Assembly (NCBI GenBank): GCA_964549495.1
Contig: CAZJWJ010000001.1
Location: forward strand, 3,020-67,019
Length of the DNA: 64,000 nt
Reading direction: 5' to 3'
DNA from: an uncultured Anaerolineales bacterium
GTDB taxonomy: Bacteria > Chloroflexota > Anaerolineae > Epilineales > Epilineaceae
How positions within the stretch are numbered: position 1 is the first letter of the stretch; every line of letters begins with the position of its first letter. Under the pieces are notes generated by a model. The model was not told the origin of the DNA and did not search any database. It worked only from the letters and a program-made list of their open reading frames with translations. Of this stretch, positions 1 to 64,000 are shown piece after piece. The position numbers and the translations under genes are program-made.

Positions 1-94
1 CGGAGACGGCTGATCTCCAAAGGGCATGCTGGCCGACGGCCGGCGCCCACATCGACGATCTCTCGAGCGCCCGGGTCGGATCCGACCCGGGCGC

Positions 95-1306
95 TCAGAC
101 TGCCGCCAGGCCCCGCTCCAAGTCGGCGATGATGTCCTCGGCCGCCTCGATGCCGCAGGAGAGCCGCACCAGGCCGTCGCCGATGCCCTGGGCTCGGCGC
201 TCCTCGGGATCCAGGCCCCGGTGCGAGGTGAAGGCCGGCGCCGAGACCGTCGTGCCCACGTCGGCCAGACTGGGCGCCATCCGGATCATGCCCAGGCCGC
301 CGACGAAGCGCTCGAAGGCACCGCGCCCCGCGCCCGGACCGTCCTCGGGCAGGTCGAAGGCGATCATGCCGCCGAAGCCGCGCCGCAGGATGCGCCGGGC
401 GATGGCATGGGTCGGGTGGCTGGAGAGGCCCGGATAGTGGACCCGGGCCACCTTGGGATGCGCCTCCAGCCATTCGGCCACCCGGTTTCCGTTCTCGCTG
501 TGGCGGGCCATCCGCAGGTGCAAGGTGCGCAGACCCCGCTGCACCAGCCAGGCCTCCTGCGGTGCCAGGTTGCTGCCCATCGCCCGCATCACGCCGCGGG
601 CGGCCTCGATGTGCTCCGCCGCGCCGGCGGCCAGCCCGGCGATCAGGTCGCCGTGGCCGCCGAAGTACTTGGTGGCGCTGTGCACGACCAGATCGGCGCC
701 CAAGTCCAGGGGCCGGCAATGGTAGGGCGTGGTGAAGGTGCTGTCGACCACCAGCAGCGCGCCGGCCGCGTGGGCGATCTCGGCCAGACGCGGCAGGTCG
801 GCCGCCACCAAGAGCGGGTTGGAGATCGGCTCGGTGTAGAGCAGGCGCGTGCCCTCCGGCAGCCCCTGCTCGATCTGCTCGGCGCGCTGGTGCGACACCT
901 CGATGCCCAGACGGCTCAGGTGCTGGTCGAGCAGCGTGCGGGTGTTGCCGTAGAGCTGGCTGGTGGTCACGATCCGGTCGCCGGCCGAGAGCAGCGAGAG
1001 CAGGACGCTCGAGATGGCGCCCATGCCCGAGGCCGCCGCCATGGCCGCCTCGGCGCCCTCCAGGGGCGCGATGGCCATCTCCAGCGCGCGCACCGTCGGG
1101 TTGGTGGCGCGCGAGTAGGCGTAGATGTCCGGATCGCCCTCGAAGGCGCGGCGCATCGCATCCAGCGTGGGCACGTGGAAGACGGCCGATTGGAAGATGG
1201 GCGGCGAGAGCGGCGGCGTCTCCATGCCCAGGCCGGGCACCTCCGGCCCGGCGCCGCCGTGCACGCAGGCCGCGTCGAAGGACTCGGGTGATCGCGGGTC
1301 GCTCAT
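95..1306 (-). CDS. Cys/Met-metabolism PLP-dependent enzyme (cystathionine gamma-synthase / gamma-lyase / O-acylhomoserine sulfhydrylase family)
   Basis: 403-aa ORF with ATG at 1306. Family motifs YSRATNPT and GFGGMIAF, and the PLP-lysine segment VHSATKYFGGHGD. It lies 10 nt downstream of the preceding co-directional gene. Confidence 0.85.
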   Translation of the reverse strand: MSDPRSPESFDAACVHGGAGPEVPGLGMETPPLSPPIFQSAVFHVPTLDAMRRAFEGDPDIYAYSRATNPTVRALEMAIAPLEGAEAAMAAASGMGAISSVLLSLLSAGDRIVTTSQLYGNTRTLLDQHLSRLGIEVSHQRAEQIEQGLPEGTRLLYTEPISNPLLVAADLPRLAEIAHAAGALLVVDSTFTTPYHCRPLDLGADLVVHSATKYFGGHGDLIAGLAAGAAEHIEAARGVMRAMGSNLAPQEAWLVQRGLRTLHLRMARHSENGNRVAEWLEAHPKVARVHYPGLSSHPTHAIARRILRRGFGGMIAFDLPEDGPGAGRGAFERFVGGLGMIRMAPSLADVGTTVSAPAFTSHRGLDPEERRAQGIGDGLVRLSCGIEAAEDIIADLERGLAAV

Positions 1307-1316
1307 GGCATTCGTC

Positions 1317-2720
1317 CTATAGATCGAAGATCTGGCTGCGCTCGGGGATCTCGACGTGGACCAGGCCGGCCTCGCGCAGGGCGGCCGACAGGCTGTACAT
1401 GGGGCTGGGCTCGCCGTGGACCAGAAAGGTCCGCCGGAGATCGCCCCGCTCGTTCGTGCGCGCCGCCCAGTCCAGCAGTTCCTCGCGGTCGGCGTGGGCG
1501 CTGTAGCCGTTGATCTTCTCGATGCGGGCCTCGATCTCGCGCTCCTCGCCGTAGATCCGCACCGGATTCTGGCCCTCCAGGATGCGCCGGCCCAGGGTGT
1601 GCTCCGCCTGGAAGCCCACGAAGAGGATGATGCTGCCCGCCTCGTCGGCGTGGTTCTTGATGTGGTGCAGGATGCGCCCGCCCTCGCACATGCCCGAGGC
1701 GCTGATGATCACCGCCGGCGCCTCCAAGGTATTGAGCTCCATCGAACGCTCGGCCTCACGGATGTAGGTCAGGTGCCGGTAGCCCAGCGGATCGTGGTCG
1801 TCGTCACGCTGCAGGGTGGCGCGCATCTCCTCGTCGTAGCATTCGGGATGCAGCCGGAAGACCTCGGTGGCATTCACCGCCAGCGGGCTGTCGACGTAGA
1901 CCGCCACCGGCGGCAGATCGCCGGCCTCCCAGAGTTGGTTGAGCCGGTAGACCAACTCCTGGGTCCGGCCCACGGCAAAGCTGGGGATGATCAGCTTGCC
2001 GCCGGAGTCGCAGATGGCCTCGACGTTCTGCCTGAGCTTATCGCGCGCCTCGCCGGAGTCCTCGTGGCTGCGGTCGCCGTAGGTGCTCTCCATGATCAGG
2101 TAGTCGGCGCCATCGGCCACCTCCGGGTCGCGCAGGATGGGCTGGCCCTTGCGGCCGATGTCGCCGCTGAAGACCAGGCGCTCGTGGCGCCCTTCCTCCT
2201 CCAGATCCAGCACGACGCTGGCCGCACCCAGGATGTGGCCGGCGTTGATGAAACGCACCGTCACCCCGGGCAAGGGCGAGAACTCGCGGTCGAAGTCGAC
2301 CGTGCGAAAGGCCCGCAGGGCCTCGACGGCGTCCTGCTGCACGTAGAGCGGCTCGAAGGGCGTCTTGCCCTGCTCGCGGCGGCGGCGGTTGACGTAGCGC
2401 ACGTCGCTCTCCTGGATATGGGCCGAATCCAGGAGCATGTAGGCGCAGAGGTCGCGCGTGGCCGAGGTGCAGTAGATATGACCCCGATAGCCCTGTCGGA
2501 CCAGGGTCGGCAGGTTGCCGCTGTGGTCGATGTGGGCATGCGAGAGGATCACGGCGTCGATGCTGGCGGCATCGAAGGGCAGGTCCCGGTTGCGCGAGAA
2601 GGCTTCCTTGCGCCGGCCCTGGTAGAGCCCGCAGTCCAGCAGGATGCGACGGCCCTGGACCTCCAGCAGATGCATCGATCCCGTGACGGTGCGCGCGGCG
2701 CCCCAGAATTGCAGGTGCAT
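1317..2720 (-). CDS. MBL-fold metallo-hydrolase of the beta-CASP (RNA-metabolising, CPSF/RNase J-like) type
   Basis: 467-aa ORF with ATG at 2720. HxHxDH motif (LSHAHIDHSG) and a C-terminal beta-CASP-type GYSAHADREEL motif. Length is typical of the family. Confidence 0.85.
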   Translation of the reverse strand: MHLQFWGAARTVTGSMHLLEVQGRRILLDCGLYQGRRKEAFSRNRDLPFDAASIDAVILSHAHIDHSGNLPTLVRQGYRGHIYCTSATRDLCAYMLLDSAHIQESDVRYVNRRRREQGKTPFEPLYVQQDAVEALRAFRTVDFDREFSPLPGVTVRFINAGHILGAASVVLDLEEEGRHERLVFSGDIGRKGQPILRDPEVADGADYLIMESTYGDRSHEDSGEARDKLRQNVEAICDSGGKLIIPSFAVGRTQELVYRLNQLWEAGDLPPVAVYVDSPLAVNATEVFRLHPECYDEEMRATLQRDDDHDPLGYRHLTYIREAERSMELNTLEAPAVIISASGMCEGGRILHHIKNHADEAGSIILFVGFQAEHTLGRRILEGQNPVRIYGEEREIEARIEKINGYSAHADREELLDWAARTNERGDLRRTFLVHGEPSPMYSLSAALREAGLVHVEIPERSQIFDL

Positions 2721-2743
2721 GCGGTGATTGCCTTTCGTGATGG

Positions 2744-2772
2744 CTCGGATCCGTGCCGGCCCCGGATCCGAG
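2744..2772. repeat. Perfect 10-bp inverted repeat (CTCGGATCCG n9 CGGATCCGAG) in the divergent intergenic region
   Basis: Read directly: arms 2744-2753 and 2763-2772, with a 9-nt spacer. It sits 24 nt upstream of the beta-CASP gene ATG (minus strand). Function is unknown (5' UTR hairpin or operator). Confidence 0.5.
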
Positions 2773-2972
2773 ATTGTGCCACAGGTCGACGACGCAAGCC
2801 CCCGACGCGGGCCTGGCGCGGCGGTGGAGTCGCTGGATCGTCTAGCCGGGCGCTCGATTTTTCCCAGCCCGCCGACTACAATGCCGCTGCCGGGCGGCGG
2901 ATCCCGCCGGGCGACGCGATCCCAGTCCCGGGCGAGCCCGGATCGCTACGCGGTCGGGCAGATGGAGCGGTG

Positions 2973-3680
2973 ATGAGCGGTCCCGCCTTGTTGGTGGCCA
3001 GCGACGAGCTCGAGCGCAGCCTCTTGACGCTGATCCTGCAGCGCCTGGGGCTCGACGCCCAGCTGGACGCGCAGGTCGATCACGCCCTGGATGCCTGGCC
3101 GGCCGGACCGGGCGAGCTGATCCTCTTGGCCCTCGCCGGCGCCGAGGCCAGCATCGAGGTCGTGCGCCGTTTTCGCGGCCTGGCGGCGGTACCCATCGTG
3201 ACCCTGGTCGACGATCTGGACGAGGCCGGGCACGTGGCCTTGCTCGAAGCAGGCGCGGACCTGGTGCTGGGCCGGCCCTACAGCAGCCGGCTGCTCTTCC
3301 ACCAGCTGGGCGCCTTGCTGCGTCGGGTCGGTGGAATGCCGGCCTTCAGCCTGCCCACGCTCAGCGTCGGCGGGCTGACCTTGGACCCGGCCGGCCGCCT
3401 CGTGCGCGTCAAGGGCGAGAAGGCCAAGCGCCTGACCCAGCTGGAGTTCCGCATGCTCTATACCCTGATGGTCCACCGCGGCCAGGTCCTGCCGGTCGAC
3501 CTCTTGGTCGAACAGGTCTGGGGCTACACCGGCGAGGGCAACCGCGAGCTCGTCCGCAGCCTGCTGGCGCGCCTGCGGGCCAAGATCGAGCCCGATCGCA
3601 GCCAGCCGCGCTACGTTCGCACCATCCCCGGCACCGGCTATACCTTTGGCGGCGACGAGTCGGAATCGATCCTGGAATGA
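2973..3680 (+). CDS. OmpR/PhoB-family winged-helix response regulator with a degenerate (Asp-less) receiver domain
   Basis: ATG at 2973 lies inside the long 1356..3680 ORF, whose upstream part is antisense to the beta-CASP gene. The C-terminal trans_reg_C pattern is present (LTQLEFRMLYTLMVHRGQVL...VRTIPGTGYTF). The receiver-like N-terminus has SDE instead of DDE, ELILLALAG instead of DLVLLDLxLP, and R instead of the conserved Lys. Confidence 0.8.
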   Translation: MSGPALLVASDELERSLLTLILQRLGLDAQLDAQVDHALDAWPAGPGELILLALAGAEASIEVVRRFRGLAAVPIVTLVDDLDEAGHVALLEAGADLVLGRPYSSRLLFHQLGALLRRVGGMPAFSLPTLSVGGLTLDPAGRLVRVKGEKAKRLTQLEFRMLYTLMVHRGQVLPVDLLVEQVWGYTGEGNRELVRSLLARLRAKIEPDRSQPRYVRTIPGTGYTFGGDESESILE

Positions 3681-3827
3681 GCCGCCATGACAAGCCTGTC
3701 ACGCAGGAGAGGAATTCTACCACGCCCTTGCAACGCTTATGTCACGCCAATTGCATCCCGAGTCCCGAAAATGATGCCGCGATCCAAGGTGGATCGCAGC
3801 CGCATCGAATCGCTGGATCTGTGAGGA

Positions 3828-4052
3828 ATGCAGATGACCGTAAAGGACAGCCGCACCGCCGCTCGTTGCCCCGACTGCGACGAGACCATCCGCCCGCGCA
3901 CCACGCCGCGCATCGGGCAGAAGATCACCTGCTCGACCTGCGACGCCGAGCTCGAGGTGGTCGGGATCAACCCGCTCGAGCTGGAGTGGGCCATCGACGA
4001 CGATTGGGACGACGACTTCGACGACGACGATGGGGACTGGGACGACGACTGA
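3828..4052 (+). CDS. LysW-like zinc-ribbon amino-group-carrier-type protein with an extended Asp/aromatic C-terminal tail
   Basis: 74 codons with strong GC3 bias. CPDC ... CSTCDAELEVVGINPLELEWA matches the LysW zinc-ribbon/ELEVVG-PLxLE pattern. The tail is IDDDWDDDFDDDDGDWDDD. GAGGAA at 3822-3827 favours the second ATG (3834) as the real start. Confidence 0.8.
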   Translation: MQMTVKDSRTAARCPDCDETIRPRTTPRIGQKITCSTCDAELEVVGINPLELEWAIDDDWDDDFDDDDGDWDDD

Positions 4053-4110
4053 TCCCGGCTGACCGGATCGATCCGCTCAACCGGTCGACCCCACGAGAAC
4101 CGAATCGACG

Positions 4111-4149
4111 ACGCGGGCTCGTCGCCAAGCCGAGCCCGTGTTGTATTGC
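4111..4149 (+). terminator. Candidate intrinsic terminator/attenuator between the carrier gene and the enzyme genes
   Basis: 11-bp stem (4111-4121 pairs with 4131-4141, one G-U), 9-nt loop, followed by TGTATTG (weak U-tract). Located in the 175-nt gap after the 74-codon gene. Confidence 0.4.
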
Positions 4150-4227
4150 GTCTCCTCGAGCCCGATTCGCTCCGCCGGCGCCTGCTTCGGTCGGCACGAA
4201 CAGCCCCGCCGGCCCGAGAAGGAGGCG

Positions 4228-5673
4228 ATGATGAGCCGCCCGTCCGCCCGATCGGTCGAACCGGGCAGTTTCGAGCCGCAGCTTCACTTCTATCCCCGCG
4301 CGCTCAACGCCCAGCTACACCCCTTGGTGCGAGCCTTCTTGTCCTTGGACAACGCGCGCATCGCGGTGCGCTACGCCCACCTGCACCCGGAGGTCGACCC
4401 GGAGGCCATCGGCCAGGCCCTGGCCGAGCGGCCCAAGCACTTCGTCTGGGGCGGGGCCGACCTCTTCCCGGTGGCCACGGGCCGCGGGCAGCGGCGCATG
4501 GTGGTCATCGAGACCAACAGCTCGCCCTCGGGTCAGAAGTCGATGCCGCTCTACGACGACACCCGGGAGCAGGGCGGCTACGCCCAGCTGGCGGCGAGGA
4601 CCTTCCTGCGCCTCTCGCGCCGGCGGGGCCTACCGGCCGGCGGCCTGGCCGTGCTCTACGACAAGAACGAGATGGAATGCGGCGGCTACGCGGCGGCCAT
4701 CGGCGAGGCGGCCGGCGAGCCGGTCTGGCTGGTGCCGATGCCGGAGGGCACGGAGGATCCGGCGGCCCGATTCGACGGATCGGGCATTCTGGAGGTGCGC
4801 GACGAGAAGGGTGCCTGGCAGCCCATCCGCGCCGCCATGCGCTACGTCACCCAACGGCCCTGGAACCGCATCCCGCCGGTCACGCGCACCGCGCTCTGCA
4901 ACCCGGTCCTGGTCTGCCTGGCGGGCGGCCGCAACAAAGCCCTGGCGGCCAAGGCCTACGACTTTCACAACGCCAGCCTCGAGCCGGCCGGCCTGCGCAT
5001 CCGCACCCCCGAGACCATCTGGGATGTGACGCGCCAAGAGGTTCCCTTGTGGGTGGCGCGCATGGGCGGCCGGGCGGTGGTCAAGGTGCCCTACGCCAAC
5101 GCAGGCCAGGGCATCTACACCATCACCAGCCCCGAGGAGCTGGAGGCCTTCATGCAGTCCTCGGCGCGCTACGATCGCTTCATCGTGCAGGCTCTGGTCG
5201 GTAACTCGGGCTGGAGCTCGCAGAGCGCGGCCGGCAGCCTGTATCACGTCGGCACCCTGCCCGACCGCCGCCTGCGCATCCACGTGGCCGACCTGCGCCT
5301 GATGGTGGGCGCGGACGAGTCGGGCTTCTACCCGCTAGCCCTCTACGCCCGCCGCGCCCGCCGGCCCCTGGCCGAACGCCTCGAGAGCGGCCGCTCCAGC
5401 TGGGACATGCTGGGCACCAACCTCTCCGTGCGCCGGCCGGACGGCAGCTGGGACACCGAGAGCGAGCGCCTCCTCATGGTCGACACCCGCGACTACAACC
5501 GCCTGGGCCTGGGCCTGGACGACCTGATCGAAGCCTATTTGCAGACGGTCCTGGCGGTGACGGCCATCGACCGCATGGCCCAACGCCTGGTCACCCAGCG
5601 TGGCGCCTTCCGCCACAAACTCTTCGCCTCGCTCACGCCCGACCCCGCGCTGGCTTCCGAGATCCTCCGATGA
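4228..5673 (+). CDS. Divergent ATP-grasp-like ligase, apparently with permuted motif order
   Basis: GAAGGAGG at 4218-4225 precedes ATGATG at 4228/4231. The ATP-grasp Lys-strand/Gly loop [16 protein letters not shown] and FIVQALV...ADLRLMV are present. An ExN-type motif, [11 protein letters not shown], lies about 190 residues N-terminal to them. The stop overlaps the next start (ATGA). Confidence 0.6.
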
Positions 5674-6794
5674 GCTCCAGCCCGGGATCGCGGGCACCGA
5701 GCGCGTCCGAGATCGCGCCGGCTCGGCGTGTCACGGCCATCGACCTGGCCGGGCCCCGTCCGGGCGCGCGTCAAGACCAGTGGGTCGAGCTGGGTCAGGA
5801 TGGACTCGGCGCGCCCGTCGCATTGCCGGTCGCCGTCCTGCGCGGCCAGAGCGATGGACCGGTCCTGGGCCTGACAGCCGCCCTGCACGGCGACGAGCTC
5901 AACGGCATCGCCGTCCTGCACCGGCTGCTGGCGCGGCTGGATCCGGAGCGCCTGCGCGGCACGATCGCGGCGGTGCTGGTGGCCAACCCACCGGCCTACC
6001 TGGCCGGCACGCGGCGTTACCCGGACCACTTCGACCTCAACCACCTCTTCCCGGGCGATCCGGCCGGCAAGGAGTCCGAGCAGTTCGTCCACCGCCTGCT
6101 CGAGCGGGTGATCGCGCCGGCCGAGATCCTGATCGACCTGCACACCGCCAGCCTCGACCGGGTCAACAGCTACTACGTCCGTGCCGACCTGCAGCGGGCC
6201 GAATCGGCGCGGCTGGCCTGGCGCCAACGGCCGCAGATCCTGCTGCATGCGCCGGCCGGCCCGACCAGCCTGCGCGGCCACGTGGAAGGCTTGGGCCGGC
6301 CGGCGATCACGCTGGAGATCGGCGACCCGCGGGCCTGGCAACCCCGCCTGGTCCAAGCGGCTACGGACGGACTGCTGGCCAACCTGATCGGCTTGGACAT
6401 GGTCGATCCCGACCTCCCCGCCGCGGTCGATGCACTCGAGCGCCTGGCCGCGACGCCCGAGCCGGCCGTCTGCACCCGCTCCAGCTGGATCCGCAGCGAG
6501 CGCGGCGGACTGGCCCGCGTCTATCCCGAACTGGCCCAGCGCCTGGAGTCCGGCCACCTGCTGGCCGAGCTGCGCGACGTCTTCGGCCGGCCGGTCGACC
6601 GCCTGCTGGCCCCCGAGGCCGGCGTCGTCATCGGCCGCGCGCATTCACCTATCCTGCGCTCGGGCGGCCGCGTGATCCATCTGGGGGTCGAGTCGGAGCC
6701 CGGCGAGCTGCCGGTGCTGGAGACGGTGGTCGCCGAGCTGGCGAACGCTGCGGCCACTGCGCCGTCCGACGAACTCGACGACGAGCGGGGCTGA
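5670..6794 (+). CDS. AstE/AspA-family (succinylglutamate desuccinylase/aspartoacylase, M14-like) zinc hydrolase, paralogue 1
   Basis: ATGA overlap with the upstream gene. Zinc-ligand motifs [10 protein letters not shown] and IDLHTAS. About 374 aa, typical for the family. Confidence 0.8.
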
Positions 6795-6799
6795 TCGCG

Positions 6800-7831
6800 A
6801 TGCGTCTGATCTTCCTGGTCAACCGGCTCGACGAGCTACAGCCCAAGATGACCACCGCCATGCTGATCGAGGCGGCAGCGCGCGAGGGGCTGGAGCCGCG
6901 GGTCGCGGCGGTCGACGGGCTGTGGCTGGACGCGGATGGGAGCATCTCGGCCAAGACCCACCGACCCTCCGGCCTTCCAGCGGCGCGGGACGACGACGGT
7001 GCGAGGGTGCAATGGCTGATGGCATTGGCCTCGAGCCAGCCGGAAGTTTGGGCACTCGAGCCCGGTGACCGCTTGTGGATTCGGACCAATCCAGCGCGGG
7101 ACGCGGCCCGTGCGGGAAGTCACCGCCTCGCCTTGGACTTGGCCGGCCTGGCCGCGGAGCGCGGCGTTGCGGTGGCCAACGACCCGCGGGGACTGACCCT
7201 GGCGGCCAGCAAACTCTACCTGGCAAGGCTGCCGGAGGCGACGGTGCCGCGGGGGATCGTGGCGGGCGAGGCGGAGCGGCTGCGCGAATTCGTCGCCGCG
7301 GCGGAGGGTCCGGTGGTGCTCAAGCCCCTGGCCGGCACCCGCGGCGCCGGCGTCTTCCGCGTCCAAGCCGGCGAGCCCAATCTGGGCAGCATCCTCGAAT
7401 CGCTGCTGGCCAGCGGGCCGGTGATGGCGCAGGATTGGCTGCCGGGTGCCGAGGAGGGAGATCTGCGCGTGCTCCTGCTCGACGGCCGGACCTTGACCGC
7501 GCCGGGCGGCTGGGCGGCGATCCGGCGCCGACCGGCGGCGGGCGATTTTCGCAGCAACCTGCACGCCGGCGGGCGGGCCGAGCCGGCCGAGCCGACGGCC
7601 GAGCAGCAGGCGACGCTGGCGGCCATCGCGCCGCGTCTGGTCGCCGACGGGCTGCGCCTGGTGGGCGTGGACTTGATCGGCCCGCGGGTGATCGAGCTCA
7701 ACGTCTTCAGCACCGGCGGGCTACGCGACGCCGAGCGCTTTGCCGCTGCCGACTTCAGCCGCATGGTGGTCCGGGGCCTGATCGAGGATCCGGGCTCGAG
7801 CGCAGGACCTTTGGAGGATGCAGAAGCATGA
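6800..7831 (+). CDS. Glutathione-synthetase (GshB)-like ATP-grasp ligase
   Basis: ATG at 6800, 5 nt after the previous stop. The GshB-type N-terminus is MRLIFLVNRLDELQPKMTTAMLIEAAAREG. ATP-grasp motifs are PVVLKPLAGTRGAGV, GDFRSNLHAGG and VIELNVFSTGG. Confidence 0.8.
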   Translation: MRLIFLVNRLDELQPKMTTAMLIEAAAREGLEPRVAAVDGLWLDADGSISAKTHRPSGLPAARDDDGARVQWLMALASSQPEVWALEPGDRLWIRTNPARDAARAGSHRLALDLAGLAAERGVAVANDPRGLTLAASKLYLARLPEATVPRGIVAGEAERLREFVAAAEGPVVLKPLAGTRGAGVFRVQAGEPNLGSILESLLASGPVMAQDWLPGAEEGDLRVLLLDGRTLTAPGGWAAIRRRPAAGDFRSNLHAGGRAEPAEPTAEQQATLAAIAPRLVADGLRLVGVDLIGPRVIELNVFSTGGLRDAERFAAADFSRMVVRGLIEDPGSSAGPLEDAEA

Positions 7832-9000
7832 AGATCGCCCTCTTGACGCTCAACGGCCGCAGCTACACCGCCAAGCGCCTGCGCGAGGCGGCCCGCGCGC
7901 GCGGGCACACGATCCGCGTGATGCGCACCGATCGCTTCAACATCTCGGTCGAGACCGGGCAGCCGGATCTCTACTACCGCGGCCGGCACGTGCTGCACGT
8001 GGACGCCGCCATCCCGCGCATCGGGGTCTCGATCACCCATTTCGGCACGGCGGTGGTGCGCCAGCTGGAGCAGATGGAGGTCTTCTGCCTCAACGGCTCG
8101 CTGGGCATCGCCAACGCGCGCGACAAGCTGCGCGGCCTGCAGATCCTGGCCCGGCACGACATCGGCATCCCGGCCACCAGCTTCGTGCGCGACAAGGCCG
8201 ACGTGCTGCCGGCCATCGGGCGGGTGGGCGGCGCGCCGGTGATCATCAAGCTGCTCGAGGGTACGCAGGGCTCGGGGGTGGTGCTGGCCGAGACGACCCA
8301 GATCGCCTCGGCCATCGTGCAGGCGCTGCACAGCGCGCAACAAAATGTGCTGGTGCAGAAGTTCGTGGCCGAGAGCCGCGGCCGCGACATCCGCGCCCTG
8401 GTGGTGGGCGACGAGGTGGTGGCGGCCATGCGCCGCGTGGCCCGCGAGGGCGAGTTCCGCAGCAACGTGCACCTGGGCGCCAGCACCGAGGCGGTCGATC
8501 TGGACCCCGAAGCGGCGCGGGTGGCGGTGCGAGCGGCGCAGATCATGGGCCTTCGGGTGGCCGGCGTGGACATGCTGGAGAGCGAGAGCGGGCCGCAGGT
8601 CATCGAGGTCAACTCCTCGCCGGGCCTGGAGGGCATCGAGGGCGCGACCGGGGTGGATGTGGCCGGCGCGATCGTCGAGCACGGCGAGGAGCACGTGCTC
8701 TTCCCGGATCTGGACATCCGCCAGCGCCTGACGGTCAGCCGCGGCTACGGGGTCTGTGAGCTGCCGGTGCCCAAGGGCTCGCCCTTGATCGGCCAGAGCA
8801 TCGAGGAAGGGCTGCGCGAGCAGGACATCGCGGCGCTCAGCCTGCACCGCGAGGGCACGGTGATCCCCAACCCGCGCGGTGGCCGCGTGCTGCAAAAGGG
8901 CGATCGGCTGCTCTGTTACGGCCGGCTGGAGACCATGCGCGGCCTCTTGCCGCCCAAGCCCAAGCGGCGTCGGCGGCGCAAGAGCCCCAAACGTGGCTGA
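7828..9000 (+). CDS. RimK/LysX-family ATP-grasp alpha-L-glutamate-type ligase fused to a TrkA-C (RCK_C)-like domain and a polybasic tail
   Basis: ATGA overlap at 7828. RimK-like motifs are MKIALLT..., PVIIKLLEGTQGSGVVLAE, GEFRSNVHLGA and VIEVNSSPGLEGIE. The C-terminal stretch is PLIGQSIEEGLREQDIAALSLHREGTVIPNPRGGRVLQKGDRLLCYG, followed by PPKPKRRRRRKSPKRG. Confidence 0.8.
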   Translation: MKIALLTLNGRSYTAKRLREAARARGHTIRVMRTDRFNISVETGQPDLYYRGRHVLHVDAAIPRIGVSITHFGTAVVRQLEQMEVFCLNGSLGIANARDKLRGLQILARHDIGIPATSFVRDKADVLPAIGRVGGAPVIIKLLEGTQGSGVVLAETTQIASAIVQALHSAQQNVLVQKFVAESRGRDIRALVVGDEVVAAMRRVAREGEFRSNVHLGASTEAVDLDPEAARVAVRAAQIMGLRVAGVDMLESESGPQVIEVNSSPGLEGIEGATGVDVAGAIVEHGEEHVLFPDLDIRQRLTVSRGYGVCELPVPKGSPLIGQSIEEGLREQDIAALSLHREGTVIPNPRGGRVLQKGDRLLCYGRLETMRGLLPPKPKRRRRRKSPKRG

Positions 9001-10081
9001 TTCCAAGGTCGGCGCCGGCCTGCTCGAATTGGCCGGCGAGTCGATCGCGTTGGGCGAGACCCGCGACCTGCTCTTGCCGATCAGCCAGCAGTACAGCGGC
9101 CAGCCGGTGGAGCTGCCCATCCGCGTCTGGCGCGCCGAGGCGCCGGGGCCGACGCTCCTGGTGACGGCGGCCATCCACGGCGACGAGCTCAACGGCACGG
9201 GCATCGTCCGGGCCCTGGCCAGCGACCCGCCCTTCGACTTGGTCCGCGGCAGCCTGGTGATGCTCCCGGTGGTCAACCTGCCGGCCTTCGAGCGCCATTC
9301 GCGCTACCTGCCCGACCGGCGCGACCTGAACCGCCAGTTCCCGGGCCGGGCCACCGGCAACTTGGCCAGCCGCTACGCGGCCACGCTCTTCGAGGCCCTG
9401 ATACCCATCTGCGACTACGGCATCGACCTGCATTCGGCGGCGATCCGGCGGACCAACTTTCCCAACCTGCGCGCCGACTTGAACGATGCCGGCACCCGCC
9501 GCTTGGCCCGCGCTTTCGGTTGCGAATTGACCATCCACGGCAAGGGGCCGCGCGGCTCCTTCCGCCGCGCCGCGACCAAGGCCGGCTGCCCGACCATCAT
9601 CCTGGAGGCCGGCGAGATCTGGAAGATCGAGCCCTCGGTGGTCGAGATCGGCCTGCGCGGCCTGCGCAACGTGGCCATCGCCCTGGGCATGGCCGAGGGC
9701 AAGCCCCGACTCCCGCCCTTCCAGGCCAACGTCCTGCGCAGCACCTGGCTGCGTGCCGAGGCCGGCGGCCTGCTCCAATTCCACGTCGCCCCCGGCGAGC
9801 CGGTCGACCGCCACCAGGCCCTGGCCACCGTCACCGACCTGCTCGGCCGCTCGCGCCACTTACTTCGAGCCCCTCGCGGCGGCCTGGTCCTGGGCTTGAC
9901 CACCATGCCGGCCGTCACCCCGGGCGAACCCATCTGCAATCTGGCCCATCCCCAGGGCGGCATGCGCCGGGTCCGCGCGGCGCTGGCGGGTGTGGCCGAC
10001 GACGCGCTGGCCGAGCGGCTGCGGCAGGACCTGGCGACCAACGTGGAGGTGCAGTCGCCGGGTGGGACGGCGGATCGCTAG
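8993..10081 (+). CDS. AstE/AspA-family (M14-like) zinc hydrolase, paralogue 2
   Basis: A GTG at 8993 overlaps the rimK-like stop (GTGGCTGA). Motifs AAIHGDELNG, DLNRQFPG and IDLHSAA are parallel to paralogue 1. The track ORF start at 8879 would overlap rimK-like by 120 nt, so I moved it. Confidence 0.75.
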   Translation: MADSKVGAGLLELAGESIALGETRDLLLPISQQYSGQPVELPIRVWRAEAPGPTLLVTAAIHGDELNGTGIVRALASDPPFDLVRGSLVMLPVVNLPAFERHSRYLPDRRDLNRQFPGRATGNLASRYAATLFEALIPICDYGIDLHSAAIRRTNFPNLRADLNDAGTRRLARAFGCELTIHGKGPRGSFRRAATKAGCPTIILEAGEIWKIEPSVVEIGLRGLRNVAIALGMAEGKPRLPPFQANVLRSTWLRAEAGGLLQFHVAPGEPVDRHQALATVTDLLGRSRHLLRAPRGGLVLGLTTMPAVTPGEPICNLAHPQGGMRRVRAALAGVADDALAERLRQDLATNVEVQSPGGTADR

Positions 10082-10108
10082 ACCAAGGCCCATGCTATCA
10101 TCCCAGGC

Positions 10109-12475
10109 ATGAGCGAAAAGGACCCGAATCCCCGCTTCTTCGACGTCGTCGGCATGGATTGCCCCAGCTGCGCGCGCAACCTGGAGGCCGGCCTCGGCCG
10201 GCTGGATGGCGTGACCAGCTGCCGCGTGAACTACGGCACGCGCAAGATGGAGCTCGAGGGCGATGCAGCGCGCGAGGCCATCGCCGAACGGGTGAAGGCC
10301 CTGGGCTACGAGCTGGTCGAGCCGGGCGCGGGAGTGTCCAGCGCCAGCGCAGCCGCTCGCGGTGGTCTCTGGGCCTACTTGGCCTCGCGGCCCGAGGGCC
10401 GGCTGGCGGCAATCGGCTTACCGCTGATCGTTCCCGGCCTGCTGTTGGGCGAACTGACGGGACGCGAAGCACCGCTATGGGCCTCGGCGCTGGCCCTCCT
10501 TGCCGCGGTGCTCACCGGCGGACCGGTGGTTCGGGCCGGCTGGCGCAGCCTGCGCTTCGGGCGCGCCATCGACATGAGCGTGCTGATGAGCATCGCCGGC
10601 CTGGGCGCGGTGGCCATCGGAGCCTGGGTCGAGGCCGGCATGCTGATGACCCTCTTCGCCATCGGCGAGGCCCTCGAGGGTTACACGGCCGATCGGGCGC
10701 GGCAGGCGGTCCAATCGCTCTTGGAGGCGGCGCCCAGCGATGCCACGCGCATCCGGCGGGCCGGGCAGGGCGCGCTCGAATTGAGCATGATCGAGGAAGA
10801 CGTCGACATCGACGACTTGGTGCCGGGCGACGTGATCCTGGTGCGGCCCGGCGGGCGCATCCCGGTCGACGGGCGGATCCTGGCCGGCGCCTCGGCGGTC
10901 GACGAGGCCGCGCTGACCGGCGAGCCCTTGCCCGTGACCCGCGGCGAGGGCGATGCGCTGCGGGCCGGCACGGTCAACGGCGAAGGCGCGCTGGAGGTCG
11001 AGGTGCTGCGGCCGGCCTCCGAGAGCACGCTGGCCCGCATCGTGGCCATGGTCGAGCAGGCCCAGGCCCGCGAGGCGCCCAGCCAGCGCATCATCGACCG
11101 CTTCGCGGCCGTCTACACACCGGCCGTGGTGGTCCTGGCGGCGGCGACGGTGCTGCTGCCGCCGCTGGTCTTCGGCCAGCCCCTGCTCGATCCGCCCGAT
11201 GGCGGCCGCGGCTGGCTCTATCGCGGGCTGGCGCTCTTGGTCGTGGCCTGCCCCTGCGCGCTGGTCATCGGCGCGCCGGTGGCCACCATCAGCGCCATCG
11301 CCAACGCGGCGCGCCATGGCGTGCTCTTCAAGGGCGGCGCGGTGCTCGAGCGCTTGGCTGAGGTGCGCGCGCTGGCCTTCGACAAGACCGGCACGCTGAC
11401 GCTGGGCAAGCCGACCGTCGTCGCGCTGCAATCGGTCGGCTGCCCGGTCGGTGGTCACGGGTTGGTCGAGAACGGCGACTCGATGGCGGCGGATGGACGG
11501 TTCACGGTCGCTGATCGGATAGCGGCCGGTGGCCGGGTCGCCGACACGAGCGCCTCACCGGCCACCCTGGCGCTGGCCTGCGAGCCCTGCGACATGCTCT
11601 TGGGCATGGCCGGCGCCGTGGAGCGCCGCAGCCAGCATCCGGCCGCCCGGGCGGTGGTGGCCGAGGCGCATCGGCGCGGGGTCGAGGATCGCTTCGCGCC
11701 GGCCGAGTCGGTGGAGTCGCTGACCGGCATGGGGGTGCGCGGCGCGGTGGCCGGCCGGCCGGTGACGGTGGCCAGCCATCGCTACTTCGACCAGGGCCTG
11801 CCCCACGACGACGAGCATTGCGCGGCGGCCGATCGCGAGATCCAGGCCGGCAACTCGCCCATCCTGGTCAGCGCCGGCCAGACCTACCTGGGCCGCATCA
11901 CCATCGCCGACCGGGTGCGCGAGAGCAGCCGGCAGTCGCTGGATCGCCTGCGCGAGCTCGGCCTGGGCGAGCAGGTGATGCTCACCGGCGACGTCCGCCC
12001 GGGCGCCGAGCGCGTGGCCCGCACCGTCGGTCTGGACGCGGAGCGCGTGCGGGCCGAGCTCTTGCCGGAGGAGAAGCTGAAGGCCATCGACGACTTGCGC
12101 CGACAGCACGGCCCGGTGGCCATGGTCGGCGACGGCATGAACGACGCGCCGGCCCTGGCCGCGGCCGACGTCGGCATCGCGGTGGCCGGCCCCGAGGGCA
12201 CGGCACAGGCCATGGAGACCGCCGACATCACCCTGATGGCCGGCGACCTGCACCAGCTGCCCTTCGCCTTCCGGGTGGCCCGTGCCGGCCGCCGGGGCGT
12301 CATCTTCAACGTGGTGCTGGCCTTGGCGATCAAGTTTGCCTTCGTGCTCCTGGTGCTGGCCGGCCTGGGCACCATGTGGATGGCGGTGCTGGCCGACGTC
12401 GGCGCGACGGTGCTGGTGACCCTGCTGGGCATGCGATTGTTGCGCCGACCGCTGCCGGAGCCGGTGCCGGCATGA
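10109..12475 (+). CDS. P1B-type heavy-metal-translocating ATPase (Zn/Cd/Co/Pb-type, ZntA/CadA-like)
   Basis: N-terminal HMA motif [17 protein letters not shown] motif (VACPCALV), phosphorylation site DKTGTLT, and hinge [10 protein letters not shown]. 788 aa. Confidence 0.9.
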
Positions 12476-12507
12476 GGAACGACTCGGCGCCTTGATGCCG
12501 GCCAGGA

Positions 12508-13311
12508 TCACTCCCCCTCGATCAGCTCCCGCAGCGCGGCCTCGAAGTTGCGGAAGTCACCGTGCTGGTGGATGCCCTCGGCCTCTTCCTCGCTGATCGG
12601 GCCGGCCACCACGCGCGACATGGCAAAGACCGTCTCTTCGCCCTCGGCCGTTAGGTCGTAGGTTGTATCCATGACCGTGGCCGGCCCGAGCTGGGTCCGC
12701 ATGGTCACCTTGGCCGGTGGGTCCCAGTGCGTCACGTGGCCGTAGTGATGACCGCTGCCGTCTCCCCAGTCCTCGTAGAGCGCGCCGCCGACCCGCTCCT
12801 CGAGCACCACGGCGCGGGTGCGCTCGCCACCGTAGGTCAGGCGGAACCATTCCTGACTGCGGCGCGTGAGCACCTCGAAGACGGTTTCGGGCGCGGCGCT
12901 GAAGCGCAGCTCGTTCTCGATTCGGACGACGCGGTAGGTATCTCGATCCGACATGCTGTTCCCTTGCTCCTGCGTGGATTCCTGCTCGGAGGACGCCTCG
13001 GCCAGGCGCCCGATGGATAGGGCCTCGCCGGCCGCATCGCCGGCCAGCCGCGAGACCCAGCGCTCGTAGACGCGCTGAACCGGCGCCGCGTTGAGGTGGT
13101 TGAAGCGCTCACGACCCTGCCGGCGCACCAGGATCAGCCCCGCATCCGTCAGCACGCCCAGGTGCTGCATCACCGCAAAGCGGCTCAGCTCGGGCTGTGC
13201 CTCGGCCAGCTCGCCGGTCGTCCGCGGGCCGTCGCGCAGGGCATCCAGCAGCTGGCGTCGGGTGGGATTGGCCAGGGCCTTCCAGATGGCCGCATCATCG
13301 TTCGCGTTCAT
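12508..13311 (-). CDS. ArsR/SmtB-family HTH regulator fused to a C-terminal SRPBCC/AHSA1-like domain
   Basis: The ArsR pattern is present (WKALANPTRRQLLDALRDGPRTTGELAE...SRFAVMQHLGVLTDAGLILVRRQGRERF). About 150 aa of C-terminal SRPBCC-like sequence follow. I place the start at ATG 13311; the track start at 13329 is a GTG lying inside the palindrome. Confidence 0.75.
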   Translation of the reverse strand: MNANDDAAIWKALANPTRRQLLDALRDGPRTTGELAEAQPELSRFAVMQHLGVLTDAGLILVRRQGRERFNHLNAAPVQRVYERWVSRLAGDAAGEALSIGRLAEASSEQESTQEQGNSMSDRDTYRVVRIENELRFSAAPETVFEVLTRRSQEWFRLTYGGERTRAVVLEERVGGALYEDWGDGSGHHYGHVTHWDPPAKVTMRTQLGPATVMDTTYDLTAEGEETVFAMSRVVAGPISEEEAEGIHQHGDFRNFEAALRELIEGE

Positions 13312-13331
13312 ATGTGATAAGAATATCACAT
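13312..13331. promoter_or_regulatory. Candidate ArsR-type operator: ATGTGATA-AGAA-TATCACAT palindrome
   Basis: Perfect 8-bp arms with a 4-bp spacer, AT-rich in a GC-rich genome. It abuts the ATG of the ArsR-family gene and overlaps its putative -10. Confidence 0.5.
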
Positions 13332-13348
13332 GTCGTGATCGAGCGCAA
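13320..13348 (-). promoter_or_regulatory. Candidate sigma-70-type promoter for a leaderless ArsR-family transcript
   Basis: On the minus strand: TTGCGC (-37..-32 relative to the ATG), a 17-nt spacer, then TATTCT (-14..-9). There is no Shine-Dalgarno. The spacing predicts a transcription start at or next to the ATG. Confidence 0.35.
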
Positions 13349-13426
13349 GGCCTTGCCCGGTCCTGCTCGAATTCTCATGAACCGAGCGGTGATTCCCCGT
13401 GTATGATGCCCACGAGGAGAAAACCG

Positions 13427-15094
13427 ATGTCCCAACGAAGCCCCGCGCCGCTCGCGGCCCACCGCCGCGCCCTGCGCTGCTTGGCCCATCCGGCCTCGCT
13501 GGCGGCCATCGTCCTGCTACTGGCCAACGACCACGGGCTCAAGCAGGCCCACCCCTCTGCACTCACCGGCAAGCTCAGCGACCTGGCCGGCCTGCTCTTC
13601 TTCCCCTTCCTCATGGCCTTCTGCCTGGCCTGGTTGCCCGGGCTCGGGCGGGACGAAGTACGCCTGGGCCGGCTATCCATCGCCATCACCGCCCTCTGGT
13701 TCGCCGGCCTCCAGCTCAGCCCGCTGGTCGAAGCCGCCACCATGCGCCTGGTCGGCATGATCACCGGCGGTGATGGGGTCAACGTCCGTGACGCGACCGA
13801 CCTGGTGGCGCTGGCGATGCTCTGGCCGGCCTGGCGGATCTGGTACGCGGAGGATGAGATCGGCTCCACCAGCGGCGCTCGAGCCATCACCTGGTTACAT
13901 CGCAAGCCTCCATCGAGGCTTCGGCCGCTGCTCGGAAGCCTGGCGCTGGTCCTGGCCGCCTTCGCTACCCTGGCCACCAGCCCTCCTTACGAACCTCGAG
14001 TGCAGCAGCTCTTCGAGGTCGGAGATCGAGTCTGCACCAATGCGGTGGAGTTCGAGAACGACCTCTACTCCGTTGCATGCAGCGCGGATGGCGGGCGGAG
14101 CTGGCAGCCGGCAGATGATGTCGAGCCTCCGGAATACTCGAGAATGCAGCCTCCGGTGGCGATGGCCTGCGTGCCGCCGGATGACCGGGTCTGCTATCGA
14201 GCCGCGGGTGAGGAACGCATCGAGGTTACACAGGATGGCGGAAGAACTTGGAACCTGGCCTGGTCGATCCCGGAGTCGCGCCAAGGTTATCGAGACCGCA
14301 TTCTCTCTCCCCCATGGTTCTTCGGTCTGTCCTTCTCATCCTTCGATCCCGGCCCGGACTCGATGATCGTGATCGGCGACGACAGCTCGCATCACCTGAT
14401 CGTCGCGAACGGATCCGAAGGTGTGGTTCTGCGCGACATGAATGGTCGATGGACCCAGCACGGTGTGGGCTCCTTGCAGCCCATGCCGCTCCGAGTGTCC
14501 AGGGCCGGCGAGCTCCACCTGCTCCCAGTTACGCTCATCCCTGAGACCCTGACCGCAGGCTTCTTCACGGGCCTCCTCATGACCGTGACGCTGGCTCTGC
14601 ATTGGCCGGCGACAGCTCGAGCGGAATCGAGACCGAACGAAGATCCGGATTCCCGGCCCCGCGCCCCGATCTGGATCTGGCTCCTCGCTCCCATCGGGGT
14701 CATGCTGGCCTTCGCGCTCGGGCATTGGATCTATCTCGCGTTCTTCCCGCTGATCCTCATCGAACTCGCTCGAAACGGGACATGGGTCGAGCGTCTGGTC
14801 AGCATCGTCTTCCTGCTGCTGATGAGCCTTGCGCTGCTCAAGATCATTCTGCAGAGCGCATCACGGTTCGGGCGCTGGCGAGTCGAGATGCCCGCACGAT
14901 ATCGTTGGCTTCGCAGCGGCGTGATCTCGGGCATGCTCGGCCTGACCACCGCGATGGGCCCATTCGTTGCCTGGGCTGTCGGCTGGATCGATCGCTACCG
15001 CGACGCGGTCACCGTCGCGATCGTTCTCAGCTTCTGCATGATGGTCTATGTGGTCGTATACCGACGCAGTCCCAACGCCGCTCGGGACACGTGA
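13427..15094 (+). CDS. Polytopic membrane protein with a central BNR/Asp-box domain
   Basis: GAGGAG at 13414-13419 precedes ATG 13427. There are N- and C-terminal hydrophobic helix clusters. Asp-box motifs CSADGGRSWQP and VTQDGGRTWNL lie in the middle. Confidence 0.65.
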   Translation: MSQRSPAPLAAHRRALRCLAHPASLAAIVLLLANDHGLKQAHPSALTGKLSDLAGLLFFPFLMAFCLAWLPGLGRDEVRLGRLSIAITALWFAGLQLSPLVEAATMRLVGMITGGDGVNVRDATDLVALAMLWPAWRIWYAEDEIGSTSGARAITWLHRKPPSRLRPLLGSLALVLAAFATLATSPPYEPRVQQLFEVGDRVCTNAVEFENDLYSVACSADGGRSWQPADDVEPPEYSRMQPPVAMACVPPDDRVCYRAAGEERIEVTQDGGRTWNLAWSIPESRQGYRDRILSPPWFFGLSFSSFDPGPDSMIVIGDDSSHHLIVANGSEGVVLRDMNGRWTQHGVGSLQPMPLRVSRAGELHLLPVTLIPETLTAGFFTGLLMTVTLALHWPATARAESRPNEDPDSRPRAPIWIWLLAPIGVMLAFALGHWIYLAFFPLILIELARNGTWVERLVSIVFLLLMSLALLKIILQSASRFGRWRVEMPARYRWLRSGVISGMLGLTTAMGPFVAWAVGWIDRYRDAVTVAIVLSFCMMVYVVVYRRSPNAARDT

Positions 15095-15379
15095 CCGGGC
15101 TTTGGCCCGCGCTAGCGACGGTCAAGCGTCAGCCGATCGTCGGGCTCGGGCCTTGCCAGGCCGGCGGGCATCGGTTAAACTCGCGGGGTCTCGTGGCCCG
15201 TCCCGGCTTGATGCGAGGCGAATTTGGTGATTTGGTCGCATCCTTTGGTCATCGTGGCGCGTCGGAAGGACTGACACGGCTGTTCCCTCCGTAAGGTCTT
15301 GGCGCGCCAACCGGTCGAGCCGACGCAGGTCGATCGTCAACATCATCCTGGTCATCGCAGCACGGAAAGGTCCCGACCG

Positions 15380-16576
15380 ATGCTGGAAACCCGCCTCCGC
15401 GAAGCCTCCAGCGGCTTGGTGGACGCCGTCGTCGACTTCTGTCAACGGCTCATCCGAACGCACAGTCCCTCCGGGCAGGAGGGCGATATCGCCGCGCTGG
15501 TGATGGACGAGATGCGGCGGCTGGGCTACGACCGGGTCGATACGGATGCGGCCGGCAACGTCATCGGGATGGTACGTGGAGGCACGGGCCCCAGCTTGAT
15601 GCTCAACACCCACCTGGATCATGTCGATGCCGGCGACCCGGAGCGATGGGCCTCGCCGCCCTTCGAGGGCGCCGTGATCGACGACGCGGTCTGGGGGCGG
15701 GGCGCGATGGACATCAAGGGACCCCTGGCCTGCCAGGTCTACGCGCCGGCCGTCCTGCGCGTGGCCGGCATCACGCCGCCTGGCGACCTCTACGTCACCG
15801 CCACGGTCATGGAAGAGGTCGGCGGCATCGGCGCCGCGCTGCTCTCCCGCAGCCTGAAGCCCGATCTGGCCGTGGTCGGCGAGGCCAGCGATTGCCAGGT
15901 GGCCCGAGGCCATCGCGGGCGGGTCGAGGTCGAGGTTCGATTCACCGGCCGCGGCGGGCATGCCAGCATGCCGCACCTGCTGGCCAACCCGCATTACTCG
16001 GCCGCCCGGCTGCTGTCAGCCGTCGAGGACTTGGAGATGGCCGAGAGCGAGGGCCTCGGAGCGGCCACCGTGTCGCCGACGCTCTACGTCAGCGATCAGA
16101 AGAGCCGCAACGTCACCCCCGAGCAGGTGACGGTCACGCTCGACTGGCGCATGGTGCCCGAGGAGGGCCCCAAGGCGGTGCTCGAGCGGGTGGCGGCCTT
16201 GGCCGAAGAAGCCTGCGGGGAGGGCGTCAGCGCCGAAGCGCGCATCCCCGGCACCGATTGGCGCACCTACACCGGGCTCGTTCACCGCATGCCCGCCGTC
16301 TTCCCGGCCTTCGAGCTGGCCGAAGACGACACCCTGGTCCAGGGCGCGCGGGGGATCCTGGAGTCGGTTTACGAAGATCCTGTCCCTGTCCGCATTTGGC
16401 GCTTTGCGACCGATGGCGGACACTTCATGTCGGCCGGCATCCCCACCGTGGGATTCGGACCCGGCGACGACAGCCTTGCGCACACCACCGAGGAGCGGAT
16501 CGGCCTCGATGAGTTGGCGCGCGGGCTGCTCGGCAACGCCGCGCTCTGTGCGCGGCTCGGGGAGGTAGCCATTTGA
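15380..16576 (+). CDS. M20-family metallopeptidase/deacylase (ArgE/DapE/YgeY-like)
   Basis: The start is ATG 15380, after GGAAAGG. Motifs LMLNTHLDHVD and WGRGAMDIKG, with a C-terminal ATDGG...GFGPG...AHTTEE pattern. Confidence 0.8.
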   Translation: MLETRLREASSGLVDAVVDFCQRLIRTHSPSGQEGDIAALVMDEMRRLGYDRVDTDAAGNVIGMVRGGTGPSLMLNTHLDHVDAGDPERWASPPFEGAVIDDAVWGRGAMDIKGPLACQVYAPAVLRVAGITPPGDLYVTATVMEEVGGIGAALLSRSLKPDLAVVGEASDCQVARGHRGRVEVEVRFTGRGGHASMPHLLANPHYSAARLLSAVEDLEMAESEGLGAATVSPTLYVSDQKSRNVTPEQVTVTLDWRMVPEEGPKAVLERVAALAEEACGEGVSAEARIPGTDWRTYTGLVHRMPAVFPAFELAEDDTLVQGARGILESVYEDPVPVRIWRFATDGGHFMSAGIPTVGFGPGDDSLAHTTEERIGLDELARGLLGNAALCARLGEVAI

Positions 16577-16620
16577 ACAGCCTGGATAGCATCCGTAACA
16601 CATCGGCCGGTTCGCGCGTT

Positions 16621-17220
16621 ATGTCGGACGCCTCCGATGATCCGGAGGTGGCCGGCCTGGACGCCGAACGCTTGCTCGCATCGCGAGCATCGGGCGGGGA
16701 TCGCGAGGCCTACGCCGAACTCTACCAACGCTACGTCGACAAGATCTATCGCTACATCTACTACAAGGTCGGTCGTCGCGACGAGACGGAGGACCTCTGC
16801 AGCCAGACCTTCATGAAGGCCTGGGACGCCATCGGAGACTACGAATGGCGCAACCATCCCTTCGGCGCCTGGCTCTTCCGGATCGCGCACAACCTGGTGG
16901 TCGATTATCACCGGGCGCGGCGCGAGAACGTCTCGCTCACCGACGCCACGCCGCAGCTGGAGCAGAGGGCCAGCCGCGACGAGATCCGACCCGAGCAGAT
17001 CCTGGGCGAGATGATCACGATGGATCGCGTCCGCCATGCCATCGGCCGGCTGACCGAGGAGCAGCAGCAGGTGCTCATCCTGCGCTTCTTCGAGGGCCTG
17101 TCGACCGGCGAGGTGGCCGATTTGATGGGCAAGCGCCGGGGGGCCATCCGCGGCCTGCAGTTCCGGGCCCTCTCGGCCCTGCGCGAGCTGCTCTACCGCG
17201 AGCAGGATGCGGTCAGCTAG
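16621..17220 (+). CDS. ECF-type sigma-70 family RNA polymerase sigma factor
   Basis: Region 2 (YAELYQRYVDKIYRYIYYKVGRRDETEDLCSQTFMKAW) and region 4 HTH (LSTGEVADLMGKRRGAIRGLQFRALSALR) are present. The alternative TTG start at 16573 overlaps the M20 stop. Confidence 0.85.
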   Translation: MSDASDDPEVAGLDAERLLASRASGGDREAYAELYQRYVDKIYRYIYYKVGRRDETEDLCSQTFMKAWDAIGDYEWRNHPFGAWLFRIAHNLVVDYHRARRENVSLTDATPQLEQRASRDEIRPEQILGEMITMDRVRHAIGRLTEEQQQVLILRFFEGLSTGEVADLMGKRRGAIRGLQFRALSALRELLYREQDAVS

Positions 17221-17307
17221 CGCCAGGACGTAGCAGACCAGCGAGGATCACGCGGACGATCGCGTGGCGAGAAGACGCACGTGACCACGGACGAGAAGTG
17301 ACCTGAG

Positions 17308-19353
17308 ATGAACCGGACGGACCGTCTCGCGCAGGCGCTGGACGCCTGCCTGGAGCAGATGAGCAGCCACGGCCTATCGGCCGAGGCGGCGCTGGCTGCC
17401 TGCTTTCCGACGGATCTACCGGCCGATGCCCTGGTCCGGCTGCTCGAGCTGAGAGAGGCCCTCGACCGCTTGCCGCCGGCTCCCGATCCCGAGCCGGCCT
17501 TCCTCGAACACCTGGCCGAAGCCTTGGCCCAGGCGCCGGATCCGACGCGCCTGGCTCCTGGCGAGGAGGCCATCGAGGCCCTGGACGCCACGCTGGACGG
17601 CGAAGCGGCCTTTGCGAGCAACGGACAGCCCGCTGGCGATGCGGCATTCGATCCCTCCTCCGAACGCTCGGATGCCCTCTTGGAGCTGGCCGGCCTGGCC
17701 GGAGCGCTCGAGCGCCTGCCCAAGGCCGAGAACCCCTCCGACGGCTTCGTGGCCGAGCTCGCCCGCAGCCTGGCCGAAGCACCGTCGCCGCAGAGGATCG
17801 AGATCGAGACCGCATCGACCGCCGGACCGGCCGTCGATTCCACATTGGGCATGGTGCATGCCCTGGAACACGGACTCGAGGCCCTGCGCGAAGCCGGCCT
17901 CGGCGCCGCCATCCAGGGCCAAGATCCCCGCGTGGCCCGCGATCTGGCGCCGCTCTTGGCGCTGGCCGGCGCGCTGCGCGACCTGCCCGCCCCGCCACGG
18001 CCCACCGAGAACTTCCGCGACGAGTTGGCAACCTCCCTGGCCTTCGCGCCCGAACCCAGTTCCCTGCTCCGCCGGCGCGCGGCCCGCTCCGGCATGGGCT
18101 TGGTCCGCCGCCTCTGGCGCAGCACCGCCTTCACCGCGGCGGCGGCCGCCACCGTCCTGATCTTCCTGGCCGCCGGCGTCACCTACGCCTCGGCCGATGC
18201 CCTGCCGGGCCAGCTGCTCTATCCGGTCAAGCGCGCGGCCGAGTCGGCCCGCGTCTGGCTCTCGGCGCCCGATGCCCGCATCGGGCTGCACATGGCGCTG
18301 GCCGACCAGCGCCTCGGCGAGGCCCTGGCGGTGCCGGGTGCCGCCGGCGAGCGCCTGGCCGACTTCAACCGCGAGGTAACCTCCGCCCTGGTGGCCGCCG
18401 ATGCGGCCATGGACGCCGGCCGGCCCCGCCAGCAGGTGGCCCAGCCGCTCTCGGTCTGGCTGCTGGACGCGCGCGGCCGCCTGGTGCTCGGCCGGCCGCA
18501 GCTGCCGGCCATCGCCTGGCGCGCTTCGCTGGCCCTGGTCGACGAGGCCATCCTGGCCCTGCAGACCGGCCAGCCGCTCTCGGCGCCGGTGCCCCGGCTC
18601 TTCGATCGCGACGATCAGCTCCGCGTGGTCTCCGCGCGGCCGGCCGGCCGCATCCGACGCGCGCCCCGCGCCGATGCGCGCGTCGAGCCCCAGCCGCGCC
18701 AGTCCGATCCGGGACCCATCGCGGCCCGACCGGTCGCGCAGGTTCCAGGCGTCGGCTCGAACCCCGCACCGCCGGTTCAACCCGCGCCGATCGATCCGAT
18801 CGCCGCAGCGCCCGGCGGCCCGCCGCAGCAGGGCGGAGATGACGGGGACGACGAAGAGGACGAGCGCTCCGGCGATTCCAGGGTCGTGGAGCCTGCCAGC
18901 CCGCCGCCGCCGGCCACGCTGGAGCTCGTGCTGCCCAGCCCCACGCCGCCGCCACCGACGCAGGTGCCGCCGACGGCCACGAACCGGCCGGCCACGCAGA
19001 CGCCGACGGCGGTGCCGGTGATCGCGCCGGAGATCGTCAAGGTGGGCTGCTACCCACAGACGATTTTCGAGGCCGGCGAGGCCAAGTGCCTGGTCGAGGC
19101 CCGAGACCCGGACGACCCGTCCGGTGAAGGTCTTCGCTACTCGTGGTGGGTCGCTCCCTACCAGGGCCAGATGATCGACGAGGATCAGCAGCAAGCGAGC
19201 TACCTGGCCACCTTCAACGGCTCCGGCTTCAAGCAAGACGTGATCATCACCATCGAAGTGACCGATGCCGACGGCCAGCAGGTGACGGCCGAGACCACGG
19301 TCGAGGTGATGCCCATCGCACAGTCGCACCCTGGAGATTTGTCCCGCGACTGA
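17308..19353 (+). CDS. Anti-sigma-factor-like single-pass membrane protein (DUF5667-like region, Pro-rich linker, Ig/PKD-like C-terminus)
   Basis: It immediately follows the ECF sigma gene. It has one TM helix (AFTAAAAATVLIFLAAGVTYA), then DALPGQLLYPVKRAAESARVWL, a long Pro/Ala-rich segment, and a beta-rich C-terminal domain. Confidence 0.6.
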   Translation: MNRTDRLAQALDACLEQMSSHGLSAEAALAACFPTDLPADALVRLLELREALDRLPPAPDPEPAFLEHLAEALAQAPDPTRLAPGEEAIEALDATLDGEAAFASNGQPAGDAAFDPSSERSDALLELAGLAGALERLPKAENPSDGFVAELARSLAEAPSPQRIEIETASTAGPAVDSTLGMVHALEHGLEALREAGLGAAIQGQDPRVARDLAPLLALAGALRDLPAPPRPTENFRDELATSLAFAPEPSSLLRRRAARSGMGLVRRLWRSTAFTAAAAATVLIFLAAGVTYASADALPGQLLYPVKRAAESARVWLSAPDARIGLHMALADQRLGEALAVPGAAGERLADFNREVTSALVAADAAMDAGRPRQQVAQPLSVWLLDARGRLVLGRPQLPAIAWRASLALVDEAILALQTGQPLSAPVPRLFDRDDQLRVVSARPAGRIRRAPRADARVEPQPRQSDPGPIAARPVAQVPGVGSNPAPPVQPAPIDPIAAAPGGPPQQGGDDGDDEEDERSGDSRVVEPASPPPPATLELVLPSPTPPPPTQVPPTATNRPATQTPTAVPVIAPEIVKVGCYPQTIFEAGEAKCLVEARDPDDPSGEGLRYSWWVAPYQGQMIDEDQQQASYLATFNGSGFKQDVIITIEVTDADGQQVTAETTVEVMPIAQSHPGDLSRD

Positions 19354-19550
19354 GCGCCCGCACGGGGGCTACCATCGAGCCCCGCGCGGTGATATCGTTC
19401 GAAGACGCGCCCCTGCCCTCCAAATCGTGCGTATCGTTCGACCGGCCTTGGCAGTTAAGCATGGTACGAGTCGATGATGATCCGCCCGCCGCTTGCCGGC
19501 CCGCCCCACCGGCCCGGAAAATCCCGCGGCGTGCGCGAGGAGAGCAGAGC

Positions 19551-21101
19551 ATGAATTCGCAACTGGCGACATCCCGTAGCCTCGGCACCCTCTTGGTGGC
19601 CACCTGGCTGGGATTGCTGGCGGCGGGCCTGGCTTGGGGCGGCCTGGACACCAAGGCGGCGCCGGCAGCGCAGGCCGAGCAGGCCGAGCAGGATCGAACC
19701 GAGCAAGACCAGGAAGAGGTCTTCTACGGTCGGTTGCAGAATGGTCAAGCCGGCTGCGCCGGAGCCGAGGATGCCATCCTGGTCTTCTGCGACGGCGCCG
19801 AGACGCTCTTCGTCCAGGCCGGCCCGGGCGCCAACCTGCGCCGCTTCTTCGGCCAGAGCGTGGCCATCCGCGGCAGCCTGCTCGAATGCCCCGCCGGCGA
19901 GCGCTACATCGCGCTCAACAGCATCCAGCAGACCCAGCGCTGCGAGCCGCAGGCCACGGCCGAGCCGGTGCCGGACAACCTGGCCCTGCGCGCGCCGGTG
20001 GTGGCCAACACCCATGTGCAGCCCAACGTGATGCAGAACGCCACCGACGGTGATCCGCTGACCTACTGGTACGCGCCGGGCCGCGATGCCTGGATCTACG
20101 TCGACTTGGGTCCCAACATCGACCCGGATGGCGACGGTCAGCCCTCGGCGGTGACCTTCAACGAGGCCCGCCTGCGCTGGGGCGAGCGCCACGCGGTGCA
20201 GTACGGCGTCTACGTCTTCGACCAGGTCGAGGGCCGCTGGATGCGCATCTACCAGAAGAGCGAGGGCACGGTCGACGAGCGCATCAGCTTCCCCCGCGCC
20301 CTGGGCCGCTACGTGCTCTTGCAGCTGGCCCGCTCCAGCGCGGCCGAGGGCGGCTTCGCGCTGCGCGAGATCGAGCTCTACGGCGTGAGCACCCAGAACC
20401 TGGCGCTGGGTAGCCAGGTCCAGGCCTCCAGCGCGGTGGCCGAGATGCCGGCTTGGCATGCGGTGGACGGCAGCGAGCAGTCGGCCTGGTCCTCGCTGCC
20501 GGGTGACGACATCAACCCCTGGATCTACGCCCGCATCCCCTTCGGCGCGGCCCTGACCGAGTTTCGTCTGCTCTGGGAGCAGGGCGCCATGCCGGCCACC
20601 TTCCGCGTCGGCTTCTACCAGGACGGTGAGATCAAGCTCTGGAGCCAAGCCTTCGAGTCGACCAACGCCCGTCAGCGCCTGGCCTGGGGCACGCCCATCC
20701 AGAGCGATGCCTTCTACGTCTACACCGAGGCACTGGGACCTTCGGGCCGCGTGCAGCTGCACGAGTTGGAGCTCTACGGGCCGGCCGGCCTTCTCACCCT
20801 GGACGCCGCGCCGGGCCCCGCGCCCGCGCTGGGCGTGAATCCCGCCGGCCCCGGCACCGCCTGGTTGCCGCTGCTGCCGCGGCGGATGGACGGACTGCGC
20901 CACGCACCGGCCCGGCCGATTGGCGTCGAGCCGCATGTAGGCAGCCTCCGATCCGGTGGACCGGGCGCGCTGGGCGATCGGCTGGATCCCGCGGTCGTGC
21001 GTTCGGACGAGACCGCGAGCGACCCGCTGCTGCGCTCGCTGCCTGCGCCGGCCGTTCAGCCCCCAGTCTACGGCCCGGAGGCATGGCCCGACCCACGTTG
21101 A
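19551..21101 (+). CDS. Secreted protein with two discoidin (F5/8 type C)-like domains
   Basis: ATG 19551 with a signal/TM segment (LGTLLVATWLGLLAAGLAWGG). Two repeats of the pattern xATDGDPLTYWY...WIYVDLG and AVDGSEQSAWSS...WIYARIP, each ending ...EIELYG / ELELYG. Confidence 0.65.
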   Translation: MNSQLATSRSLGTLLVATWLGLLAAGLAWGGLDTKAAPAAQAEQAEQDRTEQDQEEVFYGRLQNGQAGCAGAEDAILVFCDGAETLFVQAGPGANLRRFFGQSVAIRGSLLECPAGERYIALNSIQQTQRCEPQATAEPVPDNLALRAPVVANTHVQPNVMQNATDGDPLTYWYAPGRDAWIYVDLGPNIDPDGDGQPSAVTFNEARLRWGERHAVQYGVYVFDQVEGRWMRIYQKSEGTVDERISFPRALGRYVLLQLARSSAAEGGFALREIELYGVSTQNLALGSQVQASSAVAEMPAWHAVDGSEQSAWSSLPGDDINPWIYARIPFGAALTEFRLLWEQGAMPATFRVGFYQDGEIKLWSQAFESTNARQRLAWGTPIQSDAFYVYTEALGPSGRVQLHELELYGPAGLLTLDAAPGPAPALGVNPAGPGTAWLPLLPRRMDGLRHAPARPIGVEPHVGSLRSGGPGALGDRLDPAVVRSDETASDPLLRSLPAPAVQPPVYGPEAWPDPR

Positions 21102-21234
21102 TCCTTCGCCCACGGAACCCCATCCCGACATGCGGGTGCGCATAGCATGAGTTGAATGCGGACAGCCTGGGGTTGGTCGTTCATCCAGGAATGAACCGTG
21201 CCCCGCGCGGACGGCCGGATCAGGAGGGACCTCC

Positions 21235-23655
21235 ATGCCCCCGACTTCCGAGGAATCACGGTCTCGAACCCCCTGCTACTGCGCCCTCTGCGTCTCCCGC
21301 TGCGGTGCGATCGCGGTGCGCGAGAACGGCCGCTTCGTCGCCCTCGAGCCGGATCCATCGCACCCCACCGGCAAGGCCCTCTGCGCGAAGGGCCGCGCGG
21401 CGCCCGAGTTGGTGGAGCATCGGGCGCGGCTGACCCACCCCCTGCGCCGCACCCGCCCGAAAGGGGATCCCGATCCGGGCTGGGAGCGGATCGGCTGGGA
21501 CGAGGCCCTCGAACAAACCGCCGAGAGCCTCCTGCGCCTCGCGGACGAGAACGGGCCGGAGAGCGTGGTCTTCAGCTCGGTGTCGCCCTCCACCTCGGCC
21601 GTGGACGACGTGGTGGACTGGATCGAGCGGCTGATGAACGCCTTCGGAAGCCCCAACCTCTGCGCCGCGATGGAACTCTGCGGTTGGGGCCGCTACCTCG
21701 CGCCGCTCTACACCTATGGAGCCCCCGTTCCGGGCGCCTACATGCCCGACCTCGAGCACGCGGGCTGCATCCTGTTCTGGGGCTACAACCCGAATCTGGC
21801 CCGCCTGGCCCATGCCACCGCTACCGCCGAGGCGCAGCGGCGCGGGGCGCGATTGATCGTGGTCGACCCGCGAGGCACGGGTCCCGCGAAACGCGCCGAT
21901 CTGTGGCTGCGCGTGAGGCCGGGTACCGATGGCGCGCTCGCGCTCGGCATCGCGGGGGTGATGATCGAGCGCGGTTGGTACGATCATGACTTCGTCCGCG
22001 ACTGGACGAACGGACCGCTGCTCGTGCGCGAGGACGATGGCCGCCTGCTGTCGGCATCCGACCTGTTGGACCCGGGCGAGGCGGCTGATGACCGGACCGT
22101 CACCCGGCGCTATGTCGCGTGGGACGAGGCGGAGGGCCGGCCGGCCCTCTACGATCCGTCGAGCCGTCGCTTCGAGGCGGGGGATCCACAGCCCGCGCTC
22201 TTCGGGCGCTACGAGCTCCAGACCGCGGACGGGAAGGTGGCCTGCCGCCCGGCCTTCGATCATGTCGCCGAGCTCTGCCGGCGCTACCCGCCCGAGCGCG
22301 TCGAGGCGATCACCGGCGTCGGGTCCGCACAGGTGGAGGCCGCGGCGCGGATGCTGTACGAATCGCGGCCGGTCGCGTACTACGCTTGGAGCGGCGTGGA
22401 GATGCAGTCATCAGCCAGCCAGATCTCGCGCGCGATCGGACAGCTCTATGCGCTGACCGGCAGCCTGGACCGGAAGGGCGGCAACGTGCGCTTCGCCGCC
22501 CCGCCGACCCCCGCCGTGAACGGCGCCGAACTCCTGACCGAGGCGCAGGCCTCGAAGACCCTCGGCTTGTCCGAGCGCCCGATGGGCCCTGCGCGTTGGC
22601 GCTTCGTGACCACCCACGACGTATACCGCGCGATCCTGGAGCGCGAGCCCTATCCCGTGCGCGGCCTCGTCGACTTCGGCTCGAACCTGCTGCTCTCGCA
22701 CGCGGACGGTCGCAGAGGACGCGAGGCGCTTGCGGCCCTCGACTTCTACGTGCACGCCGACCTCTTCATGAACCCGACGGCCGAGCTGGCCGACGTGGTG
22801 CTGCCGGTGGCGGGGGCTTTCGAACGCGAGGGCCTGCGAATCGGCTTCGAGGTGAGCGCGGCGGCGCAGGCGCACGTGCAGCTGCGCCCGCGCGTCGCCG
22901 AGCCGCCCGGCGAGGCGCGGCCGGACGCAGCCATCATCTTCGAGCTCGCAGGGCGCCTGGGGCTGGGAGAGCAGTTTTGGGACGGCGACCTCGAGGCCGC
23001 CTACCGCCATCAACTGGCGCCTACCGGTCTGACGCCCGAGGACTTGCGTGCGGAGCCGGGCGGTGTTCGGCTGCCGCTCGAGACCCGCTACCGCAAGTAC
23101 GCCGAGCCGGTCGACGGCAGGGTCACGGGCTTCCGCACCCCGACGGGCCGGATCGAGCTCTATTCCGAGACGCTGCTCGATGGCGGCGCGCCGCCGCTGC
23201 CCGACTACGAACCTCCGCTCGTCAGCGCCGAGACGCGTCCCGACCTGGCCGTCCGCTACCCGCTCGTGCTCACCTGCGCCAAGCATGCGCTATTCTGCGA
23301 GAGTCAGCACCGAGGAATCGAGAGCTTGCGCCGGAAGGCGATGGAGCCCGAGGTGGAGCTCCACCCGACCGCCGCCGCCGCGCGGGGCATCGAGGCCGGC
23401 GACTGGGTGGTCATCGAGACGCCGGAGGGCAGCGTCCGCGCCCGCGCCCGGCTGGACGACATGCTCGAGGAGAACGTCGTCTGCGGGCAGCACGGCTGGT
23501 GGGAGGCCTGCGAGGAGATCGGCGCACCGGGCTACGATCCATTGGGCCCGACGGGAGCCAACTACAACCTGCTGATCGCCGACGACGCGGTGGACCCGGT
23601 CAGCGGCTCGGTGCCCCACCGTGCCTATCTCTGCGAGCTGCGGCGGGAGGGGTGA
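21235..23655 (+). CDS. Molybdopterin (bis-MGD) oxidoreductase catalytic subunit, DMSO reductase/formate dehydrogenase superfamily
   Basis: AGGAGGG lies 6 nt upstream of the ATG. An N-terminal Cys cluster (CYCALCVSRCG) is present. 806 aa, with a C-terminal MGD-binding barrel pattern (ELHPTAAAARGIEAGDWVVIETPEGSVRARARL). Confidence 0.85.
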   Translation: MPPTSEESRSRTPCYCALCVSRCGAIAVRENGRFVALEPDPSHPTGKALCAKGRAAPELVEHRARLTHPLRRTRPKGDPDPGWERIGWDEALEQTAESLLRLADENGPESVVFSSVSPSTSAVDDVVDWIERLMNAFGSPNLCAAMELCGWGRYLAPLYTYGAPVPGAYMPDLEHAGCILFWGYNPNLARLAHATATAEAQRRGARLIVVDPRGTGPAKRADLWLRVRPGTDGALALGIAGVMIERGWYDHDFVRDWTNGPLLVREDDGRLLSASDLLDPGEAADDRTVTRRYVAWDEAEGRPALYDPSSRRFEAGDPQPALFGRYELQTADGKVACRPAFDHVAELCRRYPPERVEAITGVGSAQVEAAARMLYESRPVAYYAWSGVEMQSSASQISRAIGQLYALTGSLDRKGGNVRFAAPPTPAVNGAELLTEAQASKTLGLSERPMGPARWRFVTTHDVYRAILEREPYPVRGLVDFGSNLLLSHADGRRGREALAALDFYVHADLFMNPTAELADVVLPVAGAFEREGLRIGFEVSAAAQAHVQLRPRVAEPPGEARPDAAIIFELAGRLGLGEQFWDGDLEAAYRHQLAPTGLTPEDLRAEPGGVRLPLETRYRKYAEPVDGRVTGFRTPTGRIELYSETLLDGGAPPLPDYEPPLVSAETRPDLAVRYPLVLTCAKHALFCESQHRGIESLRRKAMEPEVELHPTAAAARGIEAGDWVVIETPEGSVRARARLDDMLEENVVCGQHGWWEACEEIGAPGYDPLGPTGANYNLLIADDAVDPVSGSVPHRAYLCELRREG

Positions 23656-23736
23656 GCCGCCGGGCTCGATCTTGAAGCGAGATCGCGACGAGCGCCGATC
23701 AGCGCACCACCAAGTTGGGGAAGGGCCTGTGCTCGA

Positions 23737-25473
23737 ATGAGAGGGGGCATGCGATTCCACACGGCCGCTTGCACGCTGGTCATCCTGCTGGTCGCCTCGA
23801 TGACCGGCTGCAGAGACGCGGACACACCGGCTCCAAGCGAGCCGGTCACCGAGTTCGCGGCGCCACCGGCAACCGAGGCGGCATCACGGACCCCGGAGCG
23901 AAGACAAGACCTACTCACGGCTACGCTGCCCGATCGATCCGCACTGCCGGACGCCGACGCACCCTGGCTCCTGCACCGCGGCCCGGCCCGGCAGGAGAGT
24001 GGCGCGGATGGCGAGGAAGCGGTGGCCGATCAAGGCGGCCAAGCAGACACGAGCCTGTACCTGCGCGACGCCCAAGGCGCACTAGCGGCCATCTGGGCTC
24101 TCCCGCCCGGGAGCGAGCTTCGATCCGTGGCCGATGGGGTATCACCCGACGGTCGCTGGCTGGCCTTCCTCTCGGGCCAGCTGCCCGAGATACCGCTCGA
24201 CGAAGCGGTCACGAGCCCCCTGACCCTGCACGTCTGGGATCTGGGCAGCGGCAGCGAGGCGCACCGCCTGCCCTTGTTGCGATCCGATGTGCACGAGGAT
24301 CTCCGTGCGCAAGCCCCACAGGTTGCAGAAGCGTCTGCCTCGGATTCGGATCTGGCGTCCGGAGCTTGGGACGCGGCCGAGTCGGAGGGTTTCGAGTTCT
24401 TCCTCGAGGATGTTCTGTGGGCCTTCGCTGATGCCGTGGGCAACTTCCGCTGGTCGCCCGAAGGAGACCGTCTGGCCTTCATCGGCGCCATCGATGGGCC
24501 GAGCGCCGACGTCTACCTGCTCCAGGTCGCGGACGGGGCGGTGACGCGGGTGTCGGACGAGCCGACGCATGCCTTCCGCCTGGCCTGGAGCCCGGACGGT
24601 CGCTGGATCCTGCACGAGGGGGCGCGCTGGTCCAGCAGGGCGGCAGGCTCGACCGTCGCCAGCTCCACGGATCTCAGCGCCGCCGACGGCAGCCAGCAGC
24701 GGCACATCGGTCCTGGCTCCGGCATCGGCTCCTGGGCCGAGGACTGGCCGGATGCCTGGCTCGATGACGACGGCGCCATCTACCACACCGAGTCCAATGG
24801 CTGCGGCATATGCCAGATCCTGCACCTCGACGTGGGCAAGGGCATCACCCGGACGCTCGCGTCCAGCATCGAGGGCCAAAGCTTCGCCATCCACCCCGAG
24901 GGCGGCGCCATCGCGTTGTCGGGGCGGCGCTTCGGTCCGATGGACTCCAGCGCATCGACGCCGATGGAGACGAGCGTGGGCATCGAGGTGATCGATGTCT
25001 CGGACGCTACGACCGGACAGATCCATGACCGCCCCTGCCAGGTCGTGGGCTGGGCTGCAGATGACCTGCCCTTCCTCCGGCTTCCTTCCCACACCGAGGA
25101 CCGCTGCTCGCCGGTGGCCTTCGACGCGGAGGGCGTCGAGCTGGACATCGATGCGCCAGTTGGGCTCACCGAAGTCGGCGTATCGCCGGGGAATGCTTGG
25201 CGACTGCTCTATGGGGAGGCCGGCTGGCGGCTGTTCGATCGGTCCAGCGTGCTGCGAGCGGAATGGCCCGCGGAATCCGGGGGTTCGACGTCGACGGCCC
25301 CGCAGCCCGTCGAGGCCGTGGCCTGGCGTGGGGACGACGCAGCATGGGTCTGGCGTGCAGGCGGCGAGGTCTGGCTTGCCGACCTTGTCGATGGGAAGCC
25401 GGTAATCCACGGTTCCTGGAAGAGCGAATCGGACCGCGACGGCAGCCTGGACGTGGCTTGGATCGATCCTTGA
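23737..25473 (+). CDS. Lipoprotein with TolB/WD40-like beta-propeller repeats
   Basis: Signal peptide plus lipobox (LLVASMTGC). TolB-like repeats are present (FRWSPEGDRLAF..., LAWSPDGRWILH...). The alternative ATG is at 23749. Confidence 0.65.
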   Translation: MRGGMRFHTAACTLVILLVASMTGCRDADTPAPSEPVTEFAAPPATEAASRTPERRQDLLTATLPDRSALPDADAPWLLHRGPARQESGADGEEAVADQGGQADTSLYLRDAQGALAAIWALPPGSELRSVADGVSPDGRWLAFLSGQLPEIPLDEAVTSPLTLHVWDLGSGSEAHRLPLLRSDVHEDLRAQAPQVAEASASDSDLASGAWDAAESEGFEFFLEDVLWAFADAVGNFRWSPEGDRLAFIGAIDGPSADVYLLQVADGAVTRVSDEPTHAFRLAWSPDGRWILHEGARWSSRAAGSTVASSTDLSAADGSQQRHIGPGSGIGSWAEDWPDAWLDDDGAIYHTESNGCGICQILHLDVGKGITRTLASSIEGQSFAIHPEGGAIALSGRRFGPMDSSASTPMETSVGIEVIDVSDATTGQIHDRPCQVVGWAADDLPFLRLPSHTEDRCSPVAFDAEGVELDIDAPVGLTEVGVSPGNAWRLLYGEAGWRLFDRSSVLRAEWPAESGGSTSTAPQPVEAVAWRGDDAAWVWRAGGEVWLADLVDGKPVIHGSWKSESDRDGSLDVAWIDP

Positions 25474-25553
25474 TCCGTGGATGCGATTCTCTCGCTTGGC
25501 CAGCGTACTGCCGATAAAATCCCGCGAAGTGACACCGACCCCGGGGATCTCCG

Positions 25554-26261
25554 ATGTCCATCCATCGGCCGGACAAGAGCCTGTTGATTCAAGCCATCGA
25601 CAACATGGCCATCTTGTCTGGCCTTGGGCCCGCTGGGGTGACAGAAGTCGCTACCGCGGCCATCTGGCGCGAGTATCCACAAGGCGACATCGTCCTCCTC
25701 GAAGGAGCTCCCAGTCCCGGACTCTGCCACCTCTACCAGGGCTGGCTAAAGGTCTTTAAGACGTCTGTGGATGGGCGGGAACAGGTGCTACGCCACCTCG
25801 GGCCGGGGGAGACCTTCAATGAGGTGGGTGCGCTATCCCAGGGTCCGAGTCCAGCCTCGGTCATGGCTCTGGAGCCGTCGGGTCTTTGGATCATCCCCCG
25901 CCAAGTCATCCAGCAGACCATCGCTGCCCATCCCGACTTGGCCATGCCCATGCTCGAGAACATGGCCAAACGCATGACCGGTCTGGTCAATCTGGTGGCG
26001 GAGCTCACCCTCCACTCCGTGGAGGTGCGCTTGGCCCGCTTCCTGTTGGACGAGGCCGAGAACGAAGTCATGCATCGGCAGACCTGGGCAACATACGCGG
26101 AGATGGCCTCCCGGCTCGGCACGGTCCCCGATGTTCTCAGCCGGGCATTGCGCAGCCTGGTCGATGCCGAGCTGATCCAGGTCGATCGTCGGGCGATCCA
26201 CATTCTGGATCGAACCGGGTTGGAACGGCGGGCCAAGCGAGGGACGTTCACGACAGCGTGA
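25554..26261 (+). CDS. Crp/Fnr-family transcriptional regulator
   Basis: cNMP-binding fold pattern (GDIVLLEGAPSPGLCHLYQGWLKVFK...GREQVLRHLGPGETFNE) and a C-terminal HTH (TYAEMASRLGTVPDVLSRALRSL). Confidence 0.85.
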   Translation: MSIHRPDKSLLIQAIDNMAILSGLGPAGVTEVATAAIWREYPQGDIVLLEGAPSPGLCHLYQGWLKVFKTSVDGREQVLRHLGPGETFNEVGALSQGPSPASVMALEPSGLWIIPRQVIQQTIAAHPDLAMPMLENMAKRMTGLVNLVAELTLHSVEVRLARFLLDEAENEVMHRQTWATYAEMASRLGTVPDVLSRALRSLVDAELIQVDRRAIHILDRTGLERRAKRGTFTTA

Positions 26262-26465
26262 ACTGGACCGAAGACCGACCGCGCTACGGGTACTGACCCG
26301 ACACGACAAAAGTCGTGGCGAACCCCGAGCAAGATGGTTATCGTGGGCTGGGCTCACGCTGATCGCGCTCCAGGAATACAGCCCACTGTCGTCAGATCCC
26401 GTATCGTGCACCAGACAGGACACATCAGGGATCCCATACGGCCAATCACACAAAGGAAGCACCCG

Positions 26466-27704
26466 ATGGTTAACCCATACCTACTCATGGCCCTACTCTA
26501 CTTGGCCGTGGGCGCCCTGACCGCCCTGGATGCTTCGCTGACCAGCTTCGAATTGCTGGCCTGGATTCCCGGGCTGCGCTGGCTTCGCGTTCACTTCATC
26601 ACCCTGGGGATCCTGACCGAGTTGATCTTCGGTGTCACCCCGGCCTTGGTCGCCCTGTCCCAAGACCGGCAACGACCCAGCATCCGCTGGGACGTCTGGC
26701 TGACGTTGAATGGAGGCATCATCGTCCTGCTGGTCGGCATTCCCATCATCAACCAAGCCATGATCTTGGTGGGTGGTAGCCTGGTGTTCATCGCCACCAC
26801 GCTGCTGACCAGGCAGCTATGGCAGATGCGCCAAACCGATGTCACTGTGCGGTCAGGGCGTGGCGGTCGCAGATTCTATGTCAGCGGTCTCCTGTTCTTG
26901 CTTCTGGGCATCACGATCGGCACCGGTCTGTGGCTGGGCTGGAGCGCCCCCCTGCGCATCCAGGTGCCCCTGGAAGCCCACATCCACGCCAATAACTGGG
27001 GCTTCATGTCCTTGGTCTTCGCCGGGCTGCTGATCGATGTTCTGCCCGGTTTGACCGGGCGCAACCTGGCATCGTCGCGCACGGTCAGCAGGATTTTCTG
27101 GGGGATGAGCGTCGGGGCCTTGTTCCTGGTCATCGGGCCTTGGCTGGGCGGGAATCTCTGGTTCACCGTGCCGGGACTGCTCATGCACTTGGCGGCCACC
27201 CTGGCTCTGCTGGTTCAGACCATCCGCTGCCTGAGAGCCGGCGGACTATTGGACCAGGCAGGAAGCTGGCATCTGATCACCTCCTACCTGTGGATCCTGG
27301 CCCCGGTGATGGTGGCGCCGCTGATCATCCTGGGTGTGCCCGGCTTCCCCGGCCCGGTCATCGAATCCAATGCACCCCAAGCGCTGATCTACGGCTGGGT
27401 GCTGCAATTCGGCATGGCGCTGATCCCCTTCGTTACCCGGCGCACCTTCTTGAAGGATGACGTGCCGCGACTGGGTGGCAGCTGGTTAAGCCTGACCACG
27501 GCCAACCTGGGCAGCTCGTTGATCTGGGCCGGCATCTTCCTCACTGGACGGACCGGTCTTCTGCATGGACTGGCCTACAGCCTCTTTGCCGTCGCCATGT
27601 TGGCCGTCCTATGGGAGCTGGCCGGCTTGGTGCGGCAGGCCTTACAGCGACTCGAGGCATTCGAGGAGACGATCGAGTATCGCGCGGAAATGCCCCCACC
27701 GTGA
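26466..27704 (+). CDS. 12-TM membrane protein built from three copies of a 4-TM His-containing module (function unknown)
   Basis: ATG 26466. About 412 aa and very hydrophobic. There are three internal repeats of the module found in the two small genes at 27716-28534 (for example VHFITLGILTELIFGV, HIHANNWGFMSLVFAGL, ALIYGWVLQFGMAL). Confidence 0.7.
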   Translation: MVNPYLLMALLYLAVGALTALDASLTSFELLAWIPGLRWLRVHFITLGILTELIFGVTPALVALSQDRQRPSIRWDVWLTLNGGIIVLLVGIPIINQAMILVGGSLVFIATTLLTRQLWQMRQTDVTVRSGRGGRRFYVSGLLFLLLGITIGTGLWLGWSAPLRIQVPLEAHIHANNWGFMSLVFAGLLIDVLPGLTGRNLASSRTVSRIFWGMSVGALFLVIGPWLGGNLWFTVPGLLMHLAATLALLVQTIRCLRAGGLLDQAGSWHLITSYLWILAPVMVAPLIILGVPGFPGPVIESNAPQALIYGWVLQFGMALIPFVTRRTFLKDDVPRLGGSWLSLTTANLGSSLIWAGIFLTGRTGLLHGLAYSLFAVAMLAVLWELAGLVRQALQRLEAFEETIEYRAEMPPP

Positions 27705-27715
27705 CCACTACGGAG

Positions 27716-28123
27716 TCAGCTCCTTGCGGCGCGGATCCGTGGCCATAGCGTAGAGACGAAGACGCCGACCCCGAGGAGCTCCAGGACCCGCCCTGCCATC
27801 GAAAGTTCGCCCCCTCCAGCCACGAGGGGTGCCGCTCCCACCATGATGATGCCCGCGTTCAGCAGCAACAAGGAGCCGATCACAAGCACTGGAGGGCCAC
27901 GCCTGGGTTTCTTGCTGCGCCGCGGAAGGATCCAGTACGCAACCCCTAACGCCAGTTGGATGATCCATCCGACCAAGAGGAACTCCATGTGAGCGGGCAA
28001 CAGCACCCACAGGAACGGACTCGACGGAGCCCCCTTGTGCCATAGCAGCAAGGCACCGATCCCGAACCCCGCGCAGAAATACAGGAGTGCCGCGCGAATC
28101 ACCCAGATGCTGATGACGGGCAT
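27716..28123 (-). CDS. Small 4-TM membrane protein, single module (paralogue B)
   Basis: 135 aa, starting directly after the stop of the upstream paralogue with no gap. Motif AHMEFLLVGWIIQLALGVAYWILP. Confidence 0.65.
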   Translation of the reverse strand: MPVISIWVIRAALLYFCAGFGIGALLLWHKGAPSSPFLWVLLPAHMEFLLVGWIIQLALGVAYWILPRRSKKPRRGPPVLVIGSLLLLNAGIIMVGAAPLVAGGGELSMAGRVLELLGVGVFVSTLWPRIRAARS

Positions 28124-28534
28124 CTACCGAGCCCGCACCCGGGGCCAGACGTTCAGGGTAATCGACAGGGCTGCGATCAGTTGACAGAGCGCGGATAGCG
28201 CAAGCATTTGGCCCCATCCTGACCCCTGCGCCCACGCCTGCATCGGTTCGGCAACCGCCCGCATGATCAGGCCGGCGTTGAGTAGGAAAAAGGCCAGCCA
28301 GGAGAGCCACTCCCTGCCATAGGGCTGGTCTTTCGAGAACTTCGGGAACATCCAGAGCATGACCGCCACGATGAGCTGGGTGACCCACCCCACCACCAGG
28401 AGGTGCGTGCGCACGGGTCGGCTCGCGATGATGATCGGTGCATCCGCCAGCGATGTCGCGGCCGCATTCGCTGCCAGGCCCACCAAGAGATAAACCAATC
28501 CCGCCCTGGCAAACCAACGGGATATGCGCGGCAA
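28124..28534 (-). CDS. Small 4-TM membrane protein, single module (paralogue A)
   Basis: 136 aa. Motif THLLVVGWVTQLIVAVMLWMFP. It is collinear with paralogue B and with each third of the 26466..27704 protein. Confidence 0.65.
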   Translation of the reverse strand: MPRISRWFARAGLVYLLVGLAANAAATSLADAPIIIASRPVRTHLLVVGWVTQLIVAVMLWMFPKFSKDQPYGREWLSWLAFFLLNAGLIMRAVAEPMQAWAQGSGWGQMLALSALCQLIAALSITLNVWPRVRAR

Positions 28535-28683
28535 AGGAGGTACCTCCGGTCGCGATCAGGGAATCCGGTGACTGGATGCGCTCTCGGCAGCCGACGATCC
28601 GGCCCGAGTTGCCATCGCTCGAATGAAGCCGACCGAATCGAGGATCCACACCACGAGACGAACGGCACGACCACGACTCCAAC

Positions 28684-29046
28684 TCACGGTGAACGCACCC
28701 CAGGTCGGGTTGATGGGGCTTCATGCAGGAGCGCCACGAAGACCAGTCCATCTTCGAGAGCCCGAACGGAGTGGGCTTCACCAGGCTCGAAGGTGAGGAG
28801 TGCGTTTGGGCCGAACTCGCGCTCCTTCCCATCCGGACCAGCGAACATGCCCCTGCCCGTGAGCACGATCAAGTACACCGGTGAGTCCGGGGCTCGATGT
28901 TCTCGGACGACCTGTCCAGGTCGCAATGTGAATCGTAACACCCGGCCCGTTTCGTTGACGAGCAGGGGCTCCGCACTCGGATTGTGATCATGGAACTCGA
29001 GGTCTTCGAGTAGCTGAAACGTCTTCAAGTCGCCCTCCTTCGTCAT
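28684..29046 (-). CDS. Cupin-domain protein
   Basis: 120 aa with cupin motifs (REHRAPDSPVYLIVLTGRG ... FEPGEAHSVRA). Confidence 0.75.
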   Translation of the reverse strand: MTKEGDLKTFQLLEDLEFHDHNPSAEPLLVNETGRVLRFTLRPGQVVREHRAPDSPVYLIVLTGRGMFAGPDGKEREFGPNALLTFEPGEAHSVRALEDGLVFVALLHEAPSTRPGVRSP

Positions 29047-29142
29047 CGAACCTTGCGCACGGGTTCCGTCGAACTACGATGCTTTGTTCGGGCCGTATCG
29101 ACCATCATCCGTCGACTCGCTCGCCTTGTCCGGATGCGCGGC

Positions 29143-29847
29143 TCATGGCGCCGATGAGGCGCCGGCGGCTTCGACTTCGCTGGCGGACCCCCATTGCGGG
29201 AAGAGCACGTTGTTCTCCAGATGGATGTGAAGATGCAGGGACCGCTCCAAGGCCTCCAGCCCATGCCAGAGCGCACGCCAGGTATTGCAGGCCCCCTCGG
29301 GGACGCGGTAGTCGTCGGTGAGCTCGCGCAGCGTGGCGAGCGCTCGGCCGGCTTCACTGTGATCATCGATGAAGATGGAGACCGGCACACCGCCGCTGTC
29401 GCCACGCTGCAGAATCATGGGAAAGAGGAGTTCCTCTTCCCGCGCCATGTGGTCCTCGAGCTCGGCCTCGAGCCGGAGGAATGTCTGCAAGAGGCTGCCA
29501 AGTCGCTCCGGATCCTTGTCGCCGTGCACACGAGCCACCTTTCGGGCCATCGACTCGAGGCGAGGAAGCTCCTCCCGAAGGGGTACATGGTAGGCGTGAA
29601 CGATATGGCGAATGAGATCGGCAGCGGGCACCGCGTCCCATCGCTCTAGCTCGGGATCACCGACCGACAGGGCCTGCTCGATCTCGCCGAGCACCTCGGG
29701 CGTCGACAGACCCTGCCGTTCACACGCATCCTGCAACGCGACGCCACCTTGGCAACAGAAGTCGATACCGTGCCGAGAGAAGACCTGCGTGGCCATGGGG
29801 TGACGGGTGGCGATCTCGCCAACCTTGTCACTTGACGTGATGTTCAT
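29143..29847 (-). CDS. ytfE: Iron-sulfur cluster repair di-iron protein (RIC; YtfE/ScdA family)
   Basis: N-terminal ScdA_N signature (ATRHPMATQVFSRHGIDFCCQGG). Hemerythrin-like His/Glu motifs are present (HVPLREE, HGDKDPE, HMAREEELLFP, HIHLENNVLFP). ATGA overlap with the upstream regulator gene. Confidence 0.9.
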   Translation of the reverse strand: MNITSSDKVGEIATRHPMATQVFSRHGIDFCCQGGVALQDACERQGLSTPEVLGEIEQALSVGDPELERWDAVPAADLIRHIVHAYHVPLREELPRLESMARKVARVHGDKDPERLGSLLQTFLRLEAELEDHMAREEELLFPMILQRGDSGGVPVSIFIDDHSEAGRALATLRELTDDYRVPEGACNTWRALWHGLEALERSLHLHIHLENNVLFPQWGSASEVEAAGASSAP

Positions 29848-30647
29848 GAGAATGATCTCCGGCCCTGCTCGGGCGATTGGGCGGAACGTGAGGCCGGAGC
29901 ATCAGGCTCCTGGCTCTCCGCCGTCGGTTCTCCGATGGAGTAGCTACATCTGTTGGCGCCGTCCGGCATGAAGGTCTGTCGCTGGAGTGGCTCGCCGAGC
30001 AGCTCACCGACCAGGTTCAATTCGGCACGGCAAGGCAAATGTGACACCGCGACGACATCCCGCAACGGGCAGTGGCAGAGACGGAGTCTCCGGCCCGAGG
30101 ATGTCGCCTCGATTTCGGCCATGAATCCCTCCTCAGAGAGCATCCGAGCCACCATCTCCATGCGCTCGATCCCGCTAAGGCCCTCGACCTGATGCAGGAG
30201 CTGCTTCCGCTTGCGCTGAAGTCGGGTCTCGAAGAAGCGCTCCAGAAGCTGGTGGTTTCCGGTGTCTTGCAGGAAGCTGGCCAGCTCCCGGAGCAGCTCG
30301 CCTTCCCTGCGTGGGAAGAGGTCTTGTCCCGAACGGGAGAGGCGGTAGACGACTCGAGGCCGCCCGCGCCCTTGTCGACGAAGCCCAGCCCGCTCCACCA
30401 GATCCTTGGCCTCGAGCGCCTTGAGGTGATCCCGCAGTGTTTCCGTCGCCAAGTCCAACTCGGCCTCGAGGTCGGCCAGTGTTGCCTCGCCGCTGCGAAG
30501 CAGCCCTTCGAGAATCGACTTCTGGCTCTCCCCCAGACCTGGGCTCGAGATGGATTCGGGCATCGTGATGGGTTCGAGGGTCATGATCAGTGGGTGCTCC
30601 TCGCCTCGTACCGTAGTCGCGTCCAATACCCTTGTCAAGTTTCTCAT
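29844..30647 (-). CDS. SufR-like winged-helix regulator with a C-terminal Cys cluster
   Basis: The wHTH pattern is SILEGLLRSGEATLADLEAELDLATETLRDHLKALEAKDLVER...GRGRPRVVYRLSRSG. The C-terminal cluster is LCHCPLRDVVAVSHLPC...ANRCSY. The real start may be an internal Met (30584 or 30563). Confidence 0.65.
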   Translation of the reverse strand: MRNLTRVLDATTVRGEEHPLIMTLEPITMPESISSPGLGESQKSILEGLLRSGEATLADLEAELDLATETLRDHLKALEAKDLVERAGLRRQGRGRPRVVYRLSRSGQDLFPRREGELLRELASFLQDTGNHQLLERFFETRLQRKRKQLLHQVEGLSGIERMEMVARMLSEEGFMAEIEATSSGRRLRLCHCPLRDVVAVSHLPCRAELNLVGELLGEPLQRQTFMPDGANRCSYSIGEPTAESQEPDAPASRSAQSPEQGRRSFS

Positions 30648-30710
30648 GGTGTTTTACACTTTTAAACCTTGCGCCGGACCCGCCAGCGATCCGCAGCAGG
30701 AGAGGTCACG

Positions 30711-31493
30711 ATGGACATTCGCGCCCTGAACGAACGCGCCAAGGAGCTGCGCTGCCTCTACGCGATCGACGCGATCATCGCCGATCGCGGCCAGACGCCG
30801 GCCAGCGTCTTTCACCGCGTGCTCGAAGCGATCCCCGCGGGTTGGCAGCATCCGGAGTCGACCGGCGCCACGATCATCTATCTCGGACGACGCTACGTCG
30901 GTTCGAACTACGCATCCGATGGGGAGCACTTACAGGAGCCGATCTCGCTCTGGGGCACCGATGTGGGGACGATCACCGTCAGCGACAAGCGTGACGCGGC
31001 GGTGCGGAACCATCAACCGTTCTTGCCGGAGGAGTCGGAGCTTCTGCATCGAATCGCGGCACGGCTCGGAGAGTACCTAGAGTGGAAGCACACGGAGTTG
31101 CTCGCGGAGCGAACGCCGTCGACCAGGAATCACTGGGCCTGGCGCCAGCGCTTTGCCGAAGCGCTGGCCGATGCGCTGGATCCAACCAGATTCGGCATCG
31201 CCCAGGTCTTCATCGGAGGCAGCACGGCACGAGGAGATGCCGGGCCGGCTAGCGATGTCGATCTCTACGTCCGGTTCCATGGATCGACCGAGCAGAAGTC
31301 GGAACTGCGCGCATGGCTAGAAGGCTGGAGCCTATGCATGGCGCAGGTTGCCCTCCAGCAGACGGGCCAACCCTTTCCGGGCGGAATGCTGAACGTTCAG
31401 TGGCTAGATGGCGAGCCGAGCCCTTGGCAGAAAAGCGAGCTCTTGGAGCTGAAGATGGGCCCTCAGCCTAACCGCGCTCAGCACCCGGTCTAG
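30711..31493 (+). CDS. Sensor-like N-terminal domain fused to a Pol-beta-superfamily nucleotidyltransferase domain
   Basis: AGGAGAGG precedes ATG 30711. The N-terminus (NERAKELRCLYAIDAII...IPAGWQHPE...QPFLPEESELLHRIAARL) resembles an input domain seen in signalling proteins. The C-terminus has the NTase GS-x9-DxD motif (GGSTARGDAGPASDVDLYV). Confidence 0.6.
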   Translation: MDIRALNERAKELRCLYAIDAIIADRGQTPASVFHRVLEAIPAGWQHPESTGATIIYLGRRYVGSNYASDGEHLQEPISLWGTDVGTITVSDKRDAAVRNHQPFLPEESELLHRIAARLGEYLEWKHTELLAERTPSTRNHWAWRQRFAEALADALDPTRFGIAQVFIGGSTARGDAGPASDVDLYVRFHGSTEQKSELRAWLEGWSLCMAQVALQQTGQPFPGGMLNVQWLDGEPSPWQKSELLELKMGPQPNRAQHPV

Positions 31494-31574
31494 GCCGAGC
31501 GGAACCGGGCGAAGATCGACCACTCGGGGCCGAGGTCCGGTCCCATCGGCTGCACGAGAGGTGCGCCGCCCGGT

Positions 31575-33881
31575 TTAGGGCTCAGCACGCTCCGCGCGAA
31601 GCGCCAACCACGGTAAGTGCGTCGTATACACCGGCGCCGGCTCCGTCGTGAAGGACCAGGGGTTCGGGATCGGCCCGGGTGCCAGCTCCGCGCCGGTCTC
31701 GTCGCTGGCCTCGATGGTCAGCGTGTAGCGGGTGCCGTAGTCGAATGGACGGGCGTGGCGCAGCGTGAGGCTCTGGCGGTCCGCGGACCAGGAGGGCTCG
31801 AAGAAGCCGCCCGGCACCGGCGGGTCGCTGGTCACGACAAGGCTGGTGGGCTCCATTGGCTTATCGAAACGGGCCAGGACGATGCTGGTGGGGACCACGT
31901 CGATGGCGGCGTCGGGCGGGGAGGTCAGGACTAGGTGGGGGGGCTGGCTGACCAGGAGCTCGGCGCGGCGCAGGTAGCGCCGGCCGGTGTCGTCTCGTAG
32001 CAGCGACCGGACGGTGTAGCTGCCCTCCTCGGCCGTCGCGGCCACCCGGGCGCTCAGGCGCAGGGTGACCGACTGGCCGGCCGTCAGCGCGCCGGTCCAC
32101 AGGGCCTGGCGCGCGCCGGGCTGCCAGATGGCCGTGCCGCTGCCGCCGGTGGCCGTCAGGCTGCCCTCGATGTAATCGACGCCCGGCGGCAGGACTAGGC
32201 TGGCCTCGCTATCTCCGGCATCCAGCGGGCCGCGGTTGACGATCTGCAGGGTCACCGACAGGGCTTGGCCGGAGACCACGTGGTCGGGGCTCAACTGGAT
32301 CTGCGAAGGCACCAGGTCGAAGGGCGGGTCCTCGGCCGGCACTCGGGCCACGAAGACCTGCTGGCGGTTGTCCGGGTTCTGGCCCAGGTTGGCCGTCGAG
32401 GGAAAGAAGGGGTAGTCGAAGTCCGGTGTGCCGGCCAGCCCGATGTAGTCGCCGATGAAGCCGGTCGTGTCGTTGACCATCGGCAGATTGATGCTCGGGT
32501 CCCAGCTCTGGGCGCTGACGCGGCGGTTGGCACCCCAGCTCTCGCCGCCGTCGTAGGAGCGGCTCAGGTAGGTATCGATGCAGAAGTTGGTGCGGCCGAC
32601 GTGATCCTCGGGGATCCACGCGAAGGCCGGGCAGGGCACGCGCCGGTCCAGCCAGGCCACCGCCACCCGGCCGTCGGGCGCCACGGACACCTGGGGTTGG
32701 AACTGATCGGCGCCGCCGGCCAGTGGGTCGTCGTTCAGGCGCAGGGGCGGATCCCAGCTCTCACCCCCGTCGGTCGAACGGGTCAGGAGGATGTCGGCAT
32801 CGCCGGTGGCGTAGTCGGCCCAGGTCACGAAGATCCGGCCATCGACCGGGCTGACGGCCATCGCCGGCAGCGAGGCCGGCGTGCGGAAGACGCTGCCCGG
32901 CAGCTGGAAGGGCACGCTGGTCGTCGCGGCGATGTCGCGGGGCGCGCTGAAGCTCTCGCCGCCGTCGGTCGAGAGCACGTGGCGGATGCTGCCGCGCACC
33001 GCCGAGCCGAAGATCTGCTGGCCGTAGACCACGTGCACCGTGCCGTCGGGGCCGGCGGCCACCACGGAGCCCTGCAAGGGACCGCGATCCAGCTCCAGGG
33101 GCGGCTGGCTCCAGGTGGCGTTGCGGTTGGTCGAACGGCTGAAGACGATGCGGGTGGGCAGGCCATCGCCGCCCACGGCGGTCCAGCTCATGTAGAGGTT
33201 GCCGGCATGCGGGCTGCTGCCGGCCGGGTTCATGTCGGCCGCGATCCACTGCTTGTCGGTATTGGTGCTGCGATCCACCGGCACCGGTAGGCCCCAGTCC
33301 TCGCCGCGCCGCTTGCGCATCATGTCCAGGCCTGTCGGGCCGCGGGTCAGCAGGGTGAAGTAGCCGCTGCCCTCATCGTCGAAGGCGTTCACCGGGTCGC
33401 TGGTCAAGCTGTAGACCTCGATGCCCTCCGGTTGCAGCTGCTCCCAGCTCAGCCCGCCGTCGAAGCTCTCGAAGACCCCCGTGTAGAAGCCATAGCGCTC
33501 GGGCGCGAAGAAGAACTTGGAGCTGCCCAGCAGGTGATCCGGATCGACCGGGCTGGCCGCCAGGTGCACCTCGCTGAAGTCGGTCACCGGGCGGGTGGAC
33601 CCCTCGGTGTCGCCATCCCGGCTGACCTGGATGTTCTCGGGGATGGTGTCCGGGCCCTGATCGAGGGCCTGTGGTGCCGGGCCTCGCCGGGCGGGTTCGC
33701 GGAACTGGGCGACCGGGCCCGGGCGCAGGCTCCCGATCTCGGCCGACCGGGCCGGCACGACCGGAGTCTGGGGCTCGAGCGGGGCGGCGACCACCACCGC
33801 GCCGAGCAGGGTCGAGGTCAAGCTAACACCGACGAGCAGCGGGGCGAGTCGGCGGCGTCGGCGATCGGTCGAAGCGCGCAT
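31575..33881 (-). CDS. Secreted BNR/Asp-box (sialidase-fold-like) protein with C-terminal DUF11-like and Ig-like domains
   Basis: ATG at 33881 gives a signal peptide (MRASTDRRRRRLAPLLVGVSLTSTLLGAVVVAA). Asp-boxes are SFDGGLSWE, STDGGESFS, STDGGESWD and SYDGGESWG. The 1203-aa track ORF is an artefactual upstream extension, antisense to fmdB/fdhD. Confidence 0.7.
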   Translation of the reverse strand: MRASTDRRRRRLAPLLVGVSLTSTLLGAVVVAAPLEPQTPVVPARSAEIGSLRPGPVAQFREPARRGPAPQALDQGPDTIPENIQVSRDGDTEGSTRPVTDFSEVHLAASPVDPDHLLGSSKFFFAPERYGFYTGVFESFDGGLSWEQLQPEGIEVYSLTSDPVNAFDDEGSGYFTLLTRGPTGLDMMRKRRGEDWGLPVPVDRSTNTDKQWIAADMNPAGSSPHAGNLYMSWTAVGGDGLPTRIVFSRSTNRNATWSQPPLELDRGPLQGSVVAAGPDGTVHVVYGQQIFGSAVRGSIRHVLSTDGGESFSAPRDIAATTSVPFQLPGSVFRTPASLPAMAVSPVDGRIFVTWADYATGDADILLTRSTDGGESWDPPLRLNDDPLAGGADQFQPQVSVAPDGRVAVAWLDRRVPCPAFAWIPEDHVGRTNFCIDTYLSRSYDGGESWGANRRVSAQSWDPSINLPMVNDTTGFIGDYIGLAGTPDFDYPFFPSTANLGQNPDNRQQVFVARVPAEDPPFDLVPSQIQLSPDHVVSGQALSVTLQIVNRGPLDAGDSEASLVLPPGVDYIEGSLTATGGSGTAIWQPGARQALWTGALTAGQSVTLRLSARVAATAEEGSYTVRSLLRDDTGRRYLRRAELLVSQPPHLVLTSPPDAAIDVVPTSIVLARFDKPMEPTSLVVTSDPPVPGGFFEPSWSADRQSLTLRHARPFDYGTRYTLTIEASDETGAELAPGPIPNPWSFTTEPAPVYTTHLPWLALRAERAEP

Positions 33882-33980
33882 GGCTGGGGCATCCTGGGCT
33901 GCTGCTGCGTGGACGCAGCACGGGGGTGGCGGGGCCGGCGCCGAGGGTCGATCGGGCCACGAATATGCTACCATCGAGCC

Positions 33981-34517
33981 ATGCCCATCTACGAGTACCT
34001 CTGTCCGGACTGTAACCGGATCTACAGCTTCCTGGTGCGCCGGACCTCGGAGAAGCGCGAGCCGGCCTGCCCCCGCTGCGGCGCGGTCGACCTGCGCAAG
34101 CAGGTCTCCGGCTTCGCCTTCAAGCGCAGCGCGGAATCGGCCGGCGGATCGAGCGGCGCGGAGGGTGGTGACGATGGCCTCGGCGACCCGATGGATGCGA
34201 TGGGCGGCATGGGCGACATGGGGGCGATGGACGACCCCCGCGTCGAGCGCGAGATGATGAAGCTGATGCGCGATGCCGAGCACATGGACGAGAACGACCC
34301 GCGCCAGCTGGCGCGCTTGATGCGCAAGATGAGCGAGGTCTCCGGCGAGCCCTTCGACGCCGGCATGGAGGAGGCCGTGCGGCGCATGGAGGCCGGCGAA
34401 GACCCGGAGCGCATCGAGGAGGACATGGGCGAGGACCTGGACGATGCCGGCGGCGCGATGGGCATGGGCGGAGCGCTCGGCGCGCCGACGCGCGACGACG
34501 GGCTCTACGACCTCTAG
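33981..34517 (+). CDS. FmdB-family (CxxC-CxxC) zinc-ribbon protein with a long Met/Asp/Glu-rich tail
   Basis: MPIYEYLCPDCNRIYSF...ACPRCG is the FmdB zinc-ribbon signature. An acidic, Met-rich C-terminal extension of about 120 aa follows. Confidence 0.75.
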   Translation: MPIYEYLCPDCNRIYSFLVRRTSEKREPACPRCGAVDLRKQVSGFAFKRSAESAGGSSGAEGGDDGLGDPMDAMGGMGDMGAMDDPRVEREMMKLMRDAEHMDENDPRQLARLMRKMSEVSGEPFDAGMEEAVRRMEAGEDPERIEEDMGEDLDDAGGAMGMGGALGAPTRDDGLYDL

Positions 34518-34541
34518 CGGTCGAGGCCCGATCCTCAAGCC

Positions 34542-35395
34542 ATGAGCCAGCGACCCGGCGGACGGACGCCCGCCCGCGTGCTGACGGTCGAGGCCGGCGC
34601 CGCCCACGCGCGGCCCGACAGCCTGGCGACCGAGGAGCCCTTGGAGATCCGCATCGATCCTGGTGGCAAGGCCTTTCGGCTGGCGATCACCATGCGCACG
34701 CCAGGCCAGGACTTCGATCTGGCGGCCGGATTCCTCTATGGCGAAGGCATCGTGACCGGTAAAGGCGACATCCGGCGCCTGGCCTACTGCGCCGACGCGG
34801 ATCTGACCGAGGAGGAGCGCGACAACGTCGTCACGGTCACGCTGCGCCAAGGTCTGACCGTCGACCTGCGCAAGCTCGAGCGGCACTTCTTCACCACCAG
34901 CGCCTGTGGCGTTTGCGGCAAGGCCAGCTTGGAGCAACTGGATCTGCGAGGTCTCGAGCCGGTGGAAGGTGAGCTCCAGGTGACGCCCGAGATCCTGACC
35001 GCCCTGCCGGGGCGACTGCGCGAGGCCCAGGGGCTCTTCGAGCGCACCGGCGGGCTGCACGCGGCCGGGCTCTTCGACCGCCAGGGGCAGCTGATCGCGC
35101 TGCGCGAGGACGTGGGGCGCCACAACGCCCTGGACAAGCTGATCGGCTGGGCCCTGATGGAGGATCGGCTGCCGCTCTCCGAGCACATCGTCCTGGTCAG
35201 CGGCCGGGCCAGCTACGAGCTGATGCAGAAGGCCTTGGCGGCCGGCCTGCCCATGCTCTGCGCCGTCTCGGCACCCAGCAGCCTGGCGGTGGACGTGGCG
35301 CGGCGCTTCGGAATGACCCTGGTGGGCTTCCTGCGCCAGGAACGCTTCAACGTCTACGCCGGGGCCGCACGGGTGGCGCTGGAGGAGGCGCCGGC

Positions 35396-35399
<4 letters not shown>
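34542..35399 (+). CDS. fdhD: Formate dehydrogenase accessory sulfurtransferase FdhD
   Basis: 285 aa with the FdhD signature (TSACGVCGKASLE ... GGLHAAGLFD ... REDVGRHNALDKLIGW). Confidence 0.9.
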
Positions 35400-37504
<2,105 letters not shown>

Positions 37505-37552
37505 GGCTCTCCCGGCGGCGATCACGCTGCGTCGAGTCATGTCCAGCGGGAT

Positions 37553-40072
37553 CTAGCGCAGGCTGCCGCGGTCGAGCCGTGGGAGCTGTAGCTTGTATGG
37601 ACCTCGCTGGATCGGGGGAGCCGCGCGGTCATCGAGCGCCCCGAAGAGGTGGATGCGGTTGCGCGACAGGTCGGAGACCGCGATCTGGCCGGTCGGGCCG
37701 ATGGCCAGGGCGGCGATCCCCCAATCTTCCGCGTCGTCGGGACGATCGAAAGTCTGCCAGCGCGCGGCCTCCCAGCCATCGGGCTCGAAGACGCGGATGC
37801 GGCCGCTGCCCTCTAGCACGTAGGCGCGGCCGGCCGCATCCATCGCCAGGTCCATCGGCGCCTCGAAGTCCTCCGGGCCGAGCTCGAAGCTCGGCGCGCC
37901 GATGGCCGTCTGCAGGCGACCGTCGAGTCCGAAGTGCAGCAGGCGCGTCCAGGTCAGGATCCACAGGCCTTGGCCATCCGGCGCGAGCTCGACGCGATAG
38001 CCCCCGTCGCCTGGGTGTCGCAGGGCTTCGTAGAAGCTCCAGGTCGCCAGGTGGTCCCCGGCCGCGCTCAGGTGGTGGACCTCGAGGAAGCGGTTGTCGA
38101 TCAGCCAGATCGAGCCGTCGGGGGCAGCCGCCAGATCGGAAAGCTCCCAGTCCCGCTCCGCCGGCAGCTCGATGATGCCCATGCCCCGACCGCGAGCGTC
38201 GAGCCGCTCGATCCGGGGCCACCAACCGGGATCCAGGCCCAAGATCTCGCCCTCGGGTCCCGGCGCGAAGCGCGTGATGTCCCCACCGTGATCCAATGCC
38301 CCGATCCGGGTGCCGGATCGCAGATCGAAGCGACTGGTGGACAAGGGCACGCCGTCGCCGAAGTCGATCCCCCAGAGCTCTCGAGCGCCCGCCCAGACCA
38401 GCGCCGAGCAGCAGCTGATCCAGTCCTCGCGCACCGGGACGTCGATCTGTCCCAATCCTTCCGGGGCGCCGGCGGTCGGCTCTGCGCGCGGCGGCGGGGG
38501 CACGACAGTGACCCGCGTGGGTGAGGCGGTGGGATCGGGCGCCGGGGTGAGGAAGGCCGGCTCGGTGGGCCAGACCGGTGGTCGGGCGAGGAAGGGAACC
38601 CGGGCTCGGTTCGTCGCGCGATCGATCGGGAAAGCCGTGTAGAGCGCGACGTCTCCTCGGGTGTGCTCGCCCGTCTGGACGGACACGGGGGCGTCGGCGA
38701 GGATCTGTCCCGCAAGCGCTGTGCTCTCCTCTCGGCCAGACAATCCGAGCACCCAGGAGTCGAAGGCGTGGGCCTCGAGACGCTGACCGACGGGACCTCC
38801 GTGGTTCACGCTCTCTCCCCGGGCCCCCCAGGCATGCAGCACGGCATCCACCGGCTCCGCTCCCGGGTTGAGCGCCGCGACGTGGCTCCATCGGCCGGGT
38901 CCCCATGCCAGCCAGGGCATGGCCAGGTCCAGGGCCATCGCGGAGGATGCCGGCAGCGCCAATGCCTCCGGGCCCCCGTTCACGCCGCTGCCCCCGAGCA
39001 CGATCGTGGCGGCCAGGATGCTACCGGTCGTGGCCCGCAACGAGACGAGTCCCGCGCAGTCGGTTGGAAGGGGGAGGTCGGCTTCGGAGCGCGGCGCGAC
39101 CCATGCCGAACCGCCGGGCACCAGCCCGAGGTCGGGACCCACGATGGGCTCGGCACCACAGCGGTCCCGAAAGCTGGAATCGGGATGGTAGCGCAGCTCG
39201 ACCTGGGCCGGACCCGGGCCCGGGTTGACGATGGCGAGCGTGCTCGGCGCCGACCGACCGAATCCGGTGGAGAACTGGCTGTGCAGCTCGGTCGTCGCGG
39301 AGCTCGTCGCCAAAGCGCCGATGGCGGCCGCGACCCCATCACCTCGCGCGCGGTACACCAGCAGTCCGGCCGCGGTGACCGGGCGATCGGATTCGATCCC
39401 GGCATAGCCCTGGAAACGGCCTCCGAGGGCTTCGAAGCCTGGCCCGGCCAGATCGTAGGCGGCGGACCCGCCGGCCGGCAGCGAGACCCGACCCTGCCAG
39501 ACCGGCTCGGCAGCATCGGCAGAGAAGGGAACGAGCGCGATCTCCACCTCGGCCGGCAGGTCCGGATCGGTATTCTGGACCGACAGGATCGCGCTCTCCT
39601 GGGTACCGGAGATCGCCAGGTAGGGCAAGCGCAACGCCGTGGAGGGCTCTTCGGCCACGCTGATGGCGAGGTTCTCCGCCTCGTCATCGATCGGCCAGGC
39701 ATGGCGCGCCAGCGCGGCCAAGCGCCCGGTCCCGCGCACATCGGCGGCGTAGAGGCCGGCCGAGAGCTCGGGCAGTTCCGCCAGATCCACGACGCGATGG
39801 GCCATGCCGGGCACGTCCTCGAAGCTGCGCGAGGCGGCCAGCTGCCCATCCGGGCGGCGGATGTCGACGCTCATGTCGATGGGCTGACCGCCGGCACCTT
39901 CCAGATTCTGGACGACGAGCTTGCTCTGCGGCAAGCCGATGGAGACGAGCTGGTCGACAGCGGGCGGCGGTGCATCCTGAGCCGGCTGCGGCAAGGCGGC
40001 ACGGGCCGTGACCAAGGCTGCGAGCACGAGACCGAAGACCAGACCGACGCGAAGCGGCTGCACCCTGTCCAT
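37553..40072 (-). CDS. Secreted protein with a C-terminal NHL-like beta-propeller
   Basis: Signal peptide (LRVGLVFGLVLAALVTARA). C-terminal NHL-like repeats are present (APDGSIWLIDNRFLEVHHL, DAAGRAYVLEGSGRIRVFEPDG, GPTGQIAVSDLSRNRIHLFG). The N-terminal half has no recognisable domain. Confidence 0.6.
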   Translation of the reverse strand: MDRVQPLRVGLVFGLVLAALVTARAALPQPAQDAPPPAVDQLVSIGLPQSKLVVQNLEGAGGQPIDMSVDIRRPDGQLAASRSFEDVPGMAHRVVDLAELPELSAGLYAADVRGTGRLAALARHAWPIDDEAENLAISVAEEPSTALRLPYLAISGTQESAILSVQNTDPDLPAEVEIALVPFSADAAEPVWQGRVSLPAGGSAAYDLAGPGFEALGGRFQGYAGIESDRPVTAAGLLVYRARGDGVAAAIGALATSSATTELHSQFSTGFGRSAPSTLAIVNPGPGPAQVELRYHPDSSFRDRCGAEPIVGPDLGLVPGGSAWVAPRSEADLPLPTDCAGLVSLRATTGSILAATIVLGGSGVNGGPEALALPASSAMALDLAMPWLAWGPGRWSHVAALNPGAEPVDAVLHAWGARGESVNHGGPVGQRLEAHAFDSWVLGLSGREESTALAGQILADAPVSVQTGEHTRGDVALYTAFPIDRATNRARVPFLARPPVWPTEPAFLTPAPDPTASPTRVTVVPPPPRAEPTAGAPEGLGQIDVPVREDWISCCSALVWAGARELWGIDFGDGVPLSTSRFDLRSGTRIGALDHGGDITRFAPGPEGEILGLDPGWWPRIERLDARGRGMGIIELPAERDWELSDLAAAPDGSIWLIDNRFLEVHHLSAAGDHLATWSFYEALRHPGDGGYRVELAPDGQGLWILTWTRLLHFGLDGRLQTAIGAPSFELGPEDFEAPMDLAMDAAGRAYVLEGSGRIRVFEPDGWEAARWQTFDRPDDAEDWGIAALAIGPTGQIAVSDLSRNRIHLFGALDDRAAPPIQRGPYKLQLPRLDRGSLR

Positions 40073-40350
40073 TCGAAATGCTCCTCTCGATCCATCGCGA
40101 AGCTCGGCCCCACCAGGCTGGCATCGACCCGCTCGCCCCGCCCGCCGAGTATTCGGCGGCTTCCATGCGGCTTCAGGTCATCGGCCCTACGCATGGGTCT
40201 TCGGATCCACCCGGCCGAGACGGCGGAGGCCCCCGCTCGATCGAGCAGGGACCTCCGTCCACGCACCGGGCAGCGTCGCGTTCTGCTCAGGTCATCGGCG
40301 AGGACGGTCGACGCTGCCTTCTGCCACGCCGAGACGCGGCATCTGGCCGC

Positions 40351-41862
40351 TCACGGACAGCCGCACTTCCAGACCAGTCCGTTGAAGAGCGGGTGGTAGG
40401 GCAGGGACGGGTTGCGTAGACCGAGCCAGGTCCGGGGCACGTTCAACGGCCCCGCGGGTAGGTTCGGGTTACAGAGCTCTCCGTAGCCCGCGATGGATTC
40501 GGGATTCCCTGAAGCGGCGTTGATGGCCACGATCGGGACCCTTCCGATCACACCATCACACAGGCGCGGCTCGAAGGTGAGGGTCGGCGTCACGCCTGGC
40601 GTAACGCCAGGGGTAACACCGGGTGTCTCTCGCGGCGTCACCACGGGCGTGTGACTAGGATCGGGAATGTGATCGACCGGACAGTCCAGCATGTCCGAGT
40701 CCCCGGTAGCGTTCTGGTTACCGCCAGCCCGGAAGCGCCCGCGCCCGCCGTAGTGGATGGCCGCGCCCAGTTGCGACGCCCAAGCGGCCGCGCCGCCCAC
40801 GCGCTCCTCGTCGCCGCTGCTCAGTTCGATCCAGAGCGGTGGATTCGGTGTCAGGTCCAGCGCGTAGGTCTTGCGGCTGGCGTTCTCGCGGTCGCCCTGC
40901 GGGCCGGTGGTCGTGCCACCGGTGACCACCATCCGGTTGCCCGTCGCGTCGTAGGCTGCTGCATGGAAGGACAGGCTGGGCGCGATGCCGCCGGTGGCCA
41001 GGCGCTGCCAGGTCGTCGCCTGATCCGGCCCCTGGCTCAGGTCGAGCTGGTAGACATCGCGCTCGTTGCGGCTGCCGTCCTTGGTGCCGCCGAAGACCAG
41101 CAGGCGCTGGCCGGCCGGGTCGTGGACCATCGTGTGGCCGTAGAGCCCGTTGGGCACGCCGGCGCTGGGTCCGTTGTTCAGACTGGCTACGCCGCTCGAG
41201 TCCCAGCTCGAGTAGCGGGTGGGGATGTTGGAAGCGCGGCAGGGCCGGTCGGCCGCCGCGCAGTCCTGGATGCCACCGACCACCCAGAGCGTATCGGAAG
41301 CCGGGTCGTAGGCCGCTGCCGCGAAGAGGCGCTCGGTCAGGCTGCCGGCCGGGTTGAGCTGCTGGGCCGCGCCGGGATTCGCGCCGCCGGTGGGCAGGAA
41401 GAGGATGGAATCGTCCCCCTCGCCCTCGGCCTCGTCGTCGGCGCCGCCGACGAAGTAGGCGCCGCGCTGCTCCTCGGGCACGCTCGGGCCGCCGCGGTAG
41501 GCGCCGGCCGCGCCGAAGCGCTGCAGGCCGGCCGAGCGCGGCGCGCCGTGGCTGGCATCGGCCGGGTTGGTGCTGGAGACGTCGAGCGCCATCACCGAGC
41601 CGGAGACATCGCCCGAGGCGTCCAGGCCGCCGTAGAGGTAGAAGTGCTGCTGGTCGCTGTCGAAGGCCCCGGCTACGTGAAAGCGGCCGCGCGCATCGCG
41701 GACCAGCTCGGTCCAGCTGCAGGTTGGGTTCTGTTGGGCCGGTGCGGCCTGCGCATTGGGCGGTCCGCCGACGGTCAGGGCGAAGAGCGCCAGGCTCATC
41801 GCGATCGAGGTCAGGGTCAAGGCCGGCATCCAGCGCCGGGATCGTGTTCTCGAGTCCATCAT
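40351..41862 (-). CDS. Secreted Kelch-repeat beta-propeller protein with a TPGV repeat linker and a Cys-containing C-terminal domain
   Basis: Signal peptide (LTLTSIAMSLALFALTVGGPPNAQA). Six Kelch-like blades have GG doublets (FYLYGGLD, YFVGGADD, LWVVGGIQD, LLVFGGTKD, MVVTGGTT, AIHYGGRG). TPGVTPGVTPGVTP is encoded at about 40580-40625. Confidence 0.7.
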   Translation of the reverse strand: MMDSRTRSRRWMPALTLTSIAMSLALFALTVGGPPNAQAAPAQQNPTCSWTELVRDARGRFHVAGAFDSDQQHFYLYGGLDASGDVSGSVMALDVSSTNPADASHGAPRSAGLQRFGAAGAYRGGPSVPEEQRGAYFVGGADDEAEGEGDDSILFLPTGGANPGAAQQLNPAGSLTERLFAAAAYDPASDTLWVVGGIQDCAAADRPCRASNIPTRYSSWDSSGVASLNNGPSAGVPNGLYGHTMVHDPAGQRLLVFGGTKDGSRNERDVYQLDLSQGPDQATTWQRLATGGIAPSLSFHAAAYDATGNRMVVTGGTTTGPQGDRENASRKTYALDLTPNPPLWIELSSGDEERVGGAAAWASQLGAAIHYGGRGRFRAGGNQNATGDSDMLDCPVDHIPDPSHTPVVTPRETPGVTPGVTPGVTPTLTFEPRLCDGVIGRVPIVAINAASGNPESIAGYGELCNPNLPAGPLNVPRTWLGLRNPSLPYHPLFNGLVWKCGCP

Positions 41863-42088
41863 CGTTGCATCCCTCCGGTTCTCGAACGGTTGGTCATCCG
41901 AGGAGCGAGGTGATGGCGATGCGACGGTGCTTGCAAGCCTTGCGCGGATCCTTCACCACTCCGTCCCCGTTCTTGCCCGGTATGGACAAGGCGGGGTTAC
42001 AAGAGCGGTCCGGCGGCGAGTCCTCGCGGGTCTTGCAGGCAAGGGGCGCGGCGGTCCGGCGAGGACGGGTTGTAAGGGAGCCTCGGGT

Positions 42089-44629
42089 CTACTCGGCGCG
42101 CACGTAAACAGGAGACTGGCCGATGCTGACGCTGATGCTGCTGCCGGTATGGACGCTCGACTGCCCCAGCGCATTGGTCACCCGGATCTTGCCGGTCCAG
42201 TCCGGCAGGATGCTGGCGTCGAAGACCATGTTCCGGTTGATGGTGCTGGTACCGCGCCGGCCGATGCGCTCGCCGGTATCGGTGAAGGCCACCACCGTAT
42301 GGTCATCGCTGTAGGGGTCGCGCAAGCGGTAGGCCTCGATGCGGCTGCTGCCGGTCTGGCCGGTGGAGAAGCGCCGCTCGTAATCCAGGCCGCCCAGCAT
42401 CTCCTGTGCGGTGCGGAAGGCAGCATGGGCCGGCTTGACCGCGTTGTCCTGCGAGCCCGCATAGCCCGGCAGGGGGTTACTGCCGCCGCAGGCGCGCGAG
42501 GCATCGTAGACCGCGCGCGATCGCAGGAGCCCGAAGGTCTGCCAGGCGTAGATGTCGTTGCAGCTGCCGGTGAAGCGGTCCTTGCCCACGAACCAAAGCA
42601 CCGCCGGCGAGCCCTCCGCCAGCGCCCTGGCCAGAACGCGACCTGGATAGGCCGCCTGCAGGGACTCGTTCCGGTTGGTCCAGTCGTCGGCCGGCGCGCT
42701 GGACAGTCCGACCTCGGTGATGGCGATGGGCTTGGAACGCAGATCGAAGCTGCCAGGGCGGTACAACTGGTACCGACTCAGGTGCGAGAGCTTGGCCGAT
42801 AGCTCTTGGTTGTAGGGCTGGCTGCCATCCCAGTTGTTGCGGAAATCGTTGTAGATATGCACCGCCATCCAGTCGAAGAAAGGAAAGTCGGGCTCGCTCC
42901 CATGGGCGCCGTGCAGCGCGGTCAGGCTGTCCTGGACGAAGCCAAAGTCGAAGGGGCCGCTGGGGCTGTAGCCGGTCTTGTTGTAGAAGCGCTCGTAGGC
43001 CACGCCGCCGAAGACGATGACCGCCCGCGGGTCGGCCGCCTTGGCCGCCTGCCAGGTCGCGCGCAGATGCGTGCCGTAGGCCGCGGCGCGAGCACCGCCG
43101 AAGCAGCTGCCGTGATCGGGCTGGCCGGCGGAACGCGTGCGATCGAAGTCGGGCTCGTTTTCCACCTCCCAATGGCGGATGATCGGCGAGCCGGGCGCGT
43201 CGTCGATGCCGTCACCGTCGTAGCGCTCGACCAGCGCCGTGACATAGGCCTGATAGCGCGCGATCGGCACGCGATCGATGGGACCGCAACCATCGCTGGA
43301 GGCCCAGTCCGGGCGGGTGTAGAGCACGGCGAAGGGTCGCAAGCCAGCCTGATTGATCGACAGGGCCACGTCGTCCAGGGACATCCAGTGATAGTCCGGC
43401 GGCGAGCGATCGTCCGGCTCGAGCCAGCGCCATTGCACCGGCAAGCGCACGAAATGCGCGCGCGCCTGCGAGATCCGATCCAGCACCTGCTCGTCCTGGG
43501 TCTCGTCACCGAAGAGCTGCACGCCGAAGACCCCGTCCGCCGGCGGTGGGAAGGTCGGATTCGGTGTCGGGGTCGAGCTGGCCGGCAGGGTCGGGCTCGG
43601 CGTCGGGGTGATGCTGGGGATCGGGGTATCGCTCGGCGTGGGAGTGACCGTCGGTGTGGCGCTGGGCGTCGCGGTGGCGGTCACCGTCGGCGTGCGCGTC
43701 GGGGTTCGGGTCGCGGTCGCGGTCGAAGTCGCGCTGGGGATCGGTGTGTCGCTGGGTGTCGGCGTGATACTCGGTGTTGGCGTGATACTCGGTGTTGGTG
43801 TGATGCTCGGTGTTGGCGTCACGGTCGGCGTCTGCGTCACGGTCGGCGTCGAGGTCACCGTCGGTGTCCGGGTCACGCTCGGGGTCGGCGTCGGCGTGCC
43901 GGTGGTCGTGGGCGTCGCGCTGCTGGAGGCCGTGGGGCTGATGCTCGGCGTCGGCGTGATGCTGGGTGTGAGCGTGATGCTGGGCGTCGGCGTCGTGCTC
44001 GCCGTCGGCGAGGCCGTTTCCGTCTCGGGCGGTGGGGTGGCGCTGGGCTCGGCGCCCCCTTCCGGTGTCGCGCTGCTGGTCGCCGTCCCGTCGGGCCCGA
44101 TGGTGGGGGTGGCGCCGGACAGGGCCGTCGGATCGAGCGTCGGTTCGACGCTCGGCGCGGGCGGCGCCTGGGTCATCGTCACCGCGATCGTCGGCGTCGT
44201 CGTGGCGGTTCGACCCGGATTTCCACCGGGCAGGTGGGTCGGTGTGGCCACGGGCGTATCCGCCGGAGCGGGCTCGCCGGACGGGGATGGTGCCACGACC
44301 GTGACCTCCGGATCGGGCGTCGGCTCGTCGACCGGGGTCGCGCTGGGCTCGCCGGGCAGGGGGGTGGGCTCCTCGGAGCGCGCCCGATCACAAGTTGCCG
44401 AGACGTCCGTGGACGACAGCCGCGGGGCCGGGTTCACCGTCGAGCTGCGCTGCAAGACGATGGGAAAGTAGATGCAGTGGCTGCCGCTCGACTGCGCGCG
44501 CGCCGACGACGAGTCGGTTCCTACCGACGCCCAGAGAAAGCAGAGCATCGCGAGGCAGGTGGTAACGAGCGACGCGGCCACATGGCCGCGCGCCGGCACG
44601 CGATGCGGATCCCCCCTGCCACGGCTCAT
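42089..44629 (-). CDS. Secreted clan GH-A (TIM-barrel) glycoside hydrolase-like protein behind a ~300-aa Pro/Thr/Ser repeat linker
   Basis: The catalytic-domain pattern ...HFVRLPVQWRWLEP... and HWEVENEPDF carries the NEP acid/base motif of clan A. A TM/signal segment is present (AASLVTTCLAMLCFLWASVG). The start at ATG 44629 is preferred over the track start at 44725. Confidence 0.65.
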   Translation of the reverse strand: MSRGRGDPHRVPARGHVAASLVTTCLAMLCFLWASVGTDSSSARAQSSGSHCIYFPIVLQRSSTVNPAPRLSSTDVSATCDRARSEEPTPLPGEPSATPVDEPTPDPEVTVVAPSPSGEPAPADTPVATPTHLPGGNPGRTATTTPTIAVTMTQAPPAPSVEPTLDPTALSGATPTIGPDGTATSSATPEGGAEPSATPPPETETASPTASTTPTPSITLTPSITPTPSISPTASSSATPTTTGTPTPTPSVTRTPTVTSTPTVTQTPTVTPTPSITPTPSITPTPSITPTPSDTPIPSATSTATATRTPTRTPTVTATATPSATPTVTPTPSDTPIPSITPTPSPTLPASSTPTPNPTFPPPADGVFGVQLFGDETQDEQVLDRISQARAHFVRLPVQWRWLEPDDRSPPDYHWMSLDDVALSINQAGLRPFAVLYTRPDWASSDGCGPIDRVPIARYQAYVTALVERYDGDGIDDAPGSPIIRHWEVENEPDFDRTRSAGQPDHGSCFGGARAAAYGTHLRATWQAAKAADPRAVIVFGGVAYERFYNKTGYSPSGPFDFGFVQDSLTALHGAHGSEPDFPFFDWMAVHIYNDFRNNWDGSQPYNQELSAKLSHLSRYQLYRPGSFDLRSKPIAITEVGLSSAPADDWTNRNESLQAAYPGRVLARALAEGSPAVLWFVGKDRFTGSCNDIYAWQTFGLLRSRAVYDASRACGGSNPLPGYAGSQDNAVKPAHAAFRTAQEMLGGLDYERRFSTGQTGSSRIEAYRLRDPYSDDHTVVAFTDTGERIGRRGTSTINRNMVFDASILPDWTGKIRVTNALGQSSVHTGSSISVSIGQSPVYVRAE
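43560..44010 (-). repeat. In-frame low-complexity tandem repeats encoding (T/S)P(T/S)(I/V)TP units
   Basis: Three consecutive 18-nt units lie at 43761-43814 (ggcgtgatactcggtgtt, repeated exactly, then ggtgtgatgctcggtgtt). They are embedded in about 450 nt of related degenerate repeats. Confidence 0.8.
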
Positions 44630-44780
44630 ATGCGGCCGATCGTTCCCGGGACTGGCAAGCTCTCGTTCGTCGATATTGCTTAACACTTTACCCTGGCCGC
44701 GACATGCGAACAACCTACGATGCACGACAACCCTGAATTCTCGGGGCGTGCTCCCGTCCGCTGGCCTTCGGGCGGCAGGC

Positions 44781-44786
44781 TATAAT
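44781..44786 (+). promoter_or_regulatory. Consensus -10 box (TATAAT) 7 nt upstream of the recO ATG; leaderless or near-leaderless recO
   Basis: TATAAT at 44781-44786 and ATG at 44794. There is no Shine-Dalgarno in between and no convincing -35. Confidence 0.4.
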
Positions 44787-44793
44787 CTGGCGC

Positions 44794-45630
44794 ATGAGCC
44801 GAGAGCGCCTATACCGTTGCCAGGCGATCGTCCTCAAGCGCCGCGATTACGGCGAGGCCGACCGCATCCTGACGCTCTACACGCGCGAGCAGGGCAAGGT
44901 GGACGCCATCGCCAAGGGCGTGCGGCGCATCACCAGCCGCAAGAGCGGTCACATCGAGCTCTTCACGCGCTCCAACCTGCTCTTGGCCCGCGGCCGCAGC
45001 CTGGACGTGCTCACCCAGGCCGAGACCATCGAGCCCTATGCCGGCCTGCGCGAGGATTTGGTCCGCACCACCTACGCCTACCACATCGCCGAGCTGCTCG
45101 ACCGACTCAGTGAGGATGGCAGCCCCAGTCCGCCCGTCTTCGAGCTGCTCTGCCAGGCCCTGGAGGCCCTTTGCGAAGACGACGATCCCTCGCTGGTGGC
45201 ACGGTACTTCGAGTTGCGTCTCTTGGGACTCTCCGGCTACCGGCCGCAGCTCTTCAACTGCCTGATCTGCGGCGCCTCCCTGGAGGAAGAAGGCAATGCC
45301 TTCAGCCCGGATGCCGGCGGCGTAGCTTGCCCGGTCCATCGCGGCCAGCTGCCGGATGCCATGGCGCTGGATGCGCGCGCCTTCCGCGTGCTGCGCTTTC
45401 TTCAGACCCGCGACTGGGCCCTGGCCCGGCGCATCCGGCTGGAGCCGGCCACCCGCGGTGCGCTCGAGCGGGTGATGCACGCCTACCTGCGCCACATCCT
45501 CGAGCGCGAGCTGCATTCGACGGCCTTCCTGGACAAGCTGCGCGCGGTGGCCTACAGCCTGGATTTGGCGCCTCGCCCGCGCCCTCGCGCTCGAGACCGC
45601 GAAGCGGATTCGGAGAACGTCGGCGAGTAG
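44794..45630 (+). CDS. recO: DNA repair protein RecO
   Basis: The N-terminal OB-fold signature is present (YRCQAIVLKRRDYGEADRILTLYTREQGKVDAIAKGVRR). A Cys zinc motif follows (CLICGASL...ACPVH). Confidence 0.9.
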   Translation: MSRERLYRCQAIVLKRRDYGEADRILTLYTREQGKVDAIAKGVRRITSRKSGHIELFTRSNLLLARGRSLDVLTQAETIEPYAGLREDLVRTTYAYHIAELLDRLSEDGSPSPPVFELLCQALEALCEDDDPSLVARYFELRLLGLSGYRPQLFNCLICGASLEEEGNAFSPDAGGVACPVHRGQLPDAMALDARAFRVLRFLQTRDWALARRIRLEPATRGALERVMHAYLRHILERELHSTAFLDKLRAVAYSLDLAPRPRPRARDREADSENVGE

Positions 45631-45791
45631 TCCCCGATCGGACGGCCAGGGTCTTCCTTGCCAGCGCCGGTCGACCCCGCGGCGGTCGAGATCGCGGACC
45701 CGACGCCCTTTCGGACTCGCCGGCAGGCTGCTTTGCCCTACAATGACCGGCTGCATCGTCCCGATCGCCACGCAACCAGGACCCGAAGACC

Positions 45792-48878
<3,087 letters not shown>

Positions 48879-48951
48879 TCCAGGCTGTAGGCCGGCCGAT
48901 CGCCGATTCGAGATGCTTCCGGCCACCGTCGCATCGCGCGAGGGATCCACG

Positions 48952-49374
48952 ATGTCAGAGAACGACGCTCGACCTCCATCCACTCGGCGACACGCCAGCA
49001 GCGGCTCGCCCTGGGAATCGCAGGTAGGCTACTCCCGCGCGGTCCGGGTCGGCCCCTTCGTCAGCGTCTCCGGGACCACCGCCACCGGGCCCGACGGCGA
49101 GGTGGTCGGTGTGGGCGACGCCTATGCCCAGACCCGCTACGCGCTGGAGATCGTCGGCCGCGCGCTGGCGGAGCTGGGCGCCGGCATCCAGGACGTGGTC
49201 CGCACGCGCATGTTCGTGACCGACATCGAGGACTGGCCGGCCATCGGTCGAGCCCATGAAGAGGTCTTCGGCGACGTGAGGCCGGCGGCGACCATGGTCG
49301 AGGTCCGCCGCCTGATCGACGAGCGGCATCGGGTCGAGATCGAGGTGGACGCGATCGTCGCCTCGGAGTCGTAG
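48952..49374 (+). CDS. RidA/YjgF/RutC-family protein
   Basis: GAGGGA lies 6-7 nt upstream of ATG 48952. The Rid-family pattern is present (YSRAVRVGPFVSVSGTTA...RTRMFVTDI...PAATMVEVRRL...VEIEVDAIV). Confidence 0.8.
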   Translation: MSENDARPPSTRRHASSGSPWESQVGYSRAVRVGPFVSVSGTTATGPDGEVVGVGDAYAQTRYALEIVGRALAELGAGIQDVVRTRMFVTDIEDWPAIGRAHEEVFGDVRPAATMVEVRRLIDERHRVEIEVDAIVASES

Positions 49375-49444
49375 CGGTCGCCGCCGGCGAGCCGGGGCAG
49401 TTCCTTGGCTGCCTGGATCCTCCGACCCTTCGCCGGGGCCCAGC

Positions 49445-51688
49445 CTATGGCACGATGCGGCTCAGGTCCTCCACGGAGAAGCTGACGATGCCGGCCAGCG
49501 CATCGGCGATCCACACCTGGCTCGAGTCGCGCGCCAGGTCCTCGGTGTAGCCGGGCATGCCGCCCAAGGTGGCCAGGCGCCGCGGCTGCCAGGGATCACG
49601 CAGGTCGATGGCATGCAGGCGGCCGGCAGCCGATGCGCCGCCGGCCTCGGCCACCAGGCCCAAGCCCTGGCCGAGCAGGAGGACGTCGGTCGCTCGGGAC
49701 ATGCGCATCGGGAAGGTGCGCAGGGGCTCGGTCGCGGCCAAGTAAGCCAGGCCGTGAACCTCGGAGCGGTAGAGGCTGTGCAGGCGGTCGCCGGCCGGGG
49801 CCCAGACCTGCCGGCCCTCGGCCGCGATACCGGCCGGGCGCCCAGGAGACCGTCCGTCGGTTGGCAGGTCTCGATGTGCGACCAGCCGCAGCCGATCGCC
49901 CGCCAGCTCGTAGATGGACAGACCGCGATCGGTGGACAGGTAGAGCAGCCCCTCGGCCACCGTCAGGCAGATGCCGTCGTGCAGCGCGGGCACGACCCGG
50001 CTCGCGCGCTCTCGGAGCCCCGCGGGATCGGCCAGATCGAAGGCCCGCAGCTGCAGGCCGGAAGGGGTCGCGGCGCCAGCGTACAGGATTCCTGCTTCCG
50101 GATCCACGGCCAAGGACTCGGCCGGCAGCGCCAGCTCCTGACTGTTACGGAGCCGGTCTCCTTCGAAGCGCGCCGCAACCAGGCCCTGGTCGCCACGGGC
50201 GAGGTAAGCCTGCCCATCCAGCGCGACCAGGTCGAGCAGGCCGGGCAGCTCGTAGTGGTCGACGACCCGCGGGGCCTCGCTGCGCGCGATGTCGACCAGG
50301 GCCAACTCCGGAGCAGCGTGGAGCTCCGTCTCCGAGCCCCATCCCGCGGGCGCCGGCTCGCCGGTCATCGCCACCAGGGCGCGATCACCCATCAGGGCCA
50401 GGCGCCGGGCGCGGGTGACCGTTCTCAGATGCCGTGGCGCGGGATCCGCCTCCATGGGACTTGCATCCTCCCGCAGCACCCGGAAGATCCCGCGTGCGGG
50501 CGCGATCGCGAAGATCTCGATGGCGCCGAATCCGCCGATGACGTCGACGCCTTGGTCGCGCGCTCGCGCGGCCAGCGCGTTGACATCCGGCGCGAAGCGG
50601 TCCTCCCACAGCGGATCAAGCGCCGAGGGATCCAACAGATCGTAGCCGAAGCTCGACCCTCCCTCGCCGAGCACGATCAGGCCGGCTCCCCTTGCGAAGA
50701 GTTGGCGCGCGCCGCCGGGGATCGGGATCGTGGCCACATGTCGTACATCGGAAGGCTGGCTCGGGTCGAAGATGTCGACCCCGGAGTCCGTGGCGATCAG
50801 GAGCCCTACATCGACGAGCGCGAGCCCGTGGATCGCGCCTCTGTCGGCGATGCGGACGTTCAGGATCGGAGAGGCCGGGTCGGTCATGTCGTAGCCCAGC
50901 ACCTCGGATCCGGGCTGTCGCGGGTTGCGGACCGTGTAGAGTTGGCCGTAGCCGGCCGCGGGAGTGAGGATCCAGTCCTGGGAGCCTGCCCAAACCCGGC
51001 TGTCCTCGACCACCTGGCTCGCGCCCAGGAAGCGCAGCGGGCCCTTGCCCTCCAAGGCGAAGGTCAGCCCGCCGAAGTAGAGCCGCTCCGCCGAGGCGTC
51101 CAAGGCCAGCGGCAGCGGGAAGCGCGCGTGGGAAGCCAGGACCCGTTCGCGCCCCTCCGCGTCCACCGGCAGCCGGCGCGGATGCGCAGGGTCGGAGACA
51201 TCCATGCGGTACATCTGCGCGTAGACGTCGCGCCCGCAGCATCCCTCGGGCCAGAGGCTGACGAAGAGCTGGTCGCCGGCTAGCACCAAGTCGTGGATGA
51301 ACTGGGCATCGTAGTCGACCCGGGCCAGGATCCTGGCCTCGGCCTCGGAGCTGTCCAGCACGACCACGCCGTTGCCCATGCCCAGGTAGGCATGCCGGCC
51401 GTCCTCGTCCAACCGCAGCGGGCCCAGCCGCCCGCCGACGCGGCCGGTCGGGGACACGGTCACCTCGGGGTCGACCCGAGCCTGCGCCGAACGCAGATCG
51501 TCCGCCGGCCGGCCGGGAAGGGCCTGCAGCGGCGGTGGGTCTTCGGGGCCGCTCGCGCCGGACTGGGCGCTGACGGTGACGGTGACGGACCCGAGCAAGA
51601 TGGCCAGCAAGCTGGTCGCACCGGCCAGCCATGCTACGCGGCCCGCGCCGAGGTACTTCGATTCGACCGATCTACGATCCATGATCAA
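49445..51688 (-). CDS. Secreted LVIVD-repeat-like beta-propeller protein
   Basis: Signal peptide (VAWLAGATSLLAILLGSVTVTVSAQS). It has repeated ...D(V/L)SDPxxPxxL... units (MDVSDPAHPRRL, FDPSQPSDVRHV, IDLRDPWQPRRL), typical of LVIVD propellers. Confidence 0.6.
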   Translation of the reverse strand: MIMDRRSVESKYLGAGRVAWLAGATSLLAILLGSVTVTVSAQSGASGPEDPPPLQALPGRPADDLRSAQARVDPEVTVSPTGRVGGRLGPLRLDEDGRHAYLGMGNGVVVLDSSEAEARILARVDYDAQFIHDLVLAGDQLFVSLWPEGCCGRDVYAQMYRMDVSDPAHPRRLPVDAEGRERVLASHARFPLPLALDASAERLYFGGLTFALEGKGPLRFLGASQVVEDSRVWAGSQDWILTPAAGYGQLYTVRNPRQPGSEVLGYDMTDPASPILNVRIADRGAIHGLALVDVGLLIATDSGVDIFDPSQPSDVRHVATIPIPGGARQLFARGAGLIVLGEGGSSFGYDLLDPSALDPLWEDRFAPDVNALAARARDQGVDVIGGFGAIEIFAIAPARGIFRVLREDASPMEADPAPRHLRTVTRARRLALMGDRALVAMTGEPAPAGWGSETELHAAPELALVDIARSEAPRVVDHYELPGLLDLVALDGQAYLARGDQGLVAARFEGDRLRNSQELALPAESLAVDPEAGILYAGAATPSGLQLRAFDLADPAGLRERASRVVPALHDGICLTVAEGLLYLSTDRGLSIYELAGDRLRLVAHRDLPTDGRSPGRPAGIAAEGRQVWAPAGDRLHSLYRSEVHGLAYLAATEPLRTFPMRMSRATDVLLLGQGLGLVAEAGGASAAGRLHAIDLRDPWQPRRLATLGGMPGYTEDLARDSSQVWIADALAGIVSFSVEDLSRIVP

Positions 51689-51832
51689 GGTCTCCTGGAG
51701 GGCTGGATGCAGGTCCTGAACGGTGGACCCTCCGGTACGAGACGGATCGTTCGCGGAATCGCTTTCACGTGCCGGGACCTTGCGAAGCTGCGCGTCGAGA
51801 GCGTGCGCGTCGGATCCCGCGCGAGGCGATCC

Positions 51833-52617
<785 letters not shown>

Positions 52618-52621
<4 letters not shown>

Positions 52622-53871
52622 GGCAGGAACTGGTTGGTGAAGGCCGCCTCAGGGTCGATGGGCGCCGGCAGGATGCCCTCGCTGGCCATCCAATCGGAGT
52701 AGGCATCCCAGACCTCGGCCTGCTGCTCGCCCCAACGCGGCGCATCGGCCTGGTAGCGCGGCGAGAGCCAGGTCTGGCTGTCCAGCACCAGGCCCAGCTC
52801 CAGCTCCGGCACCGCCTCGGTCAGGATGGCCGCTGCGTCCAGCGGCCGCTCGATGGCGAACCGATAGCCTCGCGACACCGCGCCCACGAAGGCCGCCGCC
52901 ACATCCGGCCGCTCCTCGACCGTCTCCTCGCTGGCCACCAGGATGGGCGTGTAGTAGTCGGGGATGCAGTCGAAGTGGTCGTCCAGCATGATCACGTCCA
53001 GCTCGATGTCCTGCCGCTCCGCCTGCTCGCCCTGCCAGCCCTGGAAGATCCAGGCCAGATCGATCTGCTCTTCGCCCAAGAGCGCCAGCGGGTCGGAGAG
53101 CCCCACGTTGATCTCCTCGACCGAGGCGATGGCCTCCTCGTCGGCGCCGGCGCAGCGCATCAGGGCCCGGATGGTCGGCATCTCGAAGGGCGTACCGAAG
53201 GTGCCGTAGCGCAGGCCGGCAAAGTCGGCCGCCGTCTCCACGCCCAGGTCGGCGCGGCTGGCAAAGCCGGAGGTGTTGTGCTGGATGATCGCCGCCAGCG
53301 AAACCAAGGGCACCTCGTCGGCCCGGGCCAGGGTCAGCGACTCCTGGAAGCTGATGCCGAAGTCGGCCGTGCCGGCCGCCACCGCCTGCTCGGCCATCAC
53401 CTCGCCCGGCTGGACGATGTCCACCTCTAGCCCCGCATCCTCGAAGTAGCCCTCGGCCTGGGCCACGAAGATGCCCGTGTGGTTGGTGTTGGGCACCCAA
53501 TCGAGCATCAGGGTCACGGGGAGCAGATCCCCGTCCGCGGTCTCGACCCGAGCGACGTCCGCGTCACCGCCCGACTCCGCATCGGCATCCTCGTCGTCCG
53601 TCGACGCGGCATTCCCGTCCATCTCGCCACGCGCCTCGGCATCCTCCTCATCGGTCTCGGCAGCGCTGGACTCGTCCTCGTCCATGCCGGCCTCGGCTGT
53701 GCCCGCCGCATCGCCATCGTCCGCATCGCCGGCCTGCATCGCGGCGGTCTCGGTCTGTTCCTCGCCGATGGGCGTGTTGGGCGGCGTGCAGGCGGCCATG
53801 CCCCAGAGCAGCAGGCAAAGCAGCGGCAGCAGGAAGAAGCTTCGGGTTCGGGATGGGAATCGCGGGTTCAT
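52618..53871 (-). CDS. ABC substrate-binding lipoprotein, NMT1/THI5-like (ThiY-like, pyrimidine-precursor type) with an acidic low-complexity linker
   Basis: Lipobox LLWGMAAC. An ~85-aa Asp/Glu/Ala-rich linker follows. Then comes the NMT1/THI5 pattern LMLDWVPNTNHTGIFVAQAEGYFEDAGLEV. Confidence 0.8.
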
Positions 53872-53899
53872 CGATGATCTCCTCGGTGATTCAGCCGCG

Positions 53900-54823
53900 C
53901 TAATGGGCTTCGCGCGGCGCGGATTGCCAGGGCATGGCCAGCCGCTCGAGGGCGGCGACCACGAGGAAGAGGGCCACGCTGGTCAGGCTGGTCAGGAGCA
54001 TGGCCGCGAAGACCTGGTCGGTGGCCAGGGCGTTCTTGCTGCGCAAGAGGTAGAGGCCGAGGCCGGTCGATCCGCCTACCCATTCGCCGATGGTGGCGCC
54101 GATGACGCTGTAGGTCACCGCGATCTTGAGCCCCGAGAAGAAGGCCGGCAGCGCGGCCGGCAGCCGCAACATGCGCCAGATCTGGGCCTTGGAGGCGCCC
54201 ATCGAGCGCAGCAGCGCGACGCGTTCCGGATCGGTGGCCGCCAGACCATCGGCCGTGCTCACCGCCAACGGAAAGAAGCAGACCAAGACCACGATGGCGA
54301 TGGTCGGCCGCATGCCGAAGCCCAGCCAGATGACGAGCAGCGGCGCGATGGCCAGGATCTGCACCGTCTGCGAGACCACCAAGAGCGGGTAGAGCGCCCG
54401 CCGGGCCCAGGCCGAGGCCTCGATCAGCGCTGCCAGGACCAGGCCGAGCAGCAAGGCCAGTCCCAAACCGGCGGCCGTGGCCAGCAGCGTGGCGCGCAGG
54501 GATTCCAAGAGCAGCGCCCGCGTTTCGATCGCCGCGCCGAGCACCCGAGAGGGCGAGGGCAGGATGAAGGCCGCCAGTCCGGTCACCGCGCTCAGCAGCT
54601 GCCAGCAGAGCAGCAAGCCGGCCAAGACCGCCAGCGGCGGCCAGGTCGCGCGCCAGAGATCGCTTCGAGTCCCGGGTCGGTCCGAGGTGGGCGTGGCGAC
54701 GCCGGACGTCGCGCTGCCGAGCGGCGATCCGGCACCTGCAGGCGACCCACCGCCAGTGGGCGAATCGGGATCGTCCGGCAAGCCAGGTTCAGCCGGCATC
54801 GGCATCCGCGGCCGGCGCCGCAA
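53900..54823 (-). CDS. ABC transporter permease (ThiX/TauC/SsuC-like)
   Basis: Six predicted TM helices and an EAA-loop-like segment (LLRSMGASKAQIWRMLRLPAALP). The true start is probably an internal Met (54805 or 54799). The N-terminus is Pro/Gly-rich. Confidence 0.8.
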   Translation of the reverse strand: MRRRPRMPMPAEPGLPDDPDSPTGGGSPAGAGSPLGSATSGVATPTSDRPGTRSDLWRATWPPLAVLAGLLLCWQLLSAVTGLAAFILPSPSRVLGAAIETRALLLESLRATLLATAAGLGLALLLGLVLAALIEASAWARRALYPLLVVSQTVQILAIAPLLVIWLGFGMRPTIAIVVLVCFFPLAVSTADGLAATDPERVALLRSMGASKAQIWRMLRLPAALPAFFSGLKIAVTYSVIGATIGEWVGGSTGLGLYLLRSKNALATDQVFAAMLLTSLTSVALFLVVAALERLAMPWQSAPREAH

Positions 54824-55166
54824 CGCCAGCCTCCCGGTACTTGGCCAGGCGTGCGTCCAGGCTGGTACCCCCCGCGTCGTCGGCGATCTCGATCAGGGTG
54901 ATGGTCCGGCCAGCGCCGGCCTCCATGCAGGCCAGGTGGGCTGCGCGCGCCGCCTCGAGCAGCCTGTCCAGCGGTCCCTCCATCACGGTCTGCAAGGGCC
55001 CGACCTCGTAGCGCACCCCATGGCGCGCGATGGCCTCGATGGCCCGGTCGACCACCGGATGGCCGTCCTCGACCATCGGGATGACCTGCACGGAGACGTT
55101 GACCGCGCGTTGGGGATCGAGTCGCGCGGGCTCGGGATCTGTGGCTTCGTCGGCTGGCTTGGGCAT
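54789..55166 (-). CDS. MTH1187/YkoF-family (thiamine/HMP-binding, DUF77) protein
   Basis: GGGAGG lies 6 nt upstream of ATG 55166. The family pattern is present (VSVQVIPMVEDG...VDRAIEAIARHGVRYEVGPLQTVMEG...RTITLIEI). Confidence 0.75.
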   Translation of the reverse strand: MPKPADEATDPEPARLDPQRAVNVSVQVIPMVEDGHPVVDRAIEAIARHGVRYEVGPLQTVMEGPLDRLLEAARAAHLACMEAGAGRTITLIEIADDAGGTSLDARLAKYREAGVAAPAADADAG

Positions 55167-55240
55167 CTGCGACCTCCCGTCGATGCTGGTGCGCCACCGC
55201 TGTGAATCTCGGGGTTCGTGGCTCCCCGGGATCGGCCCGG

Positions 55241-55281
55241 GAAAACAAGACGCCACCTCCCCTGGCCGGCGGGAAGTGGCG
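55241..55281 (-). terminator. Intrinsic terminator of the TPP riboswitch expression platform
   Basis: The minus-strand RNA reads CGCCACUUCC-(11-nt loop)-GGAGGUGGCG followed by UCUUGUUUUC. It lies between the aptamer and the ykoF-like start. Confidence 0.7.
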
Positions 55282-55309
55282 CATGGACTGCCCGATGGCA
55301 GACGCTGCG

Positions 55310-55418
55310 CTATGGCTCCCTACGCCGGCATGACCCGGATCAGGTTCCTAGGGTCGGCGCCGCCGGCCGTGGCCGCGGGCACCCTCTCAGCCCGGCTGTC
55401 CCGGGCTCCCCTGTTGGC
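55310..55418 (-). promoter_or_regulatory. TPP (THI-box) riboswitch aptamer
   Basis: The minus-strand RNA reads CAGGGGAGCCCGGGACAGCCGGGCUGAGAGGGUGCCC...GACCCUAGGAACCUGAUCCGGGUCAUGCCGGCGUAGGGAGCC. It contains the conserved GGGG(A/U)GC, CUGAGA, ACCUGAUC(C/U)GG and AUGCC(G/A)GCGUAGGGA elements in the correct order. Confidence 0.88.
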
Positions 55419-55524
55419 TGTCGTCGTCGCGGGTTTCCCCGCCGGCGACGCGTGGTAGTATAGGCCATCGCCCGCGGCGCCGACAAGCGCCTCGGGCCTC
55501 GGCATCCACCCCGGGAGACCCTCC

Positions 55525-56415
55525 ATGCCCCACGCTTCGATCCGCCGCCGCGCCCTGCCGGCCTTGCTAGCCCTGCTCTGTCTGGGCCTCTTGGCCTCGC
55601 TCGCCCCTGCCCCCAGTGCCACGGCCTCGCCGGCCGGCCAGCCCGCGGGCGAAGCCGCCGTGCAGGCCCAGGCCATGCTGGAGCGGGTGAACCAGGCGCG
55701 GCGCGAGGCCGGCCTGCCGGTCTACCGCGCCAACGCCCTCCTGGCACGGGCCGCCCAGGGCCACGCCGAGGAGATCGCCACCCACGAGAACTTCTCGCAT
55801 ACCGGCCTGGACGGGCGCAATGCCGAGCAGCGGGTGATCGACGCGGGCTATGGCGCCGGCCGCGCCGGCCTGCGCGTGGGCGAGAACTTCGTCGGCCGCG
55901 CCAGCGTGGACGAGGCCTTCGGCTGGCTGATGTCGGACCCGCCGCACCGCGCGAACATCGTCGACCCGGACTACCGCGAGATCGGCATCGGCGTCGGCAC
56001 CATCCGCTGGGGCTTCATCTGGGTGATGGACCTGGGCACCTACGACGGCATCGAGGAGGTCCTGGCCCAACCCCAGCCGACGCCCAGCCCCGAGCCCGAG
56101 CCGACCGCGGAGCCCACCGAGCCGGCCGCGCCCGAGGAACCGGAGGAGCCCACCGTCGCCGCCGATCCGGCAGCTACCGATCCGGCCGGCCAGCCGGGCC
56201 TACAGCCCGAGGTTACCGAGACCTTGCCACCGGCCTGGACCATCGAGCCCGATCCGGTCGAGACGCCGGGCGAACCGCCGGAAGCCACCGAGTCGCCGGA
56301 CTCGCCGGACGAGGGTCGTGGCGCCAGCCCATGGCTGCGAGTGGTCATCGGCATGCTCCTGGCCCTGGCCATCCTGATGGGCGCCAGCCTGCTGGCCAGC
56401 CGGTCGACGGAATGA
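55525..56415 (+). CDS. CAP/SCP/PR1-like (YkwD-type) domain protein with a Pro-rich stalk and a C-terminal TM anchor
   Basis: Signal peptide, then the CAP pattern (NQARREAGLPVYRANALLARAAQGHAEEIATHENFSHTG...GENF...). A Pro/Glu/Thr-rich segment and a terminal hydrophobic helix follow (VVIGMLLALAILMGASLLA). Confidence 0.8.
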   Translation: MPHASIRRRALPALLALLCLGLLASLAPAPSATASPAGQPAGEAAVQAQAMLERVNQARREAGLPVYRANALLARAAQGHAEEIATHENFSHTGLDGRNAEQRVIDAGYGAGRAGLRVGENFVGRASVDEAFGWLMSDPPHRANIVDPDYREIGIGVGTIRWGFIWVMDLGTYDGIEEVLAQPQPTPSPEPEPTAEPTEPAAPEEPEEPTVAADPAATDPAGQPGLQPEVTETLPPAWTIEPDPVETPGEPPEATESPDSPDEGRGASPWLRVVIGMLLALAILMGASLLASRSTE

Positions 56416-56483
56416 TGTCCCGCCAACCGGCGACGCTTCGACCTCTGAATCGTGGATCCTCCTCCCGGGAGAGCCGACCGTAG

Positions 56484-58592
56484 ATGGACCTGAGTACCCC
56501 GGCCGCGCTGGGGCTGGGGCTGCTGGCCCTGCTCATCCTGGCCCTGCATTGGCTTCGCCCCCGCCAACGCTCGCGCCCGGTGGCCAGCGTCACCATCTGG
56601 CGCCAGCTGGCTGCCGAGGCCGCGGCTGGCCGCCTGGCCCGCGGCCGCCGGCCTGCTTCCAGCCCGCTCCTGTGGCTACAGCTCTTGGCCCTGGCAGCCC
56701 TGGTGCTGGCCTTGGCCCGCCCCTGGCGCGAGGCCCCGGTGGCGGTGGCCCCGCAGCTGATCCTGCTGCTCGATCGCTCGCTGAGCATGGCGGCCGAGGA
56801 CGCGGTCGGCGAGGGCTTCGACATCGCGGCGGGCGGTGACGCGGATTCGTCCCTCGACTGGCTCCCCGGCCGCGCGGCGTCCCGCTTCGACGACGCCCGC
56901 GCGGCCCTCTTACGGCGGGCTCGGGCCGCCGAAGGCTCGCGCCTGAGCCTGATCGCCTTCGACCAGCGCGCGGAGCTCTTGGTGGTCGGCAGCCAGGATC
57001 CGGACGCCATCGCGGCCGCCTTGGACGATCTGGAGATCCGCGCCCGGCCCGGCCAGGCAGGCGATGCGCTGCTCTTGGCCGACTCCCTGGCCCGGAGTGC
57101 CGCCGGCGCGCGGGTGGTCCTCTTCTCCGATGGCAACTTCAGCTTGGAGGGCGCGCCACCAGTCGACCTGGCCGTCGAGCTGGTCCGATTCGGTGGCAGC
57201 GACGACAACCAATCCCTGGCCGCCCTCGACCTCGATCCGGAGCGCGGCGAGCTCTTCTTGCGCGTGACCAATGCGGCGGGCCGGAGCGTCACGCGCCGCG
57301 TCGAGACCCGCGTCGACGGCGCGCTCCTGGATGCCCGCGACCTGCGCCTGCCGGCCGGCGGCCAGGCCAGCGCACGTCTGAGCCTGCCGGCTGGGGCGAA
57401 GCAGGTCGAGGCGCAGCTGACCGGAAGCGACGCCCTCCCGCTGGACGATCGCGCCTGGGCCCTCGCCGAGTCCCGGACGCGCGTCCGCGTGGGACTGAGC
57501 GGCCCCGGCTTTCGCGCCCTCGAGACGGCACTGGACCTGATGCCCGAGGTCGCCAGCTGGGCCCGGGTCGACGAGCCGCCCTACGACACCGCCGAGGGCC
57601 CGGCCGAGCTGCTGATCCTCGACGGCCAGGTACCCGATGGCGTGGATCGGCCCGCGCTGCTCCTCGCCCCGCCGGCCGATCTGGGCCAGGGCATCGAGCG
57701 CGTCACCGTCCAGGGACGGCTCGAGCGGCCCGCCCCGCGCACGCTCGATGCGGGTCAGCATCTCTTGGCCGGCACGGCCTTCGAGACCGTCATCATCGAG
57801 CGCGCCCTGGCGCTGGAGCTGGGCGCGGCCTGGACGCCGCTGGTGGTGGCCGAGGTGGAGGATCGTACCTGGCCCTTGATGGCCGAGGGCCGGCTCGATG
57901 GCCGGCCGGTCCTGCTGCTGGCCTTCGACCCGCGCGACAGCGACCTGCCCCTCCGACCGGCCTTTCCCCTCTGGCTGGCGGCGGCCGTCGAGCATCTGAC
58001 GCCCGTCGCGCCGGGTCACCTGCCGGCGCGACTCACCCCTGGCGAGCCGCTACGCCTCGATCTCGCTTCGGCCTCGGCGGCCGAAGGTCTGCGCCTGATC
58101 GATCCTGCCGGCGACCGCCACGCTCCGGCCGTCGAGGGTGGCCGCGCGGTCTTCGACCAAACCTGGCAGCCGGGTATCTATCGGCTCGAGGGCATCGGTG
58201 CGGACACCGTGGAAGACGAAGGCCGGGCGGCCGGGATCTCCGGCGACGAATCCGAGCCGGGGCCGGTCGCCCAGACCGCCTCCGAGCCCGAGCGCTTCGT
58301 CGTATCGCTGGCCGATGGCGGTGTGCGCTCGATCCGGCCGCGCGATCTGCCGCCGGAGATCCCGGCCGCACCGACGTTCGCGGAAGCCGAGACAGGCAGC
58401 CCAGAGGACGCTTCGGTCCCCGCGGCCAATGTGCGGCGTGGCCGGCTTCCGCTCTGGCCATCCCTGGCCTGGGCCGCCGTGGTGCTGCTCCTGATCGAGT
58501 GGGCGTGGGATCATCGGCGGGCACTGCCGTGGCCGCCGGCCATCGCCGGACGACGGGACGCACGCGCCCCCGGACCGAGAGGCGGGCGGTGA
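56484..58592 (+). CDS. BatA-like membrane protein: N-terminal double-TM domain plus vWA domain
   Basis: N-terminal LGLGLLALLILALHWLRPRQR then a second TM. vWA MIDAS motif LLLDRSLSM. C-terminal TM helix (LWPSLAWAAVVLLLIEW). Confidence 0.7.
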   Translation: MDLSTPAALGLGLLALLILALHWLRPRQRSRPVASVTIWRQLAAEAAAGRLARGRRPASSPLLWLQLLALAALVLALARPWREAPVAVAPQLILLLDRSLSMAAEDAVGEGFDIAAGGDADSSLDWLPGRAASRFDDARAALLRRARAAEGSRLSLIAFDQRAELLVVGSQDPDAIAAALDDLEIRARPGQAGDALLLADSLARSAAGARVVLFSDGNFSLEGAPPVDLAVELVRFGGSDDNQSLAALDLDPERGELFLRVTNAAGRSVTRRVETRVDGALLDARDLRLPAGGQASARLSLPAGAKQVEAQLTGSDALPLDDRAWALAESRTRVRVGLSGPGFRALETALDLMPEVASWARVDEPPYDTAEGPAELLILDGQVPDGVDRPALLLAPPADLGQGIERVTVQGRLERPAPRTLDAGQHLLAGTAFETVIIERALALELGAAWTPLVVAEVEDRTWPLMAEGRLDGRPVLLLAFDPRDSDLPLRPAFPLWLAAAVEHLTPVAPGHLPARLTPGEPLRLDLASASAAEGLRLIDPAGDRHAPAVEGGRAVFDQTWQPGIYRLEGIGADTVEDEGRAAGISGDESEPGPVAQTASEPERFVVSLADGGVRSIRPRDLPPEIPAAPTFAEAETGSPEDASVPAANVRRGRLPLWPSLAWAAVVLLLIEWAWDHRRALPWPPAIAGRRDARAPGPRGGR

Positions 58593-61288
58593 GCCTGGAG
58601 TTCCTGCGTCCGGCCGCCTTGCTGGCCCTGCTGTTCTTGCCGGCCGTGGCCTGGCTGGGGCTGCGCGCGCGACGCCTGCCGGCGGGCCGGCGGCGGCTGG
58701 CGGTCGCCTTGCGCCTCCTGCTGCTCTCCCTGATCATCCTCGGCTTGGCGCGACCGCGGCTGTGGCAGCCCGCAGGCCAGCGGGCGGCAGTGCTGATGCT
58801 GGATGCCTCGGGCAGCCTGCCGGTCGACGAGCGGGCACGGGCCGAGACCTTCGCGGCGCGAGTGGCCGAGGTCAGCCGGGAGGACCGCGAGATGGCCTTG
58901 CTGCTCTTCGGCGGCGACGCGCGGGTCGATCGAGGGATGCGCGCGGGCGCGCTGGAGACGCCGCGCAGCGAGGTCGACGATGGCGCCACCGACATCGCGG
59001 CCGCCTTGCGCTTGGGCGCCAGCTTGCTGCCGGCCGGCAGCTCGGGCCGGCTGCTCCTGGCCTCCGATGGCCGGGCCAACCAGGGCGACCTGAGCCGCGA
59101 GACGGCTTTGCTGCAGGCCCGCGGCATCCCGGTCGACATCCTGCCCTTGGCCGCCGGCGTCAGCGGTGCCGAGGCCTGGATCGCCGGCATCGAGGCCGCT
59201 GCTTCGGCGCGGGTGGGCCAGCGCCTGAACCTGGAGGTCGAGCTGGGGGCCACCGCGGCCGGGCCGGCGCGGCTGGTGCTGCTGCGCGAGGGCGAGGTGA
59301 TCGGCGAGCGCGGGCTGGAGCTGCAGCCGGGCAGCCAGCGGCTGCGCTTCTCCGACCGGGCCGAGGAGTCCGGGCCGCTGCGCTACAGCGCCATCTTGGA
59401 GGCGCAACGCGACGGCCGGCAGGAGAACAACCGGGCCGCGGCCCTCACGCTGGTCTCCGGCCCGCCGCGGCTGGCCCTCTTGGCCGGCCAGCCCGAGCGT
59501 GCCGCCGCCTTGCGCGCGGCGCTGCGGGCCGCCGGTCGGGAGGTCGAGACGGTCGACCCGGCCGCGCTGCCCGCCTCGCCACTGGCCCTCTCGGCCTGGG
59601 ATGCCTTCCTGCTGGTCGACCTACCGGCCAGCGCCCTGCCGCCCTCGAGCCAGGAGGCCCTGGGCCGCGCGGTGCGAGACTTGGGCCGCGGGCTGGTCAT
59701 GATCGGCGGGCGGGACAGCTTCGGTGCCGGAGGCTGGCAGGGCAGCCCGGTCGAGGCCGCCTTGCCGGTGGAGATGCGGGTCGGGGCCGACGAGCGGCGG
59801 CCGGCCATCGCGCTCTACTTCCTCATCGACCGTTCCAGCAGCATGGGCGAGCCGGTCTCGGCCCTGCGCGGCGCGCCCAGCAAGCTCGACTTGGCCAAGG
59901 AGGCCGTGCTGCAAGCCGCCGACCTGCTCAGGCCCGAGGACCAGCTGGGGGTCTTGGCCTTCGACATCGCGGCCGCGGCCAGTTGGCCCTTGCAGCCGGC
60001 CGGTGACCGCATCGGCCTGGAGGAGGCGCTGGCCGGTATCGGCGCCCAGGGCGGCACCAGCCTGACGGCCGGGCTCACGCCGGCGCGGCGCGCGCTGGCC
60101 GAGGCCGAGGCGCCGCGCAAGCACGCCATCCTGCTCTCGGACGGCTGGACCGAGGTCGGCGGCATCGAGGCGGCGCTGCTGGAGGCCACGGGCATGGCCG
60201 CCGAGGGCATCGGCTTGTCGGTGGTGGCCCTGGGCGCGGACGCGGCGCAGGAATTGGTCGATGTGGCGGCCATCGGCGGGGGCCGGCACCTGCCGGCCGT
60301 CGATGCGGCCGAGCTGCCGCGGATCTTCGTCTCCGAGACCCAGCTGGTACTCGGCAGCTACCTGGTCGAGGCGCGCTTCCAGCCCCTGCCGGCCGAGCCC
60401 AGCCCGATCCTGCAGGGGCTGGACGTCGAGGCGCTTCCCGTCCTGGACGGCTACAACGCCACCACCGCCAAGCCCGGCGCCACGGTGGCGCTGACCAGCC
60501 TGCTGGAGGATCCGATCCTGGCCCACTGGCAGTCTGGTCTGGGCCGGGCGGCGGCCTGGACGAGCGACCTCGACATCGCCTGGGCCGGCGCCTGGTTGGA
60601 CGGCGACGAGCTGCCGGTTCTGGCCGGCCAGCTGGTCGACTGGGTGCTGCCGCCGCCGGAGTCGGAGGATCTGGAGCTGCGGACGCGCCTGGACGGCCGG
60701 CGCTTGGAGGTCGAGGCCCTGCTGACCGTGGAGGACGCGGCGGGCGGTGACGGTGACTCGGAAGACGTGGCGACTGCGGTGGCCGAGGATGTCGAGACGG
60801 TCGACCTGCGGCTCCTGGGACCGGACGGTAGCAGCATCGACCTCGGGATGGACGCGGTCGAGTCCCGCCGTTTCGAGAGCGGTGTCGAGCTCCCCGGCGA
60901 GGGCGCCTGGCTCCTGCGCGCCACCGCGCGCGACGCGGCCGGCCAAGCGCTCCTATCACGCAACGCGGGCATCGTGCTGCCGCTGGCACCCGAGTACGCC
61001 GACCTGGGTGGTCAGCCGACCGACGCCCGCCTCTTCGCGCTGGCCGAGGCCACCGGCGGCCGCGTCCTCGAGCTCGAGCAGGCCGAGGCCGTCTTCGACC
61101 CGGTGCCCGGCGCACGCGCGGCCACAGAGCTCTGGCCCTGGCTCCTCACCTTGGCGGCGCTGCTGTTGCCCTTGGACGTGGCGCTACGCCGGCTGGGGCT
61201 GCTGCGGGCGTTGCGCGAACGTTGGCGTACTCGAGGTGGCTCGGGCCGAACAGGCAACCGCCTAGAGCGCCCTGTTGTGACGGACTGA
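58589..61288 (+). CDS. Large membrane protein with two vWA domains (BatB/aerotolerance-operon-like)
   Basis: A GTG at 58589 overlaps the upstream stop (GTGA). N-terminal TM pair. MIDAS motifs are MLDASGSL and FLIDRSSSM. C-terminal TM (LWPWLLTLAALLLPLDVAL). Confidence 0.7.
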   Translation: MSLEFLRPAALLALLFLPAVAWLGLRARRLPAGRRRLAVALRLLLLSLIILGLARPRLWQPAGQRAAVLMLDASGSLPVDERARAETFAARVAEVSREDREMALLLFGGDARVDRGMRAGALETPRSEVDDGATDIAAALRLGASLLPAGSSGRLLLASDGRANQGDLSRETALLQARGIPVDILPLAAGVSGAEAWIAGIEAAASARVGQRLNLEVELGATAAGPARLVLLREGEVIGERGLELQPGSQRLRFSDRAEESGPLRYSAILEAQRDGRQENNRAAALTLVSGPPRLALLAGQPERAAALRAALRAAGREVETVDPAALPASPLALSAWDAFLLVDLPASALPPSSQEALGRAVRDLGRGLVMIGGRDSFGAGGWQGSPVEAALPVEMRVGADERRPAIALYFLIDRSSSMGEPVSALRGAPSKLDLAKEAVLQAADLLRPEDQLGVLAFDIAAAASWPLQPAGDRIGLEEALAGIGAQGGTSLTAGLTPARRALAEAEAPRKHAILLSDGWTEVGGIEAALLEATGMAAEGIGLSVVALGADAAQELVDVAAIGGGRHLPAVDAAELPRIFVSETQLVLGSYLVEARFQPLPAEPSPILQGLDVEALPVLDGYNATTAKPGATVALTSLLEDPILAHWQSGLGRAAAWTSDLDIAWAGAWLDGDELPVLAGQLVDWVLPPPESEDLELRTRLDGRRLEVEALLTVEDAAGGDGDSEDVATAVAEDVETVDLRLLGPDGSSIDLGMDAVESRRFESGVELPGEGAWLLRATARDAAGQALLSRNAGIVLPLAPEYADLGGQPTDARLFALAEATGGRVLELEQAEAVFDPVPGARAATELWPWLLTLAALLLPLDVALRRLGLLRALRERWRTRGGSGRTGNRLERPVVTD

Positions 61289-61336
61289 TCGGGGCCAGCG
61301 GAGTCTCTCCGCGCAGCTCGTACGCGGATTTCGCCT

Positions 61337-62581
61337 TCAATCGAGACGACCCAGGATTCGAGGCTCAACGGGATGTGACACGTCGACGATGGTCAGGACG
61401 AGCCCGACCGCGTCCAACACCTCCAGGAGGAACACCCGATCGCCTTGGGTCGCCATGCTGTAGGTGTACTTGTCGTAACCCCCGTATCCGAGCGGCAGCC
61501 GACCGACGCGAGGAATGTCGATCGGCACTTGATCCCCCTGCATCGAGGGTGGCTCGAAGGCGTAGAGCGCTAGGGTCCCGCAGTCCTCCGGCATACGCGC
61601 GACCAGCTGCTGTTCGGCACCCAGCAACTCGCCGATGCATGGCCACTCGAAGGCATCCAGCGAGATCCGCCCGGCCCAGGCAGGTGTATCCAGATCGCTG
61701 ATATCTGCCACGAAGAGACGGTGATGATCGGTCAGATAGGCCTTGTCGTCGAGTATCGTGGCCATGAAGGTGTCCGACCCATCGTCGGAGGCGGAGTCCG
61801 GGTCAGGATCGGACAACAAGCCGGTCACCCTTGGGGAGTCGGGATCACTCAGGTCCAAGAGCTCGAGCGCGTTGCGACCCACCTCCCCGGGCTCGTGCAG
61901 GCGTCCGGCCAGCACGGCCCGCTGGCCTTCAAGGGCGATATCGAAGACGAACACCGCGGTCGGAAGCATGTCGACCACTCGAGGCTCGCTGGGCTCGCTG
62001 GCATCGACGACCAACAGTCCCGGGCCCACGAAGTCGCAGGTGGGCTGATCTTCCTGGCATTCTCGATATCCGCCGCCCACGTAGACCCGCGACCCTACGG
62101 CCATCAGGGTCAACGAGCTCCAGTCGAGACGCATGATGGAGGCTCTTCGCGGGTAGAAAGGCTGCTCGACGTCGATGATATGAAGTGTCGAGTGCTCGTA
62201 TTGGTAGATGAGCACGAAGAGCCGGCTCCCGGAGATCGCCATGTCCGTCACGATTCCGCCCTGGTCTGGCCAGGCCGTGTTGCCCACCAGTCGAGGGTCG
62301 GTCGGATCCGAGACGTCGATGACAGAGAGTTCGGTCTCACGCCCGGAACCAGGGCGGCTGATCGCGTAGGCAAAGTCCCCGTCGACGGCCACCAGCGACT
62401 CGTAGACATCGCCCTGCAACCGATGGGGGCCTCGTTCGACGACCGGTAGGTAGATCTCGAACTGCTGGTCGGGGCGGTTCGGACTCGAGCCGCGAGCGAA
62501 GTCGCCGAGCAGCAGGGGGATGAGCGCGCTGGTCAGCGCGAGCAGGCATGCCGATCGGAACCAGCGCTGCTTCGGGATCAT
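61337..62581 (-). CDS. Secreted LVIVD-repeat-like beta-propeller protein
   Basis: ATG 62581 gives a signal peptide (FRSACLLALTSALIPLLLG). Repeats are present (VIDVSDPTDPRLV, IIDVEQPFYPRRA, VVDASEPSEPRVV, LLDLSDPDSPRVT, VADISDLDTPAWA, IVDVSHPVEPRIL). The track ORF extension to 63787 is out of frame with the upstream gene. Confidence 0.7.
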   Translation of the reverse strand: MIPKQRWFRSACLLALTSALIPLLLGDFARGSSPNRPDQQFEIYLPVVERGPHRLQGDVYESLVAVDGDFAYAISRPGSGRETELSVIDVSDPTDPRLVGNTAWPDQGGIVTDMAISGSRLFVLIYQYEHSTLHIIDVEQPFYPRRASIMRLDWSSLTLMAVGSRVYVGGGYRECQEDQPTCDFVGPGLLVVDASEPSEPRVVDMLPTAVFVFDIALEGQRAVLAGRLHEPGEVGRNALELLDLSDPDSPRVTGLLSDPDPDSASDDGSDTFMATILDDKAYLTDHHRLFVADISDLDTPAWAGRISLDAFEWPCIGELLGAEQQLVARMPEDCGTLALYAFEPPSMQGDQVPIDIPRVGRLPLGYGGYDKYTYSMATQGDRVFLLEVLDAVGLVLTIVDVSHPVEPRILGRLD

Positions 62582-63744
62582 GGCGTGATGAAGTCGCGGA
62601 CCTCGGCCTGCATCTCGGCCTTGCGCATCTCCGCTTCGACGGCGGCCGGGTCCAGGGAGAGCGAGGAGATGTCCTCGGTCACGTCGAGGATGAAGTTGGC
62701 CCGGGCCCAGAGCGTGCGGACCGCGTCGCGGATCTCGGGTTCGGCCTTCAGTTTGTCGTAGTCGCCGGGGTGGTTGTTGCGTCCATGGCGCAGGTAGAGC
62801 TGGGTGTAGAGCATGAAGGTGACCAGGCCGTCGCGGTCGCTCTGGCGCCGGCCCGCCGGCGTCTGATCGTGCAGGCCGTAGCCCACGAAGAGCGAGTGCG
62901 TGTAGGCGTTGAACTCGTCGAGCACGGTCAAGAAGCCTTGTTGTCCGCTTTGGCCTTCCAGGTAGATCGGCCTGTATTGGTTGTCGAGGGCCCCGACCAA
63001 GTACTGCGCGATCTCGGCCCGTGGGTAGGTCTCGATCCGCGGCACCAGCAAGGTCAGGTCGTCGCGGAGAACGTAGGCGTAGCTCTGCAGCCCCGTGGCC
63101 AGGATGCCTTGCTGCCAGCCGAGCTGGTGGTCCATCTCGTGCACGGTGACGCCGACGCGCCCAAGCAGGTCGTCGAAGCTGGCCGGCGGCCTGCCGCCCA
63201 TCCAGATCAAGGCATTGCTCTGGCTGTCGTCCAGCTCGGTGACGATGTAGCGACCGCTGGAATAGCGGCGCTCGAGCAGCGTCAGCAGCGTCGCGTACCA
63301 GTCCGCGCTGCGGTAGCCGGAGCGCAGGTCGTCGATCGGGTCGAGATCGGTCAGCGGCTCGTCGTAGGCGCCCCACCAGGGAAGGTCCACGGTCGGCATC
63401 GCCGTCGGCGTCGGGGGCTCGGTGGGGGCCTGGGTCGGGGTGGCCGGCGGCTCGGTGGGTGCCGATGTCGGCTCGGAGGTCGCCGTGGCCGGCTCGGCCG
63501 GGTCGGGCAGCGGCATCTGCTCCAGGCGGATGTCGGCCATGGCCAGGGGCAGATGGATGATCGCGGCCGGCTCCTCCTGGGCCGGGCCGGCCGGCGCGGC
63601 GTGCACCACCGCCGGGCGGGCCGGACTCGAGAGGCCGACGATCATCGATCGCGCGGGGATCGCGGTCAGCGCGAACCCGGTCGCGATCAGGAGGAGTCCA
63701 AGACCCCACCGTCGGCGCCCGATTCCAAGCCTTGTCTCGTTCAT
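62578..63744 (-). CDS. Secreted/anchored hypothetical protein with a HExxH motif (possible zinc metallopeptidase)
   Basis: N-terminal TM/signal (WGLGLLLIATGFALTAIPA), a Pro/Thr-rich linker, and VTVHEMDHQLGW. ATGA overlap with the downstream LVIVD gene. Confidence 0.6.
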   Translation of the reverse strand: MNETRLGIGRRRWGLGLLLIATGFALTAIPARSMIVGLSSPARPAVVHAAPAGPAQEEPAAIIHLPLAMADIRLEQMPLPDPAEPATATSEPTSAPTEPPATPTQAPTEPPTPTAMPTVDLPWWGAYDEPLTDLDPIDDLRSGYRSADWYATLLTLLERRYSSGRYIVTELDDSQSNALIWMGGRPPASFDDLLGRVGVTVHEMDHQLGWQQGILATGLQSYAYVLRDDLTLLVPRIETYPRAEIAQYLVGALDNQYRPIYLEGQSGQQGFLTVLDEFNAYTHSLFVGYGLHDQTPAGRRQSDRDGLVTFMLYTQLYLRHGRNNHPGDYDKLKAEPEIRDAVRTLWARANFILDVTEDISSLSLDPAAVEAEMRKAEMQAEVRDFITP

Positions 63745-63823
63745 CGCCTACCCTCCCCCGGTGGCATCCGTCCTCTGGACGCGGCATGATATCCCGAAGT
63801 CGAGGACCGACACAAAGGAGCGC

Positions 63824-64000
63824 ATGGTGAACGCGAGGGTCGATTCGAATCCGACGTCCGAGGCGACGGCGCTCGACTGGGCGCGTCAGCTGCTGGTGAT
63901 CCTGGCATTGGCCGGCACGCTGTACGTCAACTACCTGTCGAACGCGCTGCCGATCAACGGCCGCACGCCGGCCGACATATCCGACAGCTTCCCCAGCCTG
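63824..64000 (+). CDS. Membrane protein, TspO/MBR-related N-terminus (partial, runs off the window)
   Basis: AAAGGAG lies 4 nt upstream of ATG 63824, and the frame is open to the window end. LLVILALAGTLYVNYLSNALPINGRTPADISDSFPSL resembles the N-terminus of TspO-related proteins. Confidence 0.45.
   Translation, partial: MVNARVDSNPTSEATALDWARQLLVILALAGTLYVNYLSNALPINGRTPADISDSFPSL

What the first reader, a model, noticed from the sequence alone, without database searches (positions are those of the whole stretch)
3828..10081. LysW-like carrier gene followed by three different ATP-grasp ligases and two M14-like hydrolases, with no LysZYJK: candidate novel protein-tail ligation/trimming or carrier-protein pathway
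Seen in the sequence:
- A 74-codon gene encodes a LysW-type zinc ribbon.
- Five co-directional, translationally coupled genes follow it (ATGA overlaps at 5670 and 7828, GTGGCTGA overlap at 8993, 5-nt gap at 6795-6799).
- Their order is ligase-hydrolase-ligase-ligase-hydrolase: a divergent ATP-grasp, AstE/AspA, a GshB-like ATP-grasp, a RimK/LysX-like ATP-grasp, AstE/AspA.

Established knowledge:
- LysX/ArgX (RimK family) ligate an amino acid to the C-terminal Glu of LysW.
- RimK adds oligo-Glu to the acidic tail of ribosomal protein S6.
- The LysW route then needs a kinase (LysZ), a reductase (LysY), an aminotransferase (LysJ) and an M20 hydrolase (LysK). None of these is present here.

Inference: this operon contains only amide-bond-forming and amide-bond-cleaving enzymes. 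It may build and trim amino-acid or oligo-acidic additions on the carrier tail. Alternatively it may assemble a small peptide-like metabolite while tethered to the carrier. I do not recognise this gene combination as a described system.
Basis: partly seen in the sequence, partly recalled or inferred. Interest (0 to 1): 0.9.

Follow-up and report, generated by a model that had tools for sequence, protein, structure and literature searches.

The report
Acidic-tailed LysW copy beside ligase/hydrolase genes
A small zinc-ribbon protein with a long, tubulin-like acidic tail sits in front of three amide-forming and two amide-cutting enzymes, which suggests but does not prove a bacterial system that lengthens and trims a protein tail; the cluster turns out to be three separately conserved modules, one built around a large enzyme family nobody has characterised.

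Summary
All six genes, their order, their overlaps and their domain assignments are real.

Corrections:
- g1 most likely starts at 3834 (72 aa).
- g1 is not translationally coupled to g2. A 178-nt spacer with a 14-bp hairpin separates them.

The cluster is not one conserved unit. It is three modules.
1. An aspartate-less OmpR-type regulator plus g1. g1 is a genuine LysW paralogue with a D/E/W/Y tail instead of EDWGE. Its family has more than 1100 members, mostly Chloroflexota. 53% of 119 examined end in Y, W or F.
2. g2-g3-g4. g2 is a new family with no Pfam or NCBIfam model, whose predicted fold resembles circularly permuted eukaryotic glutathione synthetase. It is found at about 580 loci across at least 8 phyla, and in some eukaryotes. 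55 of 80 fetched loci also carry an AstE-like hydrolase and a GshB/RimK-like ligase.
3. g5-g6, a RimK-TrkA_C ligase plus a deacylase.

None of the 80 g2 loci has g1. However, g1 relatives sit directly upstream of ATP-grasp genes in three different contexts, one of them with a MATCAP-type carboxypeptidase. A second, unrelated acidic-tail protein family flanks g2 in Myxococcota.

Tail ligation and trimming is therefore plausible (about 0.4). A small acidic-peptide pathway is the main rival. A LysW-style tethered biosynthesis is unlikely.

The parts
2976..3680 (+). Aspartate-less OmpR-type regulator (pseudo-receiver plus Trans_reg_C), the conserved partner of g1
   Evidence: Trans_reg_C E 1.2e-17. 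There is no Response_reg hit. The phospho-acceptor position reads ELILLALAG, with Ala in place of Asp (read from the sequence). It is 45-59% identical to the regulators upstream of g1-like genes in L081 and L086. The same gene pair occurs in L099, L101, L103 and L105.
3697..3760 (+). Four to five direct repeats T(T/G)nCA(C/A)CGC at about 11-nt spacing, upstream of g1. Probable binding sites for the regulator and the promoter of g1.
   Evidence: Read from the sequence. The same repeat architecture appears in six other spacers upstream of g1-like genes, including the CorA-g1 spacer of L081 (alignment A4). That the regulator binds here is inferred.
3834..4052 (+). g1: a LysW-fold zinc ribbon (CPDC...CSTC) with the tail DDDWDDDFDDDDGDWDDD. 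An alternative start is at 3828.
   Evidence: Pfam PF21344 E 4e-9. TIGR01206 lysW 39 bits, below the cut-off of 53.2. The AlphaFold ribbon has pLDDT about 90 and its best PDB matches are T. thermophilus LysW (TMt 0.77-0.92, rmsd 0.7-1.1 A, 42-44% identity). The family has 1109 proteins. pI 4.05.
4108..4144 (+). 14-bp G+C-rich hairpin in the g1-g2 spacer. Candidate partial terminator or attenuator.
   Evidence: RNA fold of 4053-4160: -46.7 kcal/mol, z-score -3.2. L103 has a hairpin in the same position with a different sequence, z-score -5.0. The consensus terminator scan did not call it, because there is no clean T-run.
4231..5673 (+). g2: an uncharacterised family whose predicted fold resembles eukaryotic glutathione synthetase (circularly permuted ATP-grasp); predicted ligase. 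An alternative start is at 4228.
   Evidence: No Pfam, NCBIfam or PDB sequence hit. The AlphaFold model matches 1m0w, 2hgs and 5oes. The N-terminal IETNSSPSG stretch aligns weakly with the RimK C-terminal ExN motif (hhalign E 0.0024, probability 12%). More than 3669 homologues, 56-83% identical across phyla. 919 clusters at 50% identity, including eukaryotes.
5670..6794 (+). g3: AstE/AspA-type (M14-like) zinc hydrolase
   Evidence: PF24827 E 4.5e-33, with HGDE, IDLHTAS and TLEIG motifs. Below the cut-offs for AstE, ASPA and DoeB. Orthologues follow g2 in most loci.
6800..7831 (+). g4: GshB-like ATP-grasp ligase
   Evidence: GSH-S_N plus GSH-S_ATP. PRK12458 241 bits, below 408. GshB equivalogs 150-173 bits, below 272-299. 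It is the third member of the conserved triad.
7828..9000 (+). g5: RimK-family alpha-L-glutamate ligase fused to TrkA_C, ending in the basic stretch KPKRRRRRKSPKRG
   Evidence: RimK_N plus RimK plus TrkA_C. rimK_fam 243 bits, above 143. PRK10446 317 bits, below 331. The basic C-terminus is conserved in L001.
8993..10081 (+). g6: second AstE/AspA-type zinc hydrolase, 32% identical to g3
   Evidence: PF24827 E 5.3e-36. It keeps the DLNRQFPG carboxylate-binding N-R motif, read from the translation.
10109..12475 (+). Zn/Cd-type P1B ATPase that starts 27 nt after g6. Possibly co-transcribed, probably not part of the system.
   Evidence: TIGR01525 555 bits and TIGR01512 471 bits. tblastn with this protein found no match at E <= 1e-5 in any of the 80 g2 loci, L001 included.

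Best explanation
The locus is a lineage-specific juxtaposition, in a Caldilineae-like Chloroflexota genome, of three modules that are each conserved on their own.

1. A regulator plus g1. The regulator is an OmpR-type protein without the phospho-acceptor aspartate. g1 has its own promoter carrying tandem direct repeats.
2. The g2-g3-g4 triad: a glutathione-synthetase-like permuted ATP-grasp, an AstE-like zinc hydrolase and a GshB-like ATP-grasp.
3. The g5-g6 pair: a RimK-TrkA_C ligase and an AstE-like hydrolase.

Proposed mechanism. Each ligase activates a free carboxylate as an acyl phosphate and adds an amino acid. This is general ATP-grasp chemistry, and RimK and GshB act on C-terminal alpha-carboxylates. 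Each M14-like hydrolase removes a C-terminal acidic residue, which is the reverse reaction. The enzymes would therefore form writer/eraser sets acting on an acidic C-terminus.

In this lineage the most likely substrate is the disordered Asp/Trp/Phe tail of g1. g1 would be made in excess from its own promoter. The enzymes would be expressed by read-through of the hairpin.

Shown here: the gene anatomy, the folds, the modularity, and the recurring adjacency of acidic-tail proteins to such ligases.

Inferred: the substrate identity, the residues added, the read-through, and binding of the regulator to the repeats.
For: - Gene anatomy and coupling of g2 to g6.
- g1 is a true LysW-fold protein. Solved complexes show this fold docking onto the RimK-family ligases LysX and ArgX (PDB 3vpb and 5k2m appear among the hits).
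- The order regulator-g1-g2 recurs in L103, where g1 is 78% identical.
- g1 relatives head an operon g1|FGase|MATCAP(QEGLA)|PRK12458 GshB-like with a 43-nt gap. Another precedes a methyltransferase-Ddl-like ATP-grasp fusion.
- MATCAP/TMCP enzymes are carboxypeptidases that act on acidic tubulin tails (PMC10499314).
- g1-family tails are 64% D/E and 19% W/Y/F. 53% end in an aromatic residue, as alpha-tubulin does with -EEY.
- In Myxococcota a different small protein (a ~60-residue domain that looks DUF1858-like by eye, not profile-tested) with the same kind of D/E/W/F tail lies beside g2 in 5 loci. Only 7 ORFs in 1.1 Mb of locus sequence have such extreme acidity, and 5 of them belong to this family.
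- g2, g5 and g6 are basic (pI 9.3-9.9) while g1 has pI 4.05.
- Pairing a ligase with a hydrolase of opposite chemistry, with no modifying enzyme between them, fits reversible modification better than linear biosynthesis (inference).
Against: - None of the 80 fetched g2 loci encodes g1. This includes L001, with g2-g6 at 83% identity.
- g2 also occurs in phyla and eukaryotes where no g1 family member was seen.
- About 7 of 11 non-redundant g1-family contexts show no adjacent ligase.
- The steadiest neighbour of g1 is the regulator.
- The 178-nt spacer with a strong hairpin may be a full terminator.
- g5 scores almost as an S6-specific RimK.
- The FGase-QEGLA-GshB-like triad occurs in Shinella with no annotated small acidic gene next to it.
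- A Chondrinema variant pairs g2 and an AstE-like gene with a GNAT, which points to small N-acyl amino acids.
- The window was picked because of this adjacency, so it cannot count as independent evidence.
Confidence: 0.4

Rival explanations
1. Small-molecule pathway. The g2-g3-g4 triad makes and recycles a small acidic peptide. Candidates are a glutathione-like tripeptide or an N-acyl-Asp/Glu oligopeptide resembling NAAG, used as an osmolyte, metal ligand or redox buffer. g5-g6 is an ordinary RimK plus deacylase pair acting on ribosomal protein S6 or on free poly-Glu. g1 and its regulator are simply neighbours.
For: - The triad is self-contained and widespread without any adjacent small protein. 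55 of 80 loci have g2 plus a hydrolase plus a ligase, and 43 keep the order g2-g3-g4.
- Both triad ligases resemble glutathione synthetases, one eukaryotic-type by fold and one bacterial-type by sequence.
- Characterised AstE/AspA-family enzymes hydrolyse small N-acyl amino acids (established knowledge). The partial NCBIfam hits are to DoeB, AstE and ASPA.
- The Chondrinema plasmid has GNAT|AstE-like|g2-like. This mirrors the animal set NAT8L, RIMKLA/B and ASPA (established knowledge).
- g5 is close to the RimK equivalog cut-off.
- The g1-g2 spacer contains a hairpin.
Against: - A ligase and a hydrolase of opposite chemistry in one translationally coupled operon would run a futile cycle, unless the hydrolase acts on a different bond.
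- Acidic-tail proteins of two unrelated families recur next to g2.
- g2 is much more conserved (56-83% across phyla) than g3 and g4 in the same loci (about 40%). That is unusual for a peripheral metabolic enzyme.
- No transporter, precursor-supply or tailoring gene is conserved nearby.
Confidence: 0.33
2. g1 is a regulatory or stress partner of the aspartate-less OmpR-type regulator. It could act as an anti-activator or DNA mimic through its polyanionic tail, as a cation-buffering protein, or as a holdase. The genes downstream are merely the variable regulon. The enzymes never touch g1.
For: - The regulator-g1 pair is conserved in at least 7 distinct contexts, with the same tandem repeats upstream of g1.
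- The downstream genes vary: histidine kinases, HSP20 genes, ATP-grasp operons.
- Cation-related genes are often nearby: CorA in L081, FeoAB and a ferric reductase in L094, MscS-type channels in L097 and L100, and a Zn/Cd ATPase in the window.
Against: - This does not explain why ATP-grasp ligases of three different families are the immediate downstream genes in three contexts, one with a 43-nt gap and a MATCAP-type tail carboxypeptidase.
- It does not explain why over half of the family ends in Y, W or F.
- It is compatible with tail modification rather than exclusive of it. The tail state could be the signal.
Confidence: 0.17
3. LysW-type amino-group carrier. A metabolite is built while amide-linked to the g1 C-terminus, with one hydrolase acting as the release enzyme.
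For: - g1 has the LysW fold, with 42-44% identity to the ribbon of T. thermophilus LysW.
- A RimK/LysX-family ligase and hydrolases are present.
Against: - The C-terminal EDWGE/Glu motif is absent. None of 121 family members ends in GE, and the C-terminus is not conserved.
- There is no kinase, reductase, aminotransferase or other tailoring enzyme in the cluster or elsewhere in the 64-kb window.
- g1 fails the LysW equivalog models (39 < 53.2 and 18 < 75).
- g5 scores far better as RimK (317 bits) than as LysX (130 bits).
Confidence: 0.05

Closest known systems
LysW/ArgW amino-group carrier protein with LysX/ArgX (Thermus, Sulfolobus, Thermococcus)
   Same: - g1 has the same zinc-ribbon fold (TMt up to 0.92, 44% identity) followed by an acidic tail.
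- A RimK/LysX-family ATP-grasp is encoded nearby.
   Different: - The tail is 3-10 times longer, rich in Asp/Trp/Tyr, and has a non-conserved C-terminus instead of EDWGE.
- There is no LysZ, LysY, LysJ or LysK.
- g1 is paired with a transcription regulator.
- g1 fails the LysW equivalog models.
RimK (with RimA/RimB) modification of ribosomal protein S6
   Same: - g5 is a RimK-family alpha-L-glutamate ligase (rimK_fam 243 bits, above the cut-off of 143).
- The concept is the same: ATP-grasp addition of Glu to an acidic protein C-terminus, opposed by a hydrolase.
   Different: - g5 carries a TrkA_C domain and a polybasic tail.
- The opposing enzyme is an AstE/AspA-type zinc hydrolase, not the retropepsin-like RimB.
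- Two further ligases are present.
- The S6 gene is not in the window.
Eukaryotic tubulin tail code: TTL/TTLL ATP-grasp ligases against CCP (M14) and MATCAP/TMCP carboxypeptidases
   Same: - ATP-grasp writers and M14-like or MATCAP-family erasers act on a disordered acidic C-terminal tail.
- That tail often ends in an aromatic residue. 53% of g1-family tails end in Y, W or F.
- A MATCAP-family (QEGLA) gene follows a g1 relative.
   Different: - This is an analogy of chemistry and gene content only.
- The ligases here are GshB, RimK and glutathione-synthetase-like, not TTL-family.
- The substrate is a 7-10 kDa zinc ribbon, not tubulin.
- No modification has been demonstrated.
FGase-QEGLA(TIGR02421/PF08014)-PRK12458 'glutathione synthetase' triad of Proteobacteria (uncharacterised)
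   Same: - It is also a compact module of a ligase plus hydrolases.
- g4 is most similar to PRK12458 (241 bits).
- The very same triad follows a g1 relative in L081 (PRK12458 484 bits > 408; QEGLA 346 bits > 338.65).
   Different: - The window uses AstE-like hydrolases and an extra glutathione-synthetase-like ligase instead of FGase and MATCAP.
- The Shinella copy has no annotated small acidic gene next to it.
N-acetylaspartate/NAAG metabolism (NAT8L, RIMKLA/B, ASPA) and glutathione synthesis (GshB, eukaryotic GSS)
   Same: - RimK-like and glutathione-synthetase-like ATP-grasp ligases appear together with an aspartoacylase-family hydrolase.
- The Chondrinema variant adds a GNAT.
   Different: - None of the window proteins reaches the curated cut-offs for GshB, ASPA or AstE.
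- g2 resembles eukaryotic GSS only in fold (12-13% identity, TM 0.36-0.40).
- There is no GshA-type partner.

Membership tests
LysW / amino-group carrier protein | Four-Cys zinc-ribbon globular domain of the LysW type | tested here: met
   PF21344 36.4 bits, above the cut-off of 27. The AlphaFold model superposes on T. thermophilus LysW at rmsd 0.7-1.1 A with 42-44% identity.
LysW / amino-group carrier protein | Conserved C-terminal EDWGE motif ending in the Glu that carries the substrate | tested here: not met
   g1 ends in DWDDD. None of 121 family members ends in GE. Among 119 examined, the C-terminal residue is Y 42, D 28, W 15, E 10, F 6.
LysW / amino-group carrier protein | Curated equivalog score (TIGR01206; NF041070) | tested here: not met
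   39 bits against a cut-off of 53.2, and 18.2 bits against 75.
LysW / amino-group carrier protein | Genomic association with lysX, lysZ, lysY, lysJ and lysK | tested here: not met
   None found in the cluster or among the roughly 35 ORFs tested across the 64-kb window. The M20 protein is YgeY-like, not LysK. The rest of the genome is not available.
RimK (S6:glutamate ligase) | RimK_N plus RimK ATP-grasp architecture and the rimK_fam subfamily score | tested here: met
   g5: PF18030 E 6e-31, PF08443 E 3e-60. TIGR00768 243 bits, above 143.4.
RimK (S6:glutamate ligase) | Equivalog score for the S6-specific enzyme (NF007764) | tested here: not met
   317.2 bits against a cut-off of 331, narrowly below. 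g5 also has an extra TrkA_C domain.
RimK (S6:glutamate ligase) | [quoted passage not shown] | not testable with these tools
   Needs biochemistry. rpsF is not in the window.
Glutathione synthetase (bacterial GshB) | Equivalog scores (TIGR01380, NF003573) | tested here: not met
   g4: 150 bits < 299 and 173 bits < 272. PRK12458 241 bits < 408. The domain architecture GSH-S_N plus GSH-S_ATP is present.
Eukaryotic-type glutathione synthetase (circularly permuted ATP-grasp) | Permuted ATP-grasp fold | tested here: inconclusive
   The top 13 Foldseek hits for g2 are eukaryotic GSS or GSS-like proteins (E 2.6e-7 to 2.4e-4, about 450 aligned columns). However, TM is only 0.36-0.40 and model pLDDT is 72.6. 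The N-terminal ExN motif aligns with the RimK C-terminal motif (hhalign E 0.0024, probability 12%).
Eukaryotic-type glutathione synthetase (circularly permuted ATP-grasp) | Sequence membership (Pfam GSH_synth_ATP/GSH_synthase) and gamma-Glu-Cys plus Gly specificity | tested here: not met
   No Pfam or NCBIfam hit at E <= 0.01 and no PDB sequence hit. Substrate specificity cannot be tested here.
AstE / aspartoacylase / DoeB deacylases | AstE_AspA catalytic domain with HxxE, a second His and a catalytic Glu | tested here: met
   g3 E 4.5e-33 and g6 E 5.3e-36. Motifs HGDE, IDLH(T/S)A and LE(I/A)G were read. HG(N/D)E is conserved in g3 orthologues.
AstE / aspartoacylase / DoeB deacylases | Equivalog scores for AstE, ASPA or DoeB | tested here: not met
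   DoeB 64.6 and 89.5 bits < 402.7. ASPA 24 bits < 180. AstE 17-19 bits < 305.
Known anti-phage defence systems | Match to a PADLOC model | tested here: not met
   No hit for any of the seven proteins.

The most novel reading that the evidence does not exclude
A bacterial counterpart of the tubulin tail code. A family of more than 1000 LysW-derived zinc-ribbon proteins, mostly in Chloroflexota, carries disordered D/E-rich tails punctuated by W/Y/F and often ending in an aromatic residue. ATP-grasp ligases extend these tails, and M14-like or MATCAP-type carboxypeptidases trim them. The ligases would be the new glutathione-synthetase-like g2 family, GshB-like enzymes and RimK-like enzymes. The tail state would feed into an aspartate-less OmpR-type regulator that controls the locus. 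The widely distributed g2-g3-g4 triad would then be a general writer/eraser for acidic protein C-termini in at least 8 bacterial phyla and some eukaryotes.
Probability: 0.2. Interest if true: 0.85.

Novelty: new variant of a known kind. Interest (0 to 1): 0.68.

Why it matters
- If the tail is modified, this would be a second bacterial example, after RimK and S6, of reversible amino-acid addition to a protein C-terminus. It would have several writers and erasers and a dedicated small substrate, and it would link bacterial MATCAP/QEGLA and COG3608-type deacylases to protein-tail trimming.
- Whatever the substrate, the work defines three uncharacterised and very widespread entities that can now be tested directly:
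  1. The g2 family: more than 3600 sequences, no Pfam or NCBIfam model, 56-83% identity across phyla, with members in nematodes, Fonticula and a red alga.
  2. The g2-AstE-like-GshB-like triad.
  3. The acidic-tailed LysW paralogue family that current pipelines mislabel as 'lysine biosynthesis protein LysW'.

Tried and rejected
- tblastn and motif scans for g1 in the 80 g2 loci found only low-complexity acidic matches.
- The profile of g2 against PDB sequences gave nothing.
- hhalign of g2 against g4 gave nothing. Against g5 it gave only a weak motif match.
- Clustering of neighbouring ORFs around g2 found only one further recurrent neighbour, a sigma54 enhancer-binding protein in 26 of 80 loci.
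- PADLOC gave no hit.
- Literature searches found no description of this gene set. The searches covered LysW, RimK, desuccinylase, DUF1704/QEGLA, the acidic-tail zinc ribbon, and bacterial tail ligase plus carboxypeptidase.
- The comparative-genomics paper most likely to mention RimK-deacylase links (Iyer et al. 2009, PMC3268129) is not held. My recollection of it is not used as evidence.
The closest named relative is a Caldilineae MAG.
- The idea that the M20 gene 5 kb downstream is LysK was rejected.
- The idea that the 354-aa ORF after g2 in Chondrinema is the second ligase was rejected. No NCBIfam hit and no significant BLAST similarity to g2-g6; by eye it carries metallophosphoesterase-like motifs.

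Full report
**1. Observation**

ORF listing and translation reproduce six co-directional genes.
- ATGA overlap at 5670.
- A 5-nt gap at 6795-6799.
- ATGA overlap at 7828.
- GTGGCTGA overlap at 8993.

Profile searches confirm the domain assignments:
- g1 is a Zn_ribbon_LysW protein.
- g3 and g6 carry AstE_AspA catalytic domains.
- g4 has GSH-S_N plus GSH-S_ATP.
- g5 has RimK_N plus RimK plus TrkA_C.

Three corrections are needed.
- g1 most likely starts at 3834 (72 aa). A GAGGA box lies 7 nt upstream, and the database protein P0121 starts there.
- g1 and g2 are separated by 178 nt containing a 14-bp G+C-rich hairpin. g1 is therefore not translationally coupled to the enzymes.
- The long ORF 1356-3680 is an artefact of high G+C content. 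The real upstream gene is a 234-aa regulator at 2976-3680. It lies divergent from a beta-CASP gene on the other strand.

**2. The first ligase, g2**

g2 matches no Pfam or NCBIfam model and no PDB sequence. An AlphaFold model built on 23 homologues has pTM 0.79 and pLDDT 72.6.

Its best structural matches are yeast, human and potato glutathione synthetases and nematode GSS-like effectors (E 2.6e-7 to 2.4e-4, probability 1.0, about 450 aligned columns). TM-scores are only 0.36-0.40. RimK, Ddl, PurK and LysX/ArgX follow further down the list.

Eukaryotic glutathione synthetase is the textbook circularly permuted ATP-grasp (established knowledge). Consistent with that, the invariant N-terminal IETNSSPSG stretch of g2 aligns with the C-terminal ExN magnesium motif of RimK (weak, E 0.0024, probability 12%).

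The family is large and unusually conserved:
- More than 3669 proteins, with top hits 62-83% identical.
- Hits come from Chloroflexota, Myxococcota, Planctomycetota, Cyanobacteria, Bacteroidota, Acidobacteriota, Actinomycetota and Proteobacteria.
- 919 clusters at 50% identity.
- Members in Trichinella, Trichuris, Fonticula alba and Cyanidium caldarium.
- Every named member is labelled 'hypothetical'.

**3. Is the six-gene order conserved?**

No. A scan of one genome per species returned at least 580 loci that encode g2 relatives. I examined 80 of them with 8-kb flanks:
- 55 have g2 plus an AstE-like hydrolase plus a GshB/RimK-like ligase within 4 kb.
- 43 keep the order g2-g3-g4.
- g5 and g6 follow only in L001, a Caldilineae MAG whose g2 is 83% identical.
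- g1 is absent from all 80 loci. In L001 the upstream genes are yidC and jag.

Clustering of neighbouring ORFs found only one further recurrent neighbour, a sigma54 enhancer-binding protein in 26 loci.

**4. The g1 family**

The ribbon of g1 superposes on T. thermophilus LysW at 0.7-1.1 A rmsd with 42-44% identity. It is a true LysW paralogue.

A profile of seven ribbons retrieved 1109 proteins. The named ones are from Anaerolineae and Caldilineae.

The 120 best hits plus g1 share CPxC...PR(I/L)GQK(I/L)TC..C..ELEV(V/I)..DP(L/V)ELDWAY. Tail statistics for the 119 with a recognisable end-of-ribbon motif:
- Tail length: 10-59 residues, median 20.
- Composition: 42% D, 22% E, 10% W, 7% Y.
- C-terminal residue: Y, W or F in 63 of 119; D or E in 38.
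- None of the 121 ends in GE.

The defining LysW C-terminus is therefore missing. g1 also fails both LysW equivalog models.

**5. Neighbourhoods of g1 relatives**

I used twelve contig look-ups and one metagenome scan.

The steadiest neighbour is an orthologous OmpR-type regulator, 45-59% identical to the one in the window. Its receiver domain is degenerate and lacks the phospho-acceptor Asp. It is present in the window, L103, L081 group, L086/85, L099, L101 and L105.

Spacers upstream of g1-like genes share tandem TTnCAC(G/A)-type repeats at about 11-nt spacing ahead of a -10-like box. This also holds in L081, where two genes separate the regulator from g1. g1 therefore has its own promoter, probably controlled by this regulator.

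The genes downstream of g1 relatives vary:
- g2 in L103. The N-terminus [28 protein letters not shown] matches g2.
- FGase-MATCAP/QEGLA-PRK12458 GshB-like, with a 43-nt gap and overlapping genes.
- A methyltransferase-Ddl-like ATP-grasp fusion in L101.
- Histidine kinases in L086 and L099.
- HSP20 genes in L105.
- Impact_N/YigZ in L097 and L102.
- Unrelated genes in L094, L095 and L100.

So ATP-grasp ligases of three different families directly follow g1 relatives in 3 of about 11 non-redundant contexts. This count includes the window lineage, which was selected for exactly this property.

**6. A second kind of acidic-tail protein next to g2**

In five Myxococcota loci (L010, L011, L023, L028, L065) a small protein lies beside g2 and its sigma54 regulator. 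Its ~60-residue N-terminal domain looks DUF1858-like by eye, though it gave no NCBIfam hit and was not scanned against Pfam. It has a long D/E tail punctuated by W and F.

In 1.1 Mb of locus sequence only 7 ORFs have a 25-residue window with at least 16 D/E. Five of those belong to this family.

This parallels the Chloroflexota arrangement of regulator, acidic-tail protein and triad, but with non-homologous parts. It is the strongest hint that the triad deals with acidic protein tails. It covers only a minority of loci.

**7. Mechanism**

ATP-grasp ligases form an acyl phosphate on a carboxylate and add an amine. RimK and GshB act on C-terminal alpha-carboxylates. AstE/AspA and M14 enzymes cleave an N-acyl bond to a residue with a free alpha-carboxylate. 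All of this is established knowledge.

Ligase and hydrolase in each pair are therefore chemical opposites, and nothing in the operon would modify an intermediate. That fits reversible addition and removal, or synthesis and breakdown of an oligomer, better than a linear pathway.

Other observations agree with g1 as a substrate but do not prove it:
- MATCAP/TMCP enzymes trim acidic tubulin tails (PMC10499314).
- g1 relatives next to MATCAP end in W. g1 and P0122, which sit next to AstE-like enzymes, end in D.
- g2, g5 and g6 are basic, while g1 has pI 4.05.

**8. Why I stop at about 0.4**

- The triad, and g2 in particular, clearly functions without g1 in most organisms.
- g5 is almost an S6-type RimK (317 bits against a cut-off of 331).
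- The FGase-QEGLA-GshB-like triad in Shinella has no annotated small acidic gene beside it.
- A Chondrinema plasmid pairs g2 and an AstE-like gene with a GNAT. That recalls N-acetylaspartate/NAAG chemistry.
- The hairpin may fully terminate transcription of g1.

The main rival is a small acidic-peptide pathway, with g1 as the partner or target of the regulator. A tethered, LysW-style biosynthesis is the least likely reading.

**9. Novelty**

None of the parts is a new kind of protein. The following are not described in the libraries or literature I could search:
- The g2 family.
- The g2-g3-g4 triad.
- The acidic-tailed LysW paralogue family with its aspartate-less regulator.
- Their recurrent adjacency.

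I file the finding as a new variant of known kinds (ATP-grasp and M14 writer/eraser systems; LysW-like proteins). The substrate is unresolved.

Noticed in passing
window 2976-3680 and 3697-3760: An OmpR-type regulator has Ala in place of the phospho-acceptor Asp in its receiver domain. Four to five direct repeats T(T/G)nCA(C/A)CGC at about 11-nt spacing follow it, upstream of g1. The same regulator-g1 pairing and repeat architecture occur in L103, L086, L099, L101, L105 and L081.
   Followed up: partly
proteins P0264, P0272, P0296, P0392: The g2 family has eukaryotic members with E-values of 1e-111 to 1e-175: Trichinella pseudospiralis, Trichuris suis, Fonticula alba and Cyanidium caldarium. 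All are annotated as hypothetical. The Trichinella gene model is fused to a CTF18-like AAA protein.
   Followed up: partly
L010 2068-2421(+), L065 6106-6447(+), L011 7473-7751(-), L023 about 428-853(-), L028 1099-1275(-) and 7641-7961(+): Small proteins with a ~60-residue N-terminal domain that looks DUF1858-like by eye (not profile-tested) and long D/E tails containing W and F lie next to g2 and a sigma54 enhancer-binding protein in Myxococcota MAGs.
   Followed up: partly
L097 8001-8953; L102 7001-7938: Long-tailed g1 relatives (97-98 aa) are followed, after a gap of 11-14 nt, by an Impact_N/YigZ-family gene in Caldilineaceae-type contigs. This is a second conserved pairing of the family.
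   Followed up: no
L100 7001-13082: One contig carries four LysW-like paralogues within 6 kb, together with a short Trans_reg_C ORF.
   Followed up: no
protein P0125: A 112-aa protein has two tandem LysW-like ribbons and a basic C-terminus, with no acidic tail.
   Followed up: no
window 10109-12475 and 12508-13329(-): A Zn/Cd-type P1B ATPase starts 27 nt after g6, followed by a convergent (opposite-strand) ArsR-family regulator. No match to the ATPase was found in any of the 80 g2 loci, L001 included. Cation-related genes (CorA, FeoAB, ferric reductase, MscS) also recur near g1 relatives.
   Followed up: partly
L106 (Chondrinema litorale plasmid NZ_CP111058) 5471-9634: A variant arrangement: GNAT, AstE-like hydrolase, g2-like protein (44% identity), then an ORF with metallophosphoesterase-like motifs. 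There is no second ATP-grasp.
   Followed up: partly
L107 (Shinella pShin-02) 5213-8957; 129 plasmid records: The triad FGase, QEGLA-motif (MATCAP family) protein and PRK12458 'glutathione synthetase' sits as a compact operon on the Shinella pShin-02 plasmid; the QEGLA protein alone matched 129 plasmid records, mostly rhizobial and Pseudoalteromonas. No small acidic gene is annotated beside the Shinella copy.
   Followed up: partly
window 8950-9000: The RimK-TrkA_C protein g5 ends in the polybasic stretch KPKRRRRRKSPKRG. This is conserved in L001 and partly in L033.
   Followed up: partly
window 1356-3680, 7216-9276(-): Very long spurious ORFs, antisense or out of frame relative to real genes, are common in this roughly 70% G+C sequence. 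The 774-aa ORF listed upstream of g1 is one of them.
   Followed up: yes
window 45792-48878: A single 1028-aa ORF fuses the alpha and beta subunits of glycyl-tRNA synthetase.
   Followed up: no

Follow-up and report, generated by a model that had tools for sequence, protein, structure and literature searches.

A LysW-like zinc-ribbon protein with a conserved poly-Asp/aromatic tail, encoded between an atypical OmpR-type regulator and an ATP-grasp ligase operon, represents a large family found mainly in Chloroflexota

We found that gene A, a short open reading frame in the window (the whole 64,000-nucleotide stretch of DNA analyzed here), encodes a LysW-fold zinc ribbon with a long poly-Asp/aromatic tail and belongs to a large, uncharacterized family found mainly in Chloroflexota. 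The tail is not chance low complexity. What selection most likely preserves is its composition and not an exact sequence: roughly two-thirds of the residues are Asp/Glu, W/Y/F are dispersed evenly, and a (D/E)-aromatic end is common. In the window, gene A lies between the gene for an OmpR-type regulator, TRC, and genes B to F, which encode ATP-grasp ligases and zinc amidohydrolases (Table 1). We tentatively favor the reading, a little short of probable in our judgment, that the tail is a polyanionic substrate or handle for C-terminal remodeling by ligases and peptidases.

Table 1. Coordinates of gene A, its parts and its neighbors in the window
Feature	Coordinates	Strand	Remarks
TRC, OmpR-family winged-helix regulator with degenerate, non-phosphorylatable receiver	2973..3680	+	Trans_reg_C 66.8 bits
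Palindrome TGACAAGCCTGTCA in the TRC-A intergenic region	3688..3701	+	candidate operator
Gene A, LysW-like zinc-ribbon protein with poly-Asp/aromatic tail	3834..4052	+	alternative start 3828
Zinc-ribbon core of A, CPDC...CSTC plus PLELEWA motif	3861..3992	+	residues 12-55, Pfam PF21344
Disordered tail of A, IDDDWDDDFDDDDGDWDDD	3993..4049	+	residues 56-74
GC-rich hairpin followed by UUGUAUUG, between A and B	4108..4144	+	probable terminator or attenuator
Gene B, unannotated 480-aa ATP-grasp amidoligase, glutathionylspermidine-synthetase (GspS)/eukaryotic glutathione-synthetase (GSS)-like fold	4231..5673	+	AF2 and Foldseek
Gene C, AstE/AspA-family zinc amidohydrolase, M14 carboxypeptidase relative	5670..6794	+	AstE_AspA_cat 115 bits
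Gene D, GshB-like ATP-grasp ligase, PRK12458 type	6800..7831	+	GSH-S_ATP 143 bits, GSH-S_N 28 bits
Gene E, RimK alpha-L-glutamate ligase with C-terminal TrkA_C	7828..9000	+	RimK 203, Rimk_N 107, TrkA_C 33 bits
Gene F, second AstE/AspA-family zinc amidohydrolase	8993..10081	+	AstE_AspA_cat 124 bits; start uncertain, 8993 or 8879

Gene A encodes a LysW-fold zinc ribbon

The reading frame at 3828-4052 (+) translates to MQMTVKDSRTAARCPDCDETIRPRTTPRIGQKITCSTCDAELEVVGINPLELEWAIDDDWDDDFDDDDGDWDDD, followed by a stop codon, and behaves as coding sequence, with a GC3 of 0.91 and a GC2 of 0.45 in a window of 70% GC. A Shine-Dalgarno sequence, GAGGA, directly adjoins the ATG at 3828 and is separated by 6 nt from the one at 3834. 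Because of this 6-nt spacing, and because the 72-aa form is also called in a public database (P0001), translation probably starts at 3834 rather than at 3828.

Pfam Zn_ribbon_LysW (PF21344) matched the core with 36.4 bits (gathering score 27). Thermus thermophilus LysW (3wwl) aligned with an E value of 6e-9, placing tail residue W60 on the W of EDWGE, and the 5k2m LysW aligned with an E value of 1.4e-4. In the AlphaFold2 model, residues 12-54 form a confident core of three beta strands (pLDDT 84-89). A 42-sequence alignment shows residues C14, C17, C35/C38, P49 and W54 to be invariant or almost invariant. The LysW-like core described in an earlier note on this DNA is thus a true LysW homologue.

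The acidic tail is conserved in composition across a large family

Family members were collected with a degenerate DNA pattern, C-x2-C-x3-[LF]-x-[VIL]-[VI]-x3-P-[LIV]-E-[LF]-[DEN]-W, validated on the window (1 match, 0 expected). The family loci are the matches listed, 119 from genomes and 120 from metagenomes (239 in all); since they rest on these matches, the sampling is taxonomically biased (mostly Chloroflexota) and the percentages given here are rough. We defined the family by PLEL(D/E)W beyond the second CxxC and, behind this motif, a tail no shorter than 12 residues, with dispersed W/Y/F and an Asp/Glu share of at least 45%. Protein A fits this definition, and 243 non-identical listed tails share its features; a second family trait, a same-strand Trans_reg_C neighbor with a degenerate receiver, is also present in the window. 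Litorilinea aerophila is a cultured organism carrying a family member.

The last 19 residues of A include 14 Asp and no Glu, and the protein ends in ...GDWDDD, with Asp as the last residue. Its aromatic residues, W54, W60, F64 and W71, are separated by gaps of 6, 4 and 7. The earlier note had called the tail Asp-based, much longer than EDWGE and regularly studded with aromatics, and so we found it. AlphaFold2 modeled the tail as a low-confidence coil (pLDDT 58-64). Among the open reading frames of the window, A is the sole one with an acidic C-terminus, and we found neither an S6 gene nor another acidic-tailed reading frame there.

Close homologues keep the tail (P0002, ...IDDDYDDDDDDDWDDDSD; P0003/4, ...DEWDDDWDDDDGDDDDLDDDWDDDDWDDDDW), and acidic tails also occur in hundreds of more distant relatives. 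They were present in 82 of the 92 single-domain proteins among the best 150 relatives of A, and in most of the 239 listed loci, across GC contents. The lack of conservation among orthologues that the earlier note had allowed for was therefore not what we saw. Across the 243 listed tails, adjacent aromatics numbered 43 against 139 expected, and the coefficient of variation of aromatic spacing lay below all 500 shuffles, so that the even spacing seen in A is a family property. About half of these tails end in (D/E)-(W/Y/F/L) and one-third in D/E. The balance of Asp to Glu differs from tail to tail, with the net character preserved.

Other properties of the tail vary widely. The last residue of the 243 listed tails was D in 52, Y in 49, W in 35, E in 30, L in 19, F in 17 and others in the remainder, any of 18 residues being found at the terminus across the family. 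Close homologues end in D, D, W and W, the W belonging to the sister clade, and even orthologues 78% identical differ (DDD vs DSD). Lengths range from 12 to 99 residues. Each listed tail has 1-11 aromatics (median 4), whatever the gene context, and we found no relation in the listed loci between ligase number and aromatic number or other tail features. The one signal linking tails to enzyme context was that acid-terminated tails were rarer beside Ddl-like/AblA genes (7/51) than in TRC-only loci (33/74), a difference with a nominal p of 4e-4 among sequences that are not independent. Given the freely varying terminal residue, length and aromatic number, we found no support for two ideas of the earlier note, namely that the terminal Asp is an attachment point and that each ligase has its own DDD(W/F) module.

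We also considered whether the tail could be meaningless low complexity, left by slippage at GAC repeats in a genome of high GC content. The wide spread of lengths and the abundance of GAC/GAT repeats in the tail coding DNA would suit this origin, but it is contradicted by the conservation statistics: acidic tails are retained in most single-domain top matches and listed loci, aromatic spacing and terminal residue are strongly non-random, and the net character persists while Asp/Glu ratios shift. We give slippage virtually no credence.

Protein A is probably not a lysine-pathway carrier

Public pipelines annotate family proteins as 'lysine biosynthesis protein LysW' or 'alpha-aminoadipate carrier protein'. 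Protein A scored 39.0 against a cut-off of 53.2 for the lysW equivalog TIGR01206, and 18.2 against 75 for the archaeal LysW/ArgW model NF041070. It has neither an EDWGE-type motif nor a terminal Glu, the residue whose gamma-carboxylate carries the substrate in LysW. No LysX/Z/Y/J/K genes were found near A, none of the recurrent neighbor clusters of the 119 listed genome loci corresponds to them, and no locus among those listed sits in a standard lysine or arginine operon, a setting the earlier note had raised as a possible outcome. An M20 peptidase gene at 15275-16576 is 11 kb off and unlinked to A. With a score below the equivalog cut-off, no terminal Glu and no LysX/Z/Y/J/K partners, the membership of A among the AmCP carriers, as supposed in the earlier note, finds no support, and A is probably not a lysine-pathway carrier.

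A phosphorylation-blind regulator is the most conserved neighbor of gene A

TRC is encoded 147-153 nt upstream of A on the same strand. It matched Response_reg with only 12.4 bits (E 0.18), and its full-length scores against the MtrA, PhoB and OmpR models were far under their cut-offs. Read directly, the acceptor position is ...ELILLALAGAEAS, in which the Asp is replaced, and the conserved Lys of the receiver is not kept. Without these two residues, TRC would need an input other than phosphorylation.

TRC is 77% identical to the regulator of L253 and 45% identical to the regulators adjoining family members in L012 and L001. Next to A and in the same orientation, a TRC homologue was found in 32 of the 97 listed genome loci with enough upstream sequence and in 45 of 120 listed metagenome loci; counted anywhere in the stretch, one occurs in 43 of 119 listed genome loci. 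TRC is the most conserved neighbor of A, adjacent in about 40% of the 239 listed loci; about 60% of listed loci have no TRC within the sampled stretch. The pairing occurs in the window, L253 and L258, and most TRC-A pairs are self-contained, since the next gene is on the other strand. Other recurrent neighbors of the family are histidine kinases, LuxR-type response regulators, sigma-70 and GreA.

In the TRC-A spacer, the palindrome TGACAAGCCTGTCA lies inside 17 bases that are invariant between the window and L253, while the flanking intergenic sequence diverges. From this conservation, it is a candidate operator. Neither TRC nor the hairpin between A and B figured in the earlier note.

Genes B to F and the hairpin separating them from gene A

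The hairpin between A and B has a predicted energy of -27 kcal/mol (z -3.95), which none of 200 shuffles reached. L253 has an equivalent hairpin in the same place (-36.7 kcal/mol, z -4.7). The A-B hairpin was missed by a strict scan for the terminator consensus, because its U-tract is weak. We regard it as a probable terminator or attenuator; with so strong a hairpin between them, A and B may not be co-transcribed.

Gene B has more than 3241 homologues at 62-83% identity in many phyla. It gave no Pfam or NCBIfam match, and a profile search of PDB sequences found nothing. Its AF2 model (pLDDT 81, pTM 0.88) retrieved 2io7 (E 4e-8) and 2hgs (E 2e-7) in Foldseek, then Ddl, RimK and LysX. The idea that B is a divergent MATCAP/DUF1704 protein was rejected, as B has no similarity to the MATCAP of L001 and its model and Foldseek matches point to a GspS/eukaryotic GSS-type ATP-grasp enzyme. 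For gene C, the nearest solved structure is the N-acetyl-DABA deacetylase DoeB (E 1.6e-17); the HGDE and DxH metal motifs align, and the zinc site is kept according to this motif alignment. Gene D scored below the cut-off of NF009110 (241 against 408). Gene D and its GshB-like counterpart downstream of A in L001 are homologous, with 33% identity between the two arrangements. Gene E matched Pseudomonas RimK 7qyr (E 3.8e-90) and E. coli RimK (1e-85) far ahead of LysX (1e-17) and scored just below the cut-off of NF007764 (317 against 331); judged by these matches, it is a true RimK and not LysX. Near the start of gene F, the frame plot switches at about 8925-9000.

Three ATP-grasp enzymes (B, D and E) are thus encoded downstream of A, in agreement with the several ligases expected in the earlier note. 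After the B-F operon come a heavy-metal P-type ATPase gene (10109-12475) and an ArsR regulator gene. The idea of an anti-phage defense system was dropped, as PADLOC gave no matches for TRC, A or B-F.

Ligase and hydrolase genes beside other family members

The order TRC > A > B... is found in the window and L253, and A-B adjacency was seen in these two closely related organisms only. In L001-L006, A is followed by FGase, MATCAP/QEGLA and GshB-like genes, in that order; the gap measures 43-79 nt, and there is no hairpin. The MATCAP of this sister clade is genuine (PF08014 316 bits; TIGR02421 above its cut-off). The window and L001-L006 arrangements represent two independent juxtapositions within one sub-clade (57-78% identical). 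In L254-6, a biotin-carboxylase-like ATP-grasp gene and an NTN hydrolase gene lie upstream of CorA-A. CorA is immediately upstream of A in all P0003/P0004 loci and also in L128; nearly all other listed family loci have no transporters.

Homologues of B, AstE/AspA, GshB-like, RimK, FGase or MATCAP were found in none of the 239 other family loci listed, so the context seen in the window is rare within the family. About one in five of these loci has only a lone, different Ddl-like ATP-grasp gene. Ddl-like ATP-grasp genes, often methyltransferase-fused, and the lysine 2,3-aminomutase gene AblA flank A in about 17-20% of the 239 listed loci, AblA standing beside A in Anaerolineae; L001 has an aminotransferase gene upstream.

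The closest B-F operon, in L130, has a B 83% identical to that of the window and no A. The B modules of L130, L008-L010 and L132 have no A gene and no acidic-tailed reading frame of any kind nearby. An adjacent A is therefore not needed by B-F, and the idea of a general acidic-tailed substrate gene beside other B modules was dropped, as none was found.

Discussion

How might the tail of A work? By analogy with the short acidic tail of LysW, its most likely role is that of a flexible electrostatic handle, which would be inserted into positively charged grooves at the active sites of partner enzymes. ATP-grasp ligases (RimK, the GshB-like enzyme and the GspS/GSS-like B) would attach residues either at the free alpha-carboxylate or at carboxylates of side chains, and AstE/AspA-type zinc amidohydrolases would remove them, with FGase and a MATCAP-type carboxypeptidase taking their place in the sister clade. 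Such remodeling would follow the RimK/RimB-S6 paradigm and resemble tubulin-tail enzymology. A would be expressed from a two-gene cassette with the atypical OmpR-type regulator, and the hairpin separating it from the ligase operon may set the ratio of A to the enzymes. The homology, tail conservation statistics, gene order and enzyme identities are direct observations; any covalent modification of A, the enzyme that would perform it and its chemistry are inferred from them.

Several lines of evidence point to remodeling. A is truly homologous to LysW, a protein with no known role other than that of acidic partner in ATP-grasp-initiated pathways. AmCP partners are recognized electrostatically (PMC11726168). 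Ligation and trimming of an acidic protein C-terminus are established for RimK/RimB-S6 (PMC7343187, PMC11957791) and, with MATCAP/TMCP and CCPs, for tubulin tails (PMC10499314). Ligase/hydrolase modules with homologous GshB-like genes were placed beside A twice independently, and Ddl-like ATP-grasp and AblA genes flank it in a further share of listed loci. E is a bona fide RimK, the zinc site of C is intact, and A, with its disordered tail, is the only acidic-ended protein of the window. The split between (D/E)-aromatic/Leu ends and D/E ends would be expected if terminal residues were added and removed. Against this, B-F, FGase and MATCAP homologues are absent from the 239 other listed loci, L130 and other B modules do without A, a strong hairpin separates A from B, their adjacency is confined to two close relatives, the commonest partner of A is a regulator and not a ligase, and S6, the known substrate of RimK, is encoded outside the window and may be the RimK target.

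In the main rival reading, which we consider possible though on balance unlikely, A is a regulatory partner. Here, the zinc ribbon would dock on TRC or RNA polymerase and the acidic/aromatic tail would act as a DNA or phosphoryl mimic, or like an activation domain, replacing the phosphorylation input; the proximity of B-F would be incidental, or B-F would be the regulated target. Evenly dispersed aromatics in an acidic disordered tail are a known hallmark of acidic activation domains. The frequent same-strand adjacency of TRC, the self-contained pairs, the receiver without acceptor Asp and conserved Lys, the transcription and signaling genes among recurrent neighbors, the A-B hairpin and the conserved palindrome all suit this role. 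However, plain cis-regulation of A would also put a regulator alongside, most listed loci have no TRC in the sampled stretch, such a partner of an OmpR-type regulator has no known precedent, and the two GshB-like/peptidase juxtapositions and the Ddl-like loci would be left unexplained. That A is a true amino-group carrier is rather improbable. An amine would be ligated to a tail carboxylate (beta- or alpha- of the terminal Asp), processed while tethered and released by AstE/AspA, the DDD(W/F) units serving as ligase recognition modules. LysW homology, the ligases and N-acyl-amino-acid amidohydrolases (AstE/AspA, DoeB-like, FGase) as loading and unloading enzyme types, and the aminotransferase and AblA genes near some relatives argue for it. 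The LysW substrate is attached to the C-terminal Glu (PMC12998189), but the terminus here is unconserved even between close orthologues and the sister clade; moreover, the locus lacks a counterpart of the LysZ/Y/J set of kinase, reductase and aminotransferase, A stays under the equivalog cut-off, the aromatic 'modules' do not track ligase number, E is RimK and not LysX, and B-F is found without A. Highly improbable, finally, is a low-affinity, high-capacity divalent-cation binder or buffer, like the calsequestrin tail, tied to metal transporters. The P-type ATPase and ArsR genes after the operon and the CorA genes upstream of A in some relatives fit it, but transporters are absent from nearly all other listed loci, and the dispersed aromatics, aromatic C-termini, conserved PLELDWA motif on the zinc-ribbon surface and link to TRC and ligases would have no explanation.

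The LysW/ArgW AmCPs of the alpha-aminoadipate lysine, arginine and DADH-type pathways share with A the zinc-ribbon fold, the acidic C-terminal extension with its aligned Trp, ATP-grasp ligases and amidohydrolases nearby, and an acidic surface, presumably for electrostatic docking. In contrast, the tail of A has about 20 residues of nearly pure Asp versus about 10 with EDWGE, and its family has its own core motif, PLEL(D/E)W(A/P), usually an OmpR-type pseudo-receiver partner, and no LysX/Z/Y/J/K partners. As in RimK/RimB-S6 (RpsF) polyglutamylation, a true RimK is encoded, here in the adjacent operon, and the paradigm is an acidic C-terminus lengthened by an ATP-grasp ligase and shortened by a peptidase dedicated to it. 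The C-terminus that RimK accepts in S6 is Glu-Glu, and the acidic tail of A ends instead in Asp-Asp-Asp. Unlike S6, the candidate substrate A is a LysW-like zinc ribbon whose acidic tail is genome-encoded and Asp-based, the hydrolases are AstE/AspA zinc enzymes and not the retropepsin RimB, two extra ATP-grasp ligases are present, and ligase-substrate co-occurrence is not obligatory for A, as L130 and the lack of RimK in the 239 listed loci illustrate. The tubulin tail code, with TTL/TTLL, CCP (M14) and MATCAP/TMCP, also involves disordered acidic aromatic tails, often with an acidic-acidic-aromatic end, and the neighbors of A include ATP-grasp ligases, M14-related AstE/AspA hydrolases and, in the sister clade, MATCAP. 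The analogy is one of enzyme type only: A is unrelated to tubulin, and MATCAP lies outside the window.

Acidic tails of another kind are found in bacterial SSB, phage T7 gp2.5 and gp4 and eukaryotic acidic activation domains. These are disordered and Asp/Glu-rich, contain critical, well-spaced aromatics or hydrophobics, frequently finish in an aromatic residue, and dock into basic or hydrophobic grooves. They have no homology to A and sit on DNA-binding or activator proteins, whereas that of A is attached to a small zinc ribbon encoded beside a regulator gene.

A bolder combination, which we think quite improbable, is that the tail is the read-out of a bacterial 'tail code', in which ligases add and zinc carboxypeptidase-like enzymes remove C-terminal residues and the state of the adaptor controls TRC. 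The writers would be RimK, the GshB-like enzyme and protein B (Ddl-like in other clades), and the erasers AstE/AspA, FGase and MATCAP. If so, a ligase-written signal would replace receiver phosphorylation in a phosphorylation-blind OmpR-type regulator, giving a prokaryotic counterpart, and possibly an evolutionary precursor, of tubulin-tail enzymology.

In the searchable literature on LysW/ATP-grasp/acidic tails, MATCAP and bacteria, DUF1704/QEGLA and AmCP, we found no description of the family; the amidoligase survey of Iyer et al. 2009, which reportedly may describe the GshB-like/DUF1704/FGase neighborhood, lay outside this search, and an earlier description is possible. A large family with a non-random tail architecture and a conserved, non-phosphorylatable partner regulator thus appears undescribed. 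For hundreds of Chloroflexota genes, the LysW label is probably an error, and it causes the AAA lysine pathway to be predicted too often. If the tail is a substrate of the enzymes encoded beside it, it would be the second bacterial example of protein C-terminal tail remodeling, after RimK-S6, and would offer a testable protein substrate for two families widespread in bacteria, MATCAP/QEGLA and the PRK12458 'glutathione synthetases'.

Protein A has a LysW-like core and an Asp-rich tail

The open reading frame at 3828-4052 (+) translates as MQMTVKDSRTAARCPDCDETIRPRTTPRIGQKITCSTCDAELEVVGINPLELEWAIDDDWDDDFDDDDGDWDDD, followed by a stop codon. Its frame has a coding signature (GC3 0.91 and GC2 0.45 in the frame plot, in a window of 70% GC), the position of a GAGGA ribosome-binding site argues for a start at the ATG at 3834, and a 72-aa form is present in the public database. 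The core matched Pfam Zn_ribbon_LysW at 36.4 bits (gathering score 27), and Thermus thermophilus LysW aligned to the protein with an E value of 6e-9, with the first Trp of the tail opposite the W of EDWGE, the C-terminal LysW motif. With a 42-sequence alignment as input, AlphaFold2 modelled the core with confidence as beta-rich (pLDDT 84-89) and the tail as a coil of low confidence (pLDDT 58-64). The final 19 residues include 14 Asp and no Glu, the C-terminal residue is Asp, and the aromatic residues are W54, W60, F64 and W71. Thus, translation, Pfam and the LysW alignment bear out the earlier note's description of a LysW-like core with an Asp-rich tail and a terminal Asp.

Protein A appears not to be a canonical LysW

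The earlier note had also taken protein A for a LysW-type carrier, which the equivalog models did not support: protein A scored 39 with TIGR01206 (cut-off 53.2) and 18 with the archaeal LysW/ArgW model (cut-off 75). Unlike canonical LysW, it has neither EDWGE nor a terminal Glu. No LysX/Z/Y/J/K genes were found at the gene A locus of the window, and no cluster that recurs next to the family loci sampled, among the matches listed, corresponds to them, so the setting is not that of a standard lysine operon. The product of the RimK-like gene E matched Pseudomonas RimK (E 4e-90) and E. coli RimK (1e-85), and LysX at merely 1e-17. Judged by sequence, protein A would therefore not be a canonical LysW or amino-group carrier protein (AmCP). 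Public pipelines label many family members "lysine biosynthesis protein LysW". An M20/M25/M40 peptidase gene (the family of LysK/ArgE) lies at 15275-16576 (+), 11 kb 3' of A and past the ATPase and ArsR genes, and we found no evidence linking it to gene A.

The acidic tail is a family trait

A word-indexed search returned only three non-self relatives of A, all three with a poly-Asp/aromatic tail: P0002, whose core is 78% identical, ends in ...IDDDYDDDDDDDWDDDSD, and P0003 and P0004 (57 and 47% identical) in ...DEWDDDWDDDDGDDDDLDDDWDDDDWDDDDW. A profile search gave 1470 matches at E <= 1e-3 among 1.84 billion representatives, ordinary LysW included. Among the best 150 of these 1470, 92 were single-domain, and 82 of the 92 had an acidic tail (>=8 residues, >=40% Asp/Glu), so the tail is conserved in relatives. 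The same best 150 contain a sister class with two or three tandem zinc ribbons (P0125, P0128, P0130, P0134 and ~55 others), many of whose C-terminal tails are strongly basic (K/R-rich) where A-type tails are acidic. A degenerate DNA pattern for a family-specific motif recovered at least 119 genome and at least 120 metagenome stretches, a taxonomically biased sample of stretches of up to 8 kb with off-centre matches and crude gene calls; among the matches listed, they were mostly from Chloroflexota, and nearly all encoded acidic-tailed A-type proteins. One member is found in a cultured organism, Litorilinea aerophila.

We then compared 243 non-identical acidic tails, which have a median length of 22 residues (range 12-99) and consist of 41% D, 25.5% E and 15.5% Y+W+F. 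Neighbouring aromatics were three-fold depleted (43 observed vs 139 +/- 10 after shuffling within tails), spacings of 4-7 residues were overrepresented, and gap lengths had a lower coefficient of variation than in any of the 500 shuffles. The final residue was W/Y/F/L in 120 tails (49%, vs 19% by composition), and the penultimate one D/E in 84%. The p-values of these statistics are nominal because the sequences share kinship. Length, aromatic count (1-11) and terminal residue (18 different) were unconstrained. Therefore, the regular aromatic spacing perceived in the earlier note reflects a real family-level constraint, but this constraint is aromatic dispersal and not a fixed repeat. Across these tails (P0125-P0274, L011-L252), half end in D/E followed by W/Y/F/L and one third in D/E; acid-ended tails are rarer beside Ddl-like/AblA genes (7/51) than in TRC-only loci (33/74).

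Gene A is paired with a degenerate regulator

Gene A is preceded by TRC, an OmpR-type regulator gene. The N-terminal half of TRC aligned weakly with receiver domains (12 bits); its phospho-acceptor Asp is substituted (...ELILLALAGAEAS), and the conserved Lys is lost in relatives. The TRC coding region is nested in a 774-codon open frame. The palindrome TGACAAGCCTGTCA is identical in the window and in L253, a locus with the TRC > A > B order, while the remaining spacer is divergent. A second conserved spacer element, the hairpin GCCGCGATCCAAGGTGGATCGCAGC, lies at 3776-3800, ~30 nt 5' of gene A.

Among the matches listed, a same-strand TRC homologue is the commonest neighbour of the family, accompanying ~40% of acidic-tailed LysW-like genes. 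In 32 of 97 genome loci with sufficient flanking sequence it lies <=700 nt upstream, in 43 of 119 genome loci it occurs anywhere in the stretch, and in 45 of 120 metagenome loci, many of them very short contigs, it is adjacent. Since the next gene after most TRC-A pairs runs on the opposite strand, the pair is a self-contained cassette. No description of the A family or of this pairing was found in the searchable literature, which does not cover the 2009 amidoligase survey.

Ligase and hydrolase genes follow gene A

The gene order on the + strand was obtained from the frame plot and domain searches.

Features around gene A (window positions)
Feature	Position	Strand	Description
TRC	2973-3680	+	OmpR-type winged helix, 67 bits
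TRC-A spacer	~150 nt		between TRC and A
Perfect palindrome	3688-3701		TGACAAGCCTGTCA, just 3' of the TRC stop codon
GC-rich hairpin	4108-4144		between A and B; -27 kcal/mol, z -3.95; then UUGUAUUG
Gene B	4231-5673	+	no Pfam or NCBIfam match
Gene C	5670-6794	+	AstE/AspA family
Gene D	6800-7831	+	GshB-like
Gene E	7828-9000	+	RimK + TrkA_C domain
Gene F	8993-10081	+	AstE/AspA family
Heavy-metal P-type ATPase	10109-12475	+	3' of F
ArsR gene	12508-13329	divergent	3' of the P-type ATPase

The hairpin between A and the ligase operon is likely a terminator or attenuator; it points to separate, or attenuated, transcription of A and B-F. An equivalent GC hairpin lies directly 3' of A in L253 (1147-1177), with its stems kept and its loops different.

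Protein B is one of >3241 members of a strongly conserved family (62-83% identity) that lacks a Pfam or NCBIfam model. These proteins, all annotated as hypothetical, are spread over Chloroflexota, Myxococcota, Cyanobacteria, Proteobacteria, Rhodothermales and others. The AlphaFold2 model of B (pLDDT 81, pTM 0.88) best matched glutathionylspermidine synthetase and eukaryotic glutathione synthetases, then Ddl, RimK and LysX; these structural matches identify protein B as an ATP-grasp amidoligase by predicted fold. Protein C retains the HxxE...H zinc motifs of DoeB-type deacylases. The several ligases implied by the earlier note are thus present as three ATP-grasp enzymes, along with two zinc amidohydrolases. 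The B family is usually accompanied by AstE/AspA hydrolase and GshB-like ligase genes (L009, L130, L132); in L010, the neighbours are CapB/CapC, an RLAN-ATP-grasp and a GCS2 ligase. In L130, a Caldilineae MAG, the GshB-like gene (4860-5932) is called as two ORFs of 131 and 233 aa, a split that may reflect a frameshift, misassembly or a pseudogene.

L253 repeats the TRC > A > B order, with A 78% and TRC 77% identical to those of the window, and the first 28 residues of the gene after its A match B. In the P0003 sister clade, A is followed after 43-79 nt, with no hairpin, by FGase, MATCAP/QEGLA and a GshB-like ligase that shares 33% identity with D; the MATCAP/QEGLA metallocarboxypeptidase is genuine (316 bits; TIGR02421 above cut-off). 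P0004 loci have a biotin-carboxylase-like ATP-grasp and an NTN hydrolase just upstream of CorA-A. Coincidence is unlikely because two different modules of GshB-like ligase and carboxypeptidase-type hydrolase adjoin one A sub-clade. Other loci, like the hairpin, speak against a link of A to these enzymes. In L130, whose B-F operon is the closest (its B being 83% identical), the operon lies directly 3' of jag, with no TRC-A. No A gene or acidic-tailed ORF was found by the other B modules (L008-L010, L132), and genes for B, AstE/AspA, GshB-like, RimK, FGase and MATCAP proteins were all missing from the 239 loci recovered with the pattern, among the matches listed.

Other neighbours of the family

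Among the matches listed, ~17-20% of loci carry a Ddl-like ATP-grasp, in many cases as a fusion with a SAM methyltransferase, and a lysine 2,3-aminomutase, which passes the AblA equivalog cut-off. This cluster (L012, L030, L038, L053, L076, L077, L090, L106, L121, L141, L152, L155 and others) occurs mostly in Anaerolineae/Chloroflexia, sometimes with LysE and TRC upstream, and in certain loci the tail is not acidic (AFxEPLP...). It may represent a beta-lysine-related pathway tied to a LysW homologue. Further recurrent neighbours, among the matches listed, are large sensor kinases, GAF-kinase/LuxR pairs, sigma-70, GreA, LysE and IMPACT/YigZ; GreA, sensor kinases and sigma-70 give the family a transcription/signalling flavour. 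GreA lies 3' of the LysW-like gene in four loci (L020, L079, L087, L128) and large sensor histidine kinases in at least six (L258, L023, L024, L035, L054, L080).

Possible roles of the tail

AmCPs carry the substrate at their C-terminus and dock, through a negatively charged surface, on positively charged patches close to active sites (PMC11726168). We tentatively favour the reading that the A tail is an enlarged form of this electrostatic handle of LysW and, in the window's sub-clade, a substrate or substrate-like ligand of C-terminus-remodelling enzymes. Beyond homology, gene order and enzyme identity, the steps are ones we infer. The ATP-grasp ligases RimK, D and B would add residues to the tail and the AstE/AspA hydrolases would remove them, with FGase and MATCAP replacing the latter in the sister clade. 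Because the terminal residue is unconserved, ligation would more likely use the alpha-carboxylate or internal side chains than a dedicated terminal side chain. Such remodelling has precedents in RimK/RimB with ribosomal protein S6 (PMC7343187, PMC11957791) and in the TTL/TTLL-CCP-MATCAP enzymes, whose targets are tubulin tails that are acidic and end in an aromatic residue (PMC10499314).

The main rival has A act in regulation, as a partner of TRC or RNA polymerase, with the ligase operon incidental or a mere target. It is rather unlikely but a serious contender: the family-wide neighbourhood favours it, whereas the sub-clade-specific juxtapositions favour tail remodelling. That tail states written by the ligases control a non-phosphorylatable regulator, which would combine both, has a slim chance. 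The remaining readings are less likely than remodelling and regulatory partnership. An AmCP with recognition modules for each ligase, as the earlier note proposed, is improbable given the scores and missing genes described for LysW. CorA directly upstream of A (L001-L006, L254-L256) or a P-type ATPase close by would suit a cation buffer, but almost no other family locus among the matches listed has metal-transport genes, and such a role is very unlikely; their presence in this sub-clade may be coincidence or a sub-clade-specific cation link. That the tail is meaningless low complexity is hardly credible.

Elsewhere in the window, one 1043-aa ORF (45747-48878, +) encodes both subunits of glycyl-tRNA synthetase, alpha and beta, as a fusion.

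Taken together, the gene A family comprises acidic adaptors of the LysW fold whose tail architecture and partners differ from those of LysW, and whose role probably differs as well.
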